A stretch of DNA of 64,000 bases, from assembly GCA_026770705.1 (NCBI GenBank), contig JANJGN010000009.1, positions 13,392,001 through 13,456,000 on the forward strand. The letters run 5' to 3'. Made by a program: the position numbers and the translations under genes. The notes beneath the pieces are model-generated. The model did not search any database, was not told where the DNA came from, and saw only the letters and a list, made by a program, of their open reading frames with translations. This DNA is from Isurus oxyrinchus. Its lineage: Eukaryota. This document shows, piece after piece, positions 1 to 64,000 of the stretch; the stretch's first letter is position 1; each line of letters opens with the position of its first letter.

Positions 1-264
1 TCCTTTAAGAGAATGTGAGCAGATTGCCCATATGATTGTGTGACCCAATTACTGCGTAGCGTGGGCTACAATGATAAGTGTAGTTCAGAGTAGTGTCTGG
101 TTGGAGAAGCACGCATCATGTTAGTGCTCTGTTATCTGTGTAAATAAGCAGCATGTGCTTCATCTTCAACATTGGTCTCTGCGTCTGCAGTATATTGTTG
201 CCAACTCACCAGCCATCAGATAGGCGTGATCATGAGCAAAGTGACCCAAATGTAGAACATAACA
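1..264 (+). repeat. 5' LTR (partial)
   Basis: Diverged direct repeat of 4431-4691, ends ATAACA immediately before the PBS. Confidence 0.9.
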
Positions 265-266
265 AC

Positions 267-277
267 TGGCGACGAGG
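267..277 (+). promoter_or_regulatory. Primer binding site complementary to the 3' end of tRNA-Ser(GCT)
   Basis: TGGCGACGAGG is the reverse complement of CCTCGTCGCCA, 2 nt after the LTR. Confidence 0.8.
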
Positions 278-383
278 TAAAACACGACCAGTCGATGGCA
301 CCAAGGAAAGCCGTGAAGACTCACCTGTAGCGAATCAGCCATGCCTTGCAGGCTGATTGTAAGTACAGCCCTCCCCATAGTCA

Positions 384-3300
384 TTGAAGTTATGTCCCTC
401 CAGTCTGCCACAATTTGGCCGCATCGAACTGTTTGATCAGACCACCGATGACTGGTCACATTATATCGAACGCCTTGCGTTTTTCTTTTTGGTCAATGAC
501 ACATCAGGGGAGGAGAAGAGGCAGGCAATCCTCTTATCGACATGTGGGAGTAAAACATATGGCCTAATTAGTAGTCTAACAGCACCCAACGCCTCAGATT
601 CCAAGAGCTTTGACGAGTTGGTGAATCTTGTGAAAAACCACTTTCAGCCGAAACCCTCGGTAACAACGCAGCATTTTAAATTCAATTCAGATGCCAAATT
701 AAAGACGTATGCTGGCGAAAACATGAGAGTAAGGGGTATATGTAATGTTCCAATACACTATGGAAATCAGACTGCTAATCTACCCATGATATTGGTAGAA
801 GAGAGGGTCCAACCCTACTTGGTCAGAACTGGCTTAAGGAAATAAAGTTGGAGTGGACTGATATTTTTCAATGCGAAGTGAAAGATCTGTAAGATTTATT
901 ACAGAAATATGCCTCTGTGATCAGGGAAGAGTTCAGGTGGGTTCAGGGGCTGCAAGCTAAAATCCACATGGATCCTGGGGCGACCCCAAGATACTTGAAG
1001 ACGAGGCCAGTCCTCTATGCATTTCAAGAAAAAGTGGATGTTGAATTAGACAAGCTGGAAAGGTTGACTGGATTGGCAGTTGTTTGCTATATAGCAGTCT
1101 TAAAACAACTGACAAGAGGACTATGAGTTTGAGACATCAATTAATGATGTGTTAAGAGATTGATTGGTGTGTGGGATTAACGAAGACACCATTCAAAAAA
1201 GGTTGTTGTCAGAAACAAATTTAGACTTCAGCAAAACGCTGGAGTTGGCGCTCGCAATGGAGAGAAACAATCAAGTGAACACAAAATGGTGCCATCCAGA
1301 TTCTTGAAGTGCACGGTCAGTCCATTATGCATTGTAAGAATAAGTGGATGTTGAATTAGACAGGCTGGAAGGGTTGGGAGTCTTACAACCTGTACAATTT
1401 CCCAAATGGACAGCGCCCATAGTTCCAGTACTAAAGCCTGTCCAGTGTGTGCGAATATGCGGGGACTACAAGTTGACCGTTAACAAAGTGGCCAAACTTG
1501 ACAGCCACCCTGTACTGAAAATTGATGAATTGTCTCCAAGCTGGTAGGGGGAACCACATATATGAAACTCGACATGAGTCATGCTTACCAGCAAGTCGAG
1601 CTAGAAAAGGCCTCTCAGGATTTTAACTATCAATACACATAGGGGATTATACCAGTATACCAGGTTGCCCTTTGGAGTCTCATCAGCTTGTGCCAATGGG
1701 CTATGGAAAATTTACTTCAGAGTCTACCCCATGTGGTGGTTTATCTCGATGATGTCCTAGTAACAGGGCTAATTAATGAAGAACACCTGGCTAACTTGGA
1801 AGAAGTGTGGAAGTATTTTTCACAAGCCGGAGTACACTTGAAAAGTGAAAAGTGTATCTTCCAAGTGAAAGAAGCGGTTTACCTGCGCCATAAGGTTGAC
1901 TCGCCGGGCCTTCACCTGGTAGTAGCCAAGGGGAGAACTATTTGTGAGGTGCTAGCACCGAAAAGCGCCATAGAACTCAAGCCATTCTTGAGAATGGTTA
2001 ACTACTATGGTCATTTTCTCCCAAATTTGTGGACAGGACTGGCTCCGTTATATGGGTTACTCAAGAAAAACCACAGGTCGACTTGGCAAAATCCACAACA
2101 GCAGGCTTTTATGACAGTAAAGCAGTTGCTACATTTGTCGGCCCTGCTGGTACATTTCGACCCAAATAAAGAATTAATTTTAACCTGCAATACATCTGCT
2201 TACAGAGTAGGGGCAGTACTCTCCCACCAGGTGGTGGATGGCTCTGAACGGCCCATTGGCTACATCTCAAGAACACTCAGACTGGCAGGATGAAGAAAAT
2301 CACAAATAGGGAAGGAAGGCTTATCCATTGTACTTGGCGTTAAGAAGTTCCACCAATACATACACGGTTGCCGTTTCACTATCATGCCCAGTCACAAGCC
2401 ACTACTAGGCTTTATTGGGGAAGACAAGGCAATACCCCCAGTTGCCGTGGCACACATCCAAAGGTGGGCACTGATTCTAGCTGCTTTCGAATATACTTAT
2501 ATCCACAGGCTGGGAAGTCAGATTACCAATGTCGACGCACTGAGCCGATTACCTTTAAAAGACAGAGATGTGAATGTCCCAATTCCTCAAGAACTTGTCT
2601 TGTTATTAAACTTTCTGGATTCGTCCCCAGTAAATGCCAAACAAATCAGAGAACGGACAGACCGCAATTTAGTTTTGTCTCACGTCAGGGAGCAAATCTT
2701 GCAGGGCTGGTCTAATGAGACAAAGTCAGACGGAATGAAGCCTTATATTAATAGGGGATACGAGCTCACCTGCCAGGATGGCATCTTGCTGTGGGGAATG
2801 AGAGTCATTGTGCCTCCCAGAGGAAGACAACCATTATTGATAGAATTGCCTAGTGCTCACCCCGGTATTGCCAGAATGAAAATATTGGTGCGCAGCTACT
2901 TATGGTGGCCAGGGATGGACACTGAAATCGAAAACATGATCAGGAGCTGCATGCAGTGCCAACAGGTGCAGAAATTTCCTCCTCCCGCTCCACTGCGTCC
3001 CTGGGAATGGTCAGGAAGGCCATGGGTCCACCTCCACATTGGCTACATGTGGCCTTTTTTGGGCACAACGTTCCTCTTGCTTGTAAGCGCTCACTCCAAG
3101 TGGATGGATGTATACGAGGTGAGATCACACACATCAGCCGCCACCATTGACAGATTGCATCAGAGTTTTGCGATACACGGGTTACCAGAGATAATAGTGT
3201 CTGATAATGGAATGGCATTCACCAGTGGGGAATGTCAGAAATTTACAAGTCTCAATGGCATAACACATGTTAAGACCTCGCTATACCACCCTGCACCCAA

Positions 3301-3440
3301 TGGTATGGGCGAGAGGGCAGTCCAGACCTTCAAGTATGTAATGAAAAACTGAATGGAAACCTTATTGCAACTAGATTATCATGTTTCCTGCTCAGCTATA
3401 GGACTATGCCATGGACGACCACAGGTATTGCCACTCAGAG
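384..3440 (+). pseudogene. Gypsy gag-pol pseudogene (stops, frameshifts, internal rearrangement)
   Basis: ORFs 384-845 (gag N-terminus: DWSHYIERL, LLSTCG), 1344-1547 (RICGDYK), 1688-2293 (YLDD and RNase H start), 2384-3352 (RNase H/integrase). Confidence 0.93.
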
Positions 3441-3446
3441 TTATTA

Positions 3447-3808
3447 GGATTAGACAGGGTAGATGCAGGAAGGATGTTCCTGATGGTGGGGGAGTCCAGA
3501 ACCAGGTGTCACAGTCTGAGGATATGGGCTAGACCATTTAGGACTGAGATGAGGGGAAATTTCTTCACCCAGAGAGTGATGAGCTTTTGGAATTAATTAC
3601 CACAGAAAGTATTTGAGACCAAAACATTGTATGTTTTCAAGAAGGAGTTAGATATAGCTCTTGGGGCGAAAGGGATCAAAGGGTATGGGGAGAAAGCAGG
3701 AGCAGGCTATTGAGTTGGATGATCAGCCATAATCATAACGAATGGCGGAGCAGGGTCGAAGGGCCGAATGGCCTACTCCTGCTCCTAGTTTTTATGTTTC
3801 TATGTTTC
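3447..3808 (+). mobile_element. CR1 LINE 3' fragment inserted in the Gypsy integrase C-terminus
   Basis: CR1 end (LDRVDAGRMF...FFTQRV, GGCCTACTCCTGCTCCT, TATGTTTC tail). Gypsy frame (ELL|MKRHLRT) resumes after a short TATTA duplication. Confidence 0.9.
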
Positions 3809-4406
3809 TATTAATGAAGAGGCATCTCAGAACATATTTGATCTAATAAGGCCAAATTTAGGGGTGAGGGTAGAGAGAAGTCAGGAGGCCCAGAAAAATG
3901 AACACGATTACCACAGTCATGAAAGAAACTTCACTGTAGGAGAAGCAGTTTTTGAAAAGAACTTTGGAGATGGGCCAAAATGGCTATCAGGTGAAGTCAG
4001 TGCAGTGACGGGACCCTGTCCTACCATATATCGGGCATAATTAGGAGACATGTAGATCATCTCAGGAAAAGGGAACCAGATCTACAAAAAACGATATGCC
4101 AAACATCCCCGCTGGAGTCTACACCACAGATAGAAGGAACTCTCATTGCTTTGGAAGTACCTGTAGGATCAGCTGAGTCTGAGAGAGTTGAAGAGACAAA
4201 CTTACAGGTTCCAAGGGGTTGGGGGAGGGGGAGGGTGGCGTGTGGGTGCCTAGTGGACAGATAACTCCTGAGAGTCTTAGAACTATAATGGTCGACACGT
4301 TTGAAGAAGCCTCCAGAGGGACTGACATTTGTAAATAGTTTATTTATGTAAATAGTTAAAATATTGTGAAGATTGTAACTTGTACTTTCAAGTAAAGGGT
4401 GAGGGA

Positions 4407-4691
4407 TGTGGTAATCTGAGGTGCAATAGACCTTTATGAGTATGTGAGCAGATTGACCACGTGACTGTATGACCCAATTGCAGTGCAGTGCGTGTTACCA
4501 TGTTAGGGTAGTTTAGAGTAGTGTCTGGTTGGAGAAGCACACATCATGTTAATGCTCTGTTATCTGTGTAAATGAACAGCATGTGCTTCATCTTATATTG
4601 GTCTCTGTGTCTGCAGTATATCATTGCCAACTCACCAGCCGTTAGATAGGCATGCAACCGCGTTCACAAGACTGAACTGTAGAACATAACA
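4407..4691 (+). repeat. 3' LTR
   Basis: TG...CA termini, preceded by the PPT, matches 1-264. Confidence 0.92.
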
Positions 4692-6371
4692 ATATTTATA
4701 GGGTTATGTGGAAAGACATGGGGATTGCGACTATTTGAAATTATTGGATCACTCTTTCCAGTAGTCAGCATTGGCATGATGGGTAAAATGGCCTCCTTCT
4801 GCATTGGTCCTACACCATTGACTTACCAACAAAATTTTCACAGGAGATGCAAGAGAACATTTGGGTATATCAAGATCATTTCCAATGTTCATTCTTTATT
4901 TACCGATTGTCATAAGCTTGGACAGCTGCACTTAAGTTATATACAGCCATGCAGTCACTGTGAAAAGCTGATTGCAGAAGAAAAACTTCCATTTACCAAA
5001 AGTGGGAGACTGCATGTTAATTTGTTGCAAAGATAACAAGCAATTTTACTTTGCAACAAGAGAATCTGGGGGTAATTAAGAACCTTTCAAATGGAAACTA
5101 GTGCATTCATGTTAGCATTAAGCCAGCCCACTTATTCACTAATTGGTCTTTAAACTGTTCACTTTTGGAATAAAACTCTTTTCATAATCTTGCTCAAGAG
5201 CATTTCACAAAATCACAGCTCTCTGAGCAAAGATAATTAAAATCAAGCCCTTTTCAAAGACAAGTGACATTGTAGTGCATATAATTGAAATTAATGTAAT
5301 AGTGTGGATAAATGTCATCATGCAGCAGGCACTTGTAATTTGTGCTGGTCAGACAGGACCTGCACAATAAAAAGTAGAATTGTGACATCAAGTAACTGCT
5401 TAAGCTGTGACCATTAAAGCTGTTTGCTGATAAAGATTTTAAGTATTCTGTCTTTTATAATACTGTCATGAACAGTTCAATCATGCTAATATAACCACCT
5501 CTAGCCCACCACGCCACTATGAACAGGTGTTTAGCCTATTGCATTAGTGAGAGCCAAGAGAGGTAGTTCTAACCTTTTCCATGATTGGGAAGGATCAGAA
5601 GTGCTTTCAAAGCCATTTTGAAATACAAGCAGGAAATCTACTTTTGTTGGACCTGGGGTTGATTTTTTTTGTTATGTCTTTGCTGCTTCTGGATAGAAAT
5701 TTTAAACACCTACAAATTCTACTCGTGCACCGTAAAATTGAAATGTATATTGTTCCTTGTTTACGTTGAAGTCTTGGAGATATAGTCATAGTGCAGGCTT
5801 TCTGAACAAAGATATGCCAAATTCTGTCTGGAAGTCATATGCTACATGTGTATATTACATATAATAATATATATGTCTATGTAATAGAAGAAGGCCATTC
5901 AGCCCTTCAGGCCTGTGCTGGCTCTTTTGCAGTTGGAATTTGTAGGGCAGGACATTTGATTTAAAATCACTGCAATGCTGAAGTTTCCCTTTCAAAGCAA
6001 TAAGCTGTGGCACAGGTTCTCCTTTTTTGTACAGTTGAGCCAATGACTTAAGAAGCTGAGGACGTTTTAAAGCAGTTGTCAAAATTCCAAACCTGTATGG
6101 GAGATAATTTTTTAGTAGAGAGCATCATTACTATTTTTCAATGGCAATGTCATTGTGCAATGTACATTGATTAATTGCTTCTGACTCTTGTGAGCGATTT
6201 ATGTAAACTGCCTTGGAAGCTTAAATATATATGAGAAGAAAGGCTTTTTCATGATGTGTTTTATTCTTAACCTGGACCCAGGAATTTACGGTTATATTCC
6301 AACGTATAACCTTCCTTCACCAACAATGATTAAACTCGGTTTGACCTCAGGCCAGGCTCACTTATGGACGA

Positions 6372-7980
6372 TCATAGGATGGTTACAGCACAGAAGGAGC
6401 CCATTTGGCCTGCCAGATCGGTGCCAATTCTTTGCAAGAGCATCCTGAGCTAGTTCTACTCCCCGCCTCTTTCCCGATAGCTCTGCAAATTTTTTTCTCT
6501 TCGGATGCTTATCCTATTTTCTTTTGAAGGTCCCAGTGGAACCTGTCTCCACCGCACTCTCAGACAGTGCATTCCAGATCCTAACCACTCGCTGTGTAAA
6601 AGCATTTTTCCTCGTGTTGCGTTTAGTTCTTTTGCCATTCGCTTATCTTGATGTCCTCTGGTTCTCGACCCTTCTGTCAATGGGAACAATTTTTCTCCAT
6701 CTATTCCATCTAGATTCTCATGATTTTGAACATCCCTATCAAATTTCCTCCAAACCTTTTTTTTTTCTAAGGAGAATAATCCCAGCTTCTTGAATGTATC
6801 CATGTAACTGAAGTCCCTCATTCTTCTCATAAATCTTTTCTTTACCTTCTCCAATGCCTTCATATCCTTCCTAAAGTTTGGTCACCAGAATTAGACATAA
6901 TACTATAATTGAGGCTGAACCAGTGTTTTATAAAGTTTCATCATAACTTCCCTGCTTTTGCAGGTGAAATTTAAGCACAACCCCATCACCCCCCCCCACC
7001 GCTAACATAATTGAAGGCATGTAATATAAAGTGGGTGGCCAGCCCATCGTCTTCCTGCCCACCCCCGACCTGTCCCCTACATTACTGGGTCATCAGGCAG
7101 CCCACCCACTCTTAGGCCTATTGAGGCCTTTAAGTGAACAATTAATTGCCACAGGAGGGCCTCATTCTCCCTCCACCACAATCTTTTGGCCTTTGGGGAA
7201 AGGTGGAAGGACTGCTGTCAGGAAGGATAGGGGTTACCACCTTTGGGGAGACCCCTTGCCCATGGGGGGCACCCCTTCCTCAAGATCAAATCACTTGAGC
7301 CCTCACCCTGGTCACCAAAACCCTCACCCTGGCCACCAAAGCCCTCTCCCTCCATTTGCTGGGATCTCTAATCCCTGGCTGCCCAAAATGCCTGGACCTA
7401 TTTCAAGTCCCAAAGACATCTTCCTTCCTGGGAGCTGCTTGTGGTCCCAGCTGTGACTACTACTGACTCCTGGCTGGGACTACAGAGCTGCCGGCCAATC
7501 AGATTGGTTGGCGGCACTCGAGGGCAGGACTTCCATCCTGATTGGGTGGAAGTCCCACTTTCAATTAATTAACGTTGCTCCTGGCCTAATATCGCTAAGG
7601 GGTAGCTGGATTTAAAGTTGGTGATGTGCCAACCAGCTTTCAGCTTGAGAACGGGATGGGTGTAATCTGTCCCTCCCCCTCCCCCCCCCCCCCCAATTAA
7701 GTCCACCCCTATGCCTCTATTTATAATGCCTAAGACCTTATCTGCCTTTGTAGCCACTTTCTCAACCTGTCCCGTCATTTTCAACAATTTTGTTTGCACA
7801 TATACCTCACGGTTCCTTGGTCTCTGCAATGCGTTTAGAATTGTACATTTTATTTCATATTACCTTATCTCTTTCTTCCTACACTTCACCTCACACTTCT
7901 CTACATTAAATTTCATCTGCCATATGTTTTCCAATTAAACCAGCCTGTCTATGTTCTCTTGAAGACTGTCACTATCCTCC
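6372..7980 (-). mobile_element. CR1 LINE 3' fragment interrupted by an old Harbinger-type MITE
   Basis: Minus ORFs 6456-6863 (KLGLFSLEK) and 7569-7829 resemble the CR1 ORF2 C-terminus. Confidence 0.85.
6962..7708. mobile_element. Old non-autonomous Harbinger-type MITE
   Basis: GC-rich insert splitting the CR1. Subterminal motifs (AGGCCTATTGAGGCC, internal hairpin GGACTTCC..GGAAGTCC) resemble the other MITEs. Confidence 0.55.
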
Positions 7981-8069
7981 ATGCAACGCAACTTTGTGGC
8001 TTTTCAGGAACAGGACAACTTAAATACAGCTTGGTCTTTGCAGCAAAATAATGATGTGCAGCATCATAG

Positions 8070-8255
8070 GGTGTCCGCCCTGCCTCAGTTGATAGCTTGC
8101 CTCCGAGTCAGAAGACTGTAGGTCCAAGTCCTGCTTCAGACACCAGAACACATAATTTAGGCTGACAATTCAGTGCAGCACTGAGGGAGTGCTGCATGCC
8201 TACAGGTGCTTCTTTCAAATGAGACATTAAACTGAGGCCCCATCTGCCTCTCAGT
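8070..8255 (+). mobile_element. tRNA-derived Deu-domain (SacSINE1-like) SINE, 5' part
   Basis: B-box-like GGTCCAAGTCC, then AGGCTGACA..CAGTGCAGCACTGAGGGAGTGCTGCA core; same core at 20985-21390 and 62386-62625. Confidence 0.7.
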
Positions 8256-8479
8256 CTGAGAGAATTTACCTGGGGGGGAAGAGGCGATTTTTTTCACCTA
8301 TGGTTCCCAAAGCTCTTCACCACCTGAAGTTTTCCTTGCTTCACGTTTGGGTGTGTTGTACAGGGATTGGTCGCTATGGCTTCATTATCATTGTATCATG
8401 TGATTAACAAGGTGAATCAGAGGGACCTGGGTCTTTTATCATCTAGCTGTTCCCATGTTACTATGTTACTTCAATTGCA

Positions 8480-10812
8480 TGTAAAGGAAAATGAGGCAGC
8501 TTGTGTGAGTGAAAGTGGGGGCTGAAGGGTGGGTGAGTAAACTGACCATGGCACCTTGGTACAAGAAGCCATTCAGGTGGGAGCAGTTAGTAGGAATGAA
8601 ATGGTAGAAGGCGGCAGAATGGTCAGTGGGATTTACACAGTTCCAAGAGTCCAGAAGGTTGTGTTGCCTGCCCGGGGCCAGGATTCAGGACATCTGCTCT
8701 GGGTCGGAGAGCAACTTGCAGCGGGAGGGGGAAGATCCAGTTGTTGTGGTTGTTATGGCACAACGCATAGTAAATGCTCAGCTGCTCAAATCCCAGAGGG
8801 AAATTTGAAACATCTGCCACAACTGTTTTGCAATTTGTATTTTATTTTGAGATGTGTGCCTTGAATTTAACAGTAATACATCCACCGAGTCTTTCATGTT
8901 TTTTTTTACAAAACTAAATTAAACATTTATTAATAGAAGAAAAGATTTTAAGCACATACATAGGTCTACAAATTACTCCTATAATAACTCCCCTAATTAA
9001 TCTAGCTCCCAGTTACACCTCTCTTATGGTAACAGTAAAAACAAATAAATTTCAACGGACCCAGGCAAAGCACACAATACGTTGGACAATGATATTCAAA
9101 GTAAATTTTCTTAGCTTTGCTTTCTGTAGACAGCTACTTGATGCATAGAGGCTGGAGGCTTTTCACACTTGTTAGATCTTAGAATGTTTTCTCTTTATAC
9201 ATAACCTCATCTCCTTTATCCATGTTACTCCATTTTAATGTAAATTTCATTGTTCCAATATTTCTTTGCAACTTTACTTTTCTCATAATATAAATCTTTC
9301 TTGGTACTCATATAATCAGTAATCTTTGGGAAAAATAAACACACTGTTTGGCATAGATTCTTATGGTTCGGTGTAACACCTTACCATCTCTTTGAAATTC
9401 AAAGTAACCTAATTTATCTAATATTCTTCACACATCACATTCTAAAACTTCAGCCATGTTTGTGTATTTAGCATTTCAAACCTAGCTTCCTTTTTGATAA
9501 CTCAGAAGCTTCAGACCAGCTGCCTCCAAATCAATTAAACACATACATCCACACAGAGAAACTAATCCAAACTCCATTAATCTACCTTTACGATAGATTG
9601 CAATAATATTATGAAAATTATTATAATTTCATGGCAGTGGTCCACATTGGTACCAACGACAAAGGTAGGACCAGGAAAAAGGTTCTGCTTAGGGAGTAAG
9701 AGCATCTAGGGTCTAAATTAGAAAGTAGAACCACAAAGGTAATAATGTCTGGATTATTAACTGAGTCGCGAGCAAATTGGCATTGGGTAAATCAGATTAG
9801 AGACTTAAATGCGCGGTTCAAAGATTGATATAGGAGAAATGAGTTTCAATTCATGGGGCACTAGCACCAGTACTGGGGAAAGTGGAAATTGAACCGTTGG
9901 GACAGTCTTCACCTGAACTGTGCTGGGACCAGTGATCTAGCGAGTCGCATAACTAGGGAGGTAGAGAGGGCTTTAAGCTAAATAGTGGGGGTGAGATATC
10001 AAGTGGGAAGATGTGGTAAATTAAAGAGAGGACAGAAAATGTGAATGTTAGTAGGAAGAATAGAAAAAGAGAATATTACTTAAATGAGGAGAGATTGCAT
10101 AACTCTGTTGTGCAGAGGGCTCTGAGTGTTCTGACATAAATCACAAAAAGTTAGAATGCAGCTACAACAAATGATTAGGAAGGAAAATGAATGTTGTCAT
10201 TAATTAAAAGGGGAATGGAATAAAAAAGTAGGGAAATTTTGTTACAGTTGTAAGGACATTGGTGAGATCACATCTGGAGTACTGTGTACAGATTTGGTCT
10301 CTTATTTAAGAAAGGAAAAAACTACATTCGAAGCAGTGCAAAGAAGGTTTATCCGATTGATTTCTGGGATGAAGGGGTTAGCATATGAGGAAAGGTTGGA
10401 CAGATGGTTCTGTATCCATTGGAGTTTAGAAGAATGAGAGGTGATCTTATTGAAATGTATTAGATCCTGAGGGGACTTGACAGGGTGGATGCTGAAAGGA
10501 TCTTTCCCCTCGTGGGAGAGACTAGAACTAGGGAAACAGTTTAAAACAAGGGTTTCTCATTTATATAAGAGATGAGGAGAATTTTTTTCTCTCAGTGAGT
10601 CATGAGCTTGTGGAATTCTCTTGCCCAGAGAGCGGTGGAGGCAGAGTCCGCTGAATATTTTTAAGGCTAAGTTAGATTCTTGATTGACAAGGGAGTCAAA
10701 AATTATTGGGGGCAGGTAGGAAAGTAGAGTTTAGGCCACACTAAGATCAGCCTTGATCTTCTGGCAAAGCAGGCTTGAGGGGCCAAATGGCCTACTCCTG
10801 CTCCTAATTCAT
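8480..10812 (+). mobile_element. CR1 LINE remnants (ORF1 SGNH-esterase-like part and ORF2 3' end)
   Basis: CCLPGARIQDI...DPVVVV|VHIGTND motif split by a solo LTR; CR1 3' end at 10050-10812. Confidence 0.85.
8751..9636. mobile_element. Solo LTR with 5-bp TSD
   Basis: TGTTATGG...CATGGCA termini, GTGGT TSD at 8746-8750 and 9637-9641; same family as 50970-51898. Confidence 0.85.
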
Positions 10813-11239
10813 GGGCAGAATTTTCTGCTTGACATGTGGAGGTGGCCAGTGTCCCGATGTCACCAATGAAGTTCGATGCGTGCCCACCATTAATTAACAG
10901 GCTAGTTAAGGCCCTTTACTCAGCAGTCGACGACGAGTTTCAGGCGCCCGTGTGATCTTTGGCTCGGCGCACGGGTGCAACGGGCAGGCGGGTAAGAGCC
11001 TTTTTAATGAAACTCATCCACGGGCAGGATGAGAGGTCTCATTTGGGTTGTCAGTCTGGTTTGTGAGTATTTGTTGGAGAAAGTATTTTAAACTTGCCTG
11101 TGTGATCTGTAGCAGTTCAGAATAAATTCCAACAGCTTTCTGTGTATTTCGAGCCTTCAGCTCACCAGTCTGCAGTCAGTAATCTTTATCGGGTCTGCAG
11201 CTTTCCGGAGGTCTCCCTTTAGCCTGGGTATGGGTTCTG

Positions 11240-11958
11240 ACATGTCCACTGGAGGCAGCTCCTCTGAGGAGGAAGGGAGATATAGAATAAGGAGGAGGCC
11301 AGAATGTACAATCAGCTTCAAGGGGAGCCAACTTTGGGAGGCCAGGCACAGGCACAAGGGGCACAGGGCCAAGATGTTGTCCAATGTGGAAGGGGCCGTA
11401 GAAGCCACCACTATCCTGCTGCCATGGTATACAGGCGGCAAAGCAGCTACCTCAATATGACTGAGTTGCAGTGTCAAAGGAGGCTCCGACTGTCAAGGGA
11501 GACAGACAACTATATCTGTTAGATGATTGGCCCTGAGATCTCCCCTAACTGTGTGGTTGGACACCCCATTCCAGCGGCTCTGCAGGTCACAGTTGCCCTC
11601 AACTTCTATGCCTCTGGGTCCTTCCAGTGCTCGGTGGGTGATCTTTGCGATGTCTCCCAATCAGCTGTCCACACTTGTGTCAAGCAGGTTACAGATGCTC
11701 TGTTCAACGTGTATTGACCTTCATCCACTTCCGCTGCGACCAGGCAAGCCAAACACAGCGAGCCAGAGGCTTCGCGGCCATTGCTGGCTTCCCCCGTGTC
11801 CAGGGTGCTATAGACTGTACACATGTGGCCATCAAGGCGCCAGCAGGTGAGCCCGGTGCCTTCCTCAACAGGAAGGGCTTCCACTCCATGAATGTGCAGA
11901 TAGTGTGTGACCACAGGATGCTGATTCTACAAGTCTGTGCAAGGTACCCAGGCAGCTC
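11240..11958 (+). pseudogene. Harbinger DDE transposase (HARBI1-like), truncated
   Basis: VTVALNFYASGSFQ, GFPRVQGAIDCTHVAI, NRKGFHSMNVQIVCD, ARYPGS; stop and frameshifts; C-terminal half missing. Confidence 0.92.
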
Positions 11959-13477
11959 TCAGCTCGTTTCCCATCCATCAATGCTGAACAGGGAGATCCA
12001 GGATGACCTCATGTCGGCGGAGCAGCTGCCTGTACTCTGCAGGCACCTCTTAGGACACTCCAGTTGAGGGCAACAGCTGCTCCACCCCTCTCCCAGCGAC
12101 CGCTTCACTGGGTGAGGCTGCGACGACTGAGGAGATGCCAGCTGTGGAACTGGCAAATCCCTTCCAGGCAGGGCCAGCACAGGCTCCATAGGCCAGAGGA
12201 CGACCGCCAAGGTCATCGAGGCCAACAGGACAGCAGGGTCAGCAGGCTGTCTAAGATGCCACTCCGAGCGATGGGGCGGCACCAAGACGTAGCACCCGGA
12301 AACATAAGCATAAGGTACCTTAGGTACACCATGGGATTCTCACTGGTGCTTTTGCGTTGGCTCGAGATTAGGGAATTATTATTTGTTTATGCTTGAAAAC
12401 CGTTTTGTTTGGCAGAGGGATGCGTAACCTGGTGGCATTAATTTAAGGTAAGGGGCATGAGGTTGACAGATGAGATGACGAGGAACTTCTGCACATTGTA
12501 ATGTGGGATGCGCTGCCTGAAAGAGTGGTGGACGCAGAAACCTTCTTAACATGAGGTTGGCACACGCATCTTCGAAGGGCTGAGGGACCTTTGTCTATGT
12601 CCCACAATCCTGACTCTATCAGTCTGTGAACGAACAGTGTTGCAACAGTAACAAATCAAACAATCATCAGTGCTATGGATGGTGGGAAGACAGAGCGGCT
12701 GTCACTGTTGACCTCAAATACCTGGCCGTTCCATCCCAGCCTCACCGACACCTGTGGACCTGGGCGCATGGCGACTCTCAAGCTCCAGGGCCTCCTGCTC
12801 GAAACGGTTTAAAATCATCAGCTGGGCCTGGCCGCTTCCAGTCCACAAACGCTCACAAGCACTGTGAGAATTCTTCTCCTGAAAAACAGAGAAGACCATT
12901 CATTGTGGCTAATCGCACATGGACTCTGCACGCGTACACCACACCCCAACCACAGTGGCCCATTATCAGGCCTCCAGTGTCTCCTCTCAGCGCTACTGCT
13001 GATCAGTCACACAAAGATAATTCGCCTGCTCCCAAACTCCCTCAACAGCCCCTTGGACACATGCTGCATACATCACTTTAGGAACCACACTGTCTTAGCT
13101 CCCATGGAAAAGAGGCGCAACTATGCACAGCATCCGAGGGTCTTGGCCACGAGACCTTGAGGCTCCCCTTCCACAATCTCATTGCCATGAACAGGACCTG
13201 TGTTGGAGTTCTGAGTATGTGCCTAGCTGCATCTCCTGCAGGTTGCCCCCAGACTAGTCATGTATGACCAAGAGCAACACATGGTGTGGGGGAAAACTCA
13301 TCTCCTCATGACCCACTCTGGCTGATATAAGCATGGGCACTATCTGCTTCCCCACCCAGCGTACAAGAAATGCCCAACATGATTCAATGCAGTCACGACA
13401 GTAAGACTTGGGGGAGCCCTCAAAGGCTAAGGCTACCTGCTGGGTTAAATGCCCAGTGCCAACATGGTACTTACCCT

Positions 13478-13808
13478 TCCTCAGTGCAACAAATCATTGA
13501 AGCGCTTACGGCACTGGATCCAGGTGCACCACACCACGTCGCGGGAGCTCACCACCTCCTCCCAGGCATGTTTGGTCATGGGGTGGGGGGGTGGGGGGGT
13601 GTGGGTAGGGGGGAGGCCTCCTCCTTCCATCCTGGGGGACCAACACCTCATGCCTTGCTGTCACCTCCTCGAGGGGGGCAGCAAGGCAGTCATCAGAAAA
13701 GTGAGGGGCATATTGGCCCCCCGCCGCTGGCCTACACTGCAGCCTGCCCTGCTCCTGTGCCCTTCCCTCCAGCGTGCCCTGCGCAGCTGACCTCCTCGAT
13801 GTGGCCAC
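13478..13808 (-). pseudogene. Harbinger Myb/SANT (trihelix) gene, first exon
   Basis: APHFSDDCLAA..EEV..R.EVL, then across a frameshift AWEEV...WIQCRKRFNDLL, followed by a GTAAGT donor. Confidence 0.85.
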
Positions 13809-15188
13809 TGTGAGCAGCCTAGAGGAGGCACGCCCACCGCAGCCCCCACACTCCCGCTATCCACGGGAGTCGGAAATGCACTGGGCGGGCCTTAATTGGC
13901 CCGCCCGCACAAAATGGCGGCATGGCCCCAATCGCGGGCGCCGATTGGGTCTGTGCCCGACTGCGGCTGCACTTGCTCTGCCCGGCCGACAGGCAGAAAA
14001 TTCTGCCCCATACGTTCGTACACAGGAGCAACAGTTACACATGCTCTAGGTAGACATGAGAGGTAAGTTTGGTAATTTTTCAACTAATTACATATATGCA
14101 ATGTTCATTACACATGGAGAGAGGTCTCAGAACACCTTAAATGACAATGGATAACGCAAGGGTTGGATATTTGTGGCAGTTGTGGCCTGCTGATGCAGTA
14201 AGAAGTTATTGTGGAGAACATAATTTCATATACAAACCACTAACAAAAGTCTAGCACAGCCAATTGGTAACTACACAAATGCTGTAAGTTGTTTGATCAT
14301 AACATTACCTTAACAGCGTTTACACTGTTTGCTCCCACTCCCTTCCAATAATTTTCTATAATCTGTAACTTTGACTATTATAAAACAACAACTTCTTTGT
14401 GATTTGAAAAAAATTTAATGTTATTTTCTTTTACTAAGAAGGACGGGATGACAATAGAAAACCATAGTGCTCAAAAAGCAAAATATGGTACAGATGGAAG
14501 ACAACAGAATGGTAGAGTAAATTGGAAAAGCACCACAATGTGACATAGAGAACTAGGATTGTAGTTAACACTTGCAATTTCAGAAAAGCTAGTTAGTACC
14601 TGATTCAGAGGAAGAGGGCAGAGAACAAAGAGAGAGAGAGAGAGTTATGTATATGTGAGAGAAATGATCAAATTCAGAGGCTATCTCCATGTTGACAGGA
14701 GCAAACCGTTAACAGAAACCCAGGACGAGGTAATTGGCTTATCCAATTACTTGGTCATTTGATGCACAGGGAGCTGGAAAAAGGGGAATATTTTAAACTC
14801 ACGTCTAGAGTCATGACATGAATCACTCAAACTTATTTCCATTCGAATTGTTTCTCCAGTAAAGCAATAGCAGACAGACAGTTACTAGGGCCCAAGAAAG
14901 AGCAACCAATAGCCACTTAAATCAAGAATCGTAGACAACTGGGAATGAGAAAAAGGTAACTCGGTTGAATTCTATCCTAATCATTGACTCTTTCTAGCTT
15001 GTGCAACAATTTATAATCTGCTATCTCAAGTAAGCAGCCAATCGGAAGAGCCAAGTAGCCAGTAAGAAAGGAGGAGTCCATTAAGGTCAAGGTCAGGATG
15101 TTAATGTTAAGAAACAGAATATTTTCCATTTCAAACAACAAGTAGATCCAGAGCTACCCTCAGTCCTGGCCTCAGAAGCAGCTCCTTT

Positions 15189-15828
15189 TGCATTTCCTTT
15201 GAGTGTAGTTTTCCCCAAAAGTAATAACCCTTAGGTTTTTGTTCATGATCTTGCTAATTAGTGCGGAATTAGGGACAGGTTTGTGCTGTCAGCTCACCCT
15301 GGGAGGTGGACCGCTATTGCCCAAACCCTTTTCATATAGTAAAAGACAGGAGACTTTCATTTCATCAGTCTGGGTTGGTTTTGAACCTAAATGCCAGCGA
15401 TGAAAGGCCAGTGTCTATTGTCCTATTGCTGGCCATTCCTTAAGGGTGAAACTGAATGGTGGGTGTGTTACAGTTAACTATTAGCAAATTAAATCTGATC
15501 TTACCCTTAACCTCTGTCCAAGACAAGTGAATCTCCAAGCATGGAACCTATCACAAGTAAAACGATGACAAAACAGTTAATTTAAAATAAAACATTTGGT
15601 GACTGACCTCCTTTCATCGCTGGCATTTAGGTTCAAAACCAACCCAGACTGATGAAATGAAAGTCTCCTGTCTTTTACTATATGAAAAGGGTTTGGGCAA
15701 TAGCGGTCCACCTCCCAGGGTGAGCTGACAGCACAAACCTGTGCCTAATTCCGCACTAATTAGCAAGATCATGAACAAAAACCTAAGGGTTATTACTTTT
15801 GGGGAAAACGACACTCAAAGGAAATGCA
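15189..15828. repeat. 219-bp inverted repeat pair (15189-15407 / 15610-15828) with a 202-bp spacer
   Basis: Base-by-base comparison by eye shows 2 mismatches. Confidence 0.95.
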
Positions 15829-16024
15829 TTGTCCACTTGCACTATTTACCTTAGCCAACCCTGTTAATTTCCTGAGGAAAGATTCAGCAAAGTTTCTTTC
15901 CACCCAAAATGTGAATTAAGCAATGCGGCCCAAATCACAGGTCCATTTTTTGCCTCAAACTCAGGGTAATTGAGTTCACAACCCATGTCATTCAGCCTTG
16001 ATCAGCTGCCTTCCTGTAGCAGTA

Positions 16025-16345
16025 GAATCACCTGGATCCACAGAAGATGAAGCCTCCTTTGACAGCACCTTCTGAACTCATGACGTCTACCACCTAGAAG
16101 GATAAGGGCAGCAGGTACATGGGAACACCATCACCTGCAAGCTCCCCTCCAAGCCACTTGCTAACCTAACTTGGAACTATTTTGCTGTTCCTTCACTGTC
16201 GCTGGGCCAAAATCCTGGAACTCTCTCCCTAACAGCACTACACAACCCGGACTGCAGCTGTTCATCACCAACTTCCCAAGGGCAATTAGGTGTGGGCAAC
16301 AAATGCTGTCCTTGCCAGTGATGCTCACATCTCAATAAAAGAACA
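16025..16345 (+). mobile_element. Non-LTR retrotransposon 3' end (AAGGGCAATTAGGGATGGGCAATAAA tail family)
   Basis: Same sequence at 22680-23005 (+) and 55380-55735 (-); tail shared with the SINEs at 26628, 30491 and 60050. Confidence 0.75.
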
Positions 16346-18024
16346 TAAAATCTGCACAGCATTTTGAAACCTCTATACCCTTTCTTACAACCTGTAGTTG
16401 TAACTGGAGACAATATCAGCCTAGTTTTTGCCCACTTCCTAGCCTGGAGGCATGACTGTCAATTGCTGCAACCTGCTACCACCCCAGCTGATGAAAGCAT
16501 GGACTCTTATTGCATGGCACATTTACCCCATAATGTTAAATATGCATGGCATACTTCCATCTGTGCGTAGTTTCAGATTCTGAAACGACAATTTAAAAAA
16601 AAATTATGTTTCAGCTCTGGTACTGAAATTTTGTTCTGTTAAAGGATCAGATAAAAACATTGTGTTGAGGAGCAAGTATTTATTGTTGGCTGTAATTAAA
16701 AGTTGAGGTAATTGCTGTTATTGGCTGTTTAACAGCACTATAAAAAGACAGAGAATGCAGCATTAATTACAATTTTGGAGAGAATCTGGGTGCTGTAGAC
16801 TTAGTCATTTATTTTAATTGCTCCTCGTTCTCCTCTTTCTTAAACACTGTTCATCCATGATAATCATTGGGTTGTTGTGACTGCTCGTCAATTACATGGA
16901 GAAGCAGGGTTTCTCGTGTTGAATTCACAAGCATCACTGCCCCTGCTCCTGCCACATGATGTTTCAATGAATGTTTTGACCTCTGACAGAGGGCTTAATG
17001 CCTTCAGTAAAGCACCTGCAAAATCTTACTTCTTTTTGCTTTGCAGCTCTTCCCTTCAATAAGAAGGAAAATAACACACATGCACACTCCTGCTTTGAGT
17101 CTCTGTAATGAAAACCAAAGCTTTTCAGTTGAGCAAGTCACATTTGCTCCTTTCTTGTTGTCCTTGCCTTTATTCAAGTGAAAATTAAAACTCTGATGCC
17201 ACTACTTTGATTCTCAGTCTTCTCATACTGACGTCCTGCTGTGTCCTAGATCTTAACGTTAAAAGCAGCCACAAATAAACCATACCTGTAAAGACTATCC
17301 CTCTGAATTCAGTGCAATTAATATTCTGCCGACTGACCAGTGGGATGATATATCATTGGTGTTGAAGGATATCCTTAATAATTTACATATTGTACTGAAG
17401 AACAATTATTTTTACAATTTCAAAGTTTCTGTGGATATTTATAACATCTTGTGTTTAAATGACCATACACATGACAACAGAGTATTAAGATTCTGGTGGA
17501 TTCATGGGGTTACTTTTCATTTTCTTGAAAGTACTGTCTTTTTTTTCCGAATTTGATAAAGCCAGTTTAAAAGAAATTTAAATTCTACATCTAGGCTGTA
17601 GGTGTGGACAATGAGCATGATGCGATTTATTCATGAAGTTACTACATATCAGATACTGAATTCTATAGTAGTGTCACAATATTATTTCACATTTTGCTCA
17701 TTCACTCTAATTTCTACGTTCCTTTTTCATGTGATTTACACTTGTCTTATTTAGAATATGTGCATGTATAAACCACAGCTTCTTGATGCTTTCAGAATCA
17801 GCAATTTTACTGTCAAGAGTGCTAATTGTAAATGTCATTCTGCTAAGTGATATTCCATTTGTTATAACACCGAATGGACTCTCTAGTGCACAGTGAGTCA
17901 ATAGACAAGATGATTGAAATAAATACACATAGCAAATAATGTTTGAGCAAGATCCAAAGGAAATTGTCACTATTTAGTCTGTTTGTGTAATATGTTGCAT
18001 TTTGTGAAATTTGTCTTACTGAGA

Positions 18025-19405
18025 ATTTGACCCCTTGAGCTTGCTCTGCCATTCAATAAGATCATGGCTGATGTTTGACCTTAACTCTACCTTCCCTGAT
18101 ATTCCCATGTCCCTGATTCCTTTGGTGGCGAAACAACTTGTTAAGATCCGAATAGAGATCGATAACTTTTAAAAAGATATTTGAATTTCTAGTGACTGAC
18201 TGGAAGGATCACACAACAAGATATCAAGTTTCAAGACTTTTACTGTAATAAACAAACTAAGAACATGATTGACTCAATACAATTTCGTAGGCGATTTAAA
18301 CTCGAGACTACAGAAAAGTATCCCCCATTTAACTTTCAAAACAACCGAAAATTCCCCTCCACCGTTAGACATTACTCTGTCCCTTAAGTGAACACTTTGT
18401 TCTCTGGAACCAGTCCAAAACTATTCTTCATTCCTGAGGTCTTGCTTCCTTTTTCTTTCCTGACTGGATAACTTCTAATCCCAGGACTGACTTTCATGAT
18501 GAATGTTATCCTGGAGATTCCTCCCCTAGCCAAAACTAGGTGAATCTACCAGCCTCATTTAAATCCTCAAGAACTTGAGCCCTTCAATCTGAGCATGAGC
18601 TTCCATCCACATTCTGCATGGTGAATAATAATCAGTATTGTCTCTGTTTCAGGCGCAAGACTGGTTGCCTTTGTCTCGCTGTTCTCTCTTTCTCCCTCTC
18701 TCAGATTTTTGCAGACTGTCATGTTTTTTGTGGGTTTCAGGAACATCTTAAGAAACCTGCAACCCAGCCCTACAATGGTTTTGTTTGGACTTCAAGCCAT
18801 CCAAGCCTGTGGTCGGATAGAATTCAGAGCAGGTCACATGACCCTCTTCATTCCTCCACATTACCCTAAATAAAAAAGAGACAACCCAAAACATAACAAG
18901 TTTATAAACTTCATATTTGAAACAATCTATCAATCTCTATTTTAAATATATTCAATGACTGAGCATCCACAGCTCTCTGGGGTAGAGAATTCCAAAACTT
19001 CACATTCTTATGAGTGAAGAAATTTCTCGCCCCAGTTCTAAATGATTAACCTCTTATTCTTAGATTGTGACCACCCTCCTCCCCGACCCCCCCCACTTTA
19101 GTTCTGGACTCTCCAGCCAGAGGAAACTGGCTCTCAGCATCTACCTTGTCAATCCCTCTAAGAATTTTATATGTTTCAATCAGATCACCTTCATTCCTTT
19201 AATCTCCAAACAACATGGACCCATTCTACTCAATCTCTCCTCCAAGGACATCCCTCTGATCCCAGGTATTAATCTAGTGAAGATTTGTTGCACCCTCTAT
19301 GATTCAGTTATCTCTTTCCCTCGGTACAGGGACTAAACAGTACACAGTACCCCAGATGTGGTCTCACCAAAGTTCCTTATAATTGCAGCAAGACTTCCCT
19401 ACCCT
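18025..19405 (-). mobile_element. CR1 3' fragment interrupted by an LTR-like insert (~18125-18924)
   Basis: Typical CR1 minus-strand 3' sequence on both sides of an unrelated insert. Confidence 0.7.
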
Positions 19406-19409
19406 TAAG

Positions 19410-20440
19410 GCACATGAATAGTAAAAGGGTCTTAAAAGGAGGAGTAGGGCCGGTTAGGGGCCAAAAAGGGGATTTACGCACAAAAGCTGAAGGGCATAGC
19501 TGAAGTACTAAATGAATACTTTGCGTCTGTCTTCAACAAGGAAGGAGATGCTACCCAGGCCATGGTTAAAGAGGATGTAATTCAGACACTAGAATGGTTT
19601 AAAATTGAGAAGAACGAAGTATTAGATAGGCACCCAGACTGGATGAGGTCCATCCAAGGATAATGAGGGAAGCGAGAGTGGAAATTGAGGAGGCACTGGT
19701 CATTTTTCAATCTTTCTTAGATTCGGGGGATGGTGCTGCAGTACTGGAGAATTGCAAATGTTGCACCCCTTTTCAAAAAAACAATGTAAGGAAAAGCCCA
19801 GCAACAACGAGCCAGTCAGTTTCACCTCAGTGGTGGAGAAACTTCTAGAAACAATAATTCAAGACAAAATTTATAGTCACATGAACAAATACAGGTTGAG
19901 AGTGTGGTTAATAAAGCATACAATATCCTAGGCTTTATTGATAGGAGCATAAAGTATAAAAGCAGGGAGATAACACCAAAGTTGTATAAGACACTATCTC
20001 GGCCTCAGCTGAAGTATTGCATCCAGTTCTGGTGCCACACTTGAGGAAAGATGTGAAGGCTTTAGAAAGAGTGCAGAGAAGATTCATGAGAATGGTTCCA
20101 GTGATGAGGAACTTCAGTTATGAAGATAGATTGGAGATGTTAAGACCGTTTTCCTTAGAGAAGAAAAGGCTGAGAGGAGATTTGATAGAGGTATTCAAAA
20201 TCATGAAAGGTCTGAACAGGGTAGATAGGAAGAAACTGTTCTCACATGAAGGATTGAGAATGAAAGGGCACAGATTTAAAATAATTGACAAAAAGAAGAA
20301 TAAGCGATATGAGAAAAAGCTTTTTCACACAGCAAGTGGTTAAGGTTTGGAATGCACTGCCTGAGAGTGTGGTGGAGGTAGGTTCAATCAAAGAATTCAA
20401 AAGGAAATTAGACAATTATCTGAAAAGAAAGAATGAGCCT
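19410..20440 (+). mobile_element. CR1 ORF2 fragments
   Basis: ORF 20017-20343 PHLRKDVKALERVQRRFMRM..RLRGDLIEVFKIMKG. Confidence 0.88.
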
Positions 20441-20524
20441 GCAGAGGACAGGTCCCTGCATATGAATATATGTTGCTTTTAGCAAGCAATATGTCCACAT
20501 TATGCCTTTTTGAATAAACAAAAG

Positions 20525-20712
20525 GACAGGGGACAATAGCTCACCTGATGCTTTCGCCATGGCAAAATCTCAAAATCAGAGCCGACTTGCCAAAGAATGA
20601 GTATCCCTTTTCTCATACAGTATAAATTGTTGTTGCCTTTGAAATTTGGCATTCTTGTATCTATCCTGATGAGTGCAAGATGAAAAACTTTGAAAGCATG
20701 TCTGTTTTTTCA
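20525..20712 (+). mobile_element. Probable old Penelope-like pLTR/3' end with a degenerate hammerhead motif
   Basis: CTGATGA-GTGCAAGAT-GAAA-AACTT at 20666-20690, followed by a T-rich end. Confidence 0.45.
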
Positions 20713-20984
20713 GAACTTTGCGACTCTCTCACATTTTGAAAAATATTTTCCTTTTCCATACTTCTCACCAAAGTGGATAATTTCGTACTTCCTCACATTA
20801 TGCTGCATCTGCCACCTTCATGCTCACTCACTTAGGAATCTTTAGCTGAAGCAGATTTACAAGGTAAGGGATAATTGTAGCAAAATGTGCAGACATAACT
20901 CAGTCCCCATTTATAAGTCATACATTCTGTCCTTATTTTTATATAATATTTTGAAGCGAAATGTTATTGGTTAAATTCTAAAAT

Positions 20985-21390
20985 CTGTGGGACCTGCAAA
21001 AGCACATAATCTATGCTAATACTCTTGTACAGTACTGAAGGAGTGCTGCTCTGGTAGCATTGCTATGATTCAGATGAGAATTCAAAGTGAAGCCTCCGTC
21101 TGCCCTCTCAGGTGGGTGGAAAAGATTCCATGGCACTATTCAAGGAAGAGTACTTTGATTTTCCCTGGTACCCTGGTCCATAGTTATCTCTCAACTGAAA
21201 CGTAAACCAGATAAACTGATCAATGTATTGTTTGTGGGAGTTTGCTGTGCGCAATTTAGCTGCTGCATTTGCTACTTTACAACAGTGACTACACTTCAAA
21301 AAGCATTTACTTGGCTGTAAACCACTTTGGGACATCCTGTTGTGAAAGGTGCCATAGAAATGCAAGTCCTCCTTTATTTTTCTTTCTTTC
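20985..21390 (+). mobile_element. Deu-domain (SacSINE1-like) SINE with L2-type tail
   Basis: CAGTACTGAAGGAGTGCTGC...CTCTCAGGTGG..GATTCCATGGCACTATT...GAAAGGTGCCATAGAAATGCAAGT. Confidence 0.75.
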
Positions 21391-21749
21391 AAGAGAATAG
21401 ACCTGGCTGGAATACTAGATGGGAGATGCACAAATAAAGCTTTGCACTGCCACAGGGTTTTCTTGTTTAATTGAAAAGCTGGGGTTCTTTTCCCTAAAAA
21501 AATAGAAGCCCGAGGGGTTTTTTGTGACAGAGATCTTTAAAATTTTCAGGGAATTTGATAGCATGGACGTAGAAATGCTTCCACTTGTGGAGCAACCAAA
21601 AACTACAGCCATATATGCCACAGATAGTCACCAATGAATCCAATGGGAAATCCAGGGGAAACCTCTTTTCTCAGAGAGTGGTGAGAAAGTGGAACTCGCT
21701 ACCACAAGGGGTAGCTGAAGTGACTAGCCTAGATGCATTTAAAGGGATA

Positions 21750-21990
21750 ACAAAACAAAAACAGAATTACCTGGAAAAACTCAGCAGGTCTGGCAGCATC
21801 GGCGGAGAAGAAAAGAGTTGACATTTCGAGTCCTCATGACCCTTCGACAGAGTTCTGTCAAAGGGTCATGAGGACTCGAAACATCAACTCTTTTCTTCTC
21901 CGCCAATACTGCCAGACCTGCTGAGTTTTTCCAGGTAATTCTGTTTTTGTTTTGGATTTCCAGCATCTGCAGTTTTTTTGCTTTTATCTC
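21750..21990 (+). mobile_element. Palindromic Penelope-like pLTR insertion (inverted pair plus 36-nt tail), 16-bp TSD
   Basis: Arms 21751-21851 and 21854-21954; TSD TGCATTTAAAGGGATA at 21734-21749 and 21991-22006; homologous to the terminus of the GIY-YIG element at 53198; sits inside a CR1 3' fragment (~21520-22150). Confidence 0.92.
21849..21891 (+). ncRNA. Minimal type-I hammerhead ribozyme-like motif (CpG-decayed copy; a second copy lies on the - strand)
   Basis: Stem I AGAGTT/AACTCT, core CTGTC(A)A, stem II GGGTC/GACTC, GAAAC(A)TC. Confidence 0.7.
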
Positions 21991-22679
21991 TGCATTTAAA
22001 GGGATACTAGGTGGGTGAGGGAGGAAGGAATAAAAGGTTATGCTGATAAAGTGGGTTTAATTCAGGTGGGGAGGAGGCTTGTGTGGAGTTAAAAGTGGCA
22101 TAGGCTCTTTAGACCAAATGTCCTGCTTTTGTGCTGCAAATTCTATGTAATCGAGAGTGCTTTGAACTATCTGTTTATTTTATTTCAGCCCCAAACCATT
22201 TATACCAGAAAGGCATCCTTCTCATGTGTCTCTATGCCAACAACAGAGAATCAGTGAACACTGAGCACACACAATGAAATTTACTATTTCAAGGTGTTGT
22301 TGAGGAAGGTTGCATTATGGTTAGATTGGTTATGAATCTTGACTTGAGTCTCTGTACAGATAAAGCTACACAGCTGAAAAGCCTGATTGATTTATTAAGA
22401 GTAAAGGGCGCAGAGTAAATATTAATCTAGGTTATTGATATTCTGAGAGCATATGTTCCCAAGAGAATGAAAGGGATTATTTCATGTTACAATTTAGCCC
22501 AACAATTACCTCTCTACTTTCTCCCCCTCATGGATCCTCCTAGTAATGATCATCCTAGTAATGGAAACACCAACCAAGTGAACACAAAACCACCAGTGAC
22601 ATTTCATTCAGTACATGGTGCACTGCAGTGATGGACATCTATAAGGTCAGTATTCCTCACTCAGAACCACAAGATGCCC

Positions 22680-23005
22680 TGCAGCAATTTGGCAAGGCTT
22701 CTTCAATGACAGCTGGCAAACCAGCAATGGCCACAAGGACAAGGGCAGCAGACCCATGGGAACATCACCAGCTCCAAGCTCCCCTCCATGTCGCGCACCA
22801 TCCTAACTTGGAAATACGTCACCATTCTTTCATTGTCGTGTGAGCCAAATCTTAGAGCTCCCTCACTAGTAGTAATGTGGGGGTACATTCACCACATGAA
22901 CTGCAGTGGCTCATCAACCACCTTCTCAAGGGCAATTAGGGATGGGCAATAAATGATGGCCTTGTCAGTGACAGCCACATACTGGGAATGAATTAAAGAA
23001 AAAAA
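22680..23005 (+). mobile_element. Non-LTR retrotransposon 3' end
   Basis: Matches 16025-16345. Confidence 0.7.
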
Positions 23006-25369
23006 TAATTTGACTCTACTTTTGTGAGGCATTTCATATGGTACACAACTGAGGGTGGGCAACTTATATTGCTTATGTGAATAGTGCACGACAGTTACGT
23101 GCTGGAATTGAAGAGTGGTAATCATGATTGTACTACTGGATGATTTTTAAAATAAACAAAAAAAATCTTTAAAAATTATTTCCTCTTGTAGCTTGAAATC
23201 AAGAACAAAGCAACATAATCTTAATATTAGAGATTAGAGTCAGGCCAATCAGGAACAAAATCAGGAAGCATTTTTTCACACAAAGGATAGTGGAAATTTA
23301 GAATCTTACCCCCTCCACCATTCCCTGTCCCCAACATACTGTAGATGCTGGGGGAATAACAGGAACTTTCAAGACTGTGGTCGATAGATTGTTTGTTTAA
23401 TAAGTGCACCAAGAGCTAGGGTGAAAAGGTTCATGTTGAGGCATGAATCCACTGTGATCTCATTGAACAGTGGAGATTCAGAGGGGGCTAAATGACTTAC
23501 TTCCTTTCTATGTCCCTAATCATGTGTGTTTCTGTTTAGTAGGATTTTATTCCCTCTGTGACAATAGATTTTGTTCTCCAATTCAAAATAGATCACATTA
23601 ACTTAAATATATATTTACACATTAGCAGATTTTTGGTGAGAGTTTGGGGTGGGGGTGGGGGCAGGGTGGTTGGATTTCCCCAACCATCTTTTAGTCAGAA
23701 CATCTCTGATGATAATATGCCTATTATCAAAATTAGTGTTCAACCAACTGGGAAAAGACGAGCCATTAAAGATGTTATGACTGAGCAAATTGACATCAAC
23801 TACATCTTAACACACAACACATTAGCAAAAGAACACCAATGAATGAGACATTTTCTAATGGCCCTGTCAATTTGTCACCTATGTGCAGTCAGGAATGTGT
23901 CCAAGTCCTGAATGCAGGACTAAACAAATAAATAAATTACAATTTTATCTTCGTTGATTGCCCATATTGTAAATGCCGAGGATGTTGTTAGTATTCAGTA
24001 AGTGGTGTAAGGGGCAATTTGCTGATAGTTAATTCCTTTTTGGCCACAGAATCACCTGTCTCAAAGTCATCTCCCGCAGTGCGGACAAATAGAACTATCA
24101 GAGCAGAAATGAAGCATGATAATCGAGCAGGGTAGAAGAGACGAGCAAAGTGGACCTAAATAGGGCATTTGTTACAAAAATATGGCAACTGGGATGCTAA
24201 ATATTTGATTTTGCAGTTATTTTTAAGACTCGTGTAACTTAATCATATCTAATTTACTTTTCCAGGCAATCACTGTCTTGTTTAACAGGTTTTCGCTTAG
24301 GCTAATGAAGTTCAAAATATTTGCAGTGAAAACAGCTGGAGCCATTTTAAGGACATTTGAAGGTGCAATGGTGACTTGTGTATTTTAAGAGGAGGGCTAC
24401 TTTAATCTCAATATGAGTTGTCACTCTCTGTCACTGCGAATGCAACAGACATTAAAAACTGAGAAGTGGTCAGACTAAAACAGCAATTTCGTATCATTCA
24501 GACAAAACGTTTCTGCCCTTGATGTATGAATGGCATCTTTGCTGCTCTAAGTGTCTTTATCTGTTCTGCCCCATAAATATTCTGCATCATTCCACCCTCT
24601 GCAGGCTCTCTGAATAACAGGGCATTCACACAATCTTCCTTTGAGACATCTTTCCCGCAGCACAATCTTCTCTGGTAAAAAATATTGACTTGACAAAGAT
24701 ACTTGAAAGTATTAATTTCCTTGAATTATGGAAATGAAGAGCACTCATGCCAGAAAAATTATACTGCCTGTCTCCTAATTTAAGTATGACCCACAATCAA
24801 GAGAATCATGACTGGTTTATCTGATCAGTGCATCTTAGCTGTCCGGTCACCTCCTAACTGAATGAACCCTGTATCACTTGGAGGTTGCTATCGCTACGGT
24901 TCATTTGTATCTTTAATAGGGATGTAAAAATTCCTACCATGTTTCTCGCTTTATCTGTGAAAAATTGTCCTGATTTATTTTGAAGTAAAACTGGGATAAT
25001 TACTTAGTACATGTTCAGTTACCTTTGTAACTGAGAGAAGGGCCTGGGTGAAGGCAACTACCACACATTCTTCATCAGATCTGGGTTCAGTATTTTTGCA
25101 ACAGGTTCTGCTGGCTTAGATTTTCTAAATGACCTTATTTTATTGCTGCTGTCTTCAAAGTAATATTAATCAGGAAATCCAAGCTGCAGGTTTTTTTTTT
25201 CAACACTCTGCTGCCCTTCTCAGTTGTTGCCACACAGTGGTGACCAGGCACCTTCCAACATCTCAGACAAATGGCCGAGATGAGACAGCTACAAGACGCA
25301 TGTCTCCGGGCCATCCGATGGTGTGGGCCATCCCATTCGACACTGTTCTCTGTCAACACGCCCGCGTTG

Positions 25370-25890
25370 ACGTTTTCAGCTGAAAGTCTTTGGAAGACAA
25401 GCAGTGGATGGAACCTGATGACATTTCTGTGGCATCGCCTTCACTGGCAAAATCATTGTGCTTAATCTTCCCCGCCTCGGGCGATCTCGAAGGAAGCGGG
25501 CGGGGTCGGTCTCACCGAGCGGCCTCTGGGAGATTGAAGCGCTTTCGAAAACAATAAATAAAAATCAATAAAAATTTAATGAAACATGTCCCCTCGTGTG
25601 ACTGTGTCACATGAGGTAGGACGTGTTTTTATTTTTCGGGACAATTTTTAAATTTAATTAATAGAAGCTTTAGGAAACCTCATCCCTCTCGTGGATGAGG
25701 TTTCCTAAAAATTGAAAAGGCCGTTTGGCTCTTTCGCCTGCCCGCCCAACGTGAGGTTAGACGGGCAGCGTAAACTTGACATTAATGATTTTGTTAATGG
25801 CCTTAATAGGCCTTTTAATTATTGGCGGGTGTGCAGCCAGCTCTGGTGTGTCATTTTACAGCTTCCGCACGCCGACTGAAAAATCCTGGT
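25370..25890. mobile_element. Harbinger-type MITE
   Basis: Family hairpin GGAAACCTCATCC...GGATGAGGTTTCC; end AAAATCCTGGTC. Confidence 0.75.
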
Positions 25891-26129
25891 CATTGACTTG
25901 ACAAAGATGTTTAAAATCATTAATTTCCTTGAATTATGGAAATAAAGAGCATTCATGCCAGAAGAATTACGCTGTCCCCCTCCCAGTTTAACCACAATTT
26001 AGAGATTGCTGATCGCTTTATCTGATCAGTGTATGTTGATTCCCCAGCCACCTGATCCAAGTTGAAGGCACTGAGGCCCATTATAGCTAGATGCTTTGTG
26101 GCATGAACTACAAGAACCATGGTCCACAT

Positions 26130-26625
26130 GAATCATAGAATGGTTACAGCATAGGAAGAGGCCATTCAGCCCATTGTATCTGTATTGTCTCTCACCTGGA
26201 GCAATTAACCTCGTGGCAGTCCGTTGCCCTTTCCCCATAGTCCTGCAACTTTTCCTTTTTGATCACATTTTCTTTTGAAAGCCAAAATGGAACCTGCCTC
26301 CACCATATTCTCAGGAAGTGCGATCCAGATCCTAAACACTCGCTGCATAAAAAAAGATTTTTTCCTCATGTTGCCATTGCTTCTTCTGTCAATCATCTTA
26401 AACTGGTGTCCTCTGGTTCTCGACCCTTCCACCAGTGGGAACAGTTTCCCCATATCTACTCTGTCCAGATCCCTCATGATTTTAGATACCTCTGTAAAAT
26501 CTCCTCTCAACTTCCTCTTCTCTAAGGAGTAAGCCCCAGCTCCTCCAATCTATCTTCATAACTGAAGTTCTTCATACGTGGAACTAGTCTTGTGAATGTT
26601 TTCTGCACTTTCTGTAATGCCTTCC
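26130..26625 (-). mobile_element. CR1 3' fragment
   Basis: ORF 26205-26510 MRGDFTEVSKIMRDLDRVD. Confidence 0.85.
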
Positions 26626-26627
26626 CA

Positions 26628-26968
26628 GACAGTGCTGTAGTGATATTGTCACTGGATTAGTATTCCAGAGACCCCGGGTAACGCTCTGGGGACCCAGGTT
26701 CAATTAAAACCATGGCAGCTGCTTAAAATTTGAATTCTATAAAAATCTGCAATTAGGAGTCTGGTGATGACCATGTTGTAAAAAACCCATCTACTTCACC
26801 AATGTCCTTTAGGGAAGGAAATCTGTTGTCCTTACCTGGCCTGGCCTACATGTGACTCCAAACCCACAGCAATGCGGTTGACTCTTAAATGCCCTCTGAA
26901 CAAGGGCAAGTGGGATGGTCAATAAATGCTGGCCTAGCCAGTGATGCCTACATCCCATGAAAAAATAA
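26628..26968 (+). mobile_element. tRNA-derived SINE
   Basis: A/B-box-like head, CCTTTAGGGAAGGAAATCTG core, LINE-shared tail; copies at 30491 and 60050. Confidence 0.8.
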
Positions 26969-26989
26969 ATCAAAAATTCCTATTTGAAC

Positions 26990-28885
26990 TGTTAGGTGTG
27001 CCCAACATCTTTTATATCTTTTAGAGGTATTGCTTTTTAATTTTAAAAAGTGAAAGAAAAACCCTGACAAATACCTGGAAGCTGGAAAGCCACACAGAAT
27101 TAAGATAAAATCCAATTCAAAAGGTAACTTGTGTTTCCTGGATAAGGTCAAAGTAAAAGGGTGAGTGTCATAAAATGGCAGGTGGACTTATTTAGCTAAA
27201 GATCTGGAGACATGACATCAAAGTTATTCCAGTAAAAGGTATAAATTAGTCATGTGGTTTCCCAGAATTAAGGAAAGTTTTAGAATTAAAATGTAGTTAA
27301 TATGCGTCTCTACCTGAGAACAGGCCCCGTGTGCCACATTGTTATGGAGGTTAGTGAGATTCTTTGTTTTGAGTATATTTCTGTGAATTCAGTTAGGATA
27401 TAGTCAGCAGGCAGGACTGGTTAATGTTTGGAAAAGCAGCTAAGAGACTGTCAGCTTTGAGTGTTATGTAGCTTGTAGCTCCTTGAAATTCAAGAGATAA
27501 ATCAAGACCTGAAGTACAGTAAATGCTCGATCTATTGTCCATGACACAGCCAGCAATTGGGAGCTGGTATATAAGACAAAGTTAGAAAGTGGAAAGCTAC
27601 TGGAAGATTTGTTTATCTTGAAGCTAAAGGAATAAATCTACAGTAAACCTCAGCGAAAGGCAGTTAACCTTGTTACAATTGGAATTCTGGAATAATCAGC
27701 TTGGTTGCAGTTTGAAACCATAGCAGTGGGCTATTGGAATCCAGTGGGGTGTCCTCTGATGTCTTAAGTCACTGTGCAGGAGTCGCAGGGAGGCCCATGC
27801 TGAAGCTATGGAATCCAGAGCCATCAGGTTTGTAGAAGGGTCACTTAGCCAAAACCAAATGCAAGGGCTCCATGAAATCTTGTACCTTGGAGAATAGCTG
27901 GAACACTGAAGAGAAATCAGATTGAATTCTGGAGACCAGAACCTTTTGAGTTTGTCCAAGGAAAAGTGAAAGAACCTTCAAGATTTTGTAAAAAGGGAAA
28001 TCTTGAGGGGAAGTAAAAAATAGAACTGAGTTTATCACACAAATCCTTATAACACATAAGGTAAAATAACGCGTGGTGACTTTGGGCAGGACTCCTGATG
28101 TCACTGCGCCCAATTTAAATTTTCAGGAAGGCGGGAGCGCAGCAACATCAGCAGCTCGTCCGCCGACTGTTAATGGCCAATTGAGGCCATTGACAGGGTC
28201 AATAAAACAATTAAAGGACCTGCCGGTCCAACCTTAATGTTGGCAGGTCGGCCAGGAGCCCCGACAGGAAATAGAAAAAACATGAAACCTCATCCACCGG
28301 CGGGATGAGGTTTTATGTCGGCTTTAAGAAATTTTAATAAAGATCTTGTAAAAATTATGGACATGTCCCAACTCATGTGACTTTGTCACATGAGGGGACA
28401 TATAGGAAATTTTTTTAAATCTATTTTTAATATTTTTGAAAGTAGAGGCGATCTCCCTGAGGCAGCACTTAGCCTCATGGAGATGAGTGCGCTCTTTCCT
28501 GTGCATGTGCAAAAGAGCACACTCTCGATTTTGGGATTCCTCCCCCCACTGCCCACACAGGGAGCGCATTGTGCTTCCATGCGGACATCACTCTGGGCAG
28601 GCCTTAATTGGCCCGCCCGCATGACATGACATGCCTCCAATCGGGGGCGCCGATTGGAAGCACGCCCGCATGCGCCCGCCCATCAACTTCCCCCCCCTCA
28701 ATGGGGGGAAAATTCAACCCATAGTGTTAAGGTAATAATGCCTATTTTGTTTAATTCATTTTGGTATTCAATAAAGTTTGTTTTTGTACAAAATTGTGAA
28801 ATCTAGTGGCGTAGTTCTGTTGGTTAATTGATTGGTGTTTGAATTTTTTCTTTCAATGTTAATGGTTCCTTACTGGATCATAACA
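26990..28885. mobile_element. Solo LTR-like element with 4-bp TSD and a nested MITE
   Basis: TGTTA...TAACA termini flanked by GAAC on both sides; AATAAA near 28770. Confidence 0.75.
28070..28720. mobile_element. Harbinger-type MITE
   Basis: Matches 57280-57931 and the right end of the 10813 element; ends AAAATTCAACCC. Confidence 0.85.
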
Positions 28886-30490
28886 GAACGTTATACTTTT
28901 TGTTAACTTACTAAATTCTTCTACATCAGGGGAATCAAGTGTATACAATTTTTTTTATTCATGTGGGCATCACTGGCAAGACCAGCATTTACTGTCCATC
29001 CTTAATTACTCTCAACCGAGCAGTTGGCTAGTAACACTGCTTTTCAAGAAAGGAAGGAGAAAGGAAACAGGGAACTAAAGGGCATTTAGCCTGAAATCAG
29101 TCATCATGCATGTGTTGGAGTCTACTATTAAGGAATTCATAACCAGTAGGGTAGATAAAGAGGAACAAATAGATATAGTATACTTGGATTTCCAAAAGGC
29201 ATTCAATAAGGTGTCACATAAAAGGTTAACATCCTAAATGAACTCTTGTAAGTAGTAAGGCCATGGTTAATGGTTAGACTGGTGTTCCCCTCACAAAATG
29301 CAAGAGTGAAAAGTCCTGACAGTACATTAATTTCTCTGCTATTTTAAAAGAAAATAATCCATATATTTTAAATGGGTAAAAGCCTCTGTTCAGTAGTGGT
29401 GGAGGAACATTGTATGTACATTACCTGCCCATGTGCAATAGCCATAACTCCATGTTGTTATACCATCTATCTGCCCATATACTGTGACGCAGTTCCTAAG
29501 TCCTTCACAAAAGTTGCCAGCAGCTCTTTCTTAGAAAAACCTGCCGTCAAACTCTCAAAGTACCATCTCTAACATTGCATTTCTCTGCAATGCTATGAAG
29601 CACCATTGCCTCAAAATTATGCCCCCATTACCTCTTGTTCAATGCCCTCTAATAAGGCTTCTGGCCTGCCTTCAGCACAGAGCTCCCTGTAACTTTGTTT
29701 GAAAGAGTAGATTTTGTGTTTTAAGAAGGTGTTTTAGAGCCTGGTGAATAGTTTGGGCAAAATACACAGTCAAAACGTGAACGTTTTTGTACTTTTGCTT
29801 TGGGCTCCAATTTCTACTCTTGGGTGCCAGCAGGATGTGACATCACATTCATCAATGTCCTCTTTCAGGGCTTGTTAGCACAGGAAGGGTAATAACTGCA
29901 GCATGAATCTGATTTATCAGCTGTTTGCCAAGATTCCTGGGGTGAGAAAAGGGGCAAATTAGGCAGATCAGCCATGTTGGGGAGAACAAGGACCTGGGGC
30001 AAAAATCTAGTCTGTTGAATTTCCATTTTGTTTTCACAGAAACCCAAATTCCAATCTGAGAAACAAGTTGAGCCTTTTTATGCTCACATTCTAGACATAT
30101 CATGTTGCTGCAAAATTGCTTGTTACCTTTCTAACGTATTTATTTTAATCCCTTTAGTCTCCATCACCATGCCTAGAGGATAGGTCTATCCCCAAAGTCT
30201 AAGCCAGATTTGCTATGCATCTGGTGATTAGGAGATGACCAAGAGTGGCTCATGATAACTTTTATGTTTTCCTTCTTTCCTGTGACATGTGACATCTTCC
30301 TTTCAGCACCTCTGGTTGACTGAAGGCTAAAATCAACAACACAGTAATTTTTGATTCATCTTCTCCTTCCACCACCCACTGTCATGAAACCACTTTGTTC
30401 ATGAAGTGCCCCCAACTGCTCCCATCTATCCCAGCTTCTAACTTCTGAATTTACCCCCTTCATGTTGTTATGCCATCAACCTGCCCATAT

Positions 30491-30782
30491 GGGGAGATGG
30501 TGGTATAGTGGTATTGTCACTGGACTAGTATTCCAGAGACCCAGATGGTGAAAATTGAATTCAAGAAAAATCTGGAATTAAAAGTTTGATGATGACACAA
30601 AACCATTGATGATTGTCTGGTTCACTAATGTCCTTTAGGGAAGGAAATCTGCCGTCTGTCCTACGCATTGACTCCAGACCCACAGCAATGTGGCTAACTC
30701 TTAAATGCCCTCTGAACAAGGGCAATTGGGAGTGGGAAATAAATTCTGGTCAGTGACACCCACATTCTATGAACAAATAAAA
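30491..30782 (+). mobile_element. tRNA-derived SINE
   Basis: Same family as 26628-26968. Confidence 0.8.
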
Positions 30783-31369
30783 ACAAAACACAATGGCATA
30801 GATCCTTTGTCCTTCACAAATGTTGCTATCTGCCCTTCTCCAAAAAATCTGCTGTCAAACGCTCAAAGTACCATCTCTATAATGCTGTGAAACATTGTTG
30901 CCTCAAAATTATGACCTCCACCACCTCTTGATAAATGCCTTCTGATTAGGCTTCTGGTCTATCTGCAGCATCAAGTTAACAATGGTCAAACCCATTGACG
31001 TGATTGTAACTGTGGCTCACTCTTCATTCTCCATCTCTTTGTTGCCTTTGATACAGATGAACACTCTTCCAATTTCCCTTCTTAATGATCCATTTCTGTG
31101 GAACTTCACTCTCATAATTCCACTCCAATCTGTCAACGTAGGCATGCCTCCCTCCCCTTCCTCCCCCACCCCTAACTCTAATGGCTTCTCAATCTTCATG
31201 GTCACTTCTGGTGTAGCCAGGGTTCCATCCATGGTCTCCTCTTTTTCATCATTTGCACCCTGGACCTCAGTAATATTATCCAGAAACACAAGGTTAGGGT
31301 TAACATGTATTTGAACAGTACTCAGCTTTACCTTTCCACTGCTTCCTCCTCTGACCCTGTTTAATTAAA

Positions 31370-31910
31370 CAACAACTTGCATTTGTATGACACCCTTAAT
31401 GCAAAACAAACAGATCACAAGGTACTTTATAGAGCTGTAATTTGGCAAAAATTGATGCTGAGCCAAAGGAAGAGCTATTAGGAATGTTGAGTGACAGCTC
31501 GGTCAAACAGATGGGTTTTAAAGAAGATCTTAAAGGTGGAGCATCAGCCATAGAAGTGGACGTCTTTAGGGAGGAAATTCCAGAGTGTGGGGTCTGGATC
31601 ATTCTGTAATTCAGCATGTTAGCACAACAATAACTACTTGTATTTATATAGCAAATTACATAGTAAAACATCTGAGGCACATCACAAGAGCATTAGCAAA
31701 CAAAATCTCACACTGAGCCACAAACGGAAATATTAGGACAGATGACTGAAAGCTTGGTCAAAGACAAGGAAGTGTCTTAAAGGAGGAAAGAGTGGTAGAG
31801 AGAGGAAAAGGTTTAGAAGACAATTCCAGAGCGTAGGGCATCAGTAACAAAAGGCATGGCCACCAATGTCAGAGAGATTAAAATGGAGATACTCAAGAAG
31901 ACCATTGATG
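31370..31910 (-). mobile_element. L2-type LINE 3' fragments (two adjacent)
   Basis: CAACTTGCATTT(G/A)TAT.. tails and AGCTTGGTCAAAG..TTAAAGGAGG motifs, repeated at 32285-32385 and 33415-33990. Confidence 0.65.
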
Positions 31911-32088
31911 TCTAGCAGAGTTGTGGCAAAGCCATGGTAAGCACAGTGCCATGCTACATCCCAGAGCTCAACATCTGCACTGTCTTTCAATCCATCAGTC
32001 TGTAAATCTTTTAATAACTTCTGACTTACACAGTCTTCTGGTTCCCTGATCGCATACTTTAGAGCAAAGCCAAAATATTACCAACTCC

Positions 32089-32273
32089 GTTCTGAGCTGG
32101 ACGAATAACATCGCACACAGTTCTGAGCTGGACGAATCACATCGCACACAGTTCTGAGCTGGACGAATCACATCGCACACAGTTCTGAGCTGGACGAATC
32201 ACATCGCACACAGTTCTGAGCTGGACGAATCACATCGCACACAGTTCTGAGCTGGACGAATCACATCACACAC
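32089..32273. repeat. Minisatellite, 6 x 31 bp (GTTCTGAGCTGGACGAATCACATCGCACACA)
   Basis: Units start at 32089, 32120, 32151, 32182, 32213 and 32244; no spacers. Confidence 0.97.
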
Positions 32274-32388
32274 CTTATTCACTGTTAACACAACAACTTT
32301 TTATCTGACACCTTTAACCTAATAAAATATACCAAGGCGCTTTGCAGGAAGAGCAAAATTTGACACCAAGCCATATAATGCCCATACT

Positions 32389-33414
32389 GGACAGAACTTT
32401 TGTTAGCCTGAGGAGGCAGAAGCAGAGGTGAGAGGGCCTGCAATTTCACCCTATTGGCCAAGGTGCGGGTCTCCCACCATGGACCTGTCTCCCAGCCATT
32501 TTCATTCCTGGAGAATCGGGAAAAGGGATGAGGCTACCCAATTGCAGACGATGGGTAGCCAATTAGGCCAGTTAAAGGGGCTATTAAGGCTACTCAGTGT
32601 TAATGTTGCAATTCAGTCACAATGAAGTACATGCCCTAGTTTTAAGTGACAGCAGCTGTCACTAACTGGGGAAAGTTTAGGACATTATTCTTAAGTATAT
32701 ATAAGGACTAGTATCCACCTGCGGAGGGGAAAGGAAAAGGGAGTCTGTGCCTGTGTTCTCTGGGTATTGTGAATAAACCTATGTTAAGGAAAGACTGGCT
32801 CCAGATTCTTCATTTACTCAGTGAATGAGCAGCAAATTCTAAGACTCAGCAGAAGCCAAATGGAATTTTCTAGTTGTCATAGGGACTACCCCACCTTTTC
32901 CCCCACCCCCCTCCCTTTAAGGCTGAAACATGGCAGAGGGATGAAGTTACCCTCCCAATGGAAGAATGGGAGCAGTGGAGGTCAGCACTCCATCCACCCA
33001 GAGAACCCCCTAGACCTCCACCCTGTACCCAACATGTCCACAGGGTCATAACTGCGGCCACCGGCTCCTCCACAATGATGACCTGGCAGCTGTAGCCCTT
33101 TTGAAATAAAAAAATTATAAAAGCTCTTCAGAGGATGCCTCAATTTTGAGGCATCCTCTCTCTCCCATCTACATCAGGCAGTGCCCATTTCTGATGGTGG
33201 GGCTTTGAGTCCTTTCAGTCCTGGAGAGCCTTCAGTTGGACCTCCAACCTCAGGAAATCACCCGCCGTCCTTAATTGGAGGGCAACCATGCTGCTTGTCC
33301 ATAATTGGCCTTTCCGTTAACAATCGCGTCATCATCAGGCCCTGGTGTGATGTCAGGTTGGAGCCTGGAAATGCAGGCATGTCAGGATCCCAATTGCGGA
33401 ACAAAAATTCATCC
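32389..33414. mobile_element. Old Harbinger-type MITE inside an L2 fragment
   Basis: GGACAGAACTTT...AAAATTCATCC termini; internal hairpin GAGGATGCCTC..GAGGCATCCTC. Confidence 0.6.
32598..32844 (+). mobile_element. Short solo LTR with 5-bp TSD
   Basis: CTCAG TSD, starts TGTTA, internal TATATATAA and AATAAA. Confidence 0.75.
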
Positions 33415-34860
33415 TATTAAGGCAGATGGACAAAAGCCCAAAAGCTTGGCCAAAGTGTGAAGTTTTATGGAGCACCTTAAAGGAGGAGAGGGAGGTATAG
33501 GCGTTTATGGAGGGAATTCCAGAGTTCAGGGCTTTGGCAGCTGAAGGCACGGTCACCAATGGCAGAATGATTAAAATTAAGATGTTCAAGGGGCCACAGT
33601 CGGAGGAGGGCAGATATCCCAGGGGGTTGTGAGGCTGGAGGAGATTACAGAGCTTGGGAGGGGAAAGGCTACGGAGAGACTTGAAAATAAGGACAGGAGA
33701 TTTAAAATCAATAGAGTGCTTGACCAGGATCTAATGTAGCTCAGTGAACACTGGGGTGACAGGGGAATGGGACTTGGCACAAAAAAGGGCACAGGCAGCA
33801 GATTTTTGGATGACTTCAAGTTTACAGAGTGTAGAATGTAGGAGGCTTGCTAAAGGTGAGGTTGGGATTGTCAAGTCTACAAGTAACAAAGGCATGGATG
33901 AAAGTTTCAGGGGCAGATGAGCTGAGGCAAGGGCAGTGTCAGGTGGTGTTACAGAGGTAGAAGTAGACAGACTTAGTAAAGTGGATATGTGGTCGAACCT
34001 CACCAGGGAACGGACACCTGACCGAGACCGGCTCCCGAACCTGATTGACAGCCAGCCAGTGTGAAAGGCGCGCTGAAAGGCTGAGCGCTGCTGGGGTGGG
34101 GGTGGGAGGAGGGCGAGCGCTGAAGTCAGCGCGGGCACGGGAGAGCATGAAATGAAAGCTCCCTGAAGGCGGAGAGCTGCCTCAGGGAGCTGAAGAATTT
34201 AAATGCAAAAAATAAAGATTTTAAAAACTGGGAAAAAAATGCCCACGCATCAGAATCAGTCACCGGAACATACGGATGATGAAAATTCTGTCCAAGCATT
34301 TTAATTTTTTTAAATTGATAGCGGAAACCTCATCCCGCCCGTGGTGGGGGTTTCCTGAAAAATGCAAAGGCCAGCCAACTGTAATGTTGGATGGGCAATG
34401 ATAAATCTCAGTTACTTGCTACTTTAATGGCCTTAATAGGCCTCTTAATTGTCAGCGGGTGCGCTGCCGACCCTCACGCATGCCCACCGACCGAAATATC
34501 GTGCAAGTGCGCGATGACATCTGGACCCTCGCTCCACGCCATCATGCGCTATTTCACGCTCGAGCGTGTCGGGCACGCGCCCGCACTCCAAGCGATAAGT
34601 TCTGCCCAGTGTCTCCAATATTTGATTGGAGTTCATTTCCGCTCATCCACTCCTGGATGTCTGGCAAGCAGTCTGATAATCTTTAGACAGTGGAAGAGTC
34701 GGAGAGGTGGTGGTGAGGTAGAGTTGGATGTCATCAGCATATAATCTGAAAACTAATGCTGTGTGGATGAGGTATAGGTGGGGACCAAGGATGGTGCCTT
34801 GGGGGTGCGAGAGTAGGCGTTAGGGGAATTGGGAGAGGTTGTTGCATTTATTTCTGTGGC
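33415..34860 (-). mobile_element. L2 LINE ORF2 fragment interrupted by a MITE
   Basis: Minus-strand YADDIQLYL (34710-34745) and KLEVIQKSAA..SHSPVTPVFTELH. Confidence 0.8.
33993..34607. mobile_element. Harbinger-type MITE
   Basis: Inverted homolog of 54413-55095; ends AAGTTCTGCCC. Confidence 0.85.
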
Positions 34861-35989
34861 TACTTTCTAACTTTTAGAAGTGAAGAGTGATTTACACGAA
34901 TCAAGAAATGAGGAAACATTGGCAGATTCACACCATCTTTGTCAAGCCCTTCTGTATTGTATTTTTATTATGATTTTTTTTCTCCCCTGTTTACTGTTGA
35001 TTGGGCCACACACCCCAATATAAAGCTCCACAGCTAACATCAGTATTCAAATTAGATTTACATCTCCTGGAAAAAGTAGCTCTTGGCACCAATAGAATGA
35101 TACGGAGAATTAAATTCAGAGGAAAAAGAATCCAATTGTGCGGCAAGTATAATTTATATTAATGTGGGAGGAGGTTCGAAGCTGTAATCAAGTGAAAACT
35201 TGCAATCTGATTTGCAGCGATTTAATGGTTTTCTTCAAGCTATCGTCCCCTGGGCAATTTGTCTCCATTCATGTATCTGAATGTATTTAGATGCTGTTGC
35301 TTTATACTCGTTCCTGGAATTAAAAATGCCTTGTACTGACCTAGCAGGTGCAGATACATTTGGCTTAGGTCCAGCATATAAAATAAAAGCTCAATAGGGT
35401 TCCTATTATGGTGATCTGCCCATTTCCAATAACTGTTGCTTTTGTTTAATAAGTTGCCAAAAAAAAAAGAGGGTTGAACGCTAATCTGCTCTGAAAAGAA
35501 CCAGGTTCAAACTACTTACTTCTAAAACTAAATTCTGCTTGAAAACATCTCAGTGACTACAGATTTTTTCTCATTTTAGGATTTCTTGCTGTGTCTCAAA
35601 CTCTCACAGACACCTGGCTTCATTCTCTTCTGACTGTATTTTCTATCCTTTTTTTTATATGCGATCAATGAGGTGATTTTGCACAGCACTTCGCAGACAT
35701 GAACTTTGAGAGAAAACTAATTTAGTTCAAACACACAAAATGCCCTAAATCGCATTTCATGAAATTCCATGTAAACCCCTTAGTAGGACTCGTTTGCCAA
35801 CACCCTCCGCCTCCCCCCCCCCCCACCCCCATCAACAGTTCAGTACTGTTGCAACATTGCTTCATAACAATGTCTATTCAGAGTTATTAATCCATACTCT
35901 TAATTTTAGAGAGATGCTACTGGAACTCTTGTAAGAACCTGGTATGTGTTTGTAGTTTTTCACGTTTAACACAGGACAGTTGAAACAAT

Positions 35990-38900
35990 GGGTGGAATCG
36001 TCCCAGATTAGCACTAATTGCGGTAGTGGGCGTGAAAAATGTCATTTATGTCATTTTACCCCTTTGCCACAATGGCGGGTTTTCGTGCTATATAGTCCCA
36101 TTCCTGGCATGCCACGCCTCATTAATAATGCATGCTCGGGAAATACTCCAGATCGCTGGAGGGACATCCTCTGATTCGCTTACCCCCAGAGACACCTCAG
36201 GACTAATAATCTGGGCGCCATGTTTAAAGGGCGCCCCTGCACAGAGCTAGCTTTCCCTAAGGGATCGAAAGCTGCTGGAAAGTCATGGCTGCCAAAGGGA
36301 GGAAATGTGCTGCCCCCCCAAATTTAGCCACGCCTCCCTCGGGCACCCACGGGATGCAGCGGAGACCTGATGTGAAGTCCTCTACCTCTGCTCTGTGCGA
36401 AGACCAACAAGCAAAGTCACCGATCCATCATAGGATGCGGTGGTAGCGGTGGTGAGCACCAACACCCTTCAAAAGAGGACAGTCACCCAGTGCCAAAAGA
36501 GGGTGAATGATCTCCTCCGTTCCACCAGGTTAAGTCACTCTTCTCATCACTCTCAACTCACACACTCACAAACCCCTCACACATTCACAGGGATCCCACT
36601 CACTGCCAGCTCAAGGGACATCACCCATTCACGCTCTCACACACACACCTTCATCTGCCCTGCAGACTGTGCCCTCATCCCATCCATGGCACCACTCACC
36701 ACCCACACATGCCAGGCATCCTTCTTATCTGGCTTTCGCTCTGTCTATCTGTCTTCATGCAGTACAAGCTGGCACACGAGAGGTGGCAGACTGGTGGAGG
36801 AATGCCGACATCAAGGTTCTCACTGACTTTGAAAATAGAGACATCCAGCTGTCCGGCGGTGACCTAGACCATTCCTGTGCTGATGGTGAGGTCAGTGATT
36901 CTCAACCAAGTGAGGATCCAGCAGTACAACATCCATCAGAAAACGATAATCTGAGTAAGTTCCCCTGATCTGCAGTCCCCTGCCAGGCACTAATTATCTC
37001 TCTTTGCTTTTGCAGGCTCATCTGGGAAGCAGCTGCGGGGATCCATGACCCAGGCCCTCGACTCAAGCCCTGAAGGCACCTCAATAGAAAAATCTGATGA
37101 CACCCTAATTGAAGACCTGTCTTAGCACTAACCCACACCCTCCACTAGTGCAGAGGAACAAACCTTGGTGGGACCTAGCTCTAGAGTAACCTTGGAATCA
37201 CAATCTGGTGAGCACAGTGCACTGTCTGACCCACAGCAGGCAGAGGCAAGGATTTCCCAGGTTCCTGGCACTCGGAGGACTGATGCAGGCCAGAAATCTG
37301 CTGAGTCTGATTCAGATGTTGGGCTTCTGGACTCAGTCATAGTTCAGTTGCTGGAGCTGCAAAGGCAAGTTCGGGAACATCAGGAAGGGACGTCTGCTTC
37401 ACCTCTTGGATTGCAAGGCATGATGGAGGAGTCCATCTGCCTTCAGTCTGAGGCAATAGTGCTGGTATGCCAATGCACCAATGCTATGGAGACCTTGGTA
37501 CAGGACATCGGCCCTGTACTGCTGCATGGGCTGAACTCCATCACAGATACCATAGTTGGCATCCAACAGTGTTAGCACAAGAGGGGTGCAGGGCAGCCCG
37601 ATCTCACTCCAGTTTCCCCTTCTCCTCAAGGAGTCAGCCAGGGGCAATCGGGCACCCACAAGGAGGAGGACCAGCAACTCAACACCCAAGGGCCCTCCAC
37701 CCAGGTGACTCTGGGAATGTCCGGCCGATCCAAATTCCCTCTTCCTGTGATGCCCGCAGCTCCAGCACAACAGGCCGAGGAGGATGCAGTCGGGCCACAG
37801 CTGGACAGCCAAAGCAGGTCAGGGACCTCCAGGTCTCGGCCCTCCAGAGGACACCCAGCAAGGTCATCACAGTCAGCAGACTGCCTCCACCTCCACTGTG
37901 GATGCCGGGGGAGCACCAAGATGTAGCAGCAGGGTTAGGAAGGTTAAGAAGATGTAGCTGCAAAGTCTGGGCACAGGTGTTAATCACTTGTACTTAATGT
38001 TCATTATTGTAAATAAATCCCAAGAATGTCTCCTTGCCTATGCTCCTTGTTATGATGAGCAGTGTTCCTATCACTCAGATGTGAAGCCTTGGTTCCTGCA
38101 CAAGATAGAGGCAGGTGTCTCAGTCCAGAGCCTCTTCCCTGTGCAGTGTGTAGCCTTCAGGCCAAAGTGATGGTCCAGCCTCACACTCACTGGATGCATT
38201 ACTGATGCCTGCACCTCGACAGTGCTTGTCATTGCTGCCAGAATGTGGTGGCAGGTGTCACTGAGTTCCGTCATTCTCTCTGTGTGCTCTCAGTACCTTT
38301 GAGCTGGCCTCCCACCTCTACAGTATCTGTGATTGGTGACGGTGTGCTCCTGAAGGTGTCAGGTGCTGAAGGCTGAAAAAGGATCAGGTGCATTTAAAGT
38401 TTCAAGGCTGTGTCTCGATTTTATGACCCTGATCACAGAGAGCAAGCGAGCTGCCCTCAGCCAGAGAGGAGTCAGATATTCTCACAAGCTATGTGAAGAT
38501 CTATGCAATGTCCTCTGGAATCTGGCGACTATTAGGGTCTCTGCTGCGTCTCTATGTCATGAGCCTGAGCACTGAGGGTATGTGCGCTGTCATCAGCCAC
38601 ACAGGAATCTCAAGTTCATGGGTGCAAGATGAGGATGTCAGGTCTGTCCTCACTGCATCCCGTCATCATCCTCCATGAATCTTGTGGCGATGAGGGCCTC
38701 CTGTGTGGCGCCTCTTCCTTGATGTCCTACAGGCAATGCTGGTGAGCGCTGCGCAAGGCTCTGTGCGCTCACCTCTGAGTTCCCCTTGATGAAACACGCC
38801 ATTCTGTAGTCACGGCGATGTGGGCGGTAAATTTGAAGTCGTGGAGATGATTCCTACGAGCAGGGCTTATAATGAGATGCTAAAGTATTGAAATTCGGTT

Positions 38901-39040
38901 CCCAATGTGCAGCGGCAGGAAATGCGGCCTGCCATTGATGCATGGAGCAGACAATCGCAAACTGGTTTCACAATGGTGTGAAACTGATTTTTGGCCTTCT
39001 CACCATATTGGCCTCACCCTGTCTGCCATGACGACCAACG
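35990..39040 (+). mobile_element. Harbinger-derived element retaining a decayed multi-exon Myb/SANT gene; transposase mostly deleted
   Basis: ATG at ~36285 (MAAKGRKCAAP.KF), KRTVTQCQKRVNDLLRSTR then a GT donor at ~36529; downstream low-complexity exons; minus-strand transposase C-terminus-like EALIATRF at ~38670-38720. Confidence 0.8.
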
Positions 39041-39229
39041 CAAATGACAGCTATGGCTCTGTTAGTACACACTCGCCTTTTGAATCAGCATATCATGGTG
39101 TCAAGCCCCCAAAATTGAACACATACTCTAGGCTAATAGTTTATTTTAGCCTTGGAGGTGGATGTAAAAGGACCCCTAACTATATTTTGAGCAAGTGCAG
39201 AGGCCAGCTCAACTGACTACAGTTTTGAC

Positions 39230-39950
39230 AGAGTACTGCAGTCAGGAACTTGAACAAGAAAAGGAGTGGGATGTAGAGAGACCAGAGAGCTGAAGTCCAG
39301 AGGCAGTAATTAGGTGCGCAGGTAGGTGGTTGCTTGGTGAGTTTTAAGATTTCTTGTTTTCTCCAAACTGGGGCAATAGTTTAAACTACTGCCACTGGTA
39401 GTAACTAGATATAAGTACTGTATTAAATTTATGGTTTAACTAGTTAACCTACTTAAAATAACTACAAATAATCATTGAGTGATATTCCTAAACTTGAACC
39501 TCCAATTAAACAAAATACAAAGTTTCCCAAGGCAAGGCAGGTGATGTGTTGCAGCTGTAGCATGTGGGTGGTGATGGACACCAGTGTGATCTAGAGCAGC
39601 TGCATCTGCAGTAAGTGTCTGCAGTTCTGGGAAGTCTGGCTCAGAGCTGCCGTCTGAGTTTCAGACACTGTGATGCACTAAGGAGGAAATTAGCTGGACA
39701 ACTTTCTTTCAGAAGGCAGTCACCCCACTTAGGTTAGGTACCTCAGATTTAATCTGTGGTCAGGAACAGGAGGATGTGACTATGCATAAGGCATGTATGG
39801 GGCTCTAGAAGGTAGCACTGGAGGATCCTCAGCCCATATGGGTTCGACGTTCTTACAGCCAGTATGGATAAGACCTGTGACTGAAGGGAGAATGAGCAAA
39901 CTGACCACAACACAGGGGCACAGGAAGCCATTCAAGTGGGGATAGTAAAA
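39230..39950 (+). mobile_element. CR1 5' UTR/ORF1 fragment
   Basis: QVMCCSCSMW...CICSKCLQ zinc-finger start typical of CR1 ORF1. Confidence 0.65.
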
Positions 39951-40332
39951 AAGGCTCTGACAGCATATTTTGAGAGAACAGACAAACCCCCAAACCCTAT
40001 CTAGACCCCAACCACACAAAGAAACGTGGTGATAGTGAGTAAAAGACCCAGACAATCTTAAACAGAAGATACAGGGCTGGCAAGAAAAGAAATTCTCAAA
40101 GTAAAGACAAAAGGGGAAAAAAAAGACTCATCAAGATATCACTGGAACATCATGGGAAGAACAGATGCAAGCTGAGACACAGATCTGGAGACTGGACAGC
40201 ACAGGCTTGAAGCAGCAAGCAGCAGCACAGAAGCAGGAACAATTCCAGGGCTCAGCAGAAGCATGGAACCCAGACTAGCACTCCCAGAACCATTTCAGAG
40301 TGCAGAAGGCTTGCAACAGGGAGAACTGGAAA

Positions 40333-43300
40333 GGAACCACCAGGCTTAACCATGTATGTAGCTGGTGTTTTGTTAATAATTCAGATAGTGTTGAACCTGT
40401 AGTCGAATGTGGAGTTGCACAATAACTAGGAAGAAAGTGGGAAAGTCGAGACTCAAGAGTATCTTCTGATAACCTTTTCATATCAGACTCAAAAGTTTGT
40501 ACAGCTTTCTCAGCTAAACCATTCAATGAGGGATGGTAAGGAGCTGTTTTAATATGTCTGATTTCATTCAGATTCATGAATTCCTAAAACTCTGTGCTGG
40601 TAAAGACTGTACTGTTATCAGAAATGACAATTTCAGATAGGCCATGAATGCTAAAACAGTGACGCAGCTTCTCAATAGTTGTGCTGGATGTTAGCAAATT
40701 TGACTTTGTGTATATCCATCCATTTAGAATGTGCATCCACAATCAGCAAAAACATGGTACCTAAGAATGGTCCTACATAATCAATATCTAGTCTAACTCA
40801 GGGTCAACCAGGCTACTCCCATGGTTGCAGGGGAGCTGAAACAGGCAACTTCTGTTGTTGCTGATAATGGAGACAGTGCTTGACCATGCTGTCAATATCA
40901 CTAAAAATGCCTGGCCACCAGACATAGCTTTGTGCAAGCATTGTCATCTTCGATATGCATGGATGCGCACTGTGAAGCTCTGTCAAGAGTATTTCTCTAC
41001 CTTTTGAAGGGACGACAACTCTTTATCCCTCCAACAAAATTCTTGACAGCTTAACTCTTGTTTCTGGCATGGAATAGTCTCAAATCTTCAGATAAAGGCG
41101 ATTTGACCTTTCTTGATTAACAAAGTCTCTGACTTTTGACAATATTGGATCCCTTTTCGTCCAATTTCTAATTTGCTTCGCACACAGAGGTGAAGAATCC
41201 AAGAAATTCGGTAATAGTGCAACTTCTTGTGGAGGAAGAGCATGTACAATGCTATCTGGTAATAGGAGATGACTGAGTGCATCCATATTTGCAATGTGTA
41301 AGCCAGGATGGTACATAAAAGTATACTCATAGGCAGATAATATCAAAGCCCAACATTGTATTCTTGCTGATGCTATTGGCAGAATCGCCTTATCCTCACT
41401 GAATAAACCCATTAATGGTTTATGGTCTGAGATAACAGTGAAAAGTCATCCATATAGGTACTGGTGGAGTTTCTTCACTCTGAATGCCATTGATAAACAT
41501 TCCTTTTTTTAGCTGGGAATAGCCCTTCTCAGTGGAGAGCATTCTTGAGACATAGCCAATGGGCTTTCCTGATCCATTTTCCATTCTATGTGATAACATG
41601 GCTCCTACACCATAAGGAGAGGCATCACATGTTAATACCAACCCTTTCGATGGGTGGTAGTGTACCAGTAAACATGAAGAATGCAACAGTTTCTTTACTT
41701 TCACAAAGGCTTCTTCCTGTTGTGAGTTCCACAACCAACGTTGATTCTTTTTTAATAACAAGTGTAATGGTACAACACAGTTGATAAGTTAGGCAAGAAG
41801 TGGCTATAGTAGTTGTTCATACCCAGGTTGAGTTCGGTTACATTGGATGGTAAGGGTACATCGTTTATTGTTGAATTTTCTCTTCTACCAGATAAAAACC
41901 CATGGTGTCTACCCTGTGACCCAGGTAAGTAACTTCTGGCACTTGAAATATGCATTTTTCCTTCTTTGACCATACACTGGCTTCCATGGACCTTCTTAAC
42001 ACCGCCTCCAGGTTGGCCAAGTGTTCGGTCTCGATTGACCCTTTGATCAGAACATCTGAGTCCTTGGAAAAGACTCTCCATTGTTCTCTGGAAGATAGCG
42101 CATGCAGATGATACCCCAAAGGGTAGGTGAGTGCACTGATAAAGTCCCTTGTGTGTGTTAATAGTCACATATTCTCTCGATCCAGTTCTAATTGTTGGTA
42201 GGCATGGCTCATATCCAATTTTGTATAGGACTTGCCTCCAGCCAGCTTTGCATATAAGTCGTTTATCCTTGAAATGGGGTACTTGTCTAATTTTACTGCC
42301 TTATTTACAGTGAATTTATAGTCCCCACAAAGACGTATAGCTTGGTCAGTCTTAACGACTGGAATATGGGTGCTGCCCATTCCGAGAACTGGACAGGTTG
42401 AATGATGCCCAGTTTTTCTAATTGGCACAGTTCTGCATCCACCTTCTCCTTCAATTCATAAGGCACAGGTCTGGCCTTAAAGAAAGGTGTTGTCACTTGA
42501 GGATCCACATATATTTTGGCCTGCACACCTTTTAACTTCCCTAATTCATCCCAAAATACCATGTCATATTTCCTTAGCAGTTCAGAAACTTCTCTTTTCA
42601 GGTGTAAATTCTCAGACCAGTCAAGCTTGATCTTCTGCCTGTAAGATTGTGTCCTTCTCCTTTCACTATTATCACAGGTAACTGGGCTGTCTGTTGCCTA
42701 CAAGACACTGGTACTGTGGCGATGCCCTTTACCTGAATATATTCTCCAGTGTATGTCTTTAATTTAGTGGTTGTCTGCTCCAGGTTTATTGGCTGTCTAC
42801 TTTCATTAAGGTATTTGAAAATGTGCTCTCCCACCACTGTGGCTGAGGAGCCCATATCCACCTCCATTATTAGTGTTTTCTCATTAACTTGGATTGTGAC
42901 AGTGATAGGTTTGGTTTTTACAGCAGTGACGTTATACAAGCAATAAATGTCAGTGTCGGTAGCTTCAGGTTCTGCTGGATTTTTAAATTCAATCATGTTG
43001 GTTTGCTGCTTTACGGGCTGTTTTAACTTTGCCCTGCAGTGCCTTACTATGTGACCCTTCTTACTGCAGTAATGGCATTCTGCCTCCTTGAATTTATAGG
43101 TGTCCGGTCCGTGGTCACTTCCACATCTGTAACAGCTTAATTGTGGAGTCGCTGCTGAAATGTTTCTACTAGAACTTTTCATGTTTTGAACAGCGGACAT
43201 TGTCTCTCACTTTGATGCTGTTCTTTGGTTTTTGCACCACTCCTGAGGGAAGGTTCTCGCCTACGTGAAGAACAGCTCCATGTTGTACATGTTGCAAACC

Positions 43301-44097
43301 CTGTGAGTCTCTCACAGCACTTTCCACGGTGAGGGAGATTTCTAGGGTGCGCTTAAAGTCGATGTTGGCGAGCAAATGGTGCTGAATGGCATTATCCTGA
43401 ACTCCACAAACGAATCAGCCCCGCAGTGTATCATTTAACGTGTCCCTGAACTTGCAGTGTTCTGTCAACTGCTTCAGACTCACTACATATGCTGCGAAGG
43501 ACTCTCTCAGAGCCCTAAATTAAATTCAAAACGCTGCATTATTATGGATGGCTTCGGCTGGAAGTGCATTTTCACGAGGTCCACTAATTCATTAAAGAAC
43601 TTAGAATTGGACACGCTCAGGGACATCAGATTATGTTTTACTGCCATTTACACTCAAAGGGATGACTTTCTCCTTTTCCTCTGTGGTATTTTCATTTGCT
43701 ACGAAATAAAATCCGAGGTTCTCTGCATACTGGCTCCAGTCTTCCATAGTTGCATCATAAGGATTGATTTTGCTGAAGAGTGGCGTGACTGGTGAGTAGT
43801 CTTTTCTTCTCCTTAAGATGCAATGTACTCACATTAACAGGGCAGGAGCTATTTTATCCTCATCGCCAAATATAATGACACGACGGAGAGGACAGGTTTC
43901 AACAATAAACCGATAAACTTTATTACAGAGAGCTTTCCAGGTGCTACATGCTCCATCAGGACTCTTGTCAGGAAGCCCCACCTCCCGGATTACCCACGTT
44001 TAGGGCTCATTGATCGGAGCCCCCCCCCCCCCCACCCCCCCGAGCATCATGTGACCCCTGATAGACAGCAGGAGAAACTATATCTTCAGTTACTACA
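40333..44097 (-). mobile_element. Decayed Gypsy (Mag-like) LTR retrotransposon; 3' LTR not found
   Basis: LTR 44097-43871 (TGTAGTAAC...), PBS TGGCGATGAGGAT at 43868-43856; gag with CCHC knuckles, protease EVDMGS, RT, RNase H (LTCDAS), integrase (TAPYHPSLNGLAEKAV). Confidence 0.93.
40335..43785 (-). pseudogene. Gypsy gag-pol pseudogene
   Basis: Many frameshifted ORFs (42598-43200, 42165-42428, 41752-42168, 41420-41761, 41080-41412, 40275-40577); the RT YxDD segment is deleted near 42060. Confidence 0.92.
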
Positions 44098-44185
44098 GTC
44101 ATCATCAATCTCGATAAGTTAATTCTGTTTCTCTCCACAAATACTGCCTGACATGCTGTGTATTTCCAGCATTTTCTGCTTTAAT
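44098..44185 (+). mobile_element. Old Penelope pLTR fragment abutting the Gypsy LTR
   Basis: TTAATTCTGTTTCTCTCCACAAATACTGCCTGACATGCTGTGTATTTCCAGCATTTTCTG resembles 21885-21975. Confidence 0.6.
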
Positions 44186-44800
44186 ATAAAAGTAGGGAAG
44201 ACTAGCTACAACTGCACAGGGCATTGATGATACCACATCTATAGTACTTGATTCAATTTTGTCTCCTTATTAAATGAGAGATATACTTGCATTAGAGGAA
44301 GTTCAAAGAAGATTCACTGGATTGATTCCTGGAATAAAGGCGTTGCCTCATGAGAAATGTTAAGCAGGTTAGGCCTAGCCTTATCGGAGGTCAGAAAAAT
44401 GAGAGCTGATTGTATTGCAACATATAAGATCCTGAGAGGGCTTGATGGGGTAGATGCTGAAAGGATGTTTTCCCCTGTGGGGGAATCTGGAGCAAGGGGG
44501 CACAGTTACAAAATAAGGGCTCTCCTATTTAAGACTGAGATGACGAGGACTTTCTTCTCTTGGTGGGTCATTAATCTTAGAATTCTCTTTGCCAGAGAGC
44601 AGTGGAGGCTGGGTCATTGAGTATATAGTCAAGGCTGAGTTAGAGAAATACAAATGAGTCAAAGGTTATGAGGGCTGAGGGACAGGCAAAACAGTGGAGT
44701 TAAGGTCGCAACCAAATTATCCATGATGTTATTGAATGGTAGAACAGGCTGGAGGGACCAAATGACCTGCTCCTCCACATATTTCTTCCGTTCTTATGAA
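44186..44800 (+). mobile_element. CR1 3' fragment
   Basis: ORF 44357-44620 YKILRGLDGVDAERMF. Confidence 0.85.
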
Positions 44801-47800
44801 GAACAGAGGAGCACCCCCTGATAGCCAAGCCAATATCAATCCTTCAACCAACATCACTAAAACTAATGATCTGGTCATTATCCCATTGCTGTTGTAGGAC
44901 TTGGATATGTGAAATTTAATGGTTATGTTTGTTACATTACAACAAAAAGTACTTCATTGATTTTAAGGTGCTTCAAGATTTCCCAAGCCCATCAAATGGA
45001 AGTGCAAGGCATTTCTATTCCTCAGTCTAACGAATTTTGCACACCTAACCTCCTGCACATTTACTTACTTCACAGCTGGATTAATGCACTGGGTGGTACT
45101 TATAGCATTAATCTACCTATTGGTGGAAAGAAACTGGTCAATTACTATCATTATTGTGGATCTTTTTTCTGAATGGCTGTTCAGTTGAGCTTTAGTTGTA
45201 GGAACATTTGGTGGGAACTGGAGGGGTGCAGCGCAAAGCTTCAGCTGGGACTCTACTTGGATTATACACACTGAGGAGGGCCTGTAAGCAACCTGATGGG
45301 GAACAGCACAGAAGGAACATCAGTTTTTGCTTAACAATACAGGGACATAAGAACAGGAGTAGCCCATTCAGCCCCTCATCATTCAGTCAGATAGATCTGT
45401 TCCTCAATTCCATCTATCTGCCTTTGTTTCAAATCCCTTGATTCCCTTACCTCATAAAAATCTCTGTTTTGAAACCCCCAATTTGCACCCAACAGAGTTC
45501 CAAATCTCAGTACATAGGGGTTGGGGTTTTGTGACTGTTCCTCTCCTGAGACCAGTCACGAGAGCATCTCTCTGGCCTTCAGTTGTGTTCCTGTTTCTTG
45601 TCCTTGTTCCCTGCCCAGAGTCAAGTCTGCACCAGAAGGGGTTAGGAAGATTGGGCCTAAGTCATGCGAATGACCTGGGACAAGAAAATAAGGCACAGCA
45701 ATGCCCAGAATGCTCCAAATCATCTCAAGCTTATTTCGCCTGACTAGTACCTGCTATGGGGATTGGGAGAGATGACAATCAGCCCTAATATGTTTTCAAG
45801 AAGCACAAGTAATTGCTGCTCAAGGTTTTCTAGGAATCAATGCCACATAAACTGTTGTGTGGTTAGAAAATTTCAAAGCTGAAGTGTTTTACTTCAGAGC
45901 TCTGTCGAGTCGAATCCCTTTGTTGATAGTGCAACAAGATCTTGACAACCGTACTCTTAGTGGTATCAATAGTTATTATCTCTCCAATAAATGATTATTT
46001 TTAAAGGTGAAATTGATGGGAAGAGGAGAACAACTTATCTTTTTTTGACAACTGTTTTGAATGATGGACCAGGTTGTCCAGTCTTTAACAGCCCCTCCCC
46101 CTCCCCAAGAAACACAGCTATTTGTGCCTCACATCTGTAAATTGTGTTAGAGAATTGGCTGCATTATTCTGAAAGAAGTGACTTAAGAATAGAATTCATT
46201 ATTTACTTTTTCGAGAAGTAATCAGTTGTTGTTGATGTGAATGGAAATCTGTCTCCATTCAGGGATGCTACTTCCAGAATTTTGGAGGGAGTATATGTAG
46301 AGAAATGAAAGGGGGAACTGTTGTAGATGTCAGCGACAATGTGCACTAAGTATTAGTTATAGGAGGATAGATTTTTTTAAAATGATAAAAACATTCCTGT
46401 TTTTGAGTAATTTGTGCCAGATATTTCCTTCAATTGATCCCACGGGAAGACTTCCTGTTGTCTAAGGTCCATCATCTATTAACCCGCTCAATATCTGGGT
46501 AAAAGTGGTGAGATCCAGAGATCAAACAGAGAACTCTTCCCATTGTACTCCTGTTTACTGATGTATAACAAGTGCCACCACATGATCTCTTCACCTTCAG
46601 CAGTTGGAAGAGTATTCACTTTATTATGTCACAGCCTAGCCTATGCACCACTTGACCGGTTTATTGAACTTTAACCAGGTAAATGAATAGCACTTAGTAC
46701 AAACAATATATTTACAGTAATTACAAAATATACTATTCTTGTTGCCATGTGAAAACACCAGCAGCCCTTCTTCTAGCTACAAGTGGGCCATTCAGTTCCC
46801 TGAGTCTGTCCTGCCATTTAATTAGCTCATGGATTATCTGTGACTAACTCACAACAAGAAACTGACCCGTGAGATACAGTTGCTTACTTAGTAACTATCA
46901 GCCACTATAGTAGAGCTAAACCTGCCACTTTTCTCTGCTGGCTTCAGATTGACTGCTGTCTGGTTGGAATACAGTCAAGCTATGGTTCAAAATTTCTTTC
47001 AAGATATTCTAGAATAGCAAAAATTTCAAAACTGTATTCAGAGCGTATGTCTTCCAGTAGTTGCTGCATTTTTCAGCAAGATGTACTGGTTCTTACACTG
47101 GTCAAGTGGCTGGCCACTACCTTAGGTTTCTGACCATCACCCCCTCACCGCCACCTGTCCCCCCACCACCGCCCCCCTGACACCCCCCCCACCCCACACA
47201 ACCCACACCCACATCTTGCCAGTTCCCCTACTTGCACGAACCTAAGCTGAGCTGATCCTGATATGACCCTGGAAAGTCTGATAGGTCCGACAAATGACTC
47301 CGAAGTGCTTTGAAAATCCTGCTCTGCCATTGTTATGGTGGGGGAAACTGAACATGGAATTTCAGGGCCTTGGACTTGACAATATGGGGAAATATTACTA
47401 TAATTCAAGTTGTGTGGAAGTGGAACTGATTATACTAAACTGGTGGACACTGGCACTCACTAACTTCAATTCGAAGATTGGCTTAAATACTTACAAATGT
47501 TGTTATTTTGGTTCCCAAACAATTATAAATTAATATAAGAAGCCCATATATGAAGTTATTTAGGAAATCCACATTGCAGTATCGAAACAACGATGTTGAT
47601 TCTCTATAATTGGTCAACAGCAGTGCGTCCACAGTGTGTTCACTGACTCCCAATACATTTTACCAGCATCAATGCATTTAAGGAGAAACTAGATAATAAT
47701 GTAAGCAAAAAAGGATTAGAAAGATACACAGGCAGCGTGAGATGAAGTTGAGTGGGAGGAGGGCCAAGTTTAGCATAAACATTGGCATAATTTCTATTAA

Positions 47801-50800
47801 TATGAATGGCCTGTTATTCTGACGTTAATACGACATACCTAGAAGGAGCCATGTATTGTACAGACTTGCTGGTGCAGGAAAAGGGGTTTGAACTAATTTA
47901 CATTGAGTAACTTAATCCCCAGTAATGGACAAAGCTGGCAGCTTTATAATTAAAAATGTAACTTGAAAAATCTAAATAAATATCGGTATTTTGAGATTGT
48001 TTAAAGTGTTTATAAAGTTCCAAATGATCACAACATTTCGAAGAATTAACTCAGAATGGGGATTTTTTTTTCCTATTTTTTCAAATTGTTGTCACTGTGA
48101 TCCCTTTCAGCAGGAAGACCTGAACCATCAATCTTTCGAGGGCAATGATCAGCCTTATTGGTTTGTTACTTTTCTGCAATTGGAGACACAATTAGATCCA
48201 AATCACAATTGCAATCCTCTCTTGTAAGGAGATGTTCCACTTTTGTTCAGTATTCCTGTCTACCAAGCTACCTGTGAACTAATTAGAGGCATCTCACTCA
48301 GGCTACGGACTTGAATGGCAGCTCCAGAGCTTGGCCTTTGACCCTTCAGGAGATGAAGCAAGTCTTCCAAGTCATCTTTATAAACTAACACTATTAAGGA
48401 TCAAGAGCTCTTTTTCCCTCCGGTTCGCTAATTTCCTCGAAAAAATAGTCATGAGTTAAGTGGAGTGTCACATCGGTAGGAATCGCTAATTGCCTATTTA
48501 CTGTGTTTACTACCCTGAGGATTTATTCTGCTTCAAATGGCTTGGTAAATATTAGTTAAAAGTATGAAAAAAGCCAATATTTATTTGTTAAGTACTTGTG
48601 AATAATGAATATTTAACTCCAAGCCATGCTTAAGTACTTGAGACTTAATGAAAGGAAATATTTCAAGGTGTTAAACAACAATATTAGAAATAAATAGTAG
48701 AGACAATTTCTTCTTTCTCTCAGTAGTTGCATGGTAGGACAGGATATATTGGAAGAAATAAATGGGGTGTGTAAGAAAGGTACCACAATAATCATGGGTG
48801 ACTTTAATCTACATGTAGATTGGCAAATCACATTGGCAAAGGTAGCCTGGAACATGAGTTCATAGAGTGCATTCTGGACAATTTCTTAGAGCTGTGCATT
48901 CTAGAGCCAACCAGGGAGCAGCTATTCCAGAAGTGGTAACGAGTAATGAGACAGGATTAATCAATAACATCATTGTAAAGGAGCCTCTAGGCGACAGCAA
49001 TCATAACACGATAGAATTTCATGTTCAGTTTGAAGGGGAGAAGTGTGAGTCTAAGACGAGTGTCTTAAACCTGAATGAAGGTAATTATAAAGGTATGAAA
49101 GCAGATCTCGCTAAAATGAATTGGGACACCAGGTTTAGAGGAAAGGCAGTAGAGAAGCAGTGGCAAACTTTTAAGAAGGTATTTAATAGCCCTCAGAAAA
49201 GATTTATCCCAGTGAAAAAGAGTCTTTGAGAAGGATATGTCACCTGCGGCTGAATGACAAAGTTAAGGACAGTATCAATTTGAAAGAAACACTGTACAAA
49301 TCTGCAAAGGTTTTTGGTAGGTCAGAAGATTGGTCAAGCCAGCAAAGAATGATTGAAAAAAAGTGGGAGAAAGAAGAGCATGAGAGAAAGATAGCTAGTA
49401 ATATAAACAGATTGTAAGATAATCTACAAGTATTTAAATAGAAAAAGAGTGACTGAAGCTGGTGTTGGTCCTCAAGAGAGAGTCTGGGGAATTGATAATG
49501 GAAGAAAGGAAATGGCAGAGGTGTTGAACAGATATTTTGTGTCTATCTTCACATTGGAAGACTTAGAAAATGTCCCAAAGATACTTAATAATCAAGAGGT
49601 GAATGGGGGGAGGAACTTAAAACAATCACCATTACTAGGAAAGAGGTGCTGGGAAAACTATTAGACCTAAAGACTGACAAGCCCCCAGGAACATGATGGC
49701 CTGAGTCCTAGGGTCTTCAGAGAAGAGGCTGCAGAGTTGTAGATGCATTGGTTATAATCTTCCAAATTTCCTTGGATCCTGGAAAGGTTCCAGTGGATTG
49801 GAAAATAGCTAATGTAACACCTTTATTCAAGAAAGGAGGGAGACAGAAAGCAGGAAACTTACAGGCCAGTTAGCCTAACATCTGTCATAGGGAACTTGCT
49901 AGAATCTATTATCAAGGAGGTGATAGCAGGATATTTTGAAAAATTACAATTTGATCAGGCAGAGTCAACATGGCTTTGTGAAAGGGGAATCGTGTTTAAC
50001 TAATTTATTAGAATTTTTTGAGGTAGTAACAAGCAAGGTGGATAGAGGGAAACCTATAGATGTGGTGTACTTGAATTTCCAGAAGGTATTTGGTAAGGTG
50101 CGTCATCAAAGGTTATGTAGGGGGTCACATATTGGAATGGATTAAGGATTGGTTAGTTAACAGGAAGCAGAGGGTATGGATAAATAGATCTTTTGTGGAT
50201 TGGCAAGCAGTAACAAGTGGAGGGCCACAGGGGCCAGTGCTGGGGCCTCAACTATATACAATGTAAATCAATGATTTGGATCAAAGGTGATAAAGACAAG
50301 AAGTCACTTGTGGGAATGGTGTACAGGCGCCCTAACAGTCACCATATCATACAACAAGGTATAAATGACAAAGAAGAGATAATGGGAGCTTGTCAAAAAG
50401 ATACATTGATAATCATGGGGGATTTTAATCAGATGGGTAAATCAGATGGGGGAGTCTGGATGAAAAGTTCATAGAGTGTTTTGGGGAAAGTTTCTTAGAA
50501 CAGCACATTCTGGAGCCAGCCAGAGAACTGGCTATGCTAGACCTGATATTGTGTGAGGAGACAGGGATCTCATAATGAAGGTGCTCCTAGGTAGCAGTGA
50601 TCATAATATGATTAAATTTTACATTCAGTTTGGGGAAGAGATAAGTGGGCCCAAAACTAATATTTTAAACTCAAATAAGGGCACTTATGAGGGCATGAAA
50701 GCAGAGGTAGCTAAAGTGAACTGGCAAATGAAGTTAAGGTCAATAGAGATGCACTGGCTGACATTTAAAGGGATATTTCAGAATAGATACATTTCAACGA

Positions 50801-50969
50801 GAAAGAAAAATTCCAAGCAGTTAGTTATCTGTGGCTGACTAAAAAAGTTAAAGATAGTATCAACCTTAAAGAAAAAGCATATAATTGTGTAAGGATGGGT
50901 GGCAGGTCAGAAGACTGGACAGAATATGAAGAACAGCAAAGAAAGACCAAAAGATTAATAGGTGGGGGG

Positions 50970-51898
50970 TGTTATGGCCCAGTGGATAGTAAATGCCAAG
51001 CTACTCAAATCCCAGAGGGAAACTTGAAACAGCTACCAAAAATGGTTTTTGCAATGTGTATAGTATGAGGAGCAGTTCTGAAAACAGGAAATGATGTCCC
51101 CAACTACTTGTGAAGATTTTGTAGTAAAGTAAACATTTATTAAAGGAATAAAGAAAAGCAAATAAAACAGAATTACACTTAAACACATGAATGGCTGCAC
51201 ACAGTAAACACCAATTTAAAATAATTCCACAAATCTTAACTTTACCCTCAGAGCTAACCTACCCCTTCACTGTTCAGCAACTATCCTTATAGATTTTAAA
51301 ATCTATAGAAGTCCTGTAGTAATTTTTAACCACACAGTGCTTTCTCCTTGGGATATCCTCTGAGGCTGACAGCAACTGCTTCTTTCAGTCTGGCCTTGTT
51401 CCCCCTGTCTCCTGGGAGATCTGGCCAGTTACCCCTGCTGTCTTCTGGGAGATCTAAGCAGCTACCCTCTCACATAGGCTTCAGTATTCCCTTAAATTAA
51501 TTCCTTCCCTTTGATCTCTCTATTATCTCAAGCAGTCTCTTCAGAAATGCTTTCTTCCCAGAATTGATTAGACTTTTCTTTATTTCAGCTCTTAAACTTA
51601 TAATAACAAACTTACCCTATCTTTACCTCACTTCCTCACACCTTTTTACAAGCTGCATATATCCCCTTTTGAACTAAGACAACTCAGTTCAAACTATTCC
51701 TGTTATTGTGTTATGTAAAACTCTGATTGAAGATCCTCTTGTTTCATTAACATTTCAAAACCACTTCTTACTGTTGACTTTAGACCCTTACTGTCACTCT
51801 CGCTCTTAATCCAATTATAACTTGACTTCCAGTGCATAAGAAATTTTGCCAAGGTTATTACCAGAAGAAAAATATTACAATTTCTTGTTTTCTTGATG
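50970..51898. mobile_element. Solo LTR inserted in CR1
   Basis: The 5' ~90 bp match 8751 (TGTTATGGC..TAGTAAATGC..CTCAAATCCCAGAGG); the CR1 sequence resumes after it. Confidence 0.75.
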
Positions 51899-53259
51899 GA
51901 GGGAAAAAATAGAGTACGAGAGAAAGCTACTAGAAATATAAAAGCAGATAGTAAGAGTTTCTATAGATATTTAAATAGAAAAAAAGTTAACAAAGTGAGC
52001 ATTGGTCATATAGAAAGTGACCCTGGGAATTAACAATGGAAAATAAGGAGATGGCCGATGAATTGAACAGGTATTTTGCATCGGTCTTCAGTATAGAGAA
52101 TCCAAGTAACATCCCAGAAATAGCTGTAAATCAGGAATTGGAAGGGAGGGAAGAACTCAGGAAAATTGCACTCACCTGGGAAGTGGTACTTAGCAAATTG
52201 TCAGAGACCTGGGGATTGACAAGTCCTTGGGTCCTGATAGATGTCATCCTTTGCTCTTAAAATAAGTGGCTAGTGAGATAGTTGGTTTTAATTTTCCAAA
52301 ATTCCCTAGATTTGAGGAAAGTTCCATTAGATTGGAAAATGGCAAATGTAATCCTTTATTCAAAAAAGGAGGGAGAGAGAAAGCGAGAAACTACAGGCTA
52401 GTTAGCTTAACATCTGTCGTAGGGAAAATATTATAAGTTATTAATAAAAATGTTATGGCTGAGCACTTGGAAAAATTCAAGGCAATCAGGCAGAGTCAAC
52501 TTGGTTTTGTGAGAGGGAAATTATGTTTAACCAATTCATTGGAGTTCTTTGAAGAAGTCACATGTGCTGTGGTTAAAGGGGATATACTGTACTTAGATTT
52601 CCAGAAGGCATTTGATAATGTGCCGCATCAAAATTTATTGCAGAAAATAAAAGCTCCTGGTGTAGGGGGTAACATATTGGCATGGATAGAGGATTGGCTG
52701 GCTAACAGGAAACAGAGAGTTGGCATAAATGGGTCTTTTTCTGGTTGGCAGCATGTAATGAGTAGCATGCCACAGGGATCAGTGCTGGGGCCTCAACCTT
52801 TTACAATTTATATAAATGACTTGGATTATAGGACCAAAGGTATGGTTGCTAAATTTGCTAATGACAAAACGGTAGGTAGGAAAGTAAGTTGTGAAGAGGA
52901 CATACGGATAGTGGGCAAAAATCTGGCAAGTGGATTATCATGTAGGAAAATATGAAATTGTCCACTTAGGGAGGAAGAACAAAAAGATACATATAATCTA
53001 AATAATGAGAGATTGCAGAGCTCTGAGGTGCAGAGGGATTTGGATGCCCGAGTGCATGAATCATAAAAGACTAGTATGCAGGAACAGCAAGTAATTAGGA
53101 AAGCTAATAGAATGTTATTGTTTATTGTGAGGGGAATTGAATACAAAAGTAGGGAGGTTATGCTTCAGTTATTCCGGGCTGGCGTATTGTGTACAGTAAA
53201 GAAAAACAAAAATACCTGGAAAAACTCAGCAGGTCTGGCAGCATCTGTGGAAGGGAGCA

Positions 53260-53300
53260 CAGTTAACATTTCAAGGCCGCATGACTCTTCAACAGAACTA
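53260..53300 (-). ncRNA. Degenerate hammerhead motif in the PLE pLTR
   Basis: AGTT-CTGTTGA-A-GAGTC..GCCTT-GAAATGTT-AACT. Confidence 0.55.
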
Positions 53301-53708
53301 AGGAAAAATATAAAAGGGGTGAAATATAAGCTGGTTTAAGGGCGGGAGGGAGGGGGGGGGTCGGTGGTGTTGGGACAAGAGAGCTGGATAGAGGGTCAGT
53401 GATAGGTGGAGATAACCAAAAGATGTCACAGACAAAAGGACAAAGAGGTGTTGAAGGTGGTGATATTATCTAAAGGAATGTTCTAATTAAGGGTAGAAAG
53501 CAGGACAAGCAAGGTACAGATAGCCCTAGTGGGGTTGGGGTGGGGTGAAGGAATCGAAAAAGGCTAAAAGGTAGAGATAAAACAATGAATGGAAATACAT
53601 TTAAAAATAATGGAAATAGGTGGGAAAAGAAAAATCTATATAAATTATTGGAAAAAACAAAAAGAACGGGGAAAAATCAGAAAGGGGGTGGGGATGGATG
53701 ACAGAGTT

Positions 53709-54000
53709 CATGATCTAAAATTGTTGAACTCAATATTCAGTCCAGAAGGCTGTAAAGTGCCTAGTCGGAAGATGAGGTGCTGTTCCTCCAGTTTGCGTTG
53801 AGCTTCACTCGAACAATGCAGCAAGCCAAGGATGGATATGTGGGCATGAGAGCAGGGTGGAGTGTTGAAATGGCAAGCGACAGGAGGTCTGGGTAATGCT
53901 TGTGGACAGAATGAAGGTGTTCTGCAAAGCGGTCACCCAGTCTGCGTTTGGTCTCTCCAATGTAGAGGAAACTGCATTGGGAGCAACGAATGAAGTAGAC
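53709..54000 (-). pseudogene. PLE GIY-YIG endonuclease fragment
   Basis: VY.I / YIG / R / E / N motifs plus CxxC..H..H; one frameshift near 53885. Confidence 0.9.
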
Positions 54001-54186
54001 TATAGAATGCAGTAGAATGCAGTAGTATTGTGTACAGTGTTGGCTCCTTATTTAAGGAAAGATGTAAATTTATTAGAAGCAGTTCAGAGAAGCTTTACTA
54101 GACTAATACCAAGAGTATAAGACAGGTTGTCTTAGGAGGAAAGTTTGGACAGGCTGGGCTAGTATCACTGGGGTTTAGAAGAGTGG

Positions 54187-54315
54187 GGGTGGGATTTTCG
54201 GTCCCCACCTGTCCCCGGGGGTCATCTGGTCCCGCTGAAAGTCCATGGACCTTTGGTTGTGGCACTGAATCTCCCACGATGGGTCCTGCCACGGTGGGGC
54301 TGGAAAATCCCGGCC
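54187..54315. mobile_element. ~130-bp MITE (GGCCGGGATTTT TIR family)
   Basis: Same family as 59435-59564; interrupts CR1. Confidence 0.75.
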
Positions 54316-54412
54316 TAAGCGATGGCTTGATTGAAGCCTCTAAAGATCCTGAGGGCCGTTGACAGGGTGGATGTGGACAGAATGTTTCCCCTTGTGGGAG
54401 AATCTAGAAATA

Positions 54413-55095
54413 GGGCAGAGGTTTTAGGTCAGCGTGTGGACACACGCCCAACCAGATCGGACGTGAAATCGCACGGGTTGATGTTGGGCGAGCGTCCCGA
54501 TGTCACGCCACACTCGCGTGATATTTCGGTTGGCAGGCGCACGCAAAAGTCGGGAGCACGCCCACCAATAATTAAGAGGACAATTAAGATAATTAAAAGT
54601 TGTAATTGTCTCTGAATCTTTGTGGGTCCATCGAACCTTACAGTTGACGGACGGGCAAATCGGCCAGGTGGACTTTGCACTTTTCATGAAACCTCATCCA
54701 AGGGCGGGATGAAGTTTCCATTATTAAATTTTAAAAAAATCCAAGGACAGCATTTTTATCATGTATATGTTCAGGTGACTGATTGTGATATGTGGACATT
54801 TTTTTCCTGAGTTTACGCACTTTATTTATTCGTTTTAAAGTCTTCAGCTCCCTGAGGCAGCTTTCTACCTTCAGGGAGCTTTCATCCAGCACTTGCCTGC
54901 ATTTATGTCAGCGCCCGCCCTCCTCCCACACCCAGCACCATCCGGCAGCGCTGAGCATTTCAGAGCTCGCTTCTTGCTGGCTGGTCATTAATTGCTCAGC
55001 CAGCATGACATCGAGGTCAGGGGCCGATCGCGGCCGGCAGTCCGTTTCCCGGCCGATCCAGGGCCCGCCCACTGACCGACCTAAAAATCCTGCCC
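54413..55095. mobile_element. Harbinger-type MITE
   Basis: GGGCAGAGGTTTTAGGTC / GACCTAAAAATCCTGCCC termini, TA on both flanks. Confidence 0.88.
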
Positions 55096-55379
55096 TAGGG
55101 CTCACTGTTTGAAGATAAGGGGTCACCCATTTAAGACAGAGATGAGAATTTTTTTCTCTCAGAGTGTTGTACGTCTTCGGAACTCTCTTCCTCAAATGGT
55201 AGTGGAAGCAGTGTCTATGAATATTTTTAAGGCAGAGGTAAATAGATTCATGATAAACAAGGAGGTGAAAAGTTATCAGGGATAGGTAGAGGTTACAATC
55301 TAACCAGCCATGATCCATTGAATGGTGAAGCAGGATCAAGGCCTACTCCTGCTCCTAATTCATATGTTTGTATGTTTGC

Positions 55380-55735
55380 ATGATTTTGACCCTGCGACGG
55401 TGAAGGAACGGCGATATATTTCTAGGTTAGGATAGTGTGGGGCTTGGAGGGGAGCTTCTCAGTGATGGTGTTCCCATGCATCTGCCGCCTCTTATCCTTT
55501 TAGATTGGAGTGGTCGTGGGTTTGGAAGGTGCTGCCTAAGAAGCCTTGGTGAGTTCCTGCAGAGTATCTTGTAGATGGTACACACTGCTGCTACTGTGTG
55601 TTGGTGGTGAAGGGGGTGAATGTTTGTGGATGTGGTGCCAATCAAGCAGGGCTGCTTTGTCCTGGATGGTGTTGAGCTTCTTGAGTGTTGTTGGAGTTGC
55701 ACTCATCCAGGCAATTGGGGAGTATTCCATCACAA
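55380..55735 (-). mobile_element. Non-LTR retrotransposon fragment
   Basis: MEYSPIAWMSATPTTLKKLNTIQDKAA; same family as 16025. Confidence 0.8.
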
Positions 55736-56033
55736 AGACAAGGCATATATATGGGGCAAGTGAGTGGCCAAAAATTTGGCACATGGAGTGTAATGTGGGA
55801 AAATGTGAACATGTCCACTTTGGCAGGAAGAATAGAAAAGCAGTATATTATTTAAATGGGGAGAGATTGCAGAATTCAGTGATACAGAGGGATCTGGGTG
55901 TCCTGGTACACGAATCACAAAAAGTTAGTATGCAGGTACAGCAAGTGATTAGGAAGGCAAATGTAATTTTGACATTTATTGCAAGGGAGATGGAATATAA
56001 AAGTAAGTGAGTGTTAGTGAGATCAGATCCATA

Positions 56034-58975
56034 GAACCATAGAAAAGTTAAGGCACAGAAAGAGACCATTCAACCCATCTTGTCGATGCCGGCCAGAAAA
56101 AGATAAAAAAGAAAATAGCTGCTCATTTTATTCCCACTTTCTAGCACCTGATCCATAGGCTTGCAGGTTACAGCGCTTCAGATGTAGATCCAGGTACCTT
56201 TGAATGAGTTGAGCATTTCAGCCTCAACCACCAATTCAGGCAGTGAATTCCAGACACTCACCACCCTCTGGGTGAGAAAGGTTTTCCTCGTACCCCCTCC
56301 AATCCTTCTACCAATTGCCTTAAATCTATGCCCCCTGGTAATTGACCCCTCAGCTAGGTGAAAAAAGTCTTTCCTGTCTATCTTACCTAGGCCCCTCATA
56401 ATTCTATATTTGGTCACACCTTAGCCTCATCTGTTCTAAGGAAAACAACCCTAACCTATCCAATCTTTCCTCATAGCTGCAGTTTTCAAGCCCTGGCATA
56501 CACTCTCTCCAGAGCAATTAAGTCTCTCATGTTATGTGGTGACCAGAGCTGTACACAAAATTCCAGCTGTGCCCTAACCAGTATTTTATACAGTTCCATC
56601 ATTATATCGCTGCTTTTGCATTTAATACCTTGTCCAATAAAGGAAAACATTCCATATGTTTTCCTTACCACCTTATCCACCTGTCCCGCCACCTTCAAGG
56701 ACCTGTGGACCTGCACTCCAAGGAATTTCACTTCCTTGACCCCTCTCAGCATTCTCCCATTTATTAAGCTTTCCCTTGCTTTGTTTGTCTTCCCCAAATG
56801 CATTACCTCACACTTTTCCAGATTGAATTCCATTTGCCACTTTTCTGTCCAGTCAACCAAACCATTGATATCATTCTGGAGACAACAGCTATCCTCTTCA
56901 CTATGAACTACATGGCCAATTTTTGTGTCATCTGCAAATTTCCCAATCATACCTCCCACGTTTATGTCCAAATTATTAATACATTCAACAAACAGCAAGG
57001 GCACCAACACTGAGCCCTGTGGAACACTACTGGAAGCTGCTGTCCATTTGCAAATATATCCATTGACCATTACCCTTTGTTTCCTGTCACTGAGCCAATT
57101 TTGGATCCAACTCACCACCTTCCCCTATATCCCACGGGATCTCATTTTTCTGACCAGTCTACCATATGGGACCTTGTCAAAAGCCTTACTAAAATCCATG
57201 TAGACAAAATCCACAGCACTACCCTCATCAATCTTCCTTGTTCCTTCCTCAAAAAATTCTATTAAGTTAATAAGTCCAGGGGCAGGACATTGAGTTCGGC
57301 GAGCAGGGGGCGGGGCCTGCTTGTCGATGCGTAAAATGATGTGGGATGACGTTGGGCGGAACTCCCAATGTCACCCTGCGTCATTTCAATTTTTCAGGTC
57401 GGCGGGGACACAGCCAAATCAGCTGTGCACCCACCGACCTGTCAATGGCCAATTGAGGTCATTTAAAAACTAATTGAAGTACTTAAAAGACCTGCCAGTC
57501 AAACCTTAAGGTTGGTGCACAAGCTGGGAGCCCTGGCAGGCTTCAGAAAAAGGATGAGGTTTCATGTAGGTTTTTAAAACTTTAATTAAAAGTTTAGTTA
57601 AAAGTGATGGACATGTCCCAGCTCATGTGATAGTGTCACATGAGGGGACATGTCAGGGAAGTTTTATTTTTCTATATTCCACATTTTTGAATTTGACGCT
57701 GATCTCCCTGAGGCAGCACTTAGCCTCAGGGAGATAAGTGCACTCGTTAGCGCACATGCTTAGGAAATCCCTCCCCCCTGCCTGCACAGGGAGCACACAG
57801 GGCTTCCTGGCAGACGTCACGCTTGGCAGGCCTTAACTGACCCGCCCACGTAAAATGGCACGTGCCCCCAATTGGGAGTGTCGATCGGAGGTGTGCCTGC
57901 ACCCGCCCGCTCCTGAACAAAAATTCTTCCCATGATCTGCTCCTAACAAAACCCAGCTGATTGTCCCTGGTTAATGAGTGTCTTTCTAAGTGACAATTTA
58001 TCCTGTCTCTCAGAATTGATTCCAATAATTTGCCCACCGCTGAAGTCAGACTGACCGGTCTGTAAATTTCTGGCTTATCACTTGCACCCTTTTAAAATAA
58101 TGGTACAATATTTGCAGACCTCTGACCCCCTAGTACCTCACCTGGATCTAGTGAGGATTGGAAAATGATCCTCAGAGCACCCGTTATTTCTTCCCTGGCC
58201 TTCTTTAACAGCCTGGGATACAATTCATCCGACCCTGGTGACTTGTCCACCTTCAAGGGCGTTAGTCACTCCAGTACTTCCTCTCTCACTATGATTATTG
58301 CATCTAATATTTGACACTCCTCCTCATTAACTAAACGTCTTCATCACCCCTCTCCTTAGTGAAGACAGAGACAAAGTACTCATTGAGAACCCTGCCCACA
58401 CCTTCAGCATCAAAGCGCAAGTTACCATGTACAGCTCTGATAGGCCCTACCCTTTCCTTAGTTATTCTGTCGCTCTTAATTTGCTGGTAAAATATCTTAG
58501 GATTTTCTTTGATTTTACCTGCCAATATTTTTCCGTATCCTCTTTGCTTTCCTAATTTCCATTTTTACTTCACCCCTGTACTTGCTATACTCCCCTAGGC
58601 TTTCTACAGTATTAAGTCTTTTGTGAGTGTCATAAGCTCTCTTTTTCTGCTTTATCTTGGCCTTTCTGCTTCTGGATGACCAGGGAGCTCTAGATTTGGC
58701 AGTACCATGTTTTTTTTTTGTGGGGACATGTTTACACTGTGCCCGTAGAATCTCGCTTTTGAATGCCTCCCACTAATAGCTGTATTCAGTCCACTCTCAC
58801 CAGCTTACTTTTGAGCTTTAACTTTCACTCCTGTTCTATCTTTGTCCTTTTCCATAATGATGCTAAATCGAACTGTACTATGTTCACAATCTCTAAAATG
58901 GTCCCCCACTGCTACTTCATCCGCTTGCTCAGTTTCATTTCCTACCGCTAAATCTAGAATTGCATCCCCTCTCGT
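56034..58975 (-). mobile_element. CR1 LINE on the minus strand, nested in a plus-strand CR1
   Basis: ORF 56486-57118 VPQGSVL..KFADDTK; the host reads GTGAGATCAGATC|TGGAGTGCTGCGTACAG across it. Confidence 0.9.
57280..57931. mobile_element. Harbinger-type MITE
   Basis: GGGCAGGA.../...AAAATTCTTCCC termini; matches 28070-28720. Confidence 0.85.
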
Positions 58976-59434
58976 TGGAGTGCTGCGTACAGTTTTGGTC
59001 TCCTTATTCAAAAAAATATATAATTGCATTAGTAGCAGTTCAGGTTTAACTCACTCGTGGAATGAGGGACTTATGAAGAAAGTTTGAACAGGTTGGGCCT
59101 ATACCCTTTGGAATTTAGAAGAATGAGAGGTGATCTTATTGAAACATATAAGATCCTTAGGGGATTTGATAGGGTAAATATTGGGAAGACGTTGCCACTT
59201 GTCAGAGAGACTAGAACCAGGTTTAAGGATACGTGGTCTACTATTTAAGACACAGATGAGGAGAAGTTTTTTCTCTTAGAGGGGCATTAGTCGGTGGAAT
59301 TCTCTTCCCCAGAAAGCAGTGGAGGCTGGGTCATTGAATTTATTCAAGGCAGAGTTAGATGGATTTTTGATAGACAAGGGAGTAAAGAGTTCATGAGGAG
59401 CAGGCAGGCAAGGTGGAATTGAGCCCACAACTAG

Positions 59435-59564
59435 GGTCAGGATTTTCCCGCACTCGCCCTCTGCCACGATCTTCGGGTCCCACCACAAGTCAATGGACTT
59501 CTGTCTGGGGCGCCGCCTCGTCCGTGGTGGGTCCCACCCGCAGCAGGGCTGGAAAATCCCGGCC
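59435..59564. mobile_element. 130-bp MITE with 3-bp TAG TSD
   Basis: TAG-GGTCAGGATTTT...AAAATCCCGGCC-TAG. Confidence 0.85.
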
Positions 59565-59907
59565 TAGATCAGCCATGGTCTTATTGAATGGCAGAGCTGA
59601 CTTGAAGGGCTGAATGGCCTAATCCTGCCCCAAAGTCTTAAGTTCCTGTATTCCAATGGATAAAGCAACAATCGACTAACACATTGAAAGAGAAGTCAAT
59701 CTGGCAAAAATGAAGAAGGCACAAGGCTAAAGTAGTCACCCTGCCACCTTCTCGGGCAGTAGGTTTACCATAACAGTGCCAGCTACCTGGGCATAACAGA
59801 GCAATGAGAGGACTCAGGATGGCTGGTGTGACTGTGTCGATCCAACTTGACAACAGAGACCTTCAGGGTTAGTCCGCTAAGTGAAATGCACTATCTGTGA
59901 CAGAGGG

Positions 59908-60007
59908 CGGGGATTTCCTGCTCCTGCCCACCGTGGGTATCATCTCGGGAAGGACAGAAAATTTGACGGACCAACAAAAGGCCACTGCGGGACCAGAAAA
60001 TCCCACC
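59908..60007. mobile_element. Short MITE (related family)
   Basis: GGCGGGGATTT...AAAATCCCACC. Confidence 0.55.
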
Positions 60008-60389
60008 CAGCGAGTTTTTTGTCAGAGCACCCTAACAGATAAAAGGCAAAGATAGTGATGTAGTGATGATGTCACTAGTCTTTAGTAAAACAAGTAGTCC
60101 AGAGGCCCAGACTAATGGTCTGAGGACAGGACTTCAAATCCACCGAGGTAGCTGGTGGAATTTAAATTCAGTTAATAAAAAATCTAGAATTGAAAGCTGG
60201 ACTCAGTACTGCTGACTATGAACTATCACCAATTGTTGTAAAAACCCATCTGGTTCACTAATGCCCTTTAGGGAAGGAAATCTGCCATCTTTACCTAGTC
60301 TGGACTATATGTGACTCACAGAAATGTGGTTGACTCTTAACTGCTCTCTGAAATGGCCTAGAAAGCCACTCAGTTCAAGGGAAGTTAGG

Positions 60390-60621
60390 TGAAAACAAAG
60401 AAAACTGCGGATGCTGGAAATCCAAAACAAAAACAGAATTAGCTGGAAAAACTCAGCAGGTCTGGCAGCATCGGCGGAGAAGAAAAGAGTTGACGTTTCG
60501 AGTCCTCATGACCCTTCGACAGAACGAACGGGTCATGAGGACTCGAAACGTCAACTCTTTTCTTCTCCGCCGATGCTGCCAGACCTGCTGAGTTTTTCCA
60601 GGTAATTCTGTTTTTGTTTTG
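60390..60621 (-). mobile_element. Palindromic Penelope-like pLTR insertion (inverted pair plus ~33-nt tail), 14-bp TSD
   Basis: TSD CAAGGGAAGTTAGG at 60376-60389 and 60622-60635; near-identical to 21750-21990 in the opposite orientation. Confidence 0.93.
60486..60525 (-). ncRNA. Minimal hammerhead ribozyme-like motif (best preserved core)
   Basis: GTT-CTGTCGA-A-GGGTC-ATGAG-GACTC-GAAACGTC-AACTCT, with palindromic ACGT in stem III. Confidence 0.72.
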
Positions 60622-61587
60622 CAAGGGAAGTTAGGGATGACCAACAAATGCTAGCCTTGCTGATGATGACCACATCCCATGAAAGAAAAAAAAAACCTCA
60701 CAATTGACTCCATATCGGTATCCACAGGCATATGGGGGAGTGTGTTCTAGGTTTTTACTACCCTTTGTGTGAAAAGGGTTTGGGTTAAAATCCTGGAACA
60801 GATTAGTTCTTTGCTGTTTGTGGGACCTTGCTATGTGCAAGTTGGCTGCTGTGTGTCTTATATTAAAGCAGTGACTATACTTCAAAAGTACTTCATTGGT
60901 TGTAGTGTGTTTTGTGGAAGGCTGAGGTTGTGAAAGGTGCTATATAAATACAATACAGTCTTTTTTTCCCTATATCTTTTCCTAACTCCCATATAATTTT
61001 TCTGATAATTGATCTCTCAAACAGTGGTCACTCAAAGTCACTATTTCAGCATCCATTGACTTTTGGGGGAGTGGGTTCTAGATTTTTACTAGCCTTTATG
61101 TGAATAAGTGCTTCTTGCTTTCACTCCGAAATGGCCTTGCTTAGTCATCAGCCCTATCTTTTCTCTTTACAGCCGTTGATACATCTCTGGATTTCCAGAA
61201 TTTTCTCCACACATTGGATTTCTGGCAATTATATTTTATCCTTTGAATCCTTGTGCATGGTTATATTGTTTTGGTTAACCCATATAGGATGCATATTATG
61301 AAACAAAAAGGAACATCAATTACCTACAAATATGCACTGCTCATGAAGGGTGCCCTGTTTCTGGTGTTGCCAAGTAATTTTAAGCTGTAATTTTAAACCT
61401 ACTTTTCCATCACATGGACGTGCAGGATTGGAGCAGCTAATTAACAAGTGCCAGCATGCGATGTTAATTATTACAATCTTGCTACCAATATAACAAAAGT
61501 ATATTGGTGAACCACATACCAAATTGAGGCCAAAATGTGGTGGTATTCAGATGGAAAAGAAAGAAAAAGACTAAGAAGTAGTTCTGA

Positions 61588-62392
61588 TGTGTAAGTTACC
61601 ATTGTAATATAGGAAACACTGCAGCCAGTTTGCACACAGCAAGCTCCCACAATGATAACAAACTGGGGTCTGGAATAAACAGGTATTTTCTGCATAGTAT
61701 AGGACCTTCATAGGATTGTCTAAACAACATTGATTCTCTCTCTGGAAAGAGGGTGTTGACATTCCTGAGCCGATAAGATTGTGTCTTGTGCACCCCCTTA
61801 TCTATGCAAGTGTTTAGAAAGGGTCAGGATATAACCCTCAGCAAGGTGTAAATTAAGAAGCTGTTCTCAAACAGGGTGACGCACAAGGCGGGTAGTAACC
61901 ACCCTGATGTTTTGACTATCTGTCTTGTATCCATTGGTCAGAATATTTAGGTAGATGATTGACACTGGGGAAGCTACCAGCCCCCCAGTAAAGGGTATAT
62001 AGATTGGTTCATACTGGTGAGGGGCTGTGGTTCTGAGGCTGAGGTACTGCTGAGGTGCTGGTGAGGAGGCTGAGGGGCTGCTGAGGTGCTGTTGAGGTGC
62101 TGGTGAGGAGGCTGATGAGTTGGTGAGGTAGCAGTGCTCATTGAGCAGCTGCCTTCTTCAGATGGAAGATGGACCAGAGGAGGAGCAGGAAGATCGAGGG
62201 ATTGAGGGAAAAGTTTCCTAAAGCATTTCTAGAGAGTGGAGTGCTGTTATCACAAGCTGTCACTTGTTGTATCCTTTTTCTCATTAGTTAATATATCATA
62301 TCTAAGCTGTTGTTTCTTAAGAAACTATCTTAAAATTATTTATCGACTGCCTATTTAGGTGTCTGTGGCCCCGAGTCCAGAAATCTTACACA
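61588..62392. mobile_element. Possible solo LTR
   Basis: TGTGTAAG...CTTACACA inverted ends, TATA-like GGTATATAG, internal GCTGAGGT repeats; no clear TSD. Confidence 0.4.
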
Positions 62393-62394
62393 AT

Positions 62395-62625
62395 CAGCGA
62401 TGAATTAAATGACCAGTTTGTTGGTGGATAAGTGATGGCCAGACACCCCTGGTCTTTTCTCAATAGGGCCTTCGGATTTTTTGCACACAGCTGTGAAGGA
62501 AGACGGTTCACTGTCTCACCTGAAACACTGTACTTCCGACAGTACAACTGTCTTTCAGTACTGCACAGGAATGTCAGCCTAGATTTTGTGCTCACATTTC
62601 TGGATCAGAGATGAGAGTACTACCC
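62395..62625 (-). mobile_element. Deu-domain SINE fragment
   Basis: Reverse complement of the core (CAGTACTGCAC..TGTCAGCCTAGATT..GTGCTCA). Confidence 0.6.
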
Positions 62626-63689
62626 ACGGAGCTTCGTTTATAAAGAAAAGTCAAAGGATTTCGACAGAAATATTTAAACAGCAACTGAAAAAATAAATGA
62701 TGTGTATCAGGGAAAACTTTTCCTTTACTTGCTCCCCGCATGCAAATTTCAAATGGCTGTGAGATGGATATGCCCATCAGGAGCAAGTTGAAAGGAATCT
62801 TATCTGAGTGGAATGAAAATGGGATGGAAAAAAAAAAACAGCCTTTTTGTTCTCTATTGGAAGTCAAGCCCTGGACCTTGCCACCAGAATTGAAGTTAGC
62901 ACCAAGAAAAGGAAAATCAGAGCTATTATCTTAATTGTGTAATCAATTGAAAAACAGAAATACCAATTGTAATTTAAATCTCCATAAATAAAACCTTGAT
63001 GTGTTGCACAATGAATTGATTAAAAATGCTTTTTGCTGTAAAATAATCTCTTTATGCAATATTCATGACACAGTCTAAATTGCCACTATGATCATTGCCT
63101 TTTCCCGATTCCATCTCTATTTATGTATTTACAACATGTTAGTATGCCCTGCAGCTGGATTAGATGGACCTCAAAGGAATCAGTGCTGTTATCATGGGAT
63201 AAAGCGTTTACAGGGAAGATAATTATTTTAAATGCTCCACCTGCAGAGCTAGCAGTTACGATTTGAATTGGGTAAATGAAGCATTGGAATAATATGGACC
63301 CATGGACATGAGGTGCCAGGCAGAAATGTGTGAAAATAATAGCATTAAAATTAGCTTTCACAGAACTGCACAACTCCAATATTCAAATCAGTCACTTGCA
63401 TTTTACTTTATGTCGCCTTATGAACTCATATTACCTGTTCATCCAGTACCTATTCATCATCAACATTCCATTTATCACTACCTGCACCCCTCTTTGGAGC
63501 TTATAATTAGCCCCATTCAATTTAAACTTCTTTTGGGAGATTGAATCCCTTCTAGTTAAAGGGTCTTCAGTGAGAAGCTAGAATCATCAAAGTTTTCTGC
63601 TTTTATTTGGCATTTCCTTTACTCCATTTTTTTGTGGCTGCTTATATTGTTTCTGCTTTGTTAAAGACTTGCATAGTTCTGTCTACATA

Positions 63690-64000
63690 CCAGTAGAGGC
63701 TAAAAAAATCTGTTTGTCAGTGAAAATGGGCACGGAGATCGCAATGTGAGATTAATCTGTACCCGTTCATAATAATGCAGGCAGCAGGCAAACTAAGTGC
63801 ACCTGCTAATTTAAATGATCGTGGCAAAACCGATAGGGTCAAGTTCTGCGCCCTGTTGTATCATTTTCACATTTCCTGCTCCATAAACTCTTCCACAATG
63901 GCTTCCACCACCTGCTGCAGCCAGACTGCACCTTGCCTTTAAGAAATGCGGGCAGGCTCTTAGTCACACAGGCTAGCTTTAAGTGATGCCAACCTCACAC
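63690..64000. mobile_element. Probable old Harbinger-type element end, cut by the window edge
   Basis: Resembles the left end of 35990 (GTGAAAATGG.., CATAATAATGCA). Confidence 0.4.

Follow-up and report, generated by a model that had tools for sequence, protein, structure and literature searches.

Within a 64,000-nt stretch of the Isurus oxyrinchus genome (hereafter the window), a palindrome at 60376..60635 and a sister at 21734..22006 are built alike, and the question they raise is whether such palindromes are made anew at each insertion or are copied from a palindromic master. The 60-kb palindrome was confirmed to exist as described in a first-pass annotation of this DNA. The parts of the two copies, as delimited by exact repeats, comparison of the arms and matches to other copies in the window, are as follows (published work is cited here and below from excerpts of the papers concerned).

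60050..60691, plus strand: host SINE-like repeat, interrupted by the 60-kb insertion (matches to window copies; A/B-box-like motifs)
60376..60389, no strand: left copy of the 14-bp TSD, within the SINE 3′ region (exact repeat; the site is single in the other SINE copies of the window)
60390..60422, minus strand: PLE 'tail', a 33-nt 3′ extension on one arm only (homologous to the 36-nt tail of the sister)
60423..60525, minus strand: long arm, 103 nt, a pseudo-LTR end with its element sense on the minus strand (1 substitution against the four-arm majority)
60526..60529, no strand: central junction, 4 nt (arm comparison)
60530..60621, plus strand: short arm, 92 nt, an inverted pseudo-LTR end without the tail and without the CUG core box (arm comparison)
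60622..60635, no strand: right copy of the 14-bp TSD (exact repeat)
21734..22006, plus strand: sister palindrome, with a 16-bp TSD at 21734-21749 and 21991-22006
21750, 21751-21851, 21852-21954 and 21955-21990: extra A, short arm, long arm and tail of the sister, respectively (arm comparison)

The paired arms of the 60-kb palindrome (60423-60514 and 60530-60621; 92 nt) are 99% complementary, with 1 mismatch, and the exact 14-bp TSD copies start at 60376 and 60622. As DNA, the 232-nt insert folds with a z value of –31, a stability reached in none of 200 shuffles, and the fold of its transcript is a single hairpin of –182 to –184 kcal/mol; a single arm has no special fold stability (z = 0.51). 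When the whole window was scanned for near-perfect hairpin centres (arm of at least 30, loop of at most 25), only two were returned, namely this palindrome and its sister at ∼21850, and the only two exact direct repeats of at least 14 bp spaced 200–300 bp apart were the TSDs of these same palindromes. The 4-nt junction can be parsed in two ways, either as the first 4 nt of the long arm repeated or as a short arm extended by 4 nt with a 1-nt insertion. A 28-nt motif of the arm had, as expected, no exact match in bacterial and archaeal genomes.

The flanks of the 60-kb insertion are 74–82% identical to other SINE-like copies in the window, which are uninterrupted at their 3′ end and contain the 14-mer target site once; the degenerate A/B-box-like motifs at 60056 and 60131, with 3 mismatches each, are weak when taken alone. 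The left flank of the sister resembles CR1-type LINE ORF2 C-terminal fragments found elsewhere in the window by tblastx, and its host LINE was presumably a CR1. The two palindromes thus interrupt different host repeats by window matches (a SINE-like 3′ end and a LINE ORF2 C-terminus), carry different TSDs (14 and 16 bp, both exact) and, judged from the pairing of their inverted repeats, lie in opposite orientation; the proposal that they arose as independent insertions is supported by all three differences.

Comparison of the two copies bore out a part of what had been claimed on their shared ends. The long arms measure 103 nt in both and begin on the same base, so a common centre holds for these arms, but the short arms (101 nt in the sister, 92 nt at 60 kb) stop 9 nt apart on their inner side. 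The outer base of the short arm is the same in both copies, although the sister has one extra A between the TSD and the short-arm end. The tails are homologous but differ in length (36 nt in the sister, 33 nt at 60 kb) and diverge in their distal parts. Both features, which had been singled out in the first-pass annotation, are known from PLEs (PMC8557442, PMC3846280). The junctions do differ as reported, the central spacer being 2 nt in the sister and 4 nt in the 60-kb palindrome. Across their common 92 nt the four arms reduce to one sequence, with 5 substitutions in all, none of them found in more than one arm (3 and 1 in the arms of the sister, 1 and 0 in those at 60 kb); no variant among the four links the two arms of one copy, or the like arms of the two copies. 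Since all 5 are private, they are uninformative as to master copying or de novo formation.

The 60-kb insert has 12 CpGs in its 232 nt, an observed/expected ratio of 0.99 against 0.31 for the window, and has kept 10 of its 10 family CpG sites, compared with 6 of 11 in the sister (Fisher P = 0.035, the polarity of a tail site being assumed). The host repeats are ∼20–25% diverged from their kin. These values support the earlier reading of CpG retention as a sign of recent insertion, and indicate that the 60-kb insertion is much younger than its host repeat and younger than the sister, so that the family was active over a span of time. Conversion between arms could mask age, yet the unpaired tail also retains its CpG.

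Other features of the window were recorded as well. A 219-nt inverted repeat (15189-15407 and 15610-15828; 99% complementary, 202-nt spacer) is unrelated to the Penelope repeat and has no other copy in the window; it may represent a TIR element, or else a local segment recently duplicated in inverted orientation. Of the long stop-to-stop frames, 53 were listed; no host gene was recognised among them, and those that were recognised we take to be repeat-derived: 381-3352 and 41080-43206 presumably hold long frames with the decayed remains of an LTR-retrotransposon-like pol, and a frame at 11642-12067, in a GC-rich stretch, seems to resemble a fragment of a PIF/Harbinger-type transposase. Two long frames that overlap on opposite strands at 30946-31364 do not look repeat-like, and are a possible host exon.

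Relation to a Penelope-like element

A profile search of the window with the repeat returned six stretches, i.e. the four palindrome arms and two further copies:

53184..54038, minus strand: 5′-truncated PLE of a sister subfamily, with a frameshifted GIY-YIG/CCHH endonuclease fragment, a 3′ UTR and a pseudo-LTR end; 14-bp TSD at 53184-53197 and 54025-54038, no tail and no inverted arm
44093..44182, plus strand: older single pseudo-LTR relic, ∼73% identical, with the hammerhead core partly deleted (profile search)

No TSD was found for the 44-kb relic. The 53-kb insertion proper (53198-54024) lies in the ORF of another LINE. Its GIY-YIG domain scored above the Pfam cut-off (PF01541, E = 2e-5), and the C-terminal endonuclease with its CCHH motif is present; the copy is truncated before the RT, so that the RT and the Zn-finger linker between RT and endonuclease are missing. 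Among 17 longer protein relatives, the best came from a skate and was 67% identical to the 55-aa query over 76% of that query, which points to a cartilaginous-fish genome; this skate relative (P0001) carries RVT_1 (E = 6e-19), its GIY-YIG match being below cut-off (E = 0.008). By its look, the endonuclease C-terminus is presumably Neptune-like. The arms of the palindromes are 81–83% identical to the terminal repeat of the 53-kb copy (E = 1e-19 to 1e-23 in-window), and because they match the terminal repeat of a GIY-YIG-bearing insertion, the palindromes are made of pseudo-LTR ends and belong to a PLE subfamily that is the sister of the 53-kb one. No more than 2 nt separate the end of the 53-kb copy from the position of the palindromes' short-arm end, i.e. 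the tail-less site, and this end occurs without an inverted arm; at the 5′ junction of the copy there are two extra copies of a 10-mer taken from its own 5′-proximal sequence.

Inverted arms, tails of 33 and 36 nt and a tail-less single copy together make up a PLE pseudo-LTR anatomy, and the 60-kb palindrome is almost certainly a minimal, ORF-less insertion of an endonuclease-bearing PLE, with two pseudo-LTR 3′ ends placed head to head. TSD lengths in the three related insertions (14, 16 and 14 bp) are variable, as is expected for nick-primed PLE insertion (PMC8557442). Inverted, 5′-truncated pseudo-LTRs with a one-sided tail of 30–40 nt are standard PLE anatomy (PMC8557442, PMC3846280, PMC2377424, PMC8969392); one example combines a 31-bp tail and a 9-bp TSD with palindromes where the inverted copies meet (PMC3846280), and another a 34-bp repeat (PMC2377424). 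Neither the fixed outer end nor the tail is therefore new. The anatomy being already known, the single locus is ordinary.

It is very improbable that the element is a MITE-like DNA transposon, or that the junctions differ because the hairpin tip was misread or misassembled. Sequencing of perfect hairpins is difficult, but the arms bear private substitutions and so are not read-turnaround chimeras. As for a MITE or TIR transposon, symmetric termini and a short TSD of fixed length would be expected, while the ends here are asymmetric, with a tail on one side, the TSDs vary (14/16 bp in the palindromes, 14 bp at 53 kb) and the arm belongs to the terminal repeat of a PLE; this candidate was rejected.

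The motif beside the palindrome centre

The centre had been placed at the edge of a ribozyme, and a candidate was found at the corresponding position:

60489..60525, minus strand: minimal type I hammerhead-like motif (relaxed descriptor), with the predicted cut between 60492 and 60491

The motif comprises a 3-bp helix I, a bulge, a 5-bp helix II, a palindromic ACGU and a U at core position 6. The minimal type I consensus is matched at helix I, the bulged helix II with G10.1-C11.1, the GAAA, the palindromic 15.2-16.2 and the UH. With the descriptor relaxed at core position 6, the only match in the window was that in the 60-kb long arm, and none was found in 100 shuffled windows. The strict core CUGANGA (A6) was not found: a U6 is shared by all three palindrome arms that reach this position and the 53-kb copy; it is therefore characteristic of the family and does not reflect decay of the 60-kb copy. 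At the Rfam gathering score the window gave no match; a relaxed Rfam search returned 8 sub-threshold matches, with microRNA hairpin models on top, which were rejected as reflecting the palindrome only. The claim of a ribozyme edge therefore stands in so far as the centre adjoins the 5′ strand of helix I, and thus the 5′ edge of the hammerhead-like motif, but the motif itself departs from the strict core and has no Rfam match.

The minimal PLE hammerhead consensus matches the motif except for U6 (PMC4209133), and A6 occurs in all 44 rows of the excerpted alignment, from a search that required A (PMC4209133). Hammerhead core mutants are rejected, yet a natural A6C variant cleaves slowly, with low activity (PMC3088659). 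The five pairs of helix II were compared by eye with the 53-kb copy: two are unchanged, two are changed on one side but still pair, one is broken and none is changed on both sides. For the 37-nt motif the hammerhead-like fold has an energy of –4.3 kcal/mol, against –7.3 kcal/mol for the minimum-energy fold, in which helix II is present. On this evidence the motif would at best be a weak, putative hammerhead dependent on a dimer or on protein. No open reading frame starts in helix II of the motif. As a ribozyme the 60-kb product is probably a dead end, since the ∼92-bp hairpin of its transcript would bury the motif.

A palindrome centre lying at the ribozyme cut site was considered and rejected, as the predicted cut is ∼33 nt inside the arms. 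The arms span this site, so the template RNA was uncleaved. In the 53-kb copy, a pyrimidine tract and a TAG lie directly before helix I (53298-53315, minus strand) and resemble a 3′ splice site. The AG concerned ties for the best pyrimidine score among 8 YAG sites, in a region that is 74% pyrimidine. In Penelope of D. virilis an intron ends at the corresponding position, before helix I (PMC4209133); U-rich upstream sequence also belongs to the minimal hammerhead consensus (PMC4209133). Reading the palindrome centre as a splice acceptor is a weak lead, suggested by these sequence features.

Routes to a head-to-head pair

The first-pass annotation took a fixed position with different junction bases to favour repeated de novo fold-back over copying of one master. 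De novo formation remains the preferred reading, but two differing junctions are insufficient grounds for it, and another mechanism fits better than fold-back. With only two junctions, de novo formation is indistinguishable from the copying of a master whose centre was repaired later: junctions would also be expected to differ if there were several masters, if the near-perfect centre of an inserted palindrome was repaired, if a nuclease opened the hairpin transcript of a master, or if the tip was misassembled.

If one or more palindromic masters had been copied, the centre would have been altered afterwards, either when a cruciform broke and the ends were joined or when the hairpin tip of the RNA was opened, and the fixed position of the centre would be inherited, not a property of the ribozyme. 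Revision of palindrome centres occurs in the mouse germ line. That the four arms are one sequence over 92 nt and that both long arms start on the same base agree with copying, and palindromes with short spacers are known to extrude and break (review PMC7999016). This account is nevertheless quite unlikely: it is the younger copy that has the more altered centre, the older one being near-perfect there, the tails differ distally, and a whole hairpin copied from one priming event would not terminate precisely where the short arm does.

De novo formation is preferred, and probably came about by priming on two strands more than by fold-back. In fold-back, one cDNA would run from the tail to the ribozyme edge, fold on itself and copy itself back, the result being trimmed or cleaved so as to stop 33 nt before the point where it began. 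Junction palindromes of rotifer Penelope have been read as self-priming on an antisense template (PMC3846280), and the tail has been ascribed to endonuclease resolution (PMC8557442). A fold-back at the 60-kb junction can indeed be sketched using 1 nt of microhomology and a loop of 6 nt, but this requires an extra inserted base; the 2-nt spacer of the sister leaves no room for a priming hairpin unless the centre was edited later, and the tail-less end is also found without an inverted arm, in the 53-kb copy. We regard fold-back as unlikely. Two-strand priming is preferred over it because the tail-less end of the 53-kb copy fits two RT start sites such as those described for an anole PLE (PMC11167929).

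In two-strand priming, the GIY-YIG endonuclease of the element would nick both target strands 14 nt apart (the 14-nt TSD itself is observed), and each nick would prime cDNA synthesis on uncleaved element RNA. One cDNA would begin at an outer start site, so including the tail, and the other at an inner site 33 nt upstream, without it. Both would stop on reaching the 5′ edge of the hammerhead motif or slightly before it, a point at which the template RNA probably ends or is opened, and the cDNA ends would then be joined with a few slipped or lost bases, giving each insertion its own junction. What the window shows is the pattern: nick-type TSDs, two fixed 3′ ends 33–36 nt apart, a head-to-head geometry and 5′ ends that nearly coincide. 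As the 53-kb copy used the tail-less end without having an inverted arm, that end is probably a start of reverse transcription, which favours priming from both target strands over simple fold-back; two-strand priming would account for both outer ends without extra steps. The extra 10-mers at 53 kb agree with slippage of cDNA ends and resemble the possible 4-nt repeat in the 60-kb palindrome, which is short enough to have arisen by chance.

The anole PLE protein nicks and extends both strands in vitro, uses uncleaved RNA, is predicted to be a dimer and initiates at two internal sites that delimit a tail; head-to-head products are not reported in the excerpted text of that study (PMC11167929). 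Further points stand against two-strand priming. The cDNAs would have to stop at the edge of helix I, and the 53-kb copy reads through this edge; moreover, the material amounts to two palindromes and one single-orientation copy with a TSD, the latter from a different subfamily. Twin priming of L1 is an imperfect analogy, since here both cDNAs copy the same region. Taken as a whole, a minimal PLE insertion made by two-strand priming is the best explanation of the 60-kb palindrome, and a fairly probable one; for the mechanism as such, priming on two strands of uncleaved RNA followed by joining at the centre, we would claim even odds or slightly better.

A wider reading is tentative and on balance doubtful. 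It would have a cartilaginous fish carry a still-active, non-autonomous family of hairpin-only Penelope derivatives, each copy newly made by two-strand priming at the two RT start sites; the cDNAs would end where the RNA has a defined end, at the hammerhead 5′ edge (possibly a 3′ splice site), and U6 would be a natural core variant. If it were true, the junctions would preserve a trace of the way in which inverted repeats of PLEs arise in vivo. How PLEs form their inverted terminal repeats and tails is stated to be unresolved (PMC8557442), and two arms with a junction are the simplest substrate on which two-strand priming and self-priming could be told apart from genome sequence alone. Where transcribed, such inserts would yield long double-stranded RNA, and as DNA fragile hairpins.

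Comparison with known elements

In the literature searched, ORF-less PLE hairpins of cartilaginous fish were nowhere described (Repbase/Dfam entries and subscription papers lay outside its scope), nor was any work found that joins Penelope, a shark genome and an inverted repeat, or that treats Penelope twin priming. Metazoan retrozymes (PMC7229834) are likewise short, non-autonomous and hammerhead-bearing, and possibly mobilised by PLEs; they consist of direct tandem repeats whose type I ribozymes are canonical, whereas the present inserts are an inverted pair with a minimal, non-consensus motif. An assignment to the retrozymes was rejected, direct tandem units of 170–400 nt with a canonical type I hammerhead being absent and an inverted pair present instead.

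The minimal hammerheads of metazoan PLEs (PMC4209133) share with the motif the 3-bp helix I, the bulge after A9, G10.1-C11.1, the GAAA-CGU-C and the U-rich upstream sequence, and pairs of them on opposite strands, 100–700 bp apart, are known (PMC4209133); here position 6 is a U, and the arms abut without such a spacer. Poseidon of Anolis carolinensis (PMC11167929) has a hammerhead in its terminal repeat, is copied from uncleaved RNA, and has a tail bounded by two 3′ ends about 100–135 nt downstream. In contrast to Poseidon, no ORF starts in helix II here and the TSD of the 60-kb insertion is only 50% AT.

In overall build the palindromes resemble the EN+ PLEs Penelope of D. virilis, Pen2a of A. 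vaga and Naiad (PMC8557442, PMC3846280, PMC2377424), with their head-to-head terminal repeats, one-sided tail of 30–40 nt, variable TSD, palindrome at the inverted junction and shorter inverted arm. The 60-kb insert differs from these three in having neither an ORF nor a direct tandem repeat within its total of 232 nt, and both palindromes differ from them in that their centre is fixed near the 5′ edge of the hammerhead-like motif.
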